From IMG/VR virus record IMGVR_UViG_3300032223_002681, positions 1 to 49,089 of that record: a stretch of 49,089 bases of DNA; one strand, 5' to 3'. Shown in pieces: positions 1-49,089 of the stretch. The translations under genes were made by a program, and so were the position numbers. The DNA is from a virus. Lineage: Duplodnaviria > Caudoviricetes. Position 1 is the first letter of the stretch, and every line of letters begins with the position of its first letter. A model generated the notes under the pieces. That model was not told the DNA's origin and ran no database searches. It worked only from the letters and a program-made list of their open reading frames with translations.

Positions 1-354
1 CGCTCGTGAACTTTTATTGAATGTGCGCGATCGGGAACATTCGGGTAACCACTCGATGAATTTTGAAGTTTACTACTCATTGGTGGTAAATGTGTTGTAC
101 TACATTTCAATGGTAACTCTTGAAAGAAAAAATGGGTACTTTTTCTGACAAAAACACAAAACCCCCGACCAGCGCATCAGGATGCTGGCCGAGGGCTTTG
201 CAGAGAACAATCGACAAGCGCGGTGTTATGCTGACCGGGTCGGTAGGTGAACTATTCAGTATTGCTTGATAGTTGGCAAGCGGTTCGTGTGTCATAGGAA
301 ACTTGTAGGGTATTTATCCTATTTACATAAAAAGTCTCCACAACAGATTTGTTA

Positions 355-384
355 TTGACATTGTGTCTCTTCTGCGACTATTTG
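355..384 (+). promoter_or_regulatory. possible sigma70-type promoter upstream of terS
   Basis: Perfect -35 TTGACA at 355-360, but only a weak -10 (TATTTG, 18-bp spacing), in an AT-rich intergenic region before the first + strand gene. Confidence 0.35.
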
Positions 385-426
385 TCACACATTTCTAAAT
401 CGAACCTATAAATCTGCCCCGCGTTT

Positions 427-969
427 ATGCCCACTCTTTCAAATCCGCGTTACGAAAAATTTGCAATCCTGATAGCCGACGGTAAAACCCCCGCGGAGGC
501 TTACAAAATCTTATACCCGGCGAACAAGTATCCTCACCAGTCGTCATACAAGCTTTCTCGGGAGCCCGAGGTCGAGGCTAGGATTTCTGAGTTCCGGGAG
601 GAGGTTGCCCTGCGAGCTGTCATGGACCTCAGCCAGAAGCGCGAGGTGCTGCGGCAGATGGCGCTAGGCATGACGCCGACCAAAACCTTCAACAAGGATA
701 CCGGCGAGACCTTTGACTGTCTGGCCGCGCTGCTTGCGGACGCCAAGATCGCCGGCGAGTTTGCGCCTGAGAAGCTGCAGATCAACTCAGCTTCCGACCT
801 GAAGCTGCTCTTCAACGTTCCGCACAGGGATGTGGTCGATGCCGAGCTGGTCACCTTGCCGGATCCGCAAAAGGCGCTTGGCGCGGGTGAGGTTGTCGAG
901 GTGGCGCCGGAAACCTCCGCCTCCGGCGAAGATTCAGAAAAATGGGACAGCGCCCCACCGTCAGAGTAA
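427..969 (+). CDS. terS: terminase small subunit
   Basis: N-terminal HTH-like LSNPRYEKFA...GKTPAEAY...Y followed by a helical oligomerisation segment; lies immediately upstream of terL. Confidence 0.8.
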   Translation: MPTLSNPRYEKFAILIADGKTPAEAYKILYPANKYPHQSSYKLSREPEVEARISEFREEVALRAVMDLSQKREVLRQMALGMTPTKTFNKDTGETFDCLAALLADAKIAGEFAPEKLQINSASDLKLLFNVPHRDVVDAELVTLPDPQKALGAGEVVEVAPETSASGEDSEKWDSAPPSE

Positions 970-1012
970 AATGCACGCGCTTTTTGCCCACGTTGTAATA
1001 CTTTTTGTAACT

Positions 1013-1027
1013 CGTTGATAATCAACG
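1013..1027. repeat. perfect 7-1-7 palindrome CGTTGAT-A-ATCAACG
   Basis: Read directly in the terS-terL intergenic gap. Confidence 0.85.
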
Positions 1028-1062
1028 GTAGCAATTATTCATAATGCGTGTTATCTGATGTT

Positions 1063-2937
1063 ATGAATCCCGTAGCAGCCACACCCCTGATCGAGAAGCT
1101 CCTCGGGGTCGCCACCAAGATCCGAGAGGAGGCCGACCGAGACGAGGACCGCGGCATCCTGTACGCTGCCCACTGGATCCTCACGCACCTCACCGCAAAC
1201 CCCCCGCAATCGCTCGAGCTTGACCCAGAAATCGCCCGGAACGTGGTTTGGGGGTACGTGGACAATCTCCTGCAGGGCGACCAGTTTGAGGCCGCGGCAA
1301 CGATCCTCTGGGGCGCTGACGTGTACGACTGGCGCCCGAGCAGCTCCCGGGAGGTGTGGCGCAACCTGTTCGGTGAGGACAAGCTGCTGGTGCAGGGTGC
1401 CGGCGCTATGGGGAAGAGCTTTGGTGCCGCGGCGTGGTTCTACCTGAGCTGGATGCAGGATCCCTGCAACACGTCGATCAAGGTCATCTCCCTGACCGCC
1501 GAGCACGCGGAGCGAAACATCTTCGCCTCGATCAAGAACTTCCACCGCACCGCACTGGTCAAGCCGCCAATGCCCGACAGCGAGGATCTGGTCAAGAGCA
1601 TTCAGGCCAACACCGACAGCAAGCAGGGCATCCACCTCGTGGCTATCCCGAAAGGCGAGTCAGGCTTCGGCGTGCTCCGCGGATTCCACCCGTCGCCACG
1701 CAACGGTCGCACCCACGCCCGATTTGGCAAGCTGACCCGCAACTTCGTCATCCTTGACGAGGCCGAGGAGATCCCCGCTGGCGTCTGGGAAGGCGTCAAC
1801 AACCTATGCTCGACGATGACCCGGGAGAACGCCGGCCATATCAAGGTGTTCGCAGCCAGCAACCCGAAGGACCGCACCAGCCATTTCGGCAAGCTGTGCG
1901 AACCGAAGCGCGGCTGGGGTTCGATCGACTGCGAGGATGATCTGGAGTGGACCAGCCGGGACGGTTGGCACGTGCTCAGGCTCGACGCTGCCCGCAGCGA
2001 GAACGTCCGCGAGAAGCGAGTCGTCTACCCCGGACTGCAGACCTACGAGGGCTTCATGAATTACGAGAGCCGCGGGCGCACCGGCGAGTACTACACGATG
2101 GCCCGGGGTTGGTTCCCGCAGGAGGGTGTCAGCATGGCGATCATGACGCCGGCCATGATGGACAACGCGGTCGGCATCGTGCGCTTCACCGGGCCGGTCG
2201 TGCCCCTCGCCAGCTTCGATCTTGCGCTCGAGGGAAACGACCAGCTCATGTGCACCTACGGACGCTTCGGGCTGAGCGACGGATGGACGCCGCTCTCCGG
2301 AAAGTTCGAGTCGTTCGACAAGCCGCGGGTCGTCATCCAGATTGACAGCCAGATGCCGTTCCCAAAAGGCGACACGGTCAAGCAGACGCAGGCTATCATG
2401 CGCTTCTGCAACCAGATGAAGATCGGCGCCGGCTGGACGTGCGTCGATCGCACTGGCAACGGCAGCGGCGTGCACGACAACCTGAAGAACCTCTTTGGTA
2501 CCGAGGTTATGGGGGTGAACTACTCGGAGATGGCCACCGACACGCACGTGCTCGGGGACGAGACCAAGAAGGCCAACGAGATGTACCACGGCGTGGTGAC
2601 TGAATTGATCTTCGGCTTGGCCAAGTTCCTCGAGTTCGGGTACCTCAAGATCAGCCCGGGCTTCCGGCACGAACAGCTTGTGCGCGAGGCGACTGGCCGG
2701 AGGTACAAGCAGAAGGGACGGGGGCTTGTGCGCGTGGAGAGCAAGGCCGAGTACTGCAAGCGCACCCGGCAGAAGTCGCCCGACGCACTTGACTCGCTGA
2801 GTCTTTTGGTGTTTCTGTTCCGCCAGCGCTCAGGCAGCGTACCGACCATGACGACACCCAAACCCGATACCCGACGCCGAGTCGAGGGTCCGATGAAGCG
2901 CATCGAAAAGATGGAGTTTGTGGATTTCAGCGAATGA
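1063..2937 (+). CDS. terL: terminase large subunit
   Basis: Walker A GAGAMGKS, Walker B VILDEAEE, motif III ASNP, and RNase H-like nuclease acidic motifs (FDLALEGND, VDRTGNG, SPDALDS). ATG at 1063 preferred over GTG at 1048. Confidence 0.92.
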   Translation: MNPVAATPLIEKLLGVATKIREEADRDEDRGILYAAHWILTHLTANPPQSLELDPEIARNVVWGYVDNLLQGDQFEAAATILWGADVYDWRPSSSREVWRNLFGEDKLLVQGAGAMGKSFGAAAWFYLSWMQDPCNTSIKVISLTAEHAERNIFASIKNFHRTALVKPPMPDSEDLVKSIQANTDSKQGIHLVAIPKGESGFGVLRGFHPSPRNGRTHARFGKLTRNFVILDEAEEIPAGVWEGVNNLCSTMTRENAGHIKVFAASNPKDRTSHFGKLCEPKRGWGSIDCEDDLEWTSRDGWHVLRLDAARSENVREKRVVYPGLQTYEGFMNYESRGRTGEYYTMARGWFPQEGVSMAIMTPAMMDNAVGIVRFTGPVVPLASFDLALEGNDQLMCTYGRFGLSDGWTPLSGKFESFDKPRVVIQIDSQMPFPKGDTVKQTQAIMRFCNQMKIGAGWTCVDRTGNGSGVHDNLKNLFGTEVMGVNYSEMATDTHVLGDETKKANEMYHGVVTELIFGLAKFLEFGYLKISPGFRHEQLVREATGRRYKQKGRGLVRVESKAEYCKRTRQKSPDALDSLSLLVFLFRQRSGSVPTMTTPKPDTRRRVEGPMKRIEKMEFVDFSE

Positions 2938-2943
2938 AACTTT

Positions 2944-3017
2944 TACCCTGTAGTGTAATGGTAGCACAGCAGACTTTGACTCTGCTCGTCATGGTTCAAG
3001 TCCATGCGGGGTAGCCA
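2944..3017 (+). tRNA. tRNA-Gln (anticodon UUG)
   Basis: Acceptor stem TACCCTG/CGGGGTA, D-arm TAGTGTAATGGTAGCAC, anticodon arm GCAGA-CTTTGAC-TCTGC, T-arm CATGG-TTCAAGT-CCATG, encoded 3' CCA. Confidence 0.96.
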
Positions 3018-3032
3018 ACCTTTCTGATTGAC

Positions 3033-3641
3033 ATGGGCTTACAAATAACTTACGACCCTCCCGTGGCTAAACCAATCCAAGGTATCGTGCCGCCCGGAGG
3101 ATTCCACTACTTCCAAGGCGACGTGCGACTCAACGCGGACACGATGAACGATCTTTACAAGAAGGTCACCGACTATCGTGCCGAGAACGCGCTGCCCAAC
3201 AACACAACCAAAGAAGACGTTGACAACTACGTCTGCGGCCACTTCCCAGACTACTGCCACACCGTTGACTCGGTGACCGTGCGCCAAGTCGTGACCGGAA
3301 CAAAGATGGGCGAGCTCATGGGGGACATCCAAGTCTGGGCAAAGAACATCCTCTCTTCTACCAGCGAACACCCGCTTGTGGGAGACGAGCTGGCCGAGGC
3401 CCGGGCTCAGATTTGTGGCAAATGCCCGTACAACGTCAACTGGCGCGGAGGGTGTAATTCTTGCATTGCTGCAACTGATCGCTTGTCAGCGAGCGTAAGA
3501 CAGGCTAGAGAAACTACCTCAACCCCCGTCCTCGGAGGCTGTTCGATCCTGCGCCACGACAACCGTGCCGCTGTCTTTATGCAGCCCGAGGATCTCGCAA
3601 TCTCCTCCGACACTCCCGACTTCTGCTGGCTAAACAAATAA
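3033..3641 (+). CDS. Cys-rich (probable Zn-binding) hypothetical phage protein
   Basis: ARAQICGKCP, CNSC, GC and terminal CW motifs; tightly packed between the tRNA and the portal gene. Confidence 0.7.
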   Translation: MGLQITYDPPVAKPIQGIVPPGGFHYFQGDVRLNADTMNDLYKKVTDYRAENALPNNTTKEDVDNYVCGHFPDYCHTVDSVTVRQVVTGTKMGELMGDIQVWAKNILSSTSEHPLVGDELAEARAQICGKCPYNVNWRGGCNSCIAATDRLSASVRQARETTSTPVLGGCSILRHDNRAAVFMQPEDLAISSDTPDFCWLNK

Positions 3642-3647
3642 AATCCT

Positions 3648-6068
3648 ATGGCAAACGTACTCAAGCCCCTCGACCCTTCTATCAGCGACGCCTACGCGCA
3701 CCGTGCGCCGAAGATCAAGGAGCCGCACGACCGTCCTGAAATTCTAAAGCTCGATATTGTCAACCCGACCAGTTCGGAGATTGACACGGTCAACAAGGAC
3801 ACGCTTCAGGTACGTCGCACCTTCAAGGATGCCGCGGGAGCTTGGAGCGCCTACCGCCGGCTCAAGCAGCAGAACGTCGAGCGCAACAAGAAAAACCAGC
3901 TCATCCAGCGCAAGCTCAACAACGAGACCCCCTACAAGCCAAAGTATCTTGAGAGCATGGGGCAGGATTGGAGGAGCAACCGTCCGACAGGATTTCTTTC
4001 GACAATGGTGTCGAGGATTCAGCCTCCGTTCCGTTCGGTCATTGAGCAGGCCACCTACCTCACTTATGCCTCCTACCCGATCGAGTCGGTGGACGCCGAG
4101 CACAAGACGAAAGTTTTCCGCGAGGAGATTACCAAAACCATCCGTAGCTGGAGGGGCTGGGACGACTTGATCGCCCAGACGACCCACGAGAACACGACCT
4201 TTGGCTTCTGTGGCTGGGTGTGGGACGACCTGCGGGATTGGAAGCCTGAGTTCATGCGTCAAGACTACACGTTCTTTTCAATCGAGACCCCTCAGGAGGC
4301 GGGGCAGACCCCGATCTTTGGGCGCAAACGTCGCTATCAAATATGCGACCTGCTGCCGGTGCTTGAGAGCCCCCAGCTTTCGGCAGCCGCCGGATGGCAT
4401 ATCAACAACTTGGTTAAGGCGATCAACAACGCGATCCCCGCGGGTCGTACGCTTGATTCAGACGACGATGCCCGCCGGTATGAGGATTGGATCCGAGAGG
4501 GCAGCTACGGCGCCAGTTACGAGAACGATGCCAAGTACGTTGAGCTCGGAGAGATTTTTGTAAGGGAGCCAAACGGCAAGGTTTCCCGCTTCCTGTTTGA
4601 CGACAAGAGCGGAGATGAGATTTGCACGCAGCTTGACCGTTTCAACGGGATGGCTGAATGCTTGGCAATTTTTGCCGTGGAAGTCGGCAGCGGGTCACTC
4701 ATGTCCAGCCGTGGTGCAGGTCGCGATCTGTACAACACACACGTCGCCGTGGACAAGGCCCGTAACCTCGTCGTGGACAACGTCTATCTCAAGGGAATGC
4801 TTCTGCTGAGGAAGGGACCGAACGCCAAGCCGGGAGTTCCCCCGCTTACGGTCATGCACCCGGTGGCCTATGTCTCCGAAGGGTACGAAGTGATTCCTAC
4901 CCAGCTCCCCGCGGACGTGGACGACTTCCTCAGGCTCGACCAATTCATCAGCGGACTGGCCGAGATTCAGATCGGAACCTTCCTCCCCGGGGAACCCCTC
5001 GGTGAGAAGCAGGGAAAGCGGACGGCCAGCGAGGTCAACCGCGTCGCAGCCATTGAGAACCAGCTCCGCGAGGGTATCCTCATGCGCTGGAGCAAGCAGG
5101 TGTCCCGCGGTGTGGAGCGCATCCAGCGCGGTATCTGCCACCCCGAGCACGTCAAGGCCGCAGCCGACCTGAAGGGCCTGCTTGACGCGGCAAGGCAGCA
5201 GGGAGTGGCCGAGGCTGTCTGGGCACGACGCGAGGTCGTGGACTCCTTTGACCGAAGCTACATGGAGCTTCCCCGGTTTATGGTACCCTTTGAGGTACCT
5301 CCTCACCTTAACGAGGAAGCAATCGCATGCTGCCTCAACATGATGGAGCGTAACGTTCCGGCCTCCGACATTCTGCTCATGGCCTACAGCTCCGCGGTGG
5401 AGCTCATGCCGGACACTACGGCTCAGGATGCACAGCTCCTCGATCTCACGATCCAGCGCTATGCCGGCAACCCGAACGTCAACCAAGACGAGCTTATGAA
5501 GCTTGACATCAGCCGCAAGCTTGGGGAGGAAATCGCCAACACACTGATCCTGCCTAAGGATCAAGTCGAAGCACTGGCGATCGAGGCTACCCGTCAGCAG
5601 GTGATTGAGTTGCAGTCGATCATGGCCGGTCAGGATGTTCCCGTCAGTCCCCGCGACAACGACATGGTCCATATCCAGACAATGGCGCAGAAGCTGCTTC
5701 CGCTTATCTCGAATGCTCCGCAGGGGTCTCTTACCCCCGAGTTGGTGCAGCCTCTCACCCAAGCAATCAAACACTTCGCCGGCCACCTCCAACAAGCGGA
5801 GGCAAAGGGCACGCCTTCAAAGATGCTGGCGCCGTTCCATCAGGCGATGGACCAAGCCGTACGCCACCTTACCAACGGACAGGTCAAGGGCGTACCCAAA
5901 AACGTAACCCCGGCAGCCGCGCACCATCAGGCACCCCGCGGACACGGGCGTGCGCCTCAGGTCCACCACCCCACCGCGCAGGCCGTAGGCATGGCTTCCC
6001 AAAGCCCCGGGCAGGAGAATATGGTTGACAATATCGCCAATCCTCCTAAACCTCCCACCGCAGCTTAA
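3648..6068 (+). CDS. portal protein
   Basis: 806 aa following terL; RTASEV motif, helical C-terminal barrel with DNDMVHIQ, and a low-complexity tail typical of podovirus portals. Confidence 0.8.
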   Translation: MANVLKPLDPSISDAYAHRAPKIKEPHDRPEILKLDIVNPTSSEIDTVNKDTLQVRRTFKDAAGAWSAYRRLKQQNVERNKKNQLIQRKLNNETPYKPKYLESMGQDWRSNRPTGFLSTMVSRIQPPFRSVIEQATYLTYASYPIESVDAEHKTKVFREEITKTIRSWRGWDDLIAQTTHENTTFGFCGWVWDDLRDWKPEFMRQDYTFFSIETPQEAGQTPIFGRKRRYQICDLLPVLESPQLSAAAGWHINNLVKAINNAIPAGRTLDSDDDARRYEDWIREGSYGASYENDAKYVELGEIFVREPNGKVSRFLFDDKSGDEICTQLDRFNGMAECLAIFAVEVGSGSLMSSRGAGRDLYNTHVAVDKARNLVVDNVYLKGMLLLRKGPNAKPGVPPLTVMHPVAYVSEGYEVIPTQLPADVDDFLRLDQFISGLAEIQIGTFLPGEPLGEKQGKRTASEVNRVAAIENQLREGILMRWSKQVSRGVERIQRGICHPEHVKAAADLKGLLDAARQQGVAEAVWARREVVDSFDRSYMELPRFMVPFEVPPHLNEEAIACCLNMMERNVPASDILLMAYSSAVELMPDTTAQDAQLLDLTIQRYAGNPNVNQDELMKLDISRKLGEEIANTLILPKDQVEALAIEATRQQVIELQSIMAGQDVPVSPRDNDMVHIQTMAQKLLPLISNAPQGSLTPELVQPLTQAIKHFAGHLQQAEAKGTPSKMLAPFHQAMDQAVRHLTNGQVKGVPKNVTPAAAHHQAPRGHGRAPQVHHPTAQAVGMASQSPGQENMVDNIANPPKPPTAA

Positions 6069-6081
6069 CGCAAGCCTAAAC

Positions 6082-6525
6082 ATGGGAGGATCCTACGCCA
6101 ATACTACTGCCGCTCAACAGGCCCTAAACGGGCTTGGGGTTCCCGCGGCTGGAATTATTGCCGGAGTCGGTCAGCGTCTTGGCAACATGGAGCCCGCAAA
6201 GCTTGAGACGGCACAAACCATGCAGCGCATGGCTCCGGTAAATTTACCCGACCAAAAAAAGGAAACGTATCAAGCTCCGGTTGAAGGTCCTATCCGCAAC
6301 ATGGCCTACATCAATGCGGAGGCTGCCGCACCGCTCACGGCCAAAGACAAGGCCGACAAACAACACGAAGCCCAACAGCTTGAGCAGTTTTCCACTTTGT
6401 TTTCTAATCAAGATTCCCCAAACCCAACGGGCAGGGATGCTTCTTTAAGTGAGTACATGAAGGCAAAAACTTACAAAAAGCCTCTCAATGCCGGAACGGC
6501 AGATTATCCGGACGGGAGGAACTAA
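6082..6525 (+). CDS. hypothetical protein (possibly virion-associated)
   Basis: In-frame ATG at 6082 after the portal stop; Ala/Gln-rich; fills the operon. Confidence 0.65.
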   Translation: MGGSYANTTAAQQALNGLGVPAAGIIAGVGQRLGNMEPAKLETAQTMQRMAPVNLPDQKKETYQAPVEGPIRNMAYINAEAAAPLTAKDKADKQHEAQQLEQFSTLFSNQDSPNPTGRDASLSEYMKAKTYKKPLNAGTADYPDGRN

Positions 6526-6528
6526 ACT

Positions 6529-7041
6529 ATGGGGGGAGTTTCCGCCAATCACGTACCGGGATCGACTCCGGCAGATCAGCAGTACAAGGGTACGCTGCTG
6601 CCGGATCCTGCCCAAAAGTCTTGGTACCGTGATGACGGGTCATTGAAGGGAACCGGCTATCTTGGGATGATGCAGCGCCGTGACGGGTCGAATCAATACT
6701 CTGGTGAGATTTCAGTCGGCGTTGACCGCAAAGATTTCGGACCGGTTGGGAAGAATGCCCCGCTATCAAGCGAAGGGTACGTTGACATTCCGCAGATGGT
6801 TCCCGGGTTAAACCGTAACGAAATCGATTTTCTTCTGGATGTTCCGGTAAATCAGCAGTTCAAAGATAACCCAAAACTTGCTATACAAATACAGGACAAA
6901 GCGCTAGAGTTCGCAAAGCAGAGACTCGCTCAGGGCAAACCAATCTTTGCTTCTCCTAGCGAGTCAATGATGGCCGCACCTCGCATGAGGTACAAACCAA
7001 CACTATCATCAGAACAAGCAATAGACGCCGGTTTACAATAA
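6529..7041 (+). CDS. conserved-looking hypothetical phage protein
   Basis: Globular segment RDDGSLKGTGYLG...EISVGVD...IPQMVPGL...FAKQRLAQGKPIF; starts 3 bp after the previous stop. Confidence 0.7.
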   Translation: MGGVSANHVPGSTPADQQYKGTLLPDPAQKSWYRDDGSLKGTGYLGMMQRRDGSNQYSGEISVGVDRKDFGPVGKNAPLSSEGYVDIPQMVPGLNRNEIDFLLDVPVNQQFKDNPKLAIQIQDKALEFAKQRLAQGKPIFASPSESMMAAPRMRYKPTLSSEQAIDAGLQ

Positions 7042-7044
7042 TTT

Positions 7045-7284
7045 ATGGAATGGACATCAGCGGACTCCGTGAATCTACGGAAGTTCGATCAAGCAACGGG
7101 AGCTAAGCTTCGCGCTTATCTCAGGACACGCGTCCCCCAACTCAAGGGGGACACGATTGAGGCTGTGGCACTTTCTTCAAAAGAAAAGGCCGGCGCTGAA
7201 TATATCTTAAACGTCATCGACGAACTTCTCTCGGAGACAAAACTTCCAACCGATGGATCCGGAACCGGATTCACCACCATGTAA
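7045..7284 (+). CDS. small hypothetical head-module protein
   Basis: 79 aa helical ORF packed between neighbours with 3-bp gaps, in the usual position before a scaffold gene. Confidence 0.7.
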   Translation: MEWTSADSVNLRKFDQATGAKLRAYLRTRVPQLKGDTIEAVALSSKEKAGAEYILNVIDELLSETKLPTDGSGTGFTTM

Positions 7285-7287
7285 TTT

Positions 7288-8616
7288 ATGAGCACCGAAG
7301 AAAACGAAAACATAGTACCCGACAACGGAGTGGCAGGATTTGGGGCTCCCCGCCTTGATCCCGACCCCGTAGATGACAGCTTCCTCGATGAGTTTGACAA
7401 GCTTGACGATGAGGCACTCGCAAGGACCGAGGAAGCAACTTCCCCTGCCCCTGAGCAAACCCCGCAACTGGAGGAGAGCCCTACCGACGACGAAAATTTT
7501 CTCCACGACGGCCTAAACAACAACCAAACGCAAACCAATGAAAGCAATAATTCAACACCTCCTGAGGATCCTACTGCCCCCGGCGACAAAGCTCCTGAGC
7601 CTGAGCAACCCGTCCAACACTCAGAAGACATTGACCCAGAAATCGCCGCGATCGAACCGCCGCGCAACCTCAGCGAGTCGAATCAAAGCAACTGGAAAAA
7701 ACTTCAAGAGACAGCCTCCCGCTACAAAAAAGAAGCCCTTGAAGCGGAGCAACTCCGCCAAAGGGTAACCCAGCTTGAGCAGAGCCCTGCCCAAACCCCC
7801 GCGGATTACGAAGAGCTCAGGAAGTTCAGGCAGATTTTTGATCTTAAAAACGACCCCGAGCTCAAGACCAAGTACGAGACCCCGATTTCCGAGGCAAAGG
7901 AAAGTATCTATTCCATCCTTCGCAAGAATGGGGCGTCTGATGAAACGATAGCTTCTATTGAGAAGGTCGGTGGCCCAGATAAAGTTTCCGGGGCTTGGTG
8001 GAAACAGAACGTGCTAGACAAGCTTGAGCTCTTGGATTCCAAGAAGGTTGAGCAGAATTTGCTTGCTGTGGCCGATCTTCGCGAGAAGCAGGAGAAGGAG
8101 TATGCCGACCTCGCGACCCGCGGGGAGGAAATTCTCGAAGCCAAGAAGAACGAAAACCTTAACTGGTATAACCGGGAGACCGAAAGCATCGACAAAACGA
8201 TCACCGATCTAACCAAGGACGTTCCTTGGGCTCGGTACAAAGAAATCCCCGCTAATGCTGCCCGTGAGGAAATTGAAAAGATTCAGAAGCACAACGCAAC
8301 GGTCTCCGACTTACAGCAGAAGTTCCAAGCTTCTCTGTGGCCCACCGACGCTAAATCCCGGACGGAAGTCGCAGCCGCGGCTACCTTTTCCCACGTTCTG
8401 GCTAACCAGCTCAAGGTTGACCAAGCCGCCAAGGCCCAGCTTGAAGCTAGGGTCAAGGCTCTGGAGCAGGAGAACAGCCAGCTCAAGATGGCCGGAAGGA
8501 CCCCCAAACCATCCGCCAATACTACGGCCAATAAAGTTACCGCCACAACCAACGACCGGTGGAAGATGAGCGCTTCAGACGCCATAGACATGGGTCTCGA
8601 TGAGGCTGGACTCTAA
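7288..8616 (+). CDS. capsid scaffolding protein (putative)
   Basis: Very acidic disordered N-terminus, long coiled coils and a short C-terminal helix; lies between portal and capsid genes. Confidence 0.7.
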   Translation: MSTEENENIVPDNGVAGFGAPRLDPDPVDDSFLDEFDKLDDEALARTEEATSPAPEQTPQLEESPTDDENFLHDGLNNNQTQTNESNNSTPPEDPTAPGDKAPEPEQPVQHSEDIDPEIAAIEPPRNLSESNQSNWKKLQETASRYKKEALEAEQLRQRVTQLEQSPAQTPADYEELRKFRQIFDLKNDPELKTKYETPISEAKESIYSILRKNGASDETIASIEKVGGPDKVSGAWWKQNVLDKLELLDSKKVEQNLLAVADLREKQEKEYADLATRGEEILEAKKNENLNWYNRETESIDKTITDLTKDVPWARYKEIPANAAREEIEKIQKHNATVSDLQQKFQASLWPTDAKSRTEVAAAATFSHVLANQLKVDQAAKAQLEARVKALEQENSQLKMAGRTPKPSANTTANKVTATTNDRWKMSASDAIDMGLDEAGL

Positions 8617-8648
8617 AATTTTCTCCGATAAATAAGCCTACCGTCTAA

Positions 8649-9689
8649 ATGAACAGAGACGAGATCAATACCGTCATGATGACGGCGTCCACTAATCCGT
8701 TCGCCGCTCAGGGGCCTGCTACTCAAATGCTCCGAAATGGAGTTCCGGTTGAGCCGGCCCCTCGTCAGTACGACCCAAAGTGGGACGAAGGTGCCGCGAA
8801 ACCAGCCCAAACACCCCCATTAACTCCGGAAAATGTCGATTCTGAATCAAAAAGTGATGTTCCACAGCGTTCCACAGACGATTTAGAGGCGCCCAAGCCG
8901 GCCAGAAATCTCAAAGCTTTGAGACCACCCAAGGCCAAAAAGGAGGAAAAGCCTAGTAATCCGATCCACGAATCACGATCTCCGGAAGGGTTGCCTTCCT
9001 ACCGCTGCGAGTTTGAGGGGCGGGACATTATGGTGGGGTTCCCCTGCTACAAAACAACCAATCCTGTCACCGCGTTTGCGCTGGCGGCGTTGGCCCTAGA
9101 CTTTGGTCGAGAAAAAATCCGGTTCGACATGTCGATCGGGGACGCGATGATCTACCATTCCCGAAACATTCTGGCCCAGAAATTTCTTGAGACCGACGCC
9201 AAGTGGCTACTGATGCTCGACGATGACATCATCCCCTCAATCGGACGCCCCGGATGGCTCCGTTCATGGGTCCCATCCACCCAGTCACTGCCCGACCTCC
9301 CCCTGCAGCGTCACGTTATCCACCGTCTGGTGGGCAGCGGCAAAACCCTGATCGGGGGAGCCTATTTCGGACGCCAAGAGAACGGTGCGCTAATGTGTAG
9401 CGATCTTTCCCTGACCCCGCGGGCGAAAGCTTACGAGGACGCCAACGCACCGGTAGACTGGGTGGCCACCGGGTGCATGCTCGTTCACCGCACGGTGTTT
9501 GAGGACATCCAGAAAAAATTCCCAGAGCTTTCCCCCAAGAAATCCGGGGATGCTTTTGACTTCTTCCATCCAATGTCCAGCAAGGAAGGGGAAGACGTTA
9601 GCTTTTGCAAGCGTGCCAAACAAGCTGGGCATCAACCACACATCGACCTAGGACTCCCCGTGTATCACGTGGGGTACAAGGTCTACTAA
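8649..9689 (+). CDS. GT-A fold (GT2-like) glycosyltransferase with disordered N-terminal extension
   Basis: SRNILAQKFL, WLLMLDDDI (DxD), ATGCMLVHRTVF and GEDVSFCKRAKQAG...HVG match the GT2-like motif series. Confidence 0.85.
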   Translation: MNRDEINTVMMTASTNPFAAQGPATQMLRNGVPVEPAPRQYDPKWDEGAAKPAQTPPLTPENVDSESKSDVPQRSTDDLEAPKPARNLKALRPPKAKKEEKPSNPIHESRSPEGLPSYRCEFEGRDIMVGFPCYKTTNPVTAFALAALALDFGREKIRFDMSIGDAMIYHSRNILAQKFLETDAKWLLMLDDDIIPSIGRPGWLRSWVPSTQSLPDLPLQRHVIHRLVGSGKTLIGGAYFGRQENGALMCSDLSLTPRAKAYEDANAPVDWVATGCMLVHRTVFEDIQKKFPELSPKKSGDAFDFFHPMSSKEGEDVSFCKRAKQAGHQPHIDLGLPVYHVGYKVY

Positions 9690-9702
9690 CCCACAACATA
9701 CT

Positions 9703-10371
9703 ATGAAAAAGAAGATATTCGCATTCTATCGCGCAATCCTCGATGTCGATCAGGCCGGGGAATTTGCACAGGCCAACATCTGGAAACAAAGTTGGGAAGC
9801 TCAGGGTTGGGAAGCTGTGATGCTCAACGCGAGCCACATCACCCAATCTCCGTTCACAAACATCCTGATGTCTCGAATTATGGGTCTGCGGCAGTTTAAT
9901 GCTGGGATCCCAGCCGTCGCTTTGGATCGCATGATGGCTCGTGCCGGACGTTGGACAGCTCTCGACTCGGGAGGTGGAGGATGGATCTCCGATTACGATG
10001 TTGTAAACTTAGGATTTACTCCGGAGATGGCGGAAAAGATCGAGAAGGAAGTCGATATTGCGGTGCCCAAGGGAGAGGCTGCGTGGGTCATCTACGCAAA
10101 CCGAGAAGCCGCCCACAATGCGGCAAGGGATCTAGCCAACGGGGCAATCTTTATGCCCCCCGACTGGAAGAGATTCTACCCGGAGTATGACTTGTTAAAG
10201 ATCAAGAATGATGTCTTTAAGGACGTTCCGCTTGTCCACGTGACAAACACAAAGGAAGGCGAAAAGAAGCACGAGGTTATGGCTCAGCTTCTATACGACT
10301 ATCGCAATCCTCCCGCGGTAGCCACCGTTCCTCAACAGAAACCCAAGAAGTCTAACCGCAAGACCAAGTGA
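9703..10371 (+). CDS. putative DxD glycosyltransferase (GT32-like)
   Basis: WKQSWEAQGWE near the N-terminus, then RWTAL...GGGWISDYDVVN, resembling the GGxYxDxD sugar-binding motif. Confidence 0.65.
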   Translation: MKKKIFAFYRAILDVDQAGEFAQANIWKQSWEAQGWEAVMLNASHITQSPFTNILMSRIMGLRQFNAGIPAVALDRMMARAGRWTALDSGGGGWISDYDVVNLGFTPEMAEKIEKEVDIAVPKGEAAWVIYANREAAHNAARDLANGAIFMPPDWKRFYPEYDLLKIKNDVFKDVPLVHVTNTKEGEKKHEVMAQLLYDYRNPPAVATVPQQKPKKSNRKTK

Positions 10372-11084
10372 AGTTTTTGGTCGCACTCCAGTATTGGGAA
10401 GGCGATCGAGAGTCTTCTCTGAGACTTTTAGAACTTTTTCACGAAACCGTTCAAGAAAACAATCCTTGGGCGGATCTCGTTGTGTTTCATAGGTTTGACA
10501 CAACCCCACCGCCGGAGGAATTGTTAAAAAAACTGCTACACAATTTTAACAAAGTTTACGTCATAAAGGGTAATCATCAAGCTTCCGGATGGCCGGACGG
10601 GTGCAACGGCCTGTGGTACAATCTGGCAGCTCACGCCGGGGAACGATATGCCTTTTATGGCGACTGGAAGCAGTACAAGGCTTTTCTGTCTATGGAAAGC
10701 GACGCAGGCCCGCTTTCGGACAACTGGCTTGAAGTCTTGTCAAAAGACTGGGACGACAATCAGGTTTGTGTGCTGGGTGCGTGGGATAGTCGTAACGGGG
10801 ATTGCCCGGGTATTGGGCACATCAACGGGAACGGCATGTTTCACATCAACATAGATGGGAAAGCCGGGGTTACTTTACTCCCCCCATCGGGAAAAGGTTG
10901 GGACACTTACTTTGCCAACGTGTTCAAAAAAATCGGGTGGCAAGGTACCCACACCATTCGTAATATCTGGAATCATCCCACGCTTTCCGAAGAACAATTT
11001 TTGAAATTAAAGCAGGATGGCGCTGTTTTCCTTCACGGGATTAAAGACAACAGTGTTAGGGATCTATATCTGAAGCACCGGTGA
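10368..11084 (+). CDS. putative GT-A glycosyltransferase-like protein
   Basis: FLSMESDAGPL (ExD), HINGNGMF, WDTY and C-terminal FLHGIK; GTGA overlap with both neighbours. Confidence 0.55.
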   Translation: MKFLVALQYWEGDRESSLRLLELFHETVQENNPWADLVVFHRFDTTPPPEELLKKLLHNFNKVYVIKGNHQASGWPDGCNGLWYNLAAHAGERYAFYGDWKQYKAFLSMESDAGPLSDNWLEVLSKDWDDNQVCVLGAWDSRNGDCPGIGHINGNGMFHINIDGKAGVTLLPPSGKGWDTYFANVFKKIGWQGTHTIRNIWNHPTLSEEQFLKLKQDGAVFLHGIKDNSVRDLYLKHR

Positions 11085-11770
11085 GAATAATTCATTCAGG
11101 GCATATCGGGGACATCCTCGCCTTCATGCCCACATATCGAAAACTTAACGGGACCAAATTGATTGTGACCAACCACAACGAGGTTTGGCCAAAGATGGAA
11201 GGGTTTCGTTACAATTCTCTTGCGCCTTTGCTATCTTATCTTGAGATACCAAGCGAGTTTCAGCTAAACCCTATTGGAGATTTTGATTCCCGGGATTTCC
11301 GTTCGATCTACGACCCCCAGATTTCTTTGCTAGTGACGCAAGCTAGGTATTGCGGGGTTGATCCCGACGAAAGCCCGTGGATCTCGGTAACGCCAGACCA
11401 AAAAACAAAAGGACGTGTCCTTTTGAGCCGAACCTCAAGGTATCACAATTATAATTTTCCGTGGCGCAGGGTAGTGAGCCATTTGGGCAGCCGTGCCATT
11501 TTCATGGGTACCCAAGACGAATATGAAGACTTCCTGAAAGAAGTTGGGCATCCTGTAGAATATCTCCCAACGATAGATTGTTTAGCGATGGCCAAAGCAA
11601 TCGCCGGCAGTGATCTCTACATCCACAACCAATCCGCAGGGTTTTGGATGGCCGCGGGAATGAGGCACCCGCAAATCCAAGAGACCAGCGATTGCCACAA
11701 CGATACTTTTCTTGATTATCCCGGGGCAAGATATATAAGGAATGAGTACCTCGACATTTCCTCCCTATGA
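11081..11770 (+). CDS. GT-B fold, GT9 (heptosyltransferase)-like glycosyltransferase
   Basis: N-terminal HSGHIGDIL and C-terminal AKAIAGSDLYIHNQSAGFWMAAGMRHP match the GT9 GD and GNDSGxxHxAxAxxxP motifs. Confidence 0.75.
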   Translation: MRIIHSGHIGDILAFMPTYRKLNGTKLIVTNHNEVWPKMEGFRYNSLAPLLSYLEIPSEFQLNPIGDFDSRDFRSIYDPQISLLVTQARYCGVDPDESPWISVTPDQKTKGRVLLSRTSRYHNYNFPWRRVVSHLGSRAIFMGTQDEYEDFLKEVGHPVEYLPTIDCLAMAKAIAGSDLYIHNQSAGFWMAAGMRHPQIQETSDCHNDTFLDYPGARYIRNEYLDISSL

Positions 11771-12084
11771 AAAAAAAGGAACCCCTTTTCAAAAATTTTA
11801 AGGTAAAGATCCGAGGTCGTTGGTGGAAAGTTTTGCGGAAAGCTCCCCCAAACGCCCCCGACGCAGTGGGCCTATGCGATTTTGACGAGCACACTATTTA
11901 CATCCGCCCCGGAGCCGAGATGCCCGCGACTATCATTCACGAGTGCATCCATGCGGCAATTCCCGATGTGGACGAGCATGCTGTTGAGTGCGCTGAATTG
12001 GCAATCATGGAGTGCATAAAAAAATGCAACTGCGTCGCCGAAGAAAAAATTTTAGAAAAACCCTTGACGAGTAAGACGAGGTAG
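11767..12084 (+). CDS. small zincin-like metallopeptidase
   Basis: GLCDFDEHTIYI...TIIHECIHA (HExxH) with a downstream DE; ATGA overlap with the GT9-like gene. Confidence 0.75.
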   Translation: MKKKEPLFKNFKVKIRGRWWKVLRKAPPNAPDAVGLCDFDEHTIYIRPGAEMPATIIHECIHAAIPDVDEHAVECAELAIMECIKKCNCVAEEKILEKPLTSKTR

Positions 12085-12092
12085 CATAGAAA
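12064..12092 (+). promoter_or_regulatory. putative promoter for the capsid leader
   Basis: TTGACG-17bp-TAGAAA immediately before the structured non-coding region. Confidence 0.45.
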
Positions 12093-12099
12093 ACATTTA

Positions 12100-12295
12100 A
12101 GCACGGTGCGTCCTCTCCGCATGAGGATGGCTCTGGTGGGAGCCACAGAACCCGCTAAACAGGCCGCAACCATTATACTCTCAGCGTGCCGGAGAGTGAC
12201 AACAAGAACCAAACTTTGCATCGTGACCGCACGCGGTCGCTGTGCACCTTGAGGTTGTCGCTCCAAACCAAACCAAAGTGGGCGGTGACTTCAAG
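12100..12295 (+). ncRNA. structured RNA / 5' leader of the major capsid gene (five hairpins)
   Basis: Stems 12109-15/12123-29, 12132-49, 12177-82/12192-97, 12217-46 and 12251-63/12280-92 (13 bp including G-U pairs), separated mostly by A/C-rich linkers. Confidence 0.55.
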
Positions 12296-12312
12296 AAAAC
12301 TCCAACACCACT

Positions 12313-13680
12313 ATGGCATACGCCACAATCAGTCTGGATGCGGTCCAGAATTTCGCGTCGAAAGACGTGGTCCGCATCGTTGGGCAAATCGCCCGCGTTC
12401 TGGCTCGCAAGAGCCCGTTCATCAACTCGGTTGACGGTGGAACCCTTCCTAACAGCTCGGACGTTGTCCGCTCGGTTGTTGAGGAAATGGCCGTTCCCCG
12501 TTCTTCCCTCGCAGCTCCTGCGTTCGTCAATGACTCCGATCTCTCCTTCAACGCTTATAGCGGTTGGCAGGGTGCTCAGGGTCCTTGGGCTAACGGCCTG
12601 AGCTCCGGACAACCTAACGTGCCTCCCGGTGCGACCCCCAACACCCCCAACTCGGTGGTCAATGGGTCCTACACCCAGAGCTCGGTCCTCCCGTACAATG
12701 CCGCCACCCTCGTTGGTGACCGCGTTGGTACAACTGAGTACCTCTATCAGCTCCAGACCCTTCGCGGCGCTGGACCTCGCGTCAACGTCAAGACCGCTCG
12801 TGCCTCCTTCAAGGGCAGCTACCTGCAGGCTCAAGTCGCTCTGGAGAAGACCATTCTCCAAGTGATCAACGCTGACATCCGGTTCCAGTTCCTCGTTCAG
12901 TCCGGTATCAAGTATGTTGCCCTGTCCACCCAGCCGTTCACCACGAACCTGACTGGCGACATGCAGCAGATCAACACCAAGTTCTCGACCGTCGGCGGCA
13001 ATCCCGACAGCCCGATGAACTTCAAGACGCTCTATAAGATTGGTAGCTTCCTCCGCGAGGAGATGCTTGCCGAGCCTTTCGCGAGCAAGGATGGCGAGTT
13101 CTTCCAAGTTCTCGCTTCTGTTGATCAGATCGAGGTGTTCCGCAACGACGCCGACGTGAAAGAGGATCTCCTCTATCTCACCGCCGGTTCCTTCAAGCTC
13201 GGTGAGGACAGCATCACTGGCTATCAGTTCATGGGCTACCGTGGCTTCGCCTTCGGTATTGACCAGCAGCCAATCCGCGCCCTCGGCCTCAACGTCGATG
13301 GTACGATCACTCCTGTCGAGCCGATCGTCGCCGCTCAGGTCACCAACGGTTACGGCCAGCGCCGCAACCCCGCTTGGGTCTCCGCTCCTTACGAAGTCCT
13401 CTTCGTTATCGCCGGCGAGTCCTTCAAGCGTCTGGTTCCCGAGAACTACGTCGGTGAAGGCACCTTCCGCTTCGCTCCTCAGCTTGCTATGGGCGAACTC
13501 GAGTGGACCTACTACCGCGACAACTATGAGAACCAGTTCGGTGATTATGGACAGCACATCTACCAGATTAGCCGTGCGTTCCAGCCGATCCGCCCGCAGA
13601 ACGTCTGCGCGGTTCTCTACAAGCGGTGCCCGTTTGACGGTCAGGCCCTCTCCTGCTCTACCAGCACCACCGGTCTGTAA
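12313..13680 (+). CDS. major capsid protein
   Basis: 455 aa with the strongest C-ending codon bias seen in the window (high expression); downstream of the scaffold, preceded by a long leader and followed by a strong hairpin. Confidence 0.85.
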   Translation: MAYATISLDAVQNFASKDVVRIVGQIARVLARKSPFINSVDGGTLPNSSDVVRSVVEEMAVPRSSLAAPAFVNDSDLSFNAYSGWQGAQGPWANGLSSGQPNVPPGATPNTPNSVVNGSYTQSSVLPYNAATLVGDRVGTTEYLYQLQTLRGAGPRVNVKTARASFKGSYLQAQVALEKTILQVINADIRFQFLVQSGIKYVALSTQPFTTNLTGDMQQINTKFSTVGGNPDSPMNFKTLYKIGSFLREEMLAEPFASKDGEFFQVLASVDQIEVFRNDADVKEDLLYLTAGSFKLGEDSITGYQFMGYRGFAFGIDQQPIRALGLNVDGTITPVEPIVAAQVTNGYGQRRNPAWVSAPYEVLFVIAGESFKRLVPENYVGEGTFRFAPQLAMGELEWTYYRDNYENQFGDYGQHIYQISRAFQPIRPQNVCAVLYKRCPFDGQALSCSTSTTGL

Positions 13681-13696
13681 GAAGTAGTTTGACACA

Positions 13697-13727
13697 GGTG
13701 GGGTTTAGTCATTGACTAAGCCCCACC
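13697..13727 (+). terminator. 14-bp stem-loop after the capsid gene (attenuator or stabiliser; no U-tract)
   Basis: GGTGGGGTTTAGTC-ATT-GACTAAGCCCCACC. Confidence 0.6.
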
Positions 13728-13763
13728 CAGTCAGGTTACATCATAAGACAACCAAAACCAAAA

Positions 13764-14309
13764 ATGGCTACTACTTTTACAATCCCCCCAATCCTAAGCG
13801 ATTCGACTTTCCGCAAGCTGAATCTTCAGCTCCTAAATGCCATTCTGGGTCAAGGGGGCGGAGTTGCCAGCAATGTAGCGGTTACGAATTTTCCAGCTAC
13901 ACAGACTGTAAATGGATCAGTTAGTGTTGCTGGAAATGTTGAAGTAACTAACGATGTTGGCAATCCTCTTCCTGTAAATGGAACAGTTGAAATAACTAAC
14001 GATGTTGGAAATGCCATTCCAATTTCAGGAACGGTTGTTCCTACCTCCTCTGCCGGAACTTTAATCTCCGGAACGGTAACGGGATCCGTGGTAATTCTTG
14101 CCGCTGGGTCAAGGAAATATCTAGCAATCCAAAACACGAGTTCTTCAAACCCTATGTATATTACTACCGACGGTACTACCCCATCCGCCACCAACGGGTT
14201 TGTTCTCCAACCTTCGGGAGGAGGTTTTGTGTGGGAAAATTCTTGGGTACCTAACGGAGTTATTACTGCCTATTCAACTGGCACAACCAGCACCCTGATC
14301 TGGGCTTAA
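13764..14309 (+). CDS. virion structural protein (decoration/fibre-like)
   Basis: Val/Thr/Gly/Asn-rich beta composition with an internal repeat (GxVEVTNDVGN); follows the capsid gene. Confidence 0.65.
   Translation: MATTFTIPPILSDSTFRKLNLQLLNAILGQGGGVASNVAVTNFPATQTVNGSVSVAGNVEVTNDVGNPLPVNGTVEITNDVGNAIPISGTVVPTSSAGTLISGTVTGSVVILAAGSRKYLAIQNTSSSNPMYITTDGTTPSATNGFVLQPSGGGFVWENSWVPNGVITAYSTGTTSTLIWA
13932..14012 (+). repeat. 48-bp-period tandem repeat within the CDS
   Basis: GGAAATGTTGAAGTAACTAACGATGTTGGCAAT (13932) versus GGAACAGTTGAAATAACTAACGATGTTGGAAAT (13980). Confidence 0.8.
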
Positions 14310-14313
14310 TCTT

Positions 14314-15015
14314 ATGGGTTTTTTAAGCGCCCCAATCCAGACCCTGCTTTCTTTAGCAAATACTTGGACGAACAATCAAACGTTCTCCGGGACTCAAAAT
14401 ACTGTTCCTACCCCTACGGGAGGAAATAATAGCACGACTATTGCTAATACTGCGTTTGTTCAATCCGCAATCGCTGGGCTCTCTGGCGTGCTCAACATGC
14501 CAACCAACGCGGTTGATGTCGTTCCTAGAGCTAATTTGGCATCTTTTCCTTTTGCAACCAACGGAAACGTCAATTTCACCATGTTTACGCCTTTAGCAAA
14601 TCTGACCGTCTCTAGTTTTGCAATATCAAGTGGAGCAAACACAACGGTTGGGGCAACCTTGGTGAGGTTGGGGTTGTATGTTTGGAACGAAGGAACGCAA
14701 ACAGCAACGCTCGTTGCTAGAACCGCAAACGACACTTCAATCCTTTCGTCCAGCGATACAACTTTTACTAGAAACTTTGACACAACCGGAGGCTACCCAG
14801 CTTCTTATTCTCTTGTTGCAGGATCTAGGTATGCGGTTGCTTGGGTTATTGTGGGAGCTACGTCGTTTACCCGAATCCCAAGCGTGGCGGGTCAAAATTC
14901 CGTTTTCCTACAAACCCCAGTGATTTCTCGCACTCTATCCGGGCAATCTGATTTGCCAATATCTACAGGTAGCACAACAGCTAATAACACTATTTACAAT
15001 ACAAGACTTTCCTAA
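14314..15015 (+). CDS. fibre-like structural protein
   Basis: ANTWTNNQTF and STTIANTAFVQSAI tail-fibre repeat motifs, followed by a beta-rich C-terminal domain. Confidence 0.7.
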   Translation: MGFLSAPIQTLLSLANTWTNNQTFSGTQNTVPTPTGGNNSTTIANTAFVQSAIAGLSGVLNMPTNAVDVVPRANLASFPFATNGNVNFTMFTPLANLTVSSFAISSGANTTVGATLVRLGLYVWNEGTQTATLVARTANDTSILSSSDTTFTRNFDTTGGYPASYSLVAGSRYAVAWVIVGATSFTRIPSVAGQNSVFLQTPVISRTLSGQSDLPISTGSTTANNTIYNTRLS

Positions 15016-15016
15016 T

Positions 15017-15148
15017 ATGGACGAAAACACGCAACCAATTAACATCCGTTTAGAAGACAAGGGAACTGTTGACGGCATTCATGTCGTTGAGGTCTACAAC
15101 GCTGATACGGGAGAGCTGATCGGAAAAAACGAAACTTTTGTTGAATAG
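15017..15148 (+). CDS. 43-aa acidic protein, possible fibre chaperone (below the ORF-track cutoff)
   Basis: ATG 1 bp after the fibre stop, encoding MDENTQPINIRLEDKGTVDGIHVVEVYNADTGELIGKNETFVE; fills the gap almost exactly. Confidence 0.65.
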   Translation: MDENTQPINIRLEDKGTVDGIHVVEVYNADTGELIGKNETFVE

Positions 15149-15162
15149 GAAATTACTTAGCT

Positions 15163-15345
15163 ATGAGCAACCATGTGGTATCCAACGCTGAAGTAGGCTC
15201 AACAAGTGCCATCGTCTCGTTGGTGACTTTGATTGTCTCTTTCTTCAACTCCACCCATGTGTGGTTGCAGAACATGACCCTGCTGGTATCCCTCATCGCT
15301 GGTCTTATCGCCATCTATATTGGGGTTAAGCGTCTCCTAAAATGA
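15163..15345 (+). CDS. holin-like protein (2 TM)
   Basis: 60 aa with two hydrophobic segments and a basic C-terminus (KRLLK); opens the lysis cassette. Confidence 0.6.
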   Translation: MSNHVVSNAEVGSTSAIVSLVTLIVSFFNSTHVWLQNMTLLVSLIAGLIAIYIGVKRLLK

Positions 15346-15707
15346 AAAGTATCGCCATCCTAGCCGCCCTGTTGCTGGCAGGGTGTGCCTCCCACGAGAA
15401 GGTTTCCTACACGGCTCCCTCGGTTGTCGGGGTGAAGACCAGCATTGAAAAGCTCAAGCCGCTCGTCACAACTCCCGCAGGGAATGCGGTGATTAAGGAG
15501 CTAAACGCCGCAGTAGACACCTACCAAGCTCAAGTTGACCAACAGTCCAAGGATCTAGCCAAGGCTCAAAACGATGCGGCATACTGGCATCAGAAGCAGG
15601 AGAAGGCTCTTAAAGAGCTATGGACATGGCGTTTGATTGCACTTTCTGCAATCTTGTGCGTAGTGATTTATATTGGAATCAAGACATCATGGCGGTTTCT
15701 AATCTGA
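15342..15707 (+). CDS. lipoprotein with C-terminal TM helix; spanin-like
   Basis: Signal peptide II MKSIAILAALLLAG|C, coiled coil, then TM LIALSAILCVVIYIGI. Confidence 0.65.
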   Translation: MKSIAILAALLLAGCASHEKVSYTAPSVVGVKTSIEKLKPLVTTPAGNAVIKELNAAVDTYQAQVDQQSKDLAKAQNDAAYWHQKQEKALKELWTWRLIALSAILCVVIYIGIKTSWRFLI

Positions 15708-16057
15708 TTGCAAAAAAACTGGACCAGCCCGCGTCGAAGAGCAAAAAGGCTTTGTATGCAGGATTGGCTGGCTTGGGGGTTGTTATTGTTTTTCTCTTCT
15801 CGGCGTTCCTTATTCTCAAACATTCGGAGGTTTCCCGGGAGATAGTAGAACTTGCCACCACGGCGATCATGGCCTTTATGGCCCTTGCGGTTACCCTGAT
15901 CACTGGGCAGAGCGCTTTTGACTGGAAAGCAGTGTCCGCACTGCAGCACATGGACGAGGATGTTCACGAAACCGTGAGCAGCAACCAGCCCGTGAACCAG
16001 CTCGATATTTCCCACGAGAGAAGCCCTAAGGATTTTTTGCGTGACTTCCCGTTTTAA
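15689..16057 (+). CDS. membrane protein (2 TM), holin/antiholin candidate
   Basis: In-frame ATG at 15689; SKSKK followed by two long hydrophobic helices; overlaps the endolysin start. Confidence 0.55.
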   Translation: MAVSNLIAKKLDQPASKSKKALYAGLAGLGVVIVFLFSAFLILKHSEVSREIVELATTAIMAFMALAVTLITGQSAFDWKAVSALQHMDEDVHETVSSNQPVNQLDISHERSPKDFLRDFPF

Positions 16058-16532
16058 CGCTTTCATTCCGTTCATTCTAAAGCACGAGACGGCCTACCAA
16101 AAAGGTCACTGGGGCGACGATCGGTATGTCAAGACAGAGCGAGACCCTCAGGATCCGGGCGGCACGACCCGATACGGAATTGACCTTGGCGAACACCAAC
16201 ACGCTCCGTGGAACTTGACTGATGCGATGGTTGACAAGTTGACCAAGGAACGGGCGATAGAAATTTATTGGCGACACTGGCAACTCGACGGGGTCGAAAA
16301 GCTTCCCGCGGTCGTTGGGGAGTGCTATTTTAACTGCGCTACGATGAGCGGTCGCGGGCAAGCGGATCTGATTCTGCACCGCACAATCGGGGCTGCCAAC
16401 TTCATGAAAGACGAAATTCGAGTATTCAAACTTATCGTAGAAAATAATCCTTCGTCAAAAAAATATGTTGACGGATGGACCAATCGTATTGTAGATGAAG
16501 CCAGATTCTTCGGAATCTCTTTAACAACATAA
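16041..16532 (+). CDS. endolysin, glycoside hydrolase family 108
   Basis: ILKHE...DPQDPGGTTRYGI, LTKERAIEIYWRHW and C-terminal YVDGWTNRI match the GH108 plus PG-binding pattern. Confidence 0.85.
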   Translation: MTSRFNAFIPFILKHETAYQKGHWGDDRYVKTERDPQDPGGTTRYGIDLGEHQHAPWNLTDAMVDKLTKERAIEIYWRHWQLDGVEKLPAVVGECYFNCATMSGRGQADLILHRTIGAANFMKDEIRVFKLIVENNPSSKKYVDGWTNRIVDEARFFGISLTT

Positions 16533-16537
16533 CCCAC

Positions 16538-17521
16538 ATGAAAAGCATAAAAAACTTAGCCGAAGACCTCATCCGTAAATTCCCAAACAGCCCTTCCTTG
16601 ACTCTTGCAAGGCGTCTTTTTGCCGACCACCCAGAGCGAATTTCAACGCTCGACTCTGCTCGGGTAGCAATCCGAACTGTCCGGGGGGCAAAGGGAAAAC
16701 GCGACCTACGCTACGCTTCTATCCCTCGGGAACACCAAAAACCACACAACCCGCTGGGGCTTCCCGACAGCGATGAAACCGTTTGGGAGCCTTTCCTTAT
16801 TCAAGGCGATCAAAAGATTGGAGTCTTCGGAGACGTTCACATCCCTTACCACAACATTCTCGGGGTCACGGCTTATCTCCAGTGGCTTGAAAAACAAAAC
16901 CCTGACACGATTTTGATCAACGGGGACCTTTGTGATTTCCACGGGCTATCCCGATTTGAGAAAAACCCCAAGGCCCGCAATCTTGCTGGCGAGAGGGACG
17001 CTACGCTTCAATTTTTTACTGTCTTACGCCGAATGTTCCCCAAGGCTCGGATCATCCTCAAACTTGGGAATCATGACGAGCGGCTTGAGAAGTTCCTGAA
17101 CGTGAAAGCGCCCGAGCTTCTTGATCTTGGGGAGCTTGGATTTGAAAGCCTGTTCAAGCTAGACAACTTTGGTATTGAATTGGTTGGGCAAAAGCGAATC
17201 ATCCGCGCAGGGGACCTGTCGATTCTTCACGGCCACGAATACCCTACCCCCGTAATCGGGCCGGTCAACGCCGCCCGCGGGCTGTTTCTCAGGGCCAAAG
17301 ATAGCGCCCTTGTGAACCATCACCATCAGGTAAGTGAGCACACCGAAAGCACAATCAAGGGAAAGATGATCACCTGTTGGTCTCTTGGGTGTTTGTGTGA
17401 GCTCCACCCAGCCTATGCCCCGATTAACAAATGGTCCCACGGTGGAGCCCTTGTTGAGATTGACAAGGAAGGCAACTACGAGGTCACCAACAAGCGGATT
17501 CTCCACGGTAAGGTTTTGTAA
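16538..17521 (+). CDS. calcineurin-like metallophosphoesterase
   Basis: GDVHIP, INGDLCD, LGNHDER, LHGHE and NHHH motifs in canonical order. Confidence 0.88.
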   Translation: MKSIKNLAEDLIRKFPNSPSLTLARRLFADHPERISTLDSARVAIRTVRGAKGKRDLRYASIPREHQKPHNPLGLPDSDETVWEPFLIQGDQKIGVFGDVHIPYHNILGVTAYLQWLEKQNPDTILINGDLCDFHGLSRFEKNPKARNLAGERDATLQFFTVLRRMFPKARIILKLGNHDERLEKFLNVKAPELLDLGELGFESLFKLDNFGIELVGQKRIIRAGDLSILHGHEYPTPVIGPVNAARGLFLRAKDSALVNHHHQVSEHTESTIKGKMITCWSLGCLCELHPAYAPINKWSHGGALVEIDKEGNYEVTNKRILHGKVL

Positions 17522-17578
17522 AAAACTGCTTTACAAGAGCCCTTAAAAACCCCACTTTACCGGCAACCTTTTTACACT

Positions 17579-18658
17579 ATGTCTTGTGGATGCGACACTA
17601 CTGGCGGACCTTACTACAACGGCGTTTGCCGTGAAGACCTCCCGTACCCTCAAGTATCGCACGAATCGGTCCCTTCGCTGATTGACAATTTGGTCACAGC
17701 CCTCTACGGAAGCTTTTACAATCCGACCACCCAAACTGGGTACATCACCAAGAGCGTGGTAAACGGTCGCATCGTTTGGAATATCCCCTGTGACCCCAAC
17801 AACACGGCCTCAACCCCGGGAATCCCCCGAAATTCCGGGGAAGGATTGCTGTGTTACATGATCCGATGTTTTACACAATTTCAGACACTTTACCCCCAAC
17901 TCGTTACGCTTACGGGAATACAAACCCTCACCAATAAAACTTTAACTTCCCCAGTTATTACCACACCCACCGGCATTCTTGCCTCGGACATCGGGGTTGG
18001 GATCCTCCAATCTGGGATCACGATTGCGGGTTCTCAAATCACGGGCGTCATTCCAAATAGCGCAACCACCGCAACTAATCTCAACACCGCAAGCACGATT
18101 GTTTTGAGAGACGTTTCCGGAAATTTTTCGGCAGGCACTATTACGGCAAACCTGATTGGCAACGTCACCGGCAGCGTTAGTGGAAATGCCGGGACGGCTA
18201 CCAACATTGCCGGCGGGGGAGCGGGGCAAGTCCCTTACAACACCGGTGCGGGGGCAACAGCTTTCCTAGCCGCCGGCACAGCTACTCAAGCTATTGTTGG
18301 TGGAACTTCCCCGGCATGGTCAACTGCTTCGTCTTCTGTCAAGTTAGTGAACAGCGCTAAAGCATGGTACCGCGGGACCATTTCTGGCGGTACTTTGACT
18401 CAGGCCGCGGCTTTTGGGTGCTCTGTGTCCCGCACAGGCACGGGGGCGTTCACGGTAACTCTCTCGAACAACTCCGACGCAAACTACGTGGTTGTGTTTA
18501 GCTTCACCAATGCAACTAGCTTGACTAGCTACAACTATACTATTTCAAACTCTACCACATTTACTTTCACTACTTACGTGATGTCGGTTACCGGAAGCAC
18601 GCTTAACCAAACCGCAACCGATCTGACCTCCATTAACTTTGTAGTCTACGGAAATTAA
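17579..18658 (+). CDS. tail fibre protein
   Basis: QTLTNKTLTSP, TIVLRDVSGNFSAGTITA and GNAGTATNIAGG fibre repeats, with a C-terminal AKAW...VSRTGTGAFTV knob. Confidence 0.8.
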   Translation: MSCGCDTTGGPYYNGVCREDLPYPQVSHESVPSLIDNLVTALYGSFYNPTTQTGYITKSVVNGRIVWNIPCDPNNTASTPGIPRNSGEGLLCYMIRCFTQFQTLYPQLVTLTGIQTLTNKTLTSPVITTPTGILASDIGVGILQSGITIAGSQITGVIPNSATTATNLNTASTIVLRDVSGNFSAGTITANLIGNVTGSVSGNAGTATNIAGGGAGQVPYNTGAGATAFLAAGTATQAIVGGTSPAWSTASSSVKLVNSAKAWYRGTISGGTLTQAAAFGCSVSRTGTGAFTVTLSNNSDANYVVVFSFTNATSLTSYNYTISNSTTFTFTTYVMSVTGSTLNQTATDLTSINFVVYGN

Positions 18659-18662
18659 AATT

Positions 18663-19091
18663 ATGGGATACGAAACTAAAAACCAAGAAGTTCCCGAGGG
18701 CTTTACGCATCTCGGAGAAGACATGAGCAAGATGCACGGAATGCACGCCGTTGACGCTGCCTCCGCTGCCCACAAGAACCACGAGGAGCCCAAGGTTTAT
18801 TATCCTGAGCTTCACTTTGAAGGTGAGCACGCCGAGCATTTGATCAAGCACTTGCCCAAGCACGGCACCGCCCACATCCATTTCAAAAAGGTGTCTGAGA
18901 GCACCCATCACGAGACCCGTCACGGAAAAAGCGAAACCCGCCACCGCGTCGGTATCCAGATTCATGGCATCAAACCCCTGTCGGGAGATGGGGAGGCCCA
19001 AGTTTCAATGAAAGAGCCAAAGGAAAATCCCGAGGATTCGATTGAAAAGGGTCTTGCTGCTGCCGAGACCGAAACCGAAACTACCGCTTAA
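18663..19091 (+). CDS. His-rich hypothetical protein
   Basis: 17 His in 142 aa; small beta core with an acidic tail. Confidence 0.7.
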   Translation: MGYETKNQEVPEGFTHLGEDMSKMHGMHAVDAASAAHKNHEEPKVYYPELHFEGEHAEHLIKHLPKHGTAHIHFKKVSESTHHETRHGKSETRHRVGIQIHGIKPLSGDGEAQVSMKEPKENPEDSIEKGLAAAETETETTA

Positions 19092-19095
19092 TTTT

Positions 19096-19440
19096 ATGGC
19101 CAACGATCCTTCCATGCCCCCTTCGGAGCAAAACCCCGGCATGCCGGTTGACAATAGCCCAGCTTCCGCGTCGCCCGACATGGCAGCTCCTGCTGCCCCC
19201 GCCGGAGACCAAGGCTCTGTCATGGTAAACATGCCCAAGGCTGCTTTTGACGCCATTCACCAGCTTGTTACCCAGCTTGCACAAGGTCTCGACCAGCTCA
19301 AGCAAGGCGTCGAAGCTCAGGCCCAAGGCGGTGCCGCCGAGGCTCCTGCCGCAGCTCCCGCTGCACCCGCTCCTGCCGGAGGACCTCAAAACGACGAAGA
19401 GTTCCTCAAAGGACTTGCCCAAGAGGGGAATAAGAGGTAA
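19096..19440 (+). CDS. Pro/Ala-rich hypothetical protein
   Basis: In-frame ATG at 19096, 4 bp after the upstream stop; one central helix with disordered flanks. Confidence 0.65.
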   Translation: MANDPSMPPSEQNPGMPVDNSPASASPDMAAPAAPAGDQGSVMVNMPKAAFDAIHQLVTQLAQGLDQLKQGVEAQAQGGAAEAPAAAPAAPAPAGGPQNDEEFLKGLAQEGNKR

Positions 19441-19449
19441 AAGCCTCTT

Positions 19450-22400
19450 ATGTTTGTCTCGCAGATATTTGACGAGGCTTCCGACATTCTTGGCACGACT
19501 GATCAAACCAAGATTTTTCGTAAGCTGACGCAGGCCGTACAGGCTCTTATGGAGTCTGGTCACTGGTTTCATACCCAAGCCGAAGTCGATGTCTGCACTG
19601 GGTGGGACGGGTACACATTGACGCTTCCCCGGGGGATTGAAGTTCCCCTTGGCGTGAATATAGACGGGTCTCCGCTCTATTTCCGCGGGCGGCTGTTCCA
19701 ATACCACGTCAACAAAGGCGGGGTGTATAATACGGTTGGGTGGTGTTGGGATGACCGGGGGTTTGTGTCTACCCAGATGGACATACGACAGCCCTCTCAG
19801 ATAATTGCCGTAGCCGAATCGGATGCCGATGTTGGTCAAACCCTCCGTCTTGTCGGGACCAATCAATGGAACCGCGATCTTCGTTCTCAGCTACCCGACG
19901 GCACCGGCGTTGACGGTCTGCTTATTCAGGTACACAGCCAATCGGACTTCGCTCTGGGCTCCATTAAGCCGGACAACAACACAATTTTGACTCGGTCTGC
20001 CGCCATCTCTCCGTTCAACAAATTTGTTTCTTCCGCCGCTCACCAGCTTAGCTCCGGTCAGGGGGTTATCTTGACCTCTGCAACCGGTACGGTTCCCGCG
20101 GGGCTTACCGTATCGGATCAATACTTTGTAGGCGTTGTCAACCCGACCACGATTCAGCTCTACAACGACCCACTGTATGCCCAGCAGGGAAAATACCCGA
20201 TCGACCTAACCAGTATTTTGGGCTCCGGTACGCTTACGTTGACCGATCAACGCACCGCTAACTTGGTTACCTCTGTTCGGTTAGCCTCAGCTCCCATAGT
20301 TACTTTAACCTCAGGTAATGAAGTTGTTTTTTCGGGCAGCCTACTCCCATCTCCCTTGGCCTCGGGGGTGACGTATTTTGCAAACGCTTTGGATTCTACC
20401 AATCTGCAGATTTATACGTCGCTGTCCGATGCCCAGACCCAAACCAACCCGGTTTACCTCACCGGATCCAACGCTTCCTTCAATGTACAGATCCGCAAGG
20501 CTGTTGCTCCGATTACCAAAATTGTAACCAATCTTCCGCATCTCTATTCGACAGGCGATGTCGTTCAAGCGTATACCAATGGGGGCACCCTTCCGCAGCC
20601 TTTGGTATCTGCACAAAATTATTTTGTTCAGGTTCTTGATAGCTACACGTTAATTCTGCACACGTCTGAGGCGGATGCTTTGAGCGGTAAAAACCCAGTA
20701 ATTCTCACAACTTCTGGGTCCGGCCAAAACACGCTGAACAAACTTATCCCTGCCACGGCGAAGGTTGGAAAAACCAGCCAAATTACAGCTCCCGGGTTTG
20801 CTCTGCCAACCGCTGTTGGGTCGGGAGCGAATATAACGGCGACTGTTTCTGGGCCAGTCACGTCTCTTACTTTGACGAATGCCGGTTCAGGTTACACCTC
20901 AGCTCCTACGGTTACGATTACCGGCGGCGGTGGGTACGGAGCAACCGCTCATGCAGTTGTTGGTACGGTCCCCAGCACCTCTCAGTACCAAACGGTGATT
21001 GCAGTTGTGTTGGACGAGCCGGGGCAAGGATATACCTCCGCCCCCACTCTTGTATTTTCGGGCGGAGGAGGCTCAAATGCCGCAGCTACGGCCACCGTTA
21101 CGTACTCTTTTGTTACCCAGTACAACATTATTAACGGCGGTAGCGGGTATACAGTCCCTCCGTACCTTGTGTATTCCACGCCCGGTCCGGGGCAAACTCT
21201 CCCCCTCGCTACCACGGTAATTGCCAACGGGGCCATCTCGAGTTTTTTAATTTATAATCCCGGGTCCGGATATACAACCGCCCCGGCAATTTCTTTCACT
21301 GGGGGCGGAGGAGGCACAGGAGCTACTGCGACTGCGATTGTGTCTGGCGGGCAGGTTACGGGTATCGCGATTACCAATGGTGGCAGCGGGTATACGGTTG
21401 CCCCGGGAGTCGTCTTTACCGGGGGAGGAGGTTCTAGCGCTGGCGCAACCGCAGTCATTGCAGACGGAGTCGTGACAGCGGTTACCGTTGTTTCGGAGGG
21501 GACAAGATATACGGTTGCTCCCGGGGTTACCGTCCTTCCGTCTACGGGCGTGTTGGTTTCTTTCTCCTCCACTGGTACACTCCCAGCCCCTCTGCAAGAA
21601 GGGGTTTCTTATCGGGCCGAAGCCCCCAGCTCAGCGTCTTCCTTTACGTTGCTCAATGACGACTACTCGGAGCTACCGCTCACCGGAGTCGGTAGCGGAA
21701 CCATTTATTTGACGATTAGCCGCAGCTTTTCGATTGGGTTTACCGATGTTTGGTCTGGAGACTTTTCCACGATACCCTCCGGAACGGGGGTGTATTTTGG
21801 CACTGATTATCTCCTCCCCATAACCACCCCTCCGATTGACAATGGGGCTACTCAATTCTACATCAAGCCTATCACAAATAATACCGCCCAATTCTACGTG
21901 GATAGCGGTCTGACCACTCTCGTGACAGTTAACCAACTTGGTACTGGGCAAACTTATTACGCTGTCCAACAAACAGCTACCCCCGCGGCCTACAACAATT
22001 TGGTGGCGTTAAATTCTCAGCAATACCTCCCAGACGGCACCACCGTTCAATTCTCTACCGGAGGATCTTTACCGGACCCGCTCACGCTCTCGACCAATTA
22101 CACCGTTAAACTGGTAGGGTCAAACGTTCAAGTCTATGACTCATCCAACGCACTTGTGACGTTTACTTCACTGGCGACCGGTCAGCTTTACTTAGATATT
22201 ATCCGAAACTTCACCCCAATAGCAACGAACACAATTACACTGGAGAATGCTATTTTTGATACGGGTACGTCTGTGGTACCGAGGCCCAACACCGAAGACA
22301 TTCTCGACCCCAATTTGGTTGCGGGTACTACTTACTACACCCGATTTGTTGACGGATCTACCATTGAGCTTTTTGCCACGCTTGCACAGGCAAACAACAT

Positions 22401-22944
22401 TACTAGCACAGATGGCCTGATTACCTACCACACGATTGGTAAAACCAACACCAGCACATTCTTTTTGGACGCTGTCGAAGAGCCGACTTTTGTGAAGGCA
22501 ATTTCTCACGTAGAAAAGCCGGTTACCCAAGGGTATATCAGCCTTTATGCCTACGATTACGGACGCAGCAACGACATGGCGCTGATTGGTCAATATCATC
22601 CCACAGAGACCAACCCAAAATACCGCAGGATTCGGGTTGGAAAACCCTGCGCTTGGGCCCGAATCATTTACAGGGTTTCCCACCCCACAATCACAAGCAC
22701 TCAGGATTATATTCCTGTCGAGCAAGACCGGGCTATCCTTGCTGCGGTACACGCGATTGATTTGGAGGACAAAGATTTTGCTGAGCAAGCAGCCAAGTAT
22801 TGGCAGATCGCTTTCGGGTACCTTCGCAACCAGCAGTCTAGCATGGATGGGCACGCTATGGAGCCAATCCAAGTTGCCGGCCTAACGTATGGAGACAAAA
22901 CAGACCCGGTTATTGAGTCGGGTTATGGCTGGGGAACGTGGTAA
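19450..22944 (+). CDS. tail adaptor (tubular protein A-like) with large inserted repeat region
   Basis: Adaptor-like helical ends (IFRKLTQAVQAL...; AILAAVHA...AAKYWQIAFGYLRNQ) flank about 850 aa of beta repeats; sits directly before the nozzle gene. Confidence 0.65.
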   Translation: MFVSQIFDEASDILGTTDQTKIFRKLTQAVQALMESGHWFHTQAEVDVCTGWDGYTLTLPRGIEVPLGVNIDGSPLYFRGRLFQYHVNKGGVYNTVGWCWDDRGFVSTQMDIRQPSQIIAVAESDADVGQTLRLVGTNQWNRDLRSQLPDGTGVDGLLIQVHSQSDFALGSIKPDNNTILTRSAAISPFNKFVSSAAHQLSSGQGVILTSATGTVPAGLTVSDQYFVGVVNPTTIQLYNDPLYAQQGKYPIDLTSILGSGTLTLTDQRTANLVTSVRLASAPIVTLTSGNEVVFSGSLLPSPLASGVTYFANALDSTNLQIYTSLSDAQTQTNPVYLTGSNASFNVQIRKAVAPITKIVTNLPHLYSTGDVVQAYTNGGTLPQPLVSAQNYFVQVLDSYTLILHTSEADALSGKNPVILTTSGSGQNTLNKLIPATAKVGKTSQITAPGFALPTAVGSGANITATVSGPVTSLTLTNAGSGYTSAPTVTITGGGGYGATAHAVVGTVPSTSQYQTVIAVVLDEPGQGYTSAPTLVFSGGGGSNAAATATVTYSFVTQYNIINGGSGYTVPPYLVYSTPGPGQTLPLATTVIANGAISSFLIYNPGSGYTTAPAISFTGGGGGTGATATAIVSGGQVTGIAITNGGSGYTVAPGVVFTGGGGSSAGATAVIADGVVTAVTVVSEGTRYTVAPGVTVLPSTGVLVSFSSTGTLPAPLQEGVSYRAEAPSSASSFTLLNDDYSELPLTGVGSGTIYLTISRSFSIGFTDVWSGDFSTIPSGTGVYFGTDYLLPITTPPIDNGATQFYIKPITNNTAQFYVDSGLTTLVTVNQLGTGQTYYAVQQTATPAAYNNLVALNSQQYLPDGTTVQFSTGGSLPDPLTLSTNYTVKLVGSNVQVYDSSNALVTFTSLATGQLYLDIIRNFTPIATNTITLENAIFDTGTSVVPRPNTEDILDPNLVAGTTYYTRFVDGSTIELFATLAQANNITSTDGLITYHTIGKTNTSTFFLDAVEEPTFVKAISHVEKPVTQGYISLYAYDYGRSNDMALIGQYHPTETNPKYRRIRVGKPCAWARIIYRVSHPTITSTQDYIPVEQDRAILAAVHAIDLEDKDFAEQAAKYWQIAFGYLRNQQSSMDGHAMEPIQVAGLTYGDKTDPVIESGYGWGTW

Positions 22945-22947
22945 CTC

Positions 22948-25083
22948 ATGAAAGCTCCTAATATAGTAGCGGGCCGGCAGGAAAAAATAACGGCGGGTTG
23001 GCTACACGGAATAAACTCTGTGCGGAACCCGTGGAATCTTCCGGCGGACCAACTCAAATGGGGCGTTAATGTCGCCATTCGCGGCGGGCTTGCACAAACC
23101 CGTCCGGGCCAAGGGATGAAATTGTCGTTGCCACCGGGAAATCTGCAGGGTGGCATTTTCTTTTCTTCCGATCGGCAATATAAAGCTTCATCGACCACAA
23201 TCACCTCCGGGGGAACATCTACGGTACAGGCCACCATCTACAATTACGACGGAACCCCCTCAATAGCTTCAGAACTCCCCTACATGGTATTTGCCGTGGG
23301 AGGTTCGGTGTACTTTGCCCCATTCCCCCTTACTCAGCCTGCTAGTTGGGATCAATACAAGCTTTCGGGAATCCAGCTTGACCCCAACGCTCAAGAAATT
23401 TCTTTTACCGTTGCTACGCAGACGGCAACTCTGAGTGCAGGGGGTGATGTCACCGTAACCCCAGCCAATCGCATTCTTATTATTCAAGACGGGGTCAGTC
23501 CTCCCGGTTACTGGGACGGGAGCGATTCTACCGGAGGTCAATCCCACGACATTCCTATTGGGTATTGGATGGCCTTTTCGGGAAATCGGCTGTGGGTTGC
23601 CCAAGGAAACCTTGTCTATGCGTCCGATCTTGGAAACCCACTTGGGTGGAAAGAAAGGACCCAAGGCGCGGGACGCGGGGATTTTTATTTTCCGCGGCCT
23701 GTCACAGCTTTGGTTGATTACGTGGGACAAAATACCGACACACGGTTGATCGTATTTACCGATCAATCAACATACTCTCTGGCAAGCGGTATTTTGGACC
23801 GAACGCAGTGGGCAACTACGCAAAATTTCCAAAATACCTTATTTCCAACGGTCGGGTGTATTGCGGGAAAGTCGCTTACCTTTCAAGCGGGACTTCTTTG
23901 GTGGTATTCTCAAGGCGGGTTGGTGAATGCCAACGTAGCCGCGGCTTCTTATCTAACTTCTCAGGTACTTTACAAGGACGTTGAGATGGCCAAGGTAAAG
24001 CGCCTTACGCCACAAAATCTGACGGGGGTATGCTCTGCGGCATTTGAAAATTATCTTCTCGTGTCCGTTCCCTATCTCGAGCCGCTTCCCAGCGCCACGA
24101 TGGTTTTGGATTACGCTCCGGCTAGTGAATTAAACCAAGGACAAATCCCCGCTTGGTCAGGGGTGTGGACCGGCACAAGGCCCATTCAGTGGACTTCTGG
24201 AATCGTAAATAACCAGAATCGGCTCTTCCATTTTTCGGTTGACTACGTGGCCACCAACGATGGTTCTTTCAACCATCTTTGGGAATCGTTTCTTCCCGAG
24301 CGAGTAGACTCCTATCTCCAAATTAACCCCGACGGAACGACGATCACGAAGTACAGTCGAATCTATTGCCAAGCCGAAACCGGTTTGATGGGAGATGGCA
24401 TGGACTTCAAACAATTCCGGTACGCTGAGATTGAATGCACTCAGCTTGGCGGTACCTCAGACGTGCGGGTATCGTTCAAAGGTAGCAAGGGCGCGTACAT
24501 ACCCATTCTCAATACCAGACTTCTTGCGGTAACGGATGCTTATCAGTACCAAACCACGCCGCTAGAAACTCAAATTTCAAACTACGGTATTCTTCGTACA
24601 CAATATCGCCGGCTGGTTACCGAAGAAATCAAACGCAACGTTTTAACCAATTCTTGCGAGTCCTCTTTTGCTCCCGACATTGATAAGGCGTTTGGTTTCT
24701 TGATCGAGTGGTGCGGCGAGTTGGGGGTGGAAGCCGTACGCTGCTTCATGGATCCGTTCCAAGAGCGATCCACGGGGGTACCGGAATCTGACGAAACGAT
24801 TCCTTGCTTGGTGGCTGAAGATGGGTCCAGCACCAAAATAAATCTTGAGCTTACGCCTTATGATCAACCTACCTATAACCAGCAATCGTGGTTTGCAACA
24901 CAGACAGAAACCGTTGCGTCCGAGTGCGCGGTGGGCTCCGCTTCGTTTAGTGTCTCTGCAACGGCAACGGCTTCGGCCCAATCGTTCGTATCCTTTGCAA
25001 ACGCTCAAGAGCAAGCTTCTGTCCTAGCTACTCAGGCTGCGGCTGCTGCGGTACAAAAATACCGCCAACAAAACCCCTGCTAA
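22948..25083 (+). CDS. tail nozzle / tubular protein B (P22 gp10-like stabilisation protein)
   Basis: GINS...NVAIRGGLAQTRPG start, propeller motif MAFSGNRLWVAQGNLVYASD, VGCIA and WSGVW; 711 aa. Confidence 0.75.
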   Translation: MKAPNIVAGRQEKITAGWLHGINSVRNPWNLPADQLKWGVNVAIRGGLAQTRPGQGMKLSLPPGNLQGGIFFSSDRQYKASSTTITSGGTSTVQATIYNYDGTPSIASELPYMVFAVGGSVYFAPFPLTQPASWDQYKLSGIQLDPNAQEISFTVATQTATLSAGGDVTVTPANRILIIQDGVSPPGYWDGSDSTGGQSHDIPIGYWMAFSGNRLWVAQGNLVYASDLGNPLGWKERTQGAGRGDFYFPRPVTALVDYVGQNTDTRLIVFTDQSTYSLASGILDRTQWATTQNFQNTLFPTVGCIAGKSLTFQAGLLWWYSQGGLVNANVAAASYLTSQVLYKDVEMAKVKRLTPQNLTGVCSAAFENYLLVSVPYLEPLPSATMVLDYAPASELNQGQIPAWSGVWTGTRPIQWTSGIVNNQNRLFHFSVDYVATNDGSFNHLWESFLPERVDSYLQINPDGTTITKYSRIYCQAETGLMGDGMDFKQFRYAEIECTQLGGTSDVRVSFKGSKGAYIPILNTRLLAVTDAYQYQTTPLETQISNYGILRTQYRRLVTEEIKRNVLTNSCESSFAPDIDKAFGFLIEWCGELGVEAVRCFMDPFQERSTGVPESDETIPCLVAEDGSSTKINLELTPYDQPTYNQQSWFATQTETVASECAVGSASFSVSATATASAQSFVSFANAQEQASVLATQAAAAAVQKYRQQNPC

Positions 25084-25086
25084 TCC

Positions 25087-25815
25087 ATGCCAACCATTGC
25101 GGAGGCTAGTGAGGTTGTAACAAACTTCCCAAACAAGTTTGTAAGCCCTTACGGAAACGACGAAATCGTTCCGTTGTACTCTTCTGTACCTTTGAAAAGT
25201 CCGGTGCAGGGTTGCTTGGAATGTATTGTTTGTGGTAGTTCATTAGTTCGTAGCCAAGTTATTGCAGACGTTAGCAACAGCAGATTTGGTTCCGGGGGGG
25301 TTGGGGCAGATAAAGTTTCAATAACTCCCTACCTACCTCCAAAATTTTACGGCCCGGGAGGGAGTTATGCTAAATCCCCCCAAAATCCCAGTGCATACTA
25401 TCGTTATCTTATACGGACAGATTGGGGCCAGTGTTTAATGTCTCGAAATGCTCCCGTAATAGATTCTTTTACTGCCGATGGCGTTGCTTATCATTCCTAC
25501 CCTTGGCCATTTGTACCGGGTCCGGGGGGAAAACGCAATCGGCCCGCACTTGTCGTGGATGGCTACACTGTTTGGGAAAGAAATTTAGATAAAACCACCG
25601 CAACTTGTGTTGCTGCAACCGGTAACTATGTTTCTGCGGCAAACAATCATTGGGGTTTGAATTTTGTCGGAACCATTTGGCCCCTCACTAATCTAAACTA
25701 CGGAACTGGTTGCGTTACGGGAACCGTTACTCCTTGCTGTCCAGTGGCACCAAGCGTTCCCTATAGTTATCTCAACCAACCCGGAACAATTTTGTGTAAT
25801 CAATTTATCCCTTAA
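25087..25815 (+). CDS. Cys-rich hypothetical protein, tandem paralogue 1
   Basis: Colinear with the next ORF along its whole length. Confidence 0.75.
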   Translation: MPTIAEASEVVTNFPNKFVSPYGNDEIVPLYSSVPLKSPVQGCLECIVCGSSLVRSQVIADVSNSRFGSGGVGADKVSITPYLPPKFYGPGGSYAKSPQNPSAYYRYLIRTDWGQCLMSRNAPVIDSFTADGVAYHSYPWPFVPGPGGKRNRPALVVDGYTVWERNLDKTTATCVAATGNYVSAANNHWGLNFVGTIWPLTNLNYGTGCVTGTVTPCCPVAPSVPYSYLNQPGTILCNQFIP

Positions 25816-26519
25816 TGCCTTCCATTCAAACAGCTTCAACTCCTGTAACCTCGTTCCCTAACGAGTTTTCTTCTCCGTACGGAAACGACGAAATCGTCCC
25901 TCTGTATTCATCGGTCCCCCTGAAAAGTCCGGTGCAGGGTTGCTTGCCGTGTGTAGTTTGCGGCAATTCTATTGTTAGAAATGAAGTTATTGCAGACGTT
26001 AGCAACAGCAGATTTGGTTCCGGGGGTATTGGCGTTAAAAAAATTAGTATAGCCCCCAGAAAGCCTCCAAAATTTTACGGCCCCGGTGGAAGTTATTCTA
26101 AAGACCCGCAAGACCCTAGCGGGTATTTCCGTTATCTTGTACTGACAGATTGGGATAATTGTTTAATGTCCACAAATGCGGCTATTGTAGATTCTTTCGT
26201 TGCAGACGGGATAACTTACACCAGTTACCCTTGGTCAGATAACTCGGGTCTTGTTGATGGGCATACCGTTTGGGAAGTCAATTCTGACTTAGTCACTGCC
26301 ACTTGCGTTGGGGCAACGGGCAACTATGTTTTGGCAGAAAACAATTATTCTGGGTTAAATTATGTAGGTCAGGTATTCCCCTTGAGCAACCTTCCGTATC
26401 TTGGGGGGTGTACCGACGAAACGGGAGGTCCTTGCTGCCCAAGCCCTGCCCCTACGGTGCCGTATACGTACCTAAACGAACCCGGGTCCGTACTTTGCAA
26501 CGTCTATTCGCTTAGCTAA
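25815..26519 (+). CDS. Cys-rich hypothetical protein, tandem paralogue 2
   Basis: TAATG stop/start overlap; shares SPYGNDEIVPLYSSVPLKSPVQGCL, VIADVSNSRFGSGG and PPKFYGPGGSY with the previous ORF. Confidence 0.75.
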   Translation: MPSIQTASTPVTSFPNEFSSPYGNDEIVPLYSSVPLKSPVQGCLPCVVCGNSIVRNEVIADVSNSRFGSGGIGVKKISIAPRKPPKFYGPGGSYSKDPQDPSGYFRYLVLTDWDNCLMSTNAAIVDSFVADGITYTSYPWSDNSGLVDGHTVWEVNSDLVTATCVGATGNYVLAENNYSGLNYVGQVFPLSNLPYLGGCTDETGGPCCPSPAPTVPYTYLNEPGSVLCNVYSLS

Positions 26520-26533
26520 AACTCGCATAATTT

Positions 26534-26920
26534 ATGAAACCCGTAATCCAATACAAATACGTAGCCCCAAACACCCAAGAGTTCCAACAACTCCAAACCT
26601 TCGCGGAGTCGTTCGACCACAAGATCATTCCACACCCGAGTGTCAATGTTTACGCTCATTATCGGGACGACACCTGTTTCGGCTATTCCGATCATGTTTT
26701 TGTGCCGGTAATCTACCCGGCATTCCACCCAGCCTTGACAAGGCCGCAGGACGTTCTTCAGGTAATGAACGACTGGCGTGCCCACTGCCAACTATCCGGA
26801 AAACCCGGATACATCGGCGTCCCTTTGGAAGATAACCCGCACCGAGCTAATTTCCCGGAAAAAATTATGGAAAAACTAGGGCTTGTCAGACATCGCAGAG
26901 AGCTGTATACACTTGCGTAA
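26534..26920 (+). CDS. hypothetical protein (T7 gp13-like position, possible GNAT-like fold)
   Basis: 128 aa between the nozzle region and the ejection proteins; C-terminal KIMEKLGL resembles a GNAT motif B end. Confidence 0.5.
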   Translation: MKPVIQYKYVAPNTQEFQQLQTFAESFDHKIIPHPSVNVYAHYRDDTCFGYSDHVFVPVIYPAFHPALTRPQDVLQVMNDWRAHCQLSGKPGYIGVPLEDNPHRANFPEKIMEKLGLVRHRRELYTLA

Positions 26921-26924
26921 TTCT

Positions 26925-27716
26925 ATGGGAGGAGCACCTCAAGTACAAGCACCTAGCCCCCTGCCGATGATTGCGGCAATGGGAGCGCAGCAGCAGGCCG
27001 TGAGCCAAGCTGAGCAAGCCCGTGCCGAAATGCTCAAAATCGCCGCAGGCATGCCGGTCGCCCAGTATACCCCGGATATTTGGGGTCAGGCCGGGGCATA
27101 CGGTACGGCCAAGGACACGGCTTACCTGAACGCGGTCAACTCGATGGCCCTTCAAGAATCGGTTGACCCCCTCGGAGCCAAGATCCGTAAGAACACCGAG
27201 CAGATGACGGCCAACATTACGGATCCTGAGGCTCTCAAGAAAGCCGCTCAGCAACAATTTTCCCAATACACACTCCCCGGGATGTACGGGACCGGGCTTT
27301 CCAACCAGAGCACAATCTACGGCAGTTCCCTCTTTGACAAGAATACCCTTGCCGGCATACAGCTTCAAGAAAATCTCGCCAGCCTCGGGGCGCCCTATCA
27401 AAACCTCCCCCAGACTGGCATTTCTCCCGGAATGGCAGCTTCTGCCCCTATGCAGGCCAAGGCCCAAAACGTGGCTCAAGCAAATGCTTTCCAGCAAGGC
27501 ATCCTTGGGGGCGCCGGCAATCTGCAGCAAAGCTACGAGCAGGGTCAGAACTCCCTCTACAACACGATGGGGCAGGATATTCAAGCCTACCAAGCCAATC
27601 AGCTTGCCGCCCAGCAAGCTAATGCTGCCGCTAGCTCTAATCAAACCGGAGCCATTTTTGGAGGCTTAGGCCAACTCGGCGGAGGGTTTTTAGGCGGATT
27701 GAGATTTTCTCGCTAA
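26925..27716 (+). CDS. internal virion / DNA ejection protein
   Basis: MGG start, Gln/Ala-rich body and Gly-rich hydrophobic C-terminus (GAIFGGLGQLGGGFLGG). Confidence 0.7.
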   Translation: MGGAPQVQAPSPLPMIAAMGAQQQAVSQAEQARAEMLKIAAGMPVAQYTPDIWGQAGAYGTAKDTAYLNAVNSMALQESVDPLGAKIRKNTEQMTANITDPEALKKAAQQQFSQYTLPGMYGTGLSNQSTIYGSSLFDKNTLAGIQLQENLASLGAPYQNLPQTGISPGMAASAPMQAKAQNVAQANAFQQGILGGAGNLQQSYEQGQNSLYNTMGQDIQAYQANQLAAQQANAAASSNQTGAIFGGLGQLGGGFLGGLRFSR

Positions 27717-27802
27717 CTTTGTAATTGCCAACCTAGATTTTTTGCCCTACAAGACACTCACACTTTAACCAACAAAACACTAACCCCTAACACACTACTA
27801 CT

Positions 27803-28300
27803 ATGGGAGGACACGGAGGAGGAGGAGGAGGCAACAACGACGCCGCCATGATGGCAATGATTCAACAGCAGCAGGCTGCACAGGCCGCGGCTCAAGCTGC
27901 AGCTTTGCAGGCTCAACGCGAAGCAGCCGCTGCAGCGCAACAGACTTCTGCCCAAGGGCAGGCTACTGCCGGAAGCCAAGCCGCACAGCAATATCTTGGC
28001 CAGCAAAACCAAGTTCAATCCGCCAAGGATGCTGCATCCGCGGCTTCAAATCTTCAGGCCAGCCAAGGTGGCGGAAACGCCGCAGCCGGGGGATTTAACC
28101 TTGGTAGCGCCAAGGCCCAAGCTGCCGCCAACCTTGGGGCAGCCTCAGGCACCCTTCCCGGAACCATGTCGAACACATTGATTCCTGTGGGTGCTTCCCC
28201 GGTTAATCCCGCCGCCACCACGGCTGGCTCGATGAACAAGGCTACCGCAGCTAACCAAATTATGCCTTCCACGCAGGGGATCACTTTCGGGGGATCCTAA
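27803..28300 (+). CDS. internal virion protein (Gly/Ala/Gln-rich)
   Basis: MGGHGGGGGG start and QA-rich helix, typical of podovirus ejection proteins. Confidence 0.65.
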   Translation: MGGHGGGGGGNNDAAMMAMIQQQQAAQAAAQAAALQAQREAAAAAQQTSAQGQATAGSQAAQQYLGQQNQVQSAKDAASAASNLQASQGGGNAAAGGFNLGSAKAQAAANLGAASGTLPGTMSNTLIPVGASPVNPAATTAGSMNKATAANQIMPSTQGITFGGS

Positions 28301-28313
28301 CCCTCGAAAGTAG

Positions 28314-30122
28314 ATGGCCCTTGACACCTCAGGCTTTAATCTTGCGATTCCGCAGGTTCCGGTAGAAACGCCGGCGCTGGCAAATCTTCCGGCGTTGAAC
28401 ATGCCCATGCAGGGCATGGCGTGGCAGCCCGTAAAGATTCAACAGCCCAGCTCCGCAATGGCCGAGGGCATCGCCGCGGGCCTTGGGGCGATTGGCAAGG
28501 GAATCACCGCTGCTTACCAGAACAAGCAAGAAGCGAAGAAGCATCAGGAAGAGCTGGCTATGAAGCAGCAGCAAATGGCTGCCTCTCAGGCCCAGCATGC
28601 CCAGACACTTGGCATGGCGCAACAGCGTCTCGGGATGGAAGGTGCTAGGCTGGGGCTTGAAGCTAAAAAGGAGGAGAATCTGCAGAGTTGGAGAAATCGC
28701 CAAAGTTCTCTCCCCAGCAAATTCAAGACTGTTGATTTCGGGGATTCCGGAGAAGGTCTAAATGACGCCCAGAAAGAATATCTTCAAAATCTTTCTACCG
28801 GAGAATCAGATTCTCAGGCTCCGTTGCCGGGAGAAGATCCGCTGTCTTCCCCTTCGGCACCTGAAATCCAATTAGACAACGCTCCTTTGGGCAGCTTGAC
28901 CACTCCGGTACCGGCTTTCCCCGTCTCACCGGCACTAAAGGCTGAAGACATTCCTACCATGTTGGCCAGCCAGCCTACTTTCCAACAACTGGCTTCTGAT
29001 GAAAGAGCCGGATTTAACGCTCCTATCAAAGCGCCTATCAATTTTGCGGACCCAAATGCCGCGAAGGGAGTTCTAAACAATCTTGGCTTATCTGAAATTC
29101 ACGCAATTTTGAACCCCTCTGACCGGCAAACAAGATTGAATGCCGCTCTCTCAGCGCAACCTGCCGCAGCCCCCCAGCACCCTGCCAAACACGCCTTCCG
29201 TACCGAAGAAGAAGCTTGGAAGGAAGCGCAACGTGACATTCCGGGTTGGCAGCCGGGAGACGTTCAGAAAGTCGATGGCGTCGATCCGACTACCGGAGAT
29301 CGGACAATCGGATATGTTGCAACTCGCAAACAAGTTGACCCACGTCTTGCTGCCACCGAGGCATATCGCAAAACCGTGGAAGGTCAACGCGAAGAGCAGT
29401 TAAAACTTCGTCAGCAAAACACACTGAACCAAGAACGAACCCAATTCTACAACATCCCCCAAATTAAACTTTTCTTGGGGCAAAACGGGATGCAGCAAAG
29501 CTTTTCCCGTTTTATGGCGGACTACGACAAGGTAGAGCCGGGATCTCCGGGGGCTGGTATTAGCCAACTTGGCCTTTTAGATATGTTTGCTAGGGCTGAA
29601 TCCGGAGGAAGGGTTACCAACACCCAAGCCGAAATGGCCCTGCAGGCTAGGTCGCTTAAAGAAAAATGGGAAACTCTCTTCAATACAAAATTTGGAGGCG
29701 GTGACGTTTTGTCTCGCGACCAAATGAAGCAAATGAGGGACGTGATGATGGAAGATTATGCTAAACAAGCAAGTTATGCTAACCAAGCTGTTGCTGGACA
29801 TCGTGATGTTCTAAGGGACCAAGGAGTTTCTACACTCCCAACCGATTACATTATGCCAATCCCCAAAGAAGAGGCCGAACATACCGTTGATTGGTACAAA
29901 ACCGAAATCCCCAAATTAAAACTACAGCACCAAGACGCGGTCAATCGAGGTGACCAACAGACTGCCGACCAAATCGAATCGCAGCTTGAGCAATATGGAG
30001 CCGCCGCGCTTGAGTTACGTAAAAAGATCGACAACTCCAAGTCTTCAATCATAAACTTGGAGGAAATCGAAAAAACTCCCCAAGGATGGTTTGGAGCTGC
30101 CGCTAAAAAGAAGAACCAATAG
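28314..30122 (+). CDS. internal virion / ejection protein
   Basis: AEGIAAGLGAIGKGI amphipathic segment plus coiled coils; precedes the giant gene. Confidence 0.65.
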   Translation: MALDTSGFNLAIPQVPVETPALANLPALNMPMQGMAWQPVKIQQPSSAMAEGIAAGLGAIGKGITAAYQNKQEAKKHQEELAMKQQQMAASQAQHAQTLGMAQQRLGMEGARLGLEAKKEENLQSWRNRQSSLPSKFKTVDFGDSGEGLNDAQKEYLQNLSTGESDSQAPLPGEDPLSSPSAPEIQLDNAPLGSLTTPVPAFPVSPALKAEDIPTMLASQPTFQQLASDERAGFNAPIKAPINFADPNAAKGVLNNLGLSEIHAILNPSDRQTRLNAALSAQPAAAPQHPAKHAFRTEEEAWKEAQRDIPGWQPGDVQKVDGVDPTTGDRTIGYVATRKQVDPRLAATEAYRKTVEGQREEQLKLRQQNTLNQERTQFYNIPQIKLFLGQNGMQQSFSRFMADYDKVEPGSPGAGISQLGLLDMFARAESGGRVTNTQAEMALQARSLKEKWETLFNTKFGGGDVLSRDQMKQMRDVMMEDYAKQASYANQAVAGHRDVLRDQGVSTLPTDYIMPIPKEEAEHTVDWYKTEIPKLKLQHQDAVNRGDQQTADQIESQLEQYGAAALELRKKIDNSKSSIINLEEIEKTPQGWFGAAAKKKNQ

Positions 30123-30130
30123 TTTAATTT

Positions 30131-33100
30131 ATGGCAACGCCCTCTGTGGTGACAGATACCGACAAGTTCCTTGAGCTCTTGTCACCAAAGAAGAAAGACG
30201 AGGGCGACGTACAACCCGAAGTTGCTCCCCAACCTGCCGCAACGACGGAACCTACCACCGCGACCCCCCAAGCGGATGCCGGCACCAAGGATTTCTTTGA
30301 GACTCGGCAGCTTACCGGAGGATACTCGTCTCCCACCCCTTCCGAGTTAAACGCAGAGCTTTTCGGGGCTCCTTCCCCACACCCAGAATTGTTAAAGAAA
30401 GCTCAAGAAGGGCTTGGGCCGCTACCGCCAGACCAAAAGAAAAATCTCTTAGAAAATACGGACGAATTTCTGGCAAAGCTCGAGCCAAAAAAGCGTCCCG
30501 GCGAAGGGGGTACTTCTGAGTATTCCGCTCTGGAGGGTTCCGTAATGTCCCGGGACCCCGCCATACCCCTTAACACGCAGGAAGAGTACCTTCTACGATC
30601 TCTCGATGTGGAGCAACGGCACAAGTTTATCGAAGCGCACCCCGAGATAGAGCTACCCTTCGATCTCCACAAGAGCAATTACGATTACCGCAACGTAAAG
30701 ACCGAAAAGGGGAAGAGTATTTGGGAAGATGTCAAGGGAGTTGCCTCTGGGGTTGGGAGTTTCCTGCAGGGCACCGCAGAAGCTGCCGGAGCGGTTGGGC
30801 ATGACATTAACCAGATCATGGGGGGGCTTCTTTATGAAGAGGACCCAGTTCTCGCGCTACAAACTAAAAACATTGTAGAAGGTAAACCCGTACCAACCAA
30901 AGAAGAACTCCAAAAAGCCGGCGAGTCAATTTCCTACGGACAAAATCTTGCCCAAACGGGAACCGACGTTATTACGGCAGGAGATCAGCTTCTTTCTTAT
31001 CCCGAAAAGTTCAAGAATCTCTGGCAGGTCCATTCTGCCGGTGGGTTTAACTCGCTCGACAAGCTTCGGGAAGAGCGGGGTTACCAAACCCCAGAGCAAT
31101 CTTACCAAAATGATTTAGATCGCACGACAATTCTGCGTGAGCAAGCCCGTAAGCAGATTTACGCTCCTACGGCAGCCCTGCGAATGGGAACTGACATTCT
31201 TACGGGAGCGCAAGAGCTTAAAGAAGCTGGCTGGGTCGCTCCGTCAAATGCCCTCCAAGCTCTGTACAAAACACATCTCACCGAAACTGCTTCGGAAAAA
31301 ATGGCTAAAGACCCAACATTAACCGAAGAGCAGGCTAACGCCGAAGTTTACAAGGATGCCGCAGACCTGCTCAAGCAGCGTGCGGAAAAAATTGCCCCCG
31401 AGTTTGTGGCGAAAGGGTATACCGAAGCCGGAAAGCCAGAAATTCGTTTTGCCGCAGACATTCCCACCGGCGCAGAGTTTGGTGTGCTCGGGGCAGGTCT
31501 TGGCATGGTTGGCAAGGGCATTGCCGGGACCGAAAGACTCCTAGCAAATGCCGGTCGTGATCCCGAGGCCATAGCAGCCGCAAATCTAAAACGACTTCAA
31601 GCCGCGGAAGCCGAGCAAAAGCTTGTAGGCCAGATTCCCGAGAAGCCGGGATATGTTCCGGTTGGGATGCAGACCCCCGCTCTCGGACAGACACCAAAAC
31701 CGCTATTCTACTTCCCTCGCTTCGGTACCCTTGCCGGTTGGGGAGAAAACACCGCAAATGCTATCGAAAAATTTACCGGTCACGCGGCGGTCCCCCTTTC
31801 GTTGGCTGGGCTCGGCGCTGCAACCAGCGGGGAGGGACACCGAACGGCAGGGTTTTTTGAGGGTCTGGGCCTTTCGCTTGGTTTGAAGGGCCTTGCCGAA
31901 GGTGCCGGCGTTGTACGTTCGCTTGATCAAGCAGCCGAGCTTTTTGGCGGAAAAAATGCCCTCCCCTCGGATGTCATGAAAGCTGCCGGGGCTGCCGAAA
32001 CTTCTTCAAAAGCTGCCAAGAAGCTTTTTGGCGGCGATACTTTCTTAAAAGCTCTCGGGCGCGACGGGGCAGACTTTATCGCCAAGAATGCGGTGCCTCT
32101 GGCGCTCAAGAATGTCCACGGGGCAACCCTTGCCTATGCGATGGGCCTACTTAATGATACGCCTTCCGAAGATATGCCCGAGCAGGTTGCATTCGGTACT
32201 CTGATGAGCGCGGCTCCCGGTTTGTTCGGCCACAGCCTCGGTGAGTCACACGGGGAGATGCGTATGAGGGCCGGAAAAGAGGCCGCAGAGGTAAACAATT
32301 TTAACCGCGGGCTAGACGATCAGTCTCGGACGAATATCAGCGCTTCCCGCCTGTGGATGATGCACCTCGCTAAGCTGCGGAAAGCCGTAATTCGAGCCCG
32401 TAATACCGCCGCCGACTCGCAAGCTCAAACTAATAACCCAAGCGCCACTCCCGAGCAGCGTGCCAGATGGTCCAAAATTGCTGCTGACAGCCAAAATATC
32501 GTCGATTTCCACCAGCGCAAGCTTAACCAAGCCCTGACAACCAACCCAGCCACGATGGCCGAGTTTGGTCGCCAGTTCAATCTTGCCGCTGCACGGATGA
32601 GCAATTTCCTAAACGGAACTAATAAAGCCGGTCAGGAAAACGTTTCTTTCCAGTTCCTCACCACTGATCAGATTGCTGAAAAACTCTTACAGCATTCTCC
32701 TGAGCTTCAGATGATGATTGCTCGGGGGCAGGGAGAGGAAGCTAGGCAGAGGGCACTTACTTCCGCGCAGCAGCGCGGGTTTGTTTCGACCCCCGAATCT
32801 GGGATTAGAATGGATCCCGCCCGACCCACTATTGCGATCAACGTAGGCAACCTGATGAACAACCCGCGTGGGGTGATTGAGACGCTCTATCACGAGGTTG
32901 GCGAAGCCGCGCAAAAGATCCCCCAAGTAAAGGCCGTAATCGACAAGGCGGGGGTTATTGACCAACTATTCAGCCGAACCGTCAAGGGGGTCAACGGGGA
33001 GACACTGCGGACGATTCCGGGGCTGCTCGACGAGGGCAAGCTTTATCAGATGTTCATCAACAAATATGTATACGGGATGTCTGCCCCAGAAATTCTCAAT

Positions 33101-36100
33101 CTTGGTCGAGAAATGGGGGTTTTAGATGAGCAACGTCCGGATCAGCTTGATTTCCAAAAAGTCGTCGAACGCATGCGTAGTGAGGTAATCGCCGACACTC
33201 TGGGAGAGGGGTTCGAGAAATCTTTTGTCAACGGGTCCCCAGCATTTGAAAATGTGCGTCAATGGGCACGCACCAAGGTTGAGTCCGAAAGGATAAAAGC
33301 CTTAATCCTGAAGGTGCTCGGCAGCGGAGGGGAAGACCCGCGGAATGTTCTGTATTCGCACCCAGCTTCCGGGGTTGGCGAGTCTCTTACCCCCGAGGTT
33401 CGTGCGGCAGTCTCCCAAGCGATTCAGTCCATGCGCGATTTGGGCGGAGTTACTACAGCAGTGGACGAAACCGGTGCCGTTTCCGGGGAAACCCGCGAGG
33501 CCCCTAGGATGTCAAAGAAAGAGGTCTCAACAAATCCTCTTTTGTCGGATCGCTACTTAAAAAATTCTGGGCTGGTAAAGACCCAGCTCCGCGCTGTCAT
33601 TCTCGATGCCGACGGAAACCCAGTTTCCAAGCCGATTGACATCACGGACCCGACGGCATTTGAAGGTACTTGGCAATTCAAGCCTGACGGCACTGCAAGT
33701 CGGGTAAATGGGTTTGGTAACCGACCTCCCGAGCTTCCTCCGGGAGTCGTCGTACCTCCCGGCGGGCAAATCATTTTTGAGCACCAGATAGTCACCGAGC
33801 CGGACGGCGTAACCCCAGTCTGGAACAGCCGAAAAGACGTAAAGAAGCTTCTAAAGAGCCGGTCACAGCTTATCCGCGATGCGATTACCAACGCCTATAA
33901 GGGTGAGCCGGGAGGGATGCAGGCGTATAGCGAAGACAACCTTAGCTTCCGCGGAACGCTTACCCCCGATCAGATCGCAGCGATCCAAGCCCTGCCCGAG
34001 AGTATTGTTCCTCTCAAGGTCAAGAACCATATTTTCGAGATTAACAACGCAATCCAGCGGGGGCAGCGACAAAACATCGACTATTCAACCCACGTTGGGA
34101 AAAATGGCGAATATGTTTCTTCCGCTCCCACAATACGGGACGTTCAGTGGATCGGGATGCATTTCTCGAAAGACGGCAACTTCACCGGCACGGCGTTGTC
34201 ATGGGATGCACTTCATAACAAATTCCGCTTGTGGAAGCAGCGTCTTCCCGGTCGTTTTGACCTGTGGAACGGGGACTCTCAGGCGATGTACGACCAATTC
34301 GTTGGCGAGTATTTGCCCAATCAAGCCTCCGGAATCCCAAATGAAACGGCGCTGGACAAAGATCCTGAAATCTCGAAAAAGAAGCGGGATGTGTTTAACG
34401 ACTTCCTGAACTTTGCCAACGCAAATACCCGTGCGATCAACCCCGACCGCACTATAATTCCCACCAAGCGAGGAGAAAAGCGAGGAATGGCGGACAACGT
34501 CCTCCGTTCTTTTCGACTCGATTCGATCATGGATATTGCCGACTCTCCGGTACCGGGAGTCAAACTCAATCCTGACGCAATTTACAACAATTTCTTGCCC
34601 AAAGAGTCCGTTAAACCGGCAAAACCCGCGGGGGAAGAAACTAACCCGATTCTCAAGGCTCTCGGGGCAGTCAAGGCCAGCTACGTTGGTCCTGAGCAGC
34701 GTACCCCGTATGCCCAGCCGGTGCGGGCTTCAAACCAAGACGTGCAGCGTATTTCCGAAGAATACGTAAAAAGTGCCGGTATGGAGTACCGTCCACACGG
34801 TCAAGCGGTTCCGGTCAACGAGGAGCTTGCCAAGCGCATTGCCGACCATTACGAGACCGCCAAGAACGAGCCCTTGAAGCCCGAGGTCAAGAAGGCTTAC
34901 ACAGCCCTTGCCAACGAGGTCGTTGACCAATGGAAGGCTTTCCAAAAGGCCGGATACACCGCCACCCCTTGGACCGGAGAGGGCCAGCCCTACGCCAACT
35001 CCGCAGAGATGATGAAGGATGTCCGGGACAACAAGCACCTGTATTACTACACGACCGAGAGTGGGTTCGGCAGCGGCATTACCGGCAAAATGCGTGCCGA
35101 AAACCCGATGCTGCAGGACTCCGGTGTCAATTTCAACGGCGCCGAGAACGTGCCCGTCAACGACGTGTTCCGCGTTGTGCACGACATCGTTGGTCACGGG
35201 GCAAATGGCTACGAGTTTGGTCCGAAGGGCGAGTTCAACGCCTATCTGGAGCACAGCCGCATGTTCTCTGACGCCGCCAAGCCGGCTCTTGCTGCCGAGA
35301 CTCTGGCCCAGAATAGCTGGGTCAACTACGGCCCGCATCTCCGGGATGAAAGCGGAAATATCGCCAAGAAGGGCGAGAAAGGCTACGTGCCTGTCACCGA
35401 GCGTCCGTTTGCTGAGCAGAAAAACATCGCGCTTCCTCAGGAGTTTATTGACGCAGCCGAGAAACAGGCCCAAGCCGGGACCAAGCCGGGACCAAGCTTT
35501 TTACCTGCCAAAGGCGAGACCAAGCCGGTGCCGACTCAGGAAGAGCTCGACGAGATGAAGGCTAGATTGCCGAAGTATGAGGTGTCCTCTTATGACCATC
35601 AGAAAAACGGAATTACCACAATTTATCTCCGATCCCCTGAAGATAAAGGCATAGAACCTACGGCACAGGCTGAAGTTCAAATGCTACCCGACGATTATCC
35701 CGGTATCCTCGGGATTAACCATACCGAAAGGAAATCAGAATACCCCGGATTTGGCGAAGCGTTGTATCGAGAAATAGCCAAGTTTGCCCAACAGCACGAC
35801 CTTACCGATTTGGTGGGGCTTACAAACAAAGCTTCTACAAATAGAAGAGAAACCCTGTTTGAGACCTCCGAAAAACTACCCACAGGAGAAAATACTTTTT
35901 CGATGACCAGTAAGGTTGCTCCGGGCATTAACTATCTCCCCGCCAAAAAACTCACCGTCCAGCACCCCTCGAAGGAAAAGGAGGGCAGCGTCGGCGGGGA
36001 GCTCGATCTGGTTCACTTTGGGCCGTCAGGGCTTAAAGTAACCGACCCCAAGAAGTTTGGTAAAGGTATTGCCACCCCCACGGACCTGCAGGGCGGGTAC

Positions 36101-39100
36101 AAGACCTATTTCTACCTGAACAACGGAAAGAATTACGAAGCCTCGATGCGCGGAAAGACCCCGTATGTCGCCAAAGTCGATGGCAACAGCCTGTATGACC
36201 TGAGCAAGGATCCGCTTGGCGTGAACGGAATCCTTAACCGGGAAGAGCGAGATGACAGGATCAAAAAGGCGGGATTTGCTGGATATTTCAGCCCCAAGAA
36301 GTTCAACGGTTCCTTCGATGCAGTTGCCCTCTATAAGCCGACTAAGCTGACCGAGGTGCAGCAGGGTCGGGAAATTTTCACCGGACCCAAGCAGTCAAAG
36401 GAGTTTGGGGTTAGCTTCTTGCCAGCCGGAAAGACCAGCTCCCCTGAGTTCAAAAAATGGTTCGGTGAGAGCCAAGTCGTAGACGAAGAAGGCAAGCCTC
36501 GCGTGATGTATCACGGCACGGATCGAGGCTTTAACAAGTTCCAAAAGGGTACTACGTTCTTTGCTTTCAAGCCTGAGTTTGCGGACGAGTTTGCGAATCG
36601 AGCGGCATTAGGATGGCAAGCGGAATCTGAAGAAGCCTACGATCCGAACAAAAGTATAGAAGATTACAAGGATGATCTGGAGATGGAGCCAGATCAAAAA
36701 CAGACTCCTGTCATCGTCCCCGTATATTTACAAGCAAAAAATATCTTCGACGCTAACAATCCTGATCACATGCGGAAGATCGGGTTACCTCCCGGAACGA
36801 TCACAGACTTTTCTCACCTAGAGAAAAATCAACCCCGGATGGAAAAAGCCGGGTTCGATTCGTATTACGATTACGAGTACGGACCTGAGGAAGATAAAAC
36901 GGGCATATTTGTCTTTGACCCTAAGCAGGTAAAATCTGCTACCGGCAACGTGGGTACGTATTCTCCGGAAAACGCTGACATCCGCTACCTCCCCGCCAAG
37001 CTAGACGAGGCTCACGCCAAGGCTATTGAGTCTGGTGATACGGAGGAAGCGCAGAGGCTGGTTGATGAGGCGGCGAAAAAGGCTGGGTATTCTATTGGGC
37101 CTGTTTATCATCATGGTCATTTTGATCCATCTTATGACGCCGTTCCAAAAACACAGCAAGGTATGCACTTTGGATCTGAAGAAGCGGCAAGGCAGAGGGC
37201 TTATGATAAGCAACCAGATGACGAAAGGGCTTCTATAAAAGCAGATAAAGACCCTGATACTGGGTTGTGGCATTGGTCAACCAATAGCTTTGATAGCTTT
37301 GACTTTACAGATGGATTTAGTTCTGAAAAAGCCGCCATACAAAATGCTTATGATAGCATTGCAGAAATGCACATGAATCAAGATTCAGAAGTGGATGATT
37401 TGGGAGTTATGACAAAAGCATATTTGTCATTGAAAAACTTAAAAAAAGTTAGAGACCAAGGAAATGATTGGCAAGTTGCCATGCAAAAAGCAAAGCAGGA
37501 GGGATATGATGGCCTTGAGTATAAGAATGAGTTTGAGGACAAGGGATCTACTTCCTATGTGATATTTAATCCAGAGCAGGTTAAATCCGCAGACCCCGCA
37601 ACCTACGATGACCAAGGCAATCTGATCCCGCTTTCGCAGCGGTTCAACCCGGAGTCAAACGACATTCGGTACCTCCCCGCCAAAAAAGGCGTTGACGAGG
37701 GAACCCAAACCAACGAATCTTTACCCACTGATGAACAACAAACTGAAAGTAACACCGAAGCTAAAGCAGCTGGCATCCAAGCTGGAGGCCAAAGCCAAGA
37801 AGACCGGAATCGACTTCTCGGCGGGCTTGCGTCTGTCGCCAGAGGAGCGCAAGGCTCAGGTGCAGAAAGTGTACCGGGAACCTCGGGAACAGCTCCTCGG
37901 AAAGAGGTAGAAGAGGCCGCTCTCCGCAAGCATGCGGAAGAAAATGGTCTCATGCGGGATCCGGATGCCTTTTTCAAGCAATGGCAGCTCGACGGATCTG
38001 AGGCCGGCGGTGAGCACCAAGTTTCTTTCCCTCTCGGGGATAACGTTGTCAAGCGCACCCCGAATCCCTACTACCCAACGTGGGCAGACTATTTTGACTC
38101 GCTGCAGATCCACAACACGCTCTTCCCCAAGGCGGCATTGACCTTCCGCGGGTTCCAGAATGTTGAAGGTAGCGGTGGCGTGGACATTGACGGCACCAAG
38201 TGGCCTGCCGGCCTATACTCCGAGGTGTCACAGCCGTTCCTGAAGATCAAACGCGGCCTGTCGGTACCGGAGACCGACGACCTCATGAAGATGATCGGGT
38301 TCCGTCGCACCCTGCCGATGGAATACGTCAATGATGAGCTTGGTATCAAGATCAAGGACCTGCATGGCATGAACGCCGTCATGCTCGAGGATGAGAACGG
38401 CAAGGAGTTTCCTTACGTGATTGACTCGACCATCGTGCCCACACAGGCGAAGGAAGAACAGCCTCGTGTGGATCTTCAGGGTCACGTGATTGTGAAAAAC
38501 CCCGAGGCCGATTTTGTTGCCAAACCTAAGATTCTTGTCAACTTTCTGCCGGCCTCGCAGCGGATCAACCTAGAGGATTACGCCGACAAACCAATGTTTG
38601 CTCTCCCGGCTGATCGTATGGGCGTAGGTACCAAGTATGTCGGGCCTACCGACAGCAAGAAAAAGTTGAGCGTCGAGGCGCAGGGAGGGCCTGAGCACAT
38701 GACTCTTCTCAACCGTGGCGTCTGGGCTTTCTCAAACGAGGGTCCTGCCTCCACCTTTGCCAACCGCGTAGACAAGCTCGCCGAAAAGCACGGCACCGAC
38801 AGTGTTCTTGTCGCGGTCACCCTCCAGAGTCCTATCAACCACCTGAAAAACCCCACTGGGCAGCTCGGATACGTGGAAGCGATGGAACAGGCCCGCGATA
38901 CAAAGAATTTGACCCAGAAGCAGCTAGATGCCCAGATCAAAGAAATGGCCGGGTCCATAGTTGCCAGCAAAGGAAAAGACATGGACGAAAATGTCCGGGC
39001 CAAATGGAAGAAAATAAATTCCTTCACCAAATTTGCCGATGCCGTCCGGTCCAAGCAGCTTAATTTTGGCGACATGGAACCTTTCCTCACTCAGATGCAA

Positions 39101-39463
39101 CGCAGCAAGCTGCCAATCAGCGGGAAAGAGCTACAATCCCTTGGACTTTTGCCTCAGGACATCGCCCGGGACCTGTCCACAGATTGGATTTTTGACCTCC
39201 CTAACGACACCGTGGTCGGGCTGTTTGAGGTCAAAAAAGGAACCCGTCCAACTCAGGACAACACCCACTACTCCTATCCTTGGAGCGTCGCCGGCAAACC
39301 AATCGGCTTCCTGAAAGACATTTATCATGTTAAGGGGCTCACCACACACCCCGGAATCCAAAAATCCACCAGCCTCGCTTGGCCCCTACAGAGGGCGCTG
39401 CCGGAATTGGACAACTTGAGTAAGGCTCTAGCCGATTTAAAACCGATTGTCACATACCGCTAA
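30131..39463 (+). CDS. giant (3110 aa) polyvalent internal virion protein: zincin-like, HDxxGH domain, GNAT-like, up to three ADP-ribosyltransferase-like, kinase and unknown C-terminal domains
   Basis: FKKWFGES...MYHGT...VFDPKQVKSATGNVGTY (ART-PolyVal); a second ART ending QVKSADPATYDDQGNLIPLSQRF; GGEHQV...HNTLFP...SQPF...DLHGMN...VID (Kinase-PolyVal); GFGEALY (GNAT); last gene of the ejection block. Confidence 0.85.
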   Translation: MATPSVVTDTDKFLELLSPKKKDEGDVQPEVAPQPAATTEPTTATPQADAGTKDFFETRQLTGGYSSPTPSELNAELFGAPSPHPELLKKAQEGLGPLPPDQKKNLLENTDEFLAKLEPKKRPGEGGTSEYSALEGSVMSRDPAIPLNTQEEYLLRSLDVEQRHKFIEAHPEIELPFDLHKSNYDYRNVKTEKGKSIWEDVKGVASGVGSFLQGTAEAAGAVGHDINQIMGGLLYEEDPVLALQTKNIVEGKPVPTKEELQKAGESISYGQNLAQTGTDVITAGDQLLSYPEKFKNLWQVHSAGGFNSLDKLREERGYQTPEQSYQNDLDRTTILREQARKQIYAPTAALRMGTDILTGAQELKEAGWVAPSNALQALYKTHLTETASEKMAKDPTLTEEQANAEVYKDAADLLKQRAEKIAPEFVAKGYTEAGKPEIRFAADIPTGAEFGVLGAGLGMVGKGIAGTERLLANAGRDPEAIAAANLKRLQAAEAEQKLVGQIPEKPGYVPVGMQTPALGQTPKPLFYFPRFGTLAGWGENTANAIEKFTGHAAVPLSLAGLGAATSGEGHRTAGFFEGLGLSLGLKGLAEGAGVVRSLDQAAELFGGKNALPSDVMKAAGAAETSSKAAKKLFGGDTFLKALGRDGADFIAKNAVPLALKNVHGATLAYAMGLLNDTPSEDMPEQVAFGTLMSAAPGLFGHSLGESHGEMRMRAGKEAAEVNNFNRGLDDQSRTNISASRLWMMHLAKLRKAVIRARNTAADSQAQTNNPSATPEQRARWSKIAADSQNIVDFHQRKLNQALTTNPATMAEFGRQFNLAAARMSNFLNGTNKAGQENVSFQFLTTDQIAEKLLQHSPELQMMIARGQGEEARQRALTSAQQRGFVSTPESGIRMDPARPTIAINVGNLMNNPRGVIETLYHEVGEAAQKIPQVKAVIDKAGVIDQLFSRTVKGVNGETLRTIPGLLDEGKLYQMFINKYVYGMSAPEILNLGREMGVLDEQRPDQLDFQKVVERMRSEVIADTLGEGFEKSFVNGSPAFENVRQWARTKVESERIKALILKVLGSGGEDPRNVLYSHPASGVGESLTPEVRAAVSQAIQSMRDLGGVTTAVDETGAVSGETREAPRMSKKEVSTNPLLSDRYLKNSGLVKTQLRAVILDADGNPVSKPIDITDPTAFEGTWQFKPDGTASRVNGFGNRPPELPPGVVVPPGGQIIFEHQIVTEPDGVTPVWNSRKDVKKLLKSRSQLIRDAITNAYKGEPGGMQAYSEDNLSFRGTLTPDQIAAIQALPESIVPLKVKNHIFEINNAIQRGQRQNIDYSTHVGKNGEYVSSAPTIRDVQWIGMHFSKDGNFTGTALSWDALHNKFRLWKQRLPGRFDLWNGDSQAMYDQFVGEYLPNQASGIPNETALDKDPEISKKKRDVFNDFLNFANANTRAINPDRTIIPTKRGEKRGMADNVLRSFRLDSIMDIADSPVPGVKLNPDAIYNNFLPKESVKPAKPAGEETNPILKALGAVKASYVGPEQRTPYAQPVRASNQDVQRISEEYVKSAGMEYRPHGQAVPVNEELAKRIADHYETAKNEPLKPEVKKAYTALANEVVDQWKAFQKAGYTATPWTGEGQPYANSAEMMKDVRDNKHLYYYTTESGFGSGITGKMRAENPMLQDSGVNFNGAENVPVNDVFRVVHDIVGHGANGYEFGPKGEFNAYLEHSRMFSDAAKPALAAETLAQNSWVNYGPHLRDESGNIAKKGEKGYVPVTERPFAEQKNIALPQEFIDAAEKQAQAGTKPGPSFLPAKGETKPVPTQEELDEMKARLPKYEVSSYDHQKNGITTIYLRSPEDKGIEPTAQAEVQMLPDDYPGILGINHTERKSEYPGFGEALYREIAKFAQQHDLTDLVGLTNKASTNRRETLFETSEKLPTGENTFSMTSKVAPGINYLPAKKLTVQHPSKEKEGSVGGELDLVHFGPSGLKVTDPKKFGKGIATPTDLQGGYKTYFYLNNGKNYEASMRGKTPYVAKVDGNSLYDLSKDPLGVNGILNREERDDRIKKAGFAGYFSPKKFNGSFDAVALYKPTKLTEVQQGREIFTGPKQSKEFGVSFLPAGKTSSPEFKKWFGESQVVDEEGKPRVMYHGTDRGFNKFQKGTTFFAFKPEFADEFANRAALGWQAESEEAYDPNKSIEDYKDDLEMEPDQKQTPVIVPVYLQAKNIFDANNPDHMRKIGLPPGTITDFSHLEKNQPRMEKAGFDSYYDYEYGPEEDKTGIFVFDPKQVKSATGNVGTYSPENADIRYLPAKLDEAHAKAIESGDTEEAQRLVDEAAKKAGYSIGPVYHHGHFDPSYDAVPKTQQGMHFGSEEAARQRAYDKQPDDERASIKADKDPDTGLWHWSTNSFDSFDFTDGFSSEKAAIQNAYDSIAEMHMNQDSEVDDLGVMTKAYLSLKNLKKVRDQGNDWQVAMQKAKQEGYDGLEYKNEFEDKGSTSYVIFNPEQVKSADPATYDDQGNLIPLSQRFNPESNDIRYLPAKKGVDEGTQTNESLPTDEQQTESNTEAKAAGIQAGGQSQEDRNRLLGGLASVARGAQGSGAESVPGTSGTAPRKEVEEAALRKHAEENGLMRDPDAFFKQWQLDGSEAGGEHQVSFPLGDNVVKRTPNPYYPTWADYFDSLQIHNTLFPKAALTFRGFQNVEGSGGVDIDGTKWPAGLYSEVSQPFLKIKRGLSVPETDDLMKMIGFRRTLPMEYVNDELGIKIKDLHGMNAVMLEDENGKEFPYVIDSTIVPTQAKEEQPRVDLQGHVIVKNPEADFVAKPKILVNFLPASQRINLEDYADKPMFALPADRMGVGTKYVGPTDSKKKLSVEAQGGPEHMTLLNRGVWAFSNEGPASTFANRVDKLAEKHGTDSVLVAVTLQSPINHLKNPTGQLGYVEAMEQARDTKNLTQKQLDAQIKEMAGSIVASKGKDMDENVRAKWKKINSFTKFADAVRSKQLNFGDMEPFLTQMQRSKLPISGKELQSLGLLPQDIARDLSTDWIFDLPNDTVVGLFEVKKGTRPTQDNTHYSYPWSVAGKPIGFLKDIYHVKGLTTHPGIQKSTSLAWPLQRALPELDNLSKALADLKPIVTYR
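37731..37910 (+). CDS. candidate nested out-of-frame 59-aa basic protein
   Basis: MNNKLKVTPKLKQLASKLEAKAKKTGIDFSAGLRLSPEERKAQVQKVYREPREQLLGKR overlaps a low-complexity linker of the giant ORF; TTGACG-17-GAATCT lies upstream. Confidence 0.5.
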   Translation: MNNKLKVTPKLKQLASKLEAKAKKTGIDFSAGLRLSPEERKAQVQKVYREPREQLLGKR

Positions 39464-39468
39464 ATCAC

Positions 39469-39497
39469 TTGTCATACAACGCAAAATAACCTACCTT
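39469..39497 (+). promoter_or_regulatory. sigma70-type promoter, probably giving a leaderless mRNA
   Basis: TTGTCA-17bp-TACCTT, with the ATG at 39504 only 6 nt after the -10 box. Confidence 0.55.
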
Positions 39498-39503
39498 CCC
39501 GCC

Positions 39504-39662
39504 ATGCCTCTCAAAACATCGACATCCCCGGAAGCCTTCAAGTCCAATATCAAGGCTGAACTTGCTGCCGGCAAACCCCAAAAACAAGCGGTGGCAATCG
39601 CCTACGCTCAGAAGAGAAAAGCTAACATGCTGCACCGTATGGGCCGCGGCAAAAAGAAGTAA
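39504..39662 (+). CDS. small basic phage protein
   Basis: MPLK...AFKSNIKAELAAGKPQKQAVAIAY, a pattern recognised from small phage proteins; Lys/Arg-rich tail. Confidence 0.75.
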   Translation: MPLKTSTSPEAFKSNIKAELAAGKPQKQAVAIAYAQKRKANMLHRMGRGKKK

Positions 39663-39666
39663 AATC

Positions 39667-40992
39667 ATGGCTACAGACCTGTCCCAAATCAAAGACCCCT
39701 CCGACGTTGTCGCCCTCGTGGTAGACAACGGCCTCTTCGTTGAAATCGCGATCAAACTCGCTAAAACCTACAAAAAGGTCTACTACTACGTTCCTTGGGA
39801 AAGCGCCTTTGCCAAGATGAATCTGGGCATGATCGGCACCGGGCTCGAGGGAATCGAGGTCGTGGACAGCATTTATGGTCCTCACTTTGATGACGTGGAT
39901 GTCTTTGTCTTCCCAGACATTTATTTTGGCTACGAGCAGGAAATGCTTGAGAAGATGGGTAAAAAGGTCTGGGGAAGCCGCACCGGCGAGTGCCTAGAGC
40001 TCAAACGCGAAGGGATGAAGGAGATCCTGAAAGCACTCGACATGCCGGTCGGCAAATTTACCCATATCAAGGGAATGGCTAATCTCAGGTCATTCCTCAA
40101 GGAAAACGAGAACGTCTACGTCAAGATTGACAAGTTCCGGGGCACTTTTGAAACCTTCCACAGCGCCAACTACAAGGAAGTTGAGCCCAAGCTTGACGAG
40201 GTCGAGTTTAACCTCGGCGCCTTCAAGCACGTGATCGAGTTCACCGTCGAGGAGGCTATTCCTGAGTGCGCTGAGGTGGGGACCGATTGCTGGGTCATCA
40301 CCGATGACGCCGGCGAGGCTCATTACCCTAAACACACGATCTCCGGCATTGAAATCAAAGACGTGGGATTTGCGTCTATCTTCAAGAAGTACGAGGACAT
40401 CCCCGAGGTGGTTACTCGGTTTAACACCCGGATGAAGCCTGTTTTCGCCGCCTATAACTGGCGCGGGTTTATGTCTACCGAGGTCCGCGTCGGTAAAGAC
40501 ATGGACCCCTACATGATCGACTTATGCGCCCGCGCCCCCTCGCCTCCCAACGAGCTCTATCAGGAGCAGTACAGCAATCTTGCTGAGTGTGTCTGGGCCG
40601 GAGCTAACGGTATCGTTATCGAACCCGAGTCCACCGCGAAATACGGCGCTGAAATTATGCTCCACAGCTCGTGGGCAGACAAGGGGTGGCAACCTGTTAG
40701 TTTCCCCGATGAGTTGCGTGATCGCGTCAAACTTCGCAACGCGACCTGCATTGACGGCGTTTATTATGCCATTCCGCAGGCTTGCGGCCTACCTGAAGTC
40801 GGAGCTGTCATTGGTCTTGGCGACACTCTCAAGGAAGCACTTGATGACGCCGTTGAGAATGCCGAGCAGGTCACCGGTTACTACCTCGAAGCAAAGATGT
40901 CTGCGATCGACTCAATCAAAGAAGAGTGTGATCGGTTGGAAAAGCTCGGACTCAACATGTTCGACGACACGGGAAGTGAAGATAACGCTTAA
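39667..40992 (+). CDS. ATP-grasp ligase (PurD/GARS-like fold)
   Basis: KVWGS...LELKR, VYVKID, TVEEAI...EVGTD and WRGFMSTE...YMIDLCARAPSP correspond to the GARS ATP-grasp motif series (xxVKAD, IEEFL.GxE, YxG, EFNxRxGDP). Confidence 0.75.
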   Translation: MATDLSQIKDPSDVVALVVDNGLFVEIAIKLAKTYKKVYYYVPWESAFAKMNLGMIGTGLEGIEVVDSIYGPHFDDVDVFVFPDIYFGYEQEMLEKMGKKVWGSRTGECLELKREGMKEILKALDMPVGKFTHIKGMANLRSFLKENENVYVKIDKFRGTFETFHSANYKEVEPKLDEVEFNLGAFKHVIEFTVEEAIPECAEVGTDCWVITDDAGEAHYPKHTISGIEIKDVGFASIFKKYEDIPEVVTRFNTRMKPVFAAYNWRGFMSTEVRVGKDMDPYMIDLCARAPSPPNELYQEQYSNLAECVWAGANGIVIEPESTAKYGAEIMLHSSWADKGWQPVSFPDELRDRVKLRNATCIDGVYYAIPQACGLPEVGAVIGLGDTLKEALDDAVENAEQVTGYYLEAKMSAIDSIKEECDRLEKLGLNMFDDTGSEDNA

Positions 40993-41368
40993 AACTCAAG
41001 CCCCTGAGTGCCTGAGATACCCCACTACGGGTGACTGGGTATTCAACGAGGACGGTCACCTGCACGTAGTCGTTGCTGAGCATGAAAAGAACGACCGCAG
41101 CGCCTTCCTAGTGGCCCTCCACGAGATGGTCGAGGCTTTCCTGTGCAGGGAAGATGGAGTTGCCGAAGAGGACGTTTCTAAGTGGGATATTGAACACCCA
41201 GAGCTTGCCGAGCCGGGAGATCACCCCGACGCTCCCTACCACAGACAGCATGCGGTAGCGATTGAAGTCGAAAAAATCGTCGCCAAAGCACTGGGTCGGG
41301 ACTGGGAGGATCACGAAGATTGGGTACAGGCTGCGGGAGATGCAGTAGAAGAAGCACTTTCTAGTTGA
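40976..41368 (+). CDS. putative Zn-dependent hydrolase/peptidase (HExxE...H)
   Basis: GTG start at 40976 overlapping the ATP-grasp end; RYPTTGDW, VALHEMVE and EPGD..DAPYHRQH...E. Confidence 0.6.
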   Translation: MKITLKTQAPECLRYPTTGDWVFNEDGHLHVVVAEHEKNDRSAFLVALHEMVEAFLCREDGVAEEDVSKWDIEHPELAEPGDHPDAPYHRQHAVAIEVEKIVAKALGRDWEDHEDWVQAAGDAVEEALSS

Positions 41369-41394
41369 CCTCGCATCCTGCGATGTCATACGTT
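41365..41394 (+). promoter_or_regulatory. putative promoter with palindromic spacer
   Basis: TTGACC-18bp-TACGTT; the spacer contains TCGCA-TCC-TGCGA. Confidence 0.4.
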
Positions 41395-41416
41395 GATCGC
41401 AACAACCCTCACCCCT

Positions 41417-41701
41417 ATGCGCTACCGTAAACAAGCTTTCTTTTTCAACGCCACCCAGTATGGCATCCAAAAACGATTTTTGGTGCCTTCTGAAGTGTAT
41501 AACGGTGTCCAAATCTACAAGGACACTCTACACAAGAAGTATTGCTTTTTCACGGACGAACTCGGAAGGGTTGAGCGTGGGTATACCCGTCTGGCGCAAC
41601 TTAGGAAAGACATCGACGGGTACAAGCCCCGCGGAAGCGTCCATTACCCAAGGGATGTAAATTACAGCAACTTTGTTGCATCGGGTTCCAGCGCTTCCTA
41701 A
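41417..41701 (+). CDS. hypothetical basic protein
   Basis: ATG at 41417 in a C/A-rich context; its stop overlaps the convergent primase-helicase stop. Confidence 0.55.
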   Translation: MRYRKQAFFFNATQYGIQKRFLVPSEVYNGVQIYKDTLHKKYCFFTDELGRVERGYTRLAQLRKDIDGYKPRGSVHYPRDVNYSNFVASGSSAS

Positions 41702-43800
41702 GCGGCCTTCCTGATTCGCCATACCTTGTTGCGGTTGCGGTAGCCGACGGTCTCGACGAACCCGTCGCCTTTGGCCTCGAGCTTTCCTAGTTGGATACTC
41801 ATCCAGCGGGCACGGTTGGTCCCGGATCCTCCGAGCATGAGCTTGGCAACGTCGTCCACCAGCAGTAGCTGCATCAGTTCGACTGCGGTACCCTCGAAGT
41901 CGCGTGGGTGATCCTTCATGAAAATCTGAATCAACTCGCGTACTGTCGAGGCGTCCCCGGACTCGCCGGCAGCCTGTTTGAGGAACGGATGGTGATAGCG
42001 GGCCACACCATAGCGCGGGTCGGCGTCCATGACGTTATCTGGCGGGGTATACTCAATAAGCCAAGCTGCAAAATGAGGCAGCTCTTGCCGCACGATAGCC
42101 TCGAGCTGGTGTTTCTCCGGGAAATGAGAGACCCTCGGGGCAGCCTTAAACAGGAGAAGCTTGTCAAGGATTGAGGTATCAAGATCGGGCAGAATACGCA
42201 GGCTGTCAGCGTCAAGGTTACCGGTCACCATGACCCTACCGCTCCAAGCCACCTGACAGGCGTCCCGGAACTTCGCGTGGAACTCAAACATGTTGTTTGC
42301 GGTGACCCGCTTGACCATTGTTGAAAACGCCTTGTGGTCTTGGTTGTTGTCCCCCGGGAGAGCATCATCCACGGTCCAAAACGGCTTATGAAAGAGGTCC
42401 TTGTTAAAGGTAGTTTTTCCCATCAGGTATTGGGAGGCGTCGGCGTGCCCGCCTACAATGGCGCCCACAACCCGGTTGGAAAAGAACGTCTTTCCTCGGC
42501 CAGTGTCGCCGGCCAAAAACACGGCCTGACCCTGCAGGAGCTTTCCATCGCGGGCGCTGCAATAGAATCGCTTGAGCCACGCCAGCATATATTCAAGCTG
42601 GGTATCCGGCTCAAATAGCTCCTTCAGGAACTTGCCCAGCCAAGGGAAATTCTCTCCCCACGCTCCCGCGTTATCCGCGGGGGTCACGACCTTGACGTTG
42701 CATATATTAAGCACGCGCTCTCCCATAAAGTCAATGGGTCCGGAGGGCTGGAAGATAAACGGCGCGACCCCATTGACGCGGCAATTCTGCCCGATCAGAT
42801 GCAGAGCCTCGTCTACCTCACTGAAGGTTTTCCCCTCAATCCTATCCGCGGAGAGGCCGTTGTACACCTTTAGGTGGCGGGACATCTCGCGCTCGGCGTG
42901 GGCTTCCCACTTACCGCTCGGGCTTTGGATCCAATAATTGTCGCCATCGTACCAGATACCATCGAGCATCTCACCAAGTTTGCGGGCGGACACCTTCTCA
43001 ACAAATCCGCGGCCAAAAATGGCGGACCAAGGAACAAAGGGCTCGAGTCCGGTAAAGCACTGCATGCCGGTCGGGCGCACGATCGCCGCAGTTGGATTGT
43101 CGCCGGTTGGGTCCCAAAAACGGCACCCGCGGGCACCTTCGACAAATTCTCCCTGCCAACGGCCCGGGAATCGGTCCTGAACCTCGGCGGCAAGGGTTTC
43201 CATCGGAATTGTGTCGCCGACCCACTTGGCCTTTTCGCTCACTTTGACCAGCCACCCACAGACATCGACCCACGGGATCGGAGTGCCCTGACACGCGCCC
43301 CAAGAATGCCCAACATCGTAGTAGAGGTTAGGGTTCTCAAACGCCTGTTCGTCGTATCCGGCCAGCAGAGCCTTTGCGTGAAGGTACTTTGCAGCTATTT
43401 TCAAGAACCGCTTTGCTACGTCGTAATTCGGCAGCAGGAGCGGACGCTCGAGTTCCCAGATTAAGCGGATACCTCCGGAAGTCGGGGTGCGATGGTAATA
43501 GGTAGGCTCGTAGTATTTTTCGCTGCGTGAGATACCTTCGTCTAGGGCTGCGTCGCTGATTTCAGCATCGTAATCGGCAATGATAGCGCGAATCTCCCGA
43601 GGCGGATTATTCTCGGAAACCCGTATGTTCGGGGCTTGGCCTACGATCCCGCTGTAAAACAGGTGCTCGGTATTAGGCTGTTTACGCCACGTCTTGTAAG
43701 CGTTGGCGTTGGTCGTGGGAAAAGCATTTGGACGAAATTCCCACGGAACAAGCTCCGTCGTGTCGGTTTGCGCTAGGTTGGTAAGGCAGGGTAACTTCAT
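41698..43800 (-). CDS. primase-helicase (primase-polymerase-like N-terminus plus SF3/D5-like helicase)
   Basis: ADYD and TPTSGGIRLIW primase-like motifs; Walker A GDTGRGKT, Walker B WTVDD, motif C VTGN. ATG at 43800. Confidence 0.85.
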   Translation of the reverse strand: MKLPCLTNLAQTDTTELVPWEFRPNAFPTTNANAYKTWRKQPNTEHLFYSGIVGQAPNIRVSENNPPREIRAIIADYDAEISDAALDEGISRSEKYYEPTYYHRTPTSGGIRLIWELERPLLLPNYDVAKRFLKIAAKYLHAKALLAGYDEQAFENPNLYYDVGHSWGACQGTPIPWVDVCGWLVKVSEKAKWVGDTIPMETLAAEVQDRFPGRWQGEFVEGARGCRFWDPTGDNPTAAIVRPTGMQCFTGLEPFVPWSAIFGRGFVEKVSARKLGEMLDGIWYDGDNYWIQSPSGKWEAHAEREMSRHLKVYNGLSADRIEGKTFSEVDEALHLIGQNCRVNGVAPFIFQPSGPIDFMGERVLNICNVKVVTPADNAGAWGENFPWLGKFLKELFEPDTQLEYMLAWLKRFYCSARDGKLLQGQAVFLAGDTGRGKTFFSNRVVGAIVGGHADASQYLMGKTTFNKDLFHKPFWTVDDALPGDNNQDHKAFSTMVKRVTANNMFEFHAKFRDACQVAWSGRVMVTGNLDADSLRILPDLDTSILDKLLLFKAAPRVSHFPEKHQLEAIVRQELPHFAAWLIEYTPPDNVMDADPRYGVARYHHPFLKQAAGESGDASTVRELIQIFMKDHPRDFEGTAVELMQLLLVDDVAKLMLGGSGTNRARWMSIQLGKLEAKGDGFVETVGYRNRNKVWRIRKAA

Positions 43801-43804
43801 CGGT

Positions 43805-45643
43805 TTATTTTTTGTAGTAGTCTGACTCCTCGGCCTCGCTATCAAGCGGAACGTCGGGCATCCACTCTGGATTTATTTTGATGATTTCTTGGACTTCTTG
43901 AGTAGTTACGGATTTATCGACTTCGAGGATGACCTCGTCGTGGACGGTAAAGATACTCGTGAGTCCAGCAGCTTCAAGCCTTAAAAGACACTCACAGAAA
44001 ACGTCCCGGGCAATAGCCTGAATGACATTCTCGGCAATCTTGGATCCCCACGTGAACCCCCAGCGTCCGCCGCCCATCCGCGCCTTGACATTGGTCTTGC
44101 CGGTCGAGGTTTTGGCAAAATGGCAGCCACGGTAGACGAGATCCCTCCCGGAGGGTAGGGGGACTGTGTAATCTTCCTCGCGCTTGGCGCTGAGCTTGAG
44201 ATCGGTGTCGAGTTGACTCCAGAAGTCAACGATACGCCATTCCTTGGTGCGGAAATCGTTCACCGTCTTCTTGGCCTCCTGAGGAGTCAAATCGACGCCG
44301 TAGACTTTAGCAAACTCCTTGAAAGTAGTGGGTCCGGAGCCATAACCGAGCCCCAGAACACGAGCCTTGGCGAGTTGGTACATAGCAGGGTTCTCCTTCT
44401 TTAGGATTCCGCCACCCCAGCCCAGCGTAAGGCGTGCATGCGCCTCATATACCGATTGCGTGCGGCAAATCTCGAGGAACGGCCAGTCGCCTACAACCCA
44501 AGCAAGCACCCGTGGCTCGATCTGTGATAGATCAGCTATCACGAGTTTTTTGGTCGGGTCCTGCACGCAGATTACCCGGCGCTGATTGGCGCCGTGCAGA
44601 GTTTCCTTGGTCAATCCCTGCACGTTGAGTTTGGTATCGCCACTCCAGCGTCCAGTATGGGCACCAAAATACTTGGTACCAAAATGGATCCTACCGTCGT
44701 CCCGGATGCGATCCCTCATGACCAGAAGTTTGGTACGCAGTAGATTCGCACGCAGGTAGGTTCGTCGGTCGGCGATCCAGTTAATCTCGGGGTGGGCTTC
44801 TTCCCAGTCAAGTGCTTCGACGCTGCCCTTGGCCTTGCTCTTGGGCGGCTCGATACCAATCTTGCGGCACTCCGCGGCAAAAAGGATGTCCGATAGCGCC
44901 TTTTCCTCATCCCCTTCGGCCCAAGGAAGCCGCTGCACGGCCTCAAACGAAGCTACCGAAAGGGCCTTGATCGACTCGTCGAGGTACTCCTGATCGCATG
45001 GAAGCCCGCGGCGGACTTGGTGCATGGTGAGGGCACTTAGTTCCTGCTCTCGGGCTGGCCATTCGTCTTTCTTGGCCATCCATAGCTGGTAACAGACCTC
45101 GGCGTCCCGGAGAGCATATTGCTTGACCTCTTCAAGAAATCTATCGTCGGCACGAATTTCGTCCCACGTCTTTTTGTTCATTGCGTCGCGCACGTCTTTG
45201 CTCAGGTCCAGACCCAAGTGAACGCGGGCAGCGTCAGCGAGGTTACGGTCGCTGGCGCCGAAGAACGCCGTCATGTTGGCCGTGCAATGCCACTTCCGCG
45301 GCATCCAGTCAGGTGCTAACCCAAGTTCTTGAAGGCGGATGTAGACTTCCTGATCGAAAGCTGCATTGTGGGAAACCCACTCGCAATCACGAATGCTTTC
45401 AAAATCAAAATCTGCAGGTTGACCCACAAAAGCTCCGTCCTCCGTGTAAACAGAGACCATATAAATGGTGCAGCGAGGATGGCGTAGGTAATGCCAAACT
45501 CCCAACGTACCAATATCAACTTGGCCTTTGTGGTAAGTAGTTTCAAAATCAATGGCAGCATATTTAGTAATTTCATTTTTTACAGGAGTCTGAGCACCCA
45601 CTCGGGCGCAGGGATTTTGGGTTGATAGATTGTTTGGTTGCAT
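43805..45643 (-). CDS. polA: DNA polymerase, family A
   Basis: Exonuclease motifs DFET, HNAAFD and YALRD; TGRWSG; motif A DLSQIEPR; motif B KARVLGLGYG; motif C VHDE. Confidence 0.95.
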   Translation of the reverse strand: MQPNNLSTQNPCARVGAQTPVKNEITKYAAIDFETTYHKGQVDIGTLGVWHYLRHPRCTIYMVSVYTEDGAFVGQPADFDFESIRDCEWVSHNAAFDQEVYIRLQELGLAPDWMPRKWHCTANMTAFFGASDRNLADAARVHLGLDLSKDVRDAMNKKTWDEIRADDRFLEEVKQYALRDAEVCYQLWMAKKDEWPAREQELSALTMHQVRRGLPCDQEYLDESIKALSVASFEAVQRLPWAEGDEEKALSDILFAAECRKIGIEPPKSKAKGSVEALDWEEAHPEINWIADRRTYLRANLLRTKLLVMRDRIRDDGRIHFGTKYFGAHTGRWSGDTKLNVQGLTKETLHGANQRRVICVQDPTKKLVIADLSQIEPRVLAWVVGDWPFLEICRTQSVYEAHARLTLGWGGGILKKENPAMYQLAKARVLGLGYGSGPTTFKEFAKVYGVDLTPQEAKKTVNDFRTKEWRIVDFWSQLDTDLKLSAKREEDYTVPLPSGRDLVYRGCHFAKTSTGKTNVKARMGGGRWGFTWGSKIAENVIQAIARDVFCECLLRLEAAGLTSIFTVHDEVILEVDKSVTTQEVQEIIKINPEWMPDVPLDSEAEESDYYKK

Positions 45644-46122
45644 AGCGAGTAGCCTAATAGTCGAGTTTCCGGGTATCCGTTTTCGTTACAAAGTTCGTTC
45701 AATAATTCTTCAAATTTTTCTACGGTGTTCTCAAATCGGAGAACTAATTCAATTTCCTGAAACGGCAGGAAAAGAGTGTTGGCCATGCAAGGGGCCGCCC
45801 CCATAAGCCGGAGCCATTGACCCCGGTCGTGCATTTGGTCGTAGGCCATATCCCAGCACCGATCGGCCTCGTCACGAAGACTACGGAGCCCCGGATGGTC
45901 CGAGTGTGTGGGCATCTCGACATTTAACGGAGCGTCCTTGACCGCAGCGGGCCAGAATGATGGCCGGTTGGTCTCAAACTCCTCGTGGGTATAGTCGATT
46001 TTGCAGCGAGCTCGTGTAAGCGCTGGGAAGGCCCAGAGGAGCGCCGGGGCTAAGACCCGGCACTCCCAATAGCCTCTCACCTCGCCACGCACCGCTGAAA
46101 GGTGTGTGCAGGTGACTTCCAT
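45580..46122 (-). CDS. hypothetical protein, possibly degenerate ThyX-like
   Basis: W..AYDQM...LMGAAPCMANTLFLPFQEIELV resembles the phage ThyX segment LGxHKQxxNRLLEPF; the RHR signature is absent. Confidence 0.4.
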   Translation of the reverse strand: MEVTCTHLSAVRGEVRGYWECRVLAPALLWAFPALTRARCKIDYTHEEFETNRPSFWPAAVKDAPLNVEMPTHSDHPGLRSLRDEADRCWDMAYDQMHDRGQWLRLMGAAPCMANTLFLPFQEIELVLRFENTVEKFEELLNELCNENGYPETRLLGYSLCNQTIYQPKIPAPEWVLRLL

Positions 46123-46123
46123 G

Positions 46124-47062
46124 TTACCAAGCGAGGTCGCTGACGGCCTTGATGAACTCCTCGTTGTGGAATCCGCCAAACTTGATGACCGGGACGGTCA
46201 CCGTGTTGACCTTGAGCTTCGCACGCTCGCAGGAGTAGTTCCAGACGCCGCGGTGAAGGCCCTTGCCAAGGATGCCAGAGGCAGCCGTGAGCACGGTCTT
46301 GGCAGCGCGGCTGTAGGCGGCACCGTCCCAACGGATCTCAGCGATCGCGTAGAGGTTGCCCAGCAGCTCGATACCGAACGCCTCAGAACCCTCGACGAAG
46401 TCGGGCTTCTCGATGAGCGCCACGCAGGTGAGGCGTGGGAACACCGGGGGAGGGGTCTGGTCGTGCCACTCGGTCCAGAGACCCGCGGCCTTCACTTCCT
46501 GAGGAGAGTTGAAGGTTCGCTGCTCCTGACCGCTGCCGTAGGGTACGTCCTCGATGAACTGCTTGCGCGAGGCCAGCAGGGTCACCTTGAGAGGATCGTA
46601 TCCCTCCGCCCAGATTGCGTGCTCCTTGGCCAGAACGATCTGGCCGGGGGCGAAGCCGGCGTCCATGAGAGGTCCCACGGACTGGGAAAGCTCAAGGCGG
46701 GGGCGGTAGATGTCGGTCTGGTCGATGGGCCCCGTCACCTGACCCAGCACGAAGGCCGGGGCGGAGGCTGAGACGACAGCGATGGGGGCTTCTTCGCGCA
46801 CTACAATTTCCTGAGAAACGGGAGTCGCGGTAGCGGGTGCTGAGGTACCCTCAAGAATGTCGCCGTGGACGATCTCAATGTCGGTGGTTGTTGCCACAGC
46901 CTCAACTTCGACCGGAGCCGGAGCGACCTTGGGCGCCATAGGCTTTAGGCCGACTTTGGGGGTGGGTTTGACTTCCCCCAACTTGCGGGGTGCGGGAGCA
47001 GCCTCGGTGGAGGCTGCAGGGGACTGGGGCTTGCCCAGTGGTTTTAGTTCGGTACGTGCCAT
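46124..47062 (-). CDS. putative single-stranded DNA-binding / replication accessory protein
   Basis: Strong codon bias, position between nuclease and polymerase, disordered Pro/Ala N-terminus and a beta-rich core starting IYRPRLELSQSVG. Confidence 0.5.
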   Translation of the reverse strand: MARTELKPLGKPQSPAASTEAAPAPRKLGEVKPTPKVGLKPMAPKVAPAPVEVEAVATTTDIEIVHGDILEGTSAPATATPVSQEIVVREEAPIAVVSASAPAFVLGQVTGPIDQTDIYRPRLELSQSVGPLMDAGFAPGQIVLAKEHAIWAEGYDPLKVTLLASRKQFIEDVPYGSGQEQRTFNSPQEVKAAGLWTEWHDQTPPPVFPRLTCVALIEKPDFVEGSEAFGIELLGNLYAIAEIRWDGAAYSRAAKTVLTAASGILGKGLHRGVWNYSCERAKLKVNTVTVPVIKFGGFHNEEFIKAVSDLAW

Positions 47063-47108
47063 ATACTATGTTTCCTAGTTTGTTGTTTCTACTTTGTTTC
47101 TTCCTTGG

Positions 47109-47294
47109 TTAATCCAAAGAAAATCTAATTTCGTTTAAGCGATCACAAAAATCGCAACCTTGCTCGCCGCAATCATTGCAATCTCTTCCGCCGTAATCTC
47201 TCGCGAGTCGATAGGCTTTGTATGCGATAGTCTCTAACCCTTGCGTTTCCGCAAGCAATGCTTCGTATTGTTCGTCAGTGTATTTGTTAGACAT
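47109..47294 (-). CDS. small CxxC-CxxC protein
   Basis: DCNDCGEQGCDFC; AT-richer than its neighbours. Confidence 0.6.
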   Translation of the reverse strand: MSNKYTDEQYEALLAETQGLETIAYKAYRLARDYGGRDCNDCGEQGCDFCDRLNEIRFSLD

Positions 47295-47302
47295 AGTTTG
47301 TG

Positions 47303-48508
47303 TTATTTTGTTTTGGGTACTGACTTGCGCTTCAGGTAGCTGGTGCCTGAGCTCTTGAGGATCAGACCTTGATCGGAGAGGGCCTCTACGACCGCCTCCG
47401 CATACTTGGCCTTGTCACCTCGTGGGGCTCGGGACGATACCAGCGCCTTGAGCTCTGTCAATGACGGCTTCATCGTTCCGATGATTTCGTTGGCGGTCAC
47501 ATCGAATTTCTCCGATACAACCTTGACGACATCGACCGGGCTGATGAGGTCGCTTTTTCCGGCGGTACTCACCACCGAAAATCCGGGAAGTTCACCGACC
47601 TGCTCGTTCACTTCGAGCGCGTACTTCTTGAACTTCGTAAAGAATGCTTCCATCGCCGGGATGCAGGCGAGGAACTGTGCCACACGGACCGGGTCCGCGG
47701 AAGCCACGTCCCAATTCTGGCTGATCAGGGCCGGGATCATGGAAGGCGTGAGCTGCTCCTTGGGCTCCTCGTACTTGGTGATACCGGTATCCTCGACCGC
47801 GGACACGGTGGCGATGCCGAGCTCCTGCCACTTAGGGCAGCGACCTTGATGCCGGCAGCGTTCGCAGTTGATGGGGTCAACTCGGAGCAGGGACACGTCA
47901 TTGGTTTGCTCCCACTGGATGACGCGGTCGTGGCTGGCGCGAACAATCGAATCAAGGCGAGCAATATCCGAACGTACCCATTTGTGCGAGTCAAGGGTGT
48001 TTAATTTAGGCTGCACCATGTGAACCGTAATCGACTCAACCTGAGGGAACTCATTGAAGAGCCCGAGGGCGTAAATCATAAACTGAAAATTCTTTTCCAC
48101 GTCTGTGATTGCTCCCCAACCGAATTTGTAATCAACCATGTGCATCCCCAGCCCGAAGGGCGTGAAGCTAACGCGATCGGCGGTACCAAAATCCATGCCC
48201 TCAAAACCAAGAGGGGTAAGGTTGATCTTGTGCTCAGTTTTTAAGTCGGTATCCGGGAGGCTGCGGACATATTCAAGAGCCATGTTGACCCATTCCCATT
48301 CTTCTTTCTCAAGCGGAATCCAAGCCTTCTTCTTGGCCTTGGTATAGGTTACGGCAGCCGCGTCTTCGTCGCCGTTGTGTTCGCAGACCGCGTGCAGGCG
48401 GTCGCCTTGCTCGCTGGCCTCAGAGCTGCCGGGGTTACCTTTGTGGCCGGGGCAGATGTCCCGGGACTGAGCCCCAGAGGGGCCGTATTTGGCGTGTGCT
48501 GTTTCCAT
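47303..48508 (-). CDS. Cas4-like PD-(D/E)XK exonuclease (DUF2800-like)
   Basis: HAKYGPS...CPG, GDRLH, TEHK, FGTAD, VDYKFG, QFMIYALG and CERCRHQGRCP Fe-S cysteines. ATG at 48508. Confidence 0.85.
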   Translation of the reverse strand: METAHAKYGPSGAQSRDICPGHKGNPGSSEASEQGDRLHAVCEHNGDEDAAAVTYTKAKKKAWIPLEKEEWEWVNMALEYVRSLPDTDLKTEHKINLTPLGFEGMDFGTADRVSFTPFGLGMHMVDYKFGWGAITDVEKNFQFMIYALGLFNEFPQVESITVHMVQPKLNTLDSHKWVRSDIARLDSIVRASHDRVIQWEQTNDVSLLRVDPINCERCRHQGRCPKWQELGIATVSAVEDTGITKYEEPKEQLTPSMIPALISQNWDVASADPVRVAQFLACIPAMEAFFTKFKKYALEVNEQVGELPGFSVVSTAGKSDLISPVDVVKVVSEKFDVTANEIIGTMKPSLTELKALVSSRAPRGDKAKYAEAVVEALSDQGLILKSSGTSYLKRKSVPKTK

Positions 48509-48509
48509 A

Positions 48510-48698
48510 TTAAAATCTGATCGTTGTGCCGCATGCGGGCTGCCGGCGAATGGCTGAGTCACAGATATTGCGGAGTAAAGAATCGAGCTCAACAAGTGTC
48601 TCGGCAGAGACCCGCGTAAACGGGTGTCCGGGGCGAAGCTGTTTGGACCGCTCGATCATGTATTTTTTAATTGCGGCTTTGTTGAGGAGGCAGGTCAT
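48510..48698 (-). CDS. probable histone-fold protein (alpha1-L1-alpha2-L2, alpha3 absent)
   Basis: LLNKAAIKKYM / RVSAETLVELDSLLRNICDSAIRR / GTTI follows the prokaryotic histone pattern. Confidence 0.55.
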   Translation of the reverse strand: MTCLLNKAAIKKYMIERSKQLRPGHPFTRVSAETLVELDSLLRNICDSAIRRQPACGTTIRF

Positions 48699-49089
48699 TA
48701 GAGCAGAACGTCAAAGTTGATGTTGGCCCGAACGTAGGTGCTGCGTAGGAGCGTGTAGTCGTCTTCCGGTTGAGTAAGCGGAAAGCTCCAGTCAACGATC
48801 GGGTTGCAAGAGCCGTCCTGATAGACGAGACCCTCGTGAGTAAGAACCGATTCTTGACCGTAGTAGCGAGCGATCTGGGCGGCTAGGTCACGGGTAACCT
48901 CGGCCACCGGGTAAAGGATGACCCCCTCCTCTCCCTTTCCGCCGTACTGGCCGAAGACGTCTTCGTAGACGTAACCGAGATCCGTCAGGTTGCGCTTGAG
49001 TTGAACCAGCAGGGAAGCGTTCTCGACCGGCGAGAGCTGCTTGTTGTCCGGGTTCTGCGAGGTGAAGATGACCCACGTGGGGGTCTTGA
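48698..49089 (-). CDS. SAM lyase / DUF3293-like protein (5' end outside the window)
   Basis: The frame is open to the window edge: WVIFTSQNPDNKQLSPVENASLLVQLKRNL...GQYGGKGEEG...IARYYGQESVL. Confidence 0.6.
   Translation of the reverse strand, partial: KTPTWVIFTSQNPDNKQLSPVENASLLVQLKRNLTDLGYVYEDVFGQYGGKGEEGVILYPVAEVTRDLAAQIARYYGQESVLTHEGLVYQDGSCNPIVDWSFPLTQPEDDYTLLRSTYVRANINFDVLL

Follow-up and report, generated by a model that had tools for sequence, protein, structure and literature searches.

Introduction

Since 2017, when the class was defined and the release of its domains by embedded peptidases was predicted (Iyer 2017, PMC5512222, accessible text), it has been an open question whether polyvalent phage proteins act whole or are cut into separate effectors. 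The window analysed here, a virus record of 49,089 bases that is approximately 78% complete, raises this question in a single gene. Among its genes are those for a terminase, virion proteins, a lysozyme, and DNA polymerase A (Pfam, PHROG), and one plus-strand ORF (30131..39463) encodes a giant polyvalent protein of 3110 aa in which a short peptide motif, [FY]LP[AK], recurs between domains. Here, we ask what this motif marks, whether it is maintained as a peptide or as DNA, and whether the chain might be cut at it.

Results

The giant ORF and its gene setting

The ORF at 30131-39463 closes a run of virion genes, and terminase and virion PHROG matches lie upstream of it on the same strand. Its assignment is based on Pfam matches to ART-PolyVal and Kinase-PolyVal and on the match of a structural model of its N-terminal core to polyvalent proteins in BFVD. 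As in other polyvalent proteins, disparate activities (GNAT, ART, and kinase) are joined in one chain, family-specific domains are present (PF18760 and PF18762 above cut-off in this protein; PBECR5 and LPD23 in relatives), the architecture varies among relatives, and the setting is that of the virion genes of a terminase-portal phage. An RNA polymerase domain was not found in it by Pfam.

The gene context suggests that the 3110-aa protein is located in the virion, and it may be packaged and ejected, given its gene position and the family precedents phi24B gp47 and N4 gp50. Three upstream genes encoding Gln/Ala/Gly-rich proteins of 277, 165, and 602 aa (26883..30122, +), for which no Pfam or PHROG match was found, are likely to encode companion ejection proteins, as judged from position and composition. 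A membrane anchor in the giant protein is not supported, because no 19-residue segment reaches a hydropathy of 1.3.

Other neighbours include a gene directly after the giant ORF (39562-40992, +) that is present in 26/60 loci, with 59-93% identity in the 14 rows listed and no Pfam or PHROG match, and two adjacent paralogous Cys-rich genes (25087-25815 and 25815-26519, +) that have a common N-terminal region of about 60 aa and were each matched in 39/60 loci. No relative of the core was found in GTDB prokaryote genomes, and the core, the putative portal, and ORF 22948 had no relative among cultured phages.

Seven motif copies open seven cassettes

The original prediction was that the protein is a string of effector cassettes delimited by seven [FY]LP[AK] linkers. 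All seven were found at the places it gave, in the C-terminal half of the ORF, the F/Y codons starting at 34592, 35498, 35933, 36416, 36986, 37670, and 38543 (aa 1488, 1790, 1935, 2096, 2286, 2514, and 2805 of 3110). The amino acid composition predicts 0.18 copies, none of 20,000 shuffles contained more than four, and there were no copies in the nine other large ORFs of the window that were tested. All seven are of the Leu form. The near-identical DNA noted for three of the linkers was also borne out: TA[CT]CTCCCCGCCAA is common to copies 3, 5, and 6, which have 13-14 of 14 nt in common, and the other four copies differ in their codons.

Each motif opens a cassette, and four of the seven cassettes match known enzyme families. 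Motif 1 (FLPK, 34592..34603, +) is the border between the core and the payload, across which identity to the homologue L028 rises from about 45% to 70-100%. It opens cassette 1 (302 aa; 34592..35497, +), an HDxxGH domain that matches phrog_3170 (E 6.7e-16), a family of unknown function, and has homologues in 11 loci; its look-alikes are viral clusters of 267-320 aa. Motif 2 (FLPA) opens cassette 2 (145 aa; 35498..35932, +), which is a GNAT acetyltransferase as judged from homologues and a predicted fold. PF00583 was matched by 9/15 rows, the nine being all the homologue rows that carry cassette 2, with no match in the row from the window itself; the model matches GCN5 (E 1.6e-5), and the predicted fold of the domain has a pLDDT of 70-90, the motifs lying immediately outside it. 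An 11-nt tandem duplication is located just 5′ of motif 2 (35468-35500).

Cassette 3, opened by motif 3 (YLPA; 161 aa; 35933..36415, +), appears ART-like by profile comparison, which gave 94% (E 1.4e-7) with deep alignments and 56% with shallow alignments; it had no Pfam match, and its predicted fold was of low confidence and too poor for use. Cassettes 4 (motif FLPA; 190 aa; 36416..36985, +) and 5 (motif YLPA; 228 aa; 36986..37669, +) match ART-PolyVal in Pfam, with E values of 1.4e-13 and 4.3e-8, respectively, and cassette 5 has a 40-nt internal repeat (37169-37355). Cassette 6 (motif YLPA; 291 aa; 37670..38542, +) matches Kinase-PolyVal (Pfam E 3.6e-22). Cassette 7 (motif FLPA; 306 aa; 38543..39463, +) is the C-terminal domain, belongs to a cluster of 15 last segments, and is followed by no further motif. 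Atlas look-alikes gave no family for cassettes 1 and 7, and neither Pfam nor PHROG gave one for cassette 7. The domains that had been listed between the linkers thus agree with Pfam for segments 4, 5, and 6 and with homologues and fold for the GNAT, and the third ART-like domain (segment 3) agrees with the profile comparison.

The motif is confined to payload borders across the family

A query with core aa 900-1490 found 48 other proteins, giving 49 with this one, and a metagenome scan for relatives found none with the single sequence and 39 with an alignment. The window and 88 fetched loci yielded 61 non-duplicate genes after duplicates and one fragment were dropped. The motif follows the core in 46/49 homologues, three having no payload motif, and the family consensus is G-[GDQK]-[IVPL]-[RNQS]-[FY]-[ML]-P-[ASKE]-[KRE]. 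A weight matrix gave 202 matches in 78,869 payload aa of the 61 genes, one in 82,362 core aa, and two in 200,630 aa of other open frames; because this family also served to train the matrix, the payload count is partly circular and inflated, whereas the contrast with core and neighbours is not affected. Less circular checks were provided by anchored tests of the +1 residue and of the Pro and by a second protein set, each described below.

The linker idea would fail if the copies fell inside folded domains. It was found that the motif fell in 0/46 Pfam stretches, in comparison to a mean of 16.4 and a minimum of 7 with random placement. In 45/61 genes, motif 1 is no more than 15 aa from where the core ends, and no copy lies at a C-terminus. 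The +1 residue of a copy matched that of the other copies in the carrier protein in 40/46 cases (null 20.9), part of which may be explained by kinship and shared gene pools; the core tree was made by a quick method that gave long-branch warnings. In some cases the whole protein uses a variant, for example [FY]SP (L010) or F[AS]P (L068).

Many segments between motifs exceed 600 aa, and 145/197 segments fall into 26 recurring families, the number and order of which vary between proteins. The payloads of relatives include a DNA methylase, PBECR5, a class I methyltransferase, and DUF7178. Short repeated sites are thus located between autonomous domains, as in a polyprotein, and the motif marks the cassette borders. 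There are also pairs of motifs only 7-50 aa apart (P0011-P0015, aa 1342-1352; L009, aa 1502-1516; P0008, aa 2236-2264), and these look like empty slots after cassette loss.

Cassettes are exchanged at the motif

A fixed domain order in homologues would likewise have spoken against the cassette reading, and both content and order were found to vary. The core of L001, which was found on a contig shared with L002, is about 80% identical to that of the window protein, and L001 is without cassettes 2, 4, and 5. Both of its junctions are inside a motif, the left flank being that of one window motif and the right flank that of another, in protein and in DNA. In L028, the core is 38% identical and cassettes 1, 6, and 7 are 87-90% identical, the rise in identity starting just past motif 1, and in P0016 the cassette order differs.

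These cases were placed in a wider context by an all-against-all comparison. At 45% identity or more, 203 of 497 distinct alignment ends had a motif no more than 12 aa away (null 7.1%), and at 30% identity or more, the number was 326 of 1164 (null 6.3%). Therefore, because the motifs are located outside domains and the breakpoints of homologues are at the motif, cassettes are swapped at the motif: they come and go, change their order, and move from one phage to a distant one, and the crossovers fall inside the motif.

The motif is constrained as a peptide

These crossovers raise the possibility that the motif is nothing but a landing pad for recombination, a stretch of DNA homology copied along with each cassette and having no function as a peptide. 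The 13-14 of 14 nt common to three copies in the window would be in keeping with this, as would an excess of codon sharing at the Phe and in the flanks: the Phe codon is TTC in 156/190 motif copies, compared to 290/463 of the same dipeptides elsewhere, and flanking codons match at 0.45-0.49 compared to 0.35-0.37. However, within-gene motif pairs have the same Leu codon in 33/153 cases (0.22, expected 0.22) and the same Pro codon in 160/422 (0.38 compared to 0.33). When 26 cassette ends were located by an upstream anchor that excludes the Pro, Pro was present in 25, with its three codon positions conserved at 0.96, 1.00, and 0.35. Moreover, the exact run that copies within a gene have in common has a median of only 6 nt (463 pairs).

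Because the third positions of the Leu and Pro codons are free, and the first and second positions fixed, selection acts on the peptide, with DNA likeness secondary, and we consider a landing pad without peptide function improbable. The residual DNA likeness is what shared ancestry or conversion would give, and the DNA micro-homology is likely a by-product that is used for exchange. The original prediction had given a protein signal and recombination homology equal standing as roles of the linker; exchange at the motif stands, and equality does not, because the codon data favour a constraint on the peptide.

A different function for the residue after the Phe was also considered, in which F-M-P copies are internal translation starts, so that a single gene would yield several proteins. 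In most copies across the family the Phe is followed by Met, and the sequence beyond it resembles natural N-termini. However, Shine-Dalgarno-like words precede 10/136 motif Met codons in comparison to 421/3606 other Met codons, and the Leu copies, which include all seven copies in the window, mostly have non-start codons. On these counts the internal starts were rejected, and we regard them as scarcely credible.

The N-terminal core carries a zincin-like site

The conserved N-terminal core (aa 1-1487; 30131..34591, +) contains no copy of the motif. It does contain a candidate enzyme that the original prediction had missed, an HExxH..E site. In the aligned core rows, HExxH with a downstream Glu was found in 38/40 and HExxE with the Glu in 2/40. 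The candidate third ligand, E1018 in the window protein (33182-33184), is invariant in 40/40 rows and is located in a predicted helix. The HExxH is 550-581 aa ahead of the first motif in 39/50 genes.

In the window protein the zincin-like motif, which is HExxH in most relatives, reads HEVGE (aa 921-925; 32891..32905, +). The second His is replaced by Glu in this phage and in its two nearest relatives, L002 and P0002, with the cassette motifs all intact. At 32891-32905, HExxH to HExxE is a two-base change. Of the features of a gluzincin, the downstream Glu is present, and the helix departs from HExxH; in view of the HExxH of 38/40 relatives, this copy is at best a substituted member of the zincins. 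Glu is able to bind zinc. His substitutions of this type are often taken to indicate inactivity (PMC3650047, accessible text).

Searches with Pfam, with a PDB profile, and by fold did not confirm a zincin fold. A profile of the metallopeptidase region found 0 PDB sequences, Foldseek on the core found nothing in the PDB at E<=0.001, and no zincin was listed in a wide fold search with the 626-residue core model, which starts at aa 870 and is of low confidence over the strands. Peptidase rows in Pfam were weak (E 0.04-0.13). A complex prediction with the HExxH core of L007, Zn, and a motif peptide scored 0.00 and was used as evidence in neither direction.

The core is closed by a predicted WYL/Sm-like β-barrel (33947..34567, +), directly before motif 1. 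The nine best fold-search rows were WYL regulators, and alignment to PafBC gave a VIA Z of 8.8 with an rmsd of 2.2 over 85 residues, which is near the level that possibly means a common arrangement; a Pfam WYL match was not found. Single-stranded nucleic acid or the motif is a possible ligand for this barrel.

A model of cleavage at the motif and its alternatives

The model that we propose is of a polyvalent ejection protein that works as a polyprotein and whose zincin-like HExxH..E domain cuts it at the motif, and we give it close to an even chance. The protein has a fixed N-terminal core followed by exchangeable cassettes in series, with the peptide motif at the start of each; it would likely be packaged in the virion, and the HExxH..E site of the core would divide it into single enzymes at the time of its ejection into the host or afterwards. 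The freed GNAT, ART, and kinase would then act on host proteins or nucleic acids. We infer cleavage from the layout, in which the first copy is at the end of the core and none is C-terminal, and because small enzymes have to reach their targets. A cut before the F/Y would suit a thermolysin-like preference and leave N-end-rule residues; X-Pro ends would result from a cut after it. Release of a new cassette would require its insertion at a motif, the copies of which provide 6-15 nt of micro-homology; one sequence would therefore both license and guide exchange.

Self-cleavage is favoured by the HExxH plus Glu of 38/40 rows, by the steady spacing to the first motif, by the protein-specific +1 residue, by the HExxH of every distant giant with a significantly repeated [FY]xP (see below), and by the processing of P1 DdrB. 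Against it are the HExxE of this phage next to intact motifs, N4 vRNAP, which has HExxH and stays whole, the 3/49 homologues that are motif-free, the many segments longer than 600 aa, the distant giants that have HExxH and no significant repeat, and the fold searches above. No cultured member of this core family was found.

The substitution could alternatively mean that the motif is cut by a host protease or another phage protein and that the HExxH domain is otherwise employed, for example in cell-wall penetration. Cassettes move freely between HExxE and HExxH cores, in keeping with such a division of labour, and peptidoglycan digestion has been proposed for domains of this type in phi24B gp47 and phi14:2 gp65 (accessible text of the sources). 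However, no other protease-like gene was recognised among 33 other window ORFs that were scanned with Pfam, the spacing from HExxH to the first motif is fixed, and the motif flavour follows the protein, so that we consider cutting by another protease unlikely.

It may also be that the motif is not cut and that each bead bears it as a tag by which the protein is docked or handled while it is packaged, unfolded, or threaded, the binder being the WYL/Sm-like barrel of the core, a chaperone, the portal, or the ejection channel. Selection on the peptide would fit a tag equally well, the small predicted barrel is directly before motif 1, and a tag needs no active protease and so is consistent with HExxE; in addition, ejection of the intact chain, as beads on a string, is described for N4 vRNAP in the accessible literature. 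In contrast, the core domains, which would also have to be threaded, are almost free of motifs, and no precedent was found in the literature searched. We regard a docking tag as somewhat unlikely.

Repeated motifs beyond the core family

Cassette 3 had 177 relatives among representatives of 50% clusters, and 115 of the 146 new ones fetched are proteins of at least 1500 aa. HExxH is present in 104 of these 115 giants, only 27 of which match the profile of this core. A significantly repeated [FY]xP was found in 38/115 (M in 17, L in 6, S in 6, others in 9), some types of which are probably unrelated repeats. All 38 have HExxH, and 224/241 copies lie after it; the simple repeat test gave no significant result for the other 77, among which HExxH is likewise present in 66. 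A radical SAM domain and another, second domain of metallopeptidase-like type are among the motif-bounded payloads of distant members (P0125 aa 1654-1813; P0166 aa 1303-1357).

Eight giant proteins of cultured phages were inspected by eye, without statistics. An analogous border, [IL]-x-F-S after ART domains, was seen in F116 p60, gp57 of Bacillus phage Dartukuta, and one protein of Dolichospermum phage Dfl-JY45, which suggests a wider family of boundary motifs; Jess A gp39 had no such border.

A broader form of the cleavage model is that hundreds of uncultured phages encode a zincin of their own that recognises an [FY]-[MLSAQ]-P code specific to the lineage and frees a volley of host-modifying enzymes from one ejected giant protein, the code doubling as the insertion point for new cassettes. 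We give this somewhat less than even chances. If true, polyvalent proteins would have a general rule of processing, and unknown early anti-host effectors could be read from sequence alone.

Discussion

The cassette system is real and well supported, and the cleavage system is a proposed one. However the motif works chemically, it places the exact borders of domains in many cassettes that are uncharacterised, each of which is a candidate early host-takeover or counter-defence enzyme, and it shows how phages swap payloads between distant cores. A family-wide boundary motif together with a candidate protease makes the question of whole versus cut polyvalent proteins testable.

Most features of the giant protein are those of the polyvalent class described by Iyer 2017 (PMC5512222, accessible text): a giant multidomain chain of variable architecture, with ART-PolyVal, Kinase-PolyVal, GNAT, and an HExxH metallopeptidase-like site, for which self-processing and an analogy to polyproteins were proposed there. 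In contrast to the protein described here, in which the motif bounds cassettes and marks crossovers, the word "linker" is absent from the main text of that paper, and no boundary or cleavage sequence is named in the text accessible. In the accessible portions of the literature searched (PMC9503650, PMC5512222, PMC13434306, PMC3650047, and two preprints, with few subscription papers covered), no polyvalent boundary motif is described.

P1 DdrB and N4 vRNAP are virion proteins with an HExxH domain. According to the accessible sources, P1 DdrB is processed before packaging (PMC5512222), whereas N4 vRNAP (gp50), the beads on a string mentioned above, is packaged and purified whole (PMC5512222, PMC13434306); gp50 is not cut, and its RNA polymerase domain was not found by Pfam in our protein; an array of motif-bounded exchangeable enzymes is not reported in these sources for either protein. 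The 2811-aa phi24B gp47, present in virions by proteomics, has been proposed as an ejection protein with a metallopeptidase domain (bioRxiv 10.64898/2026.04.10.717836); it differs in having LPD5, LPD1, and LPD38 and in that its peptidase was proposed to act on peptidoglycan, and no cassette motif is described in the accessible text.

The protein described here can also be compared with two systems outside the class. Eukaryotic RNA virus polyproteins combine one chain, short repeated sites, and an embedded protease, and polymorphic toxin cassettes exchange a variable payload by recombination at a conserved border. Here, unlike in either, many payloads stand in series in a structural gene of a DNA phage and their order is not fixed; in addition, the immunity genes of polymorphic toxins were not seen. 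The analogy to polyproteins and toxin cassettes was also drawn in PMC5512222 (accessible text). The polyvalent class and its predicted self-processing were already known; what is new, relative to the sources accessible, is the boundary motif that delimits the cassettes.
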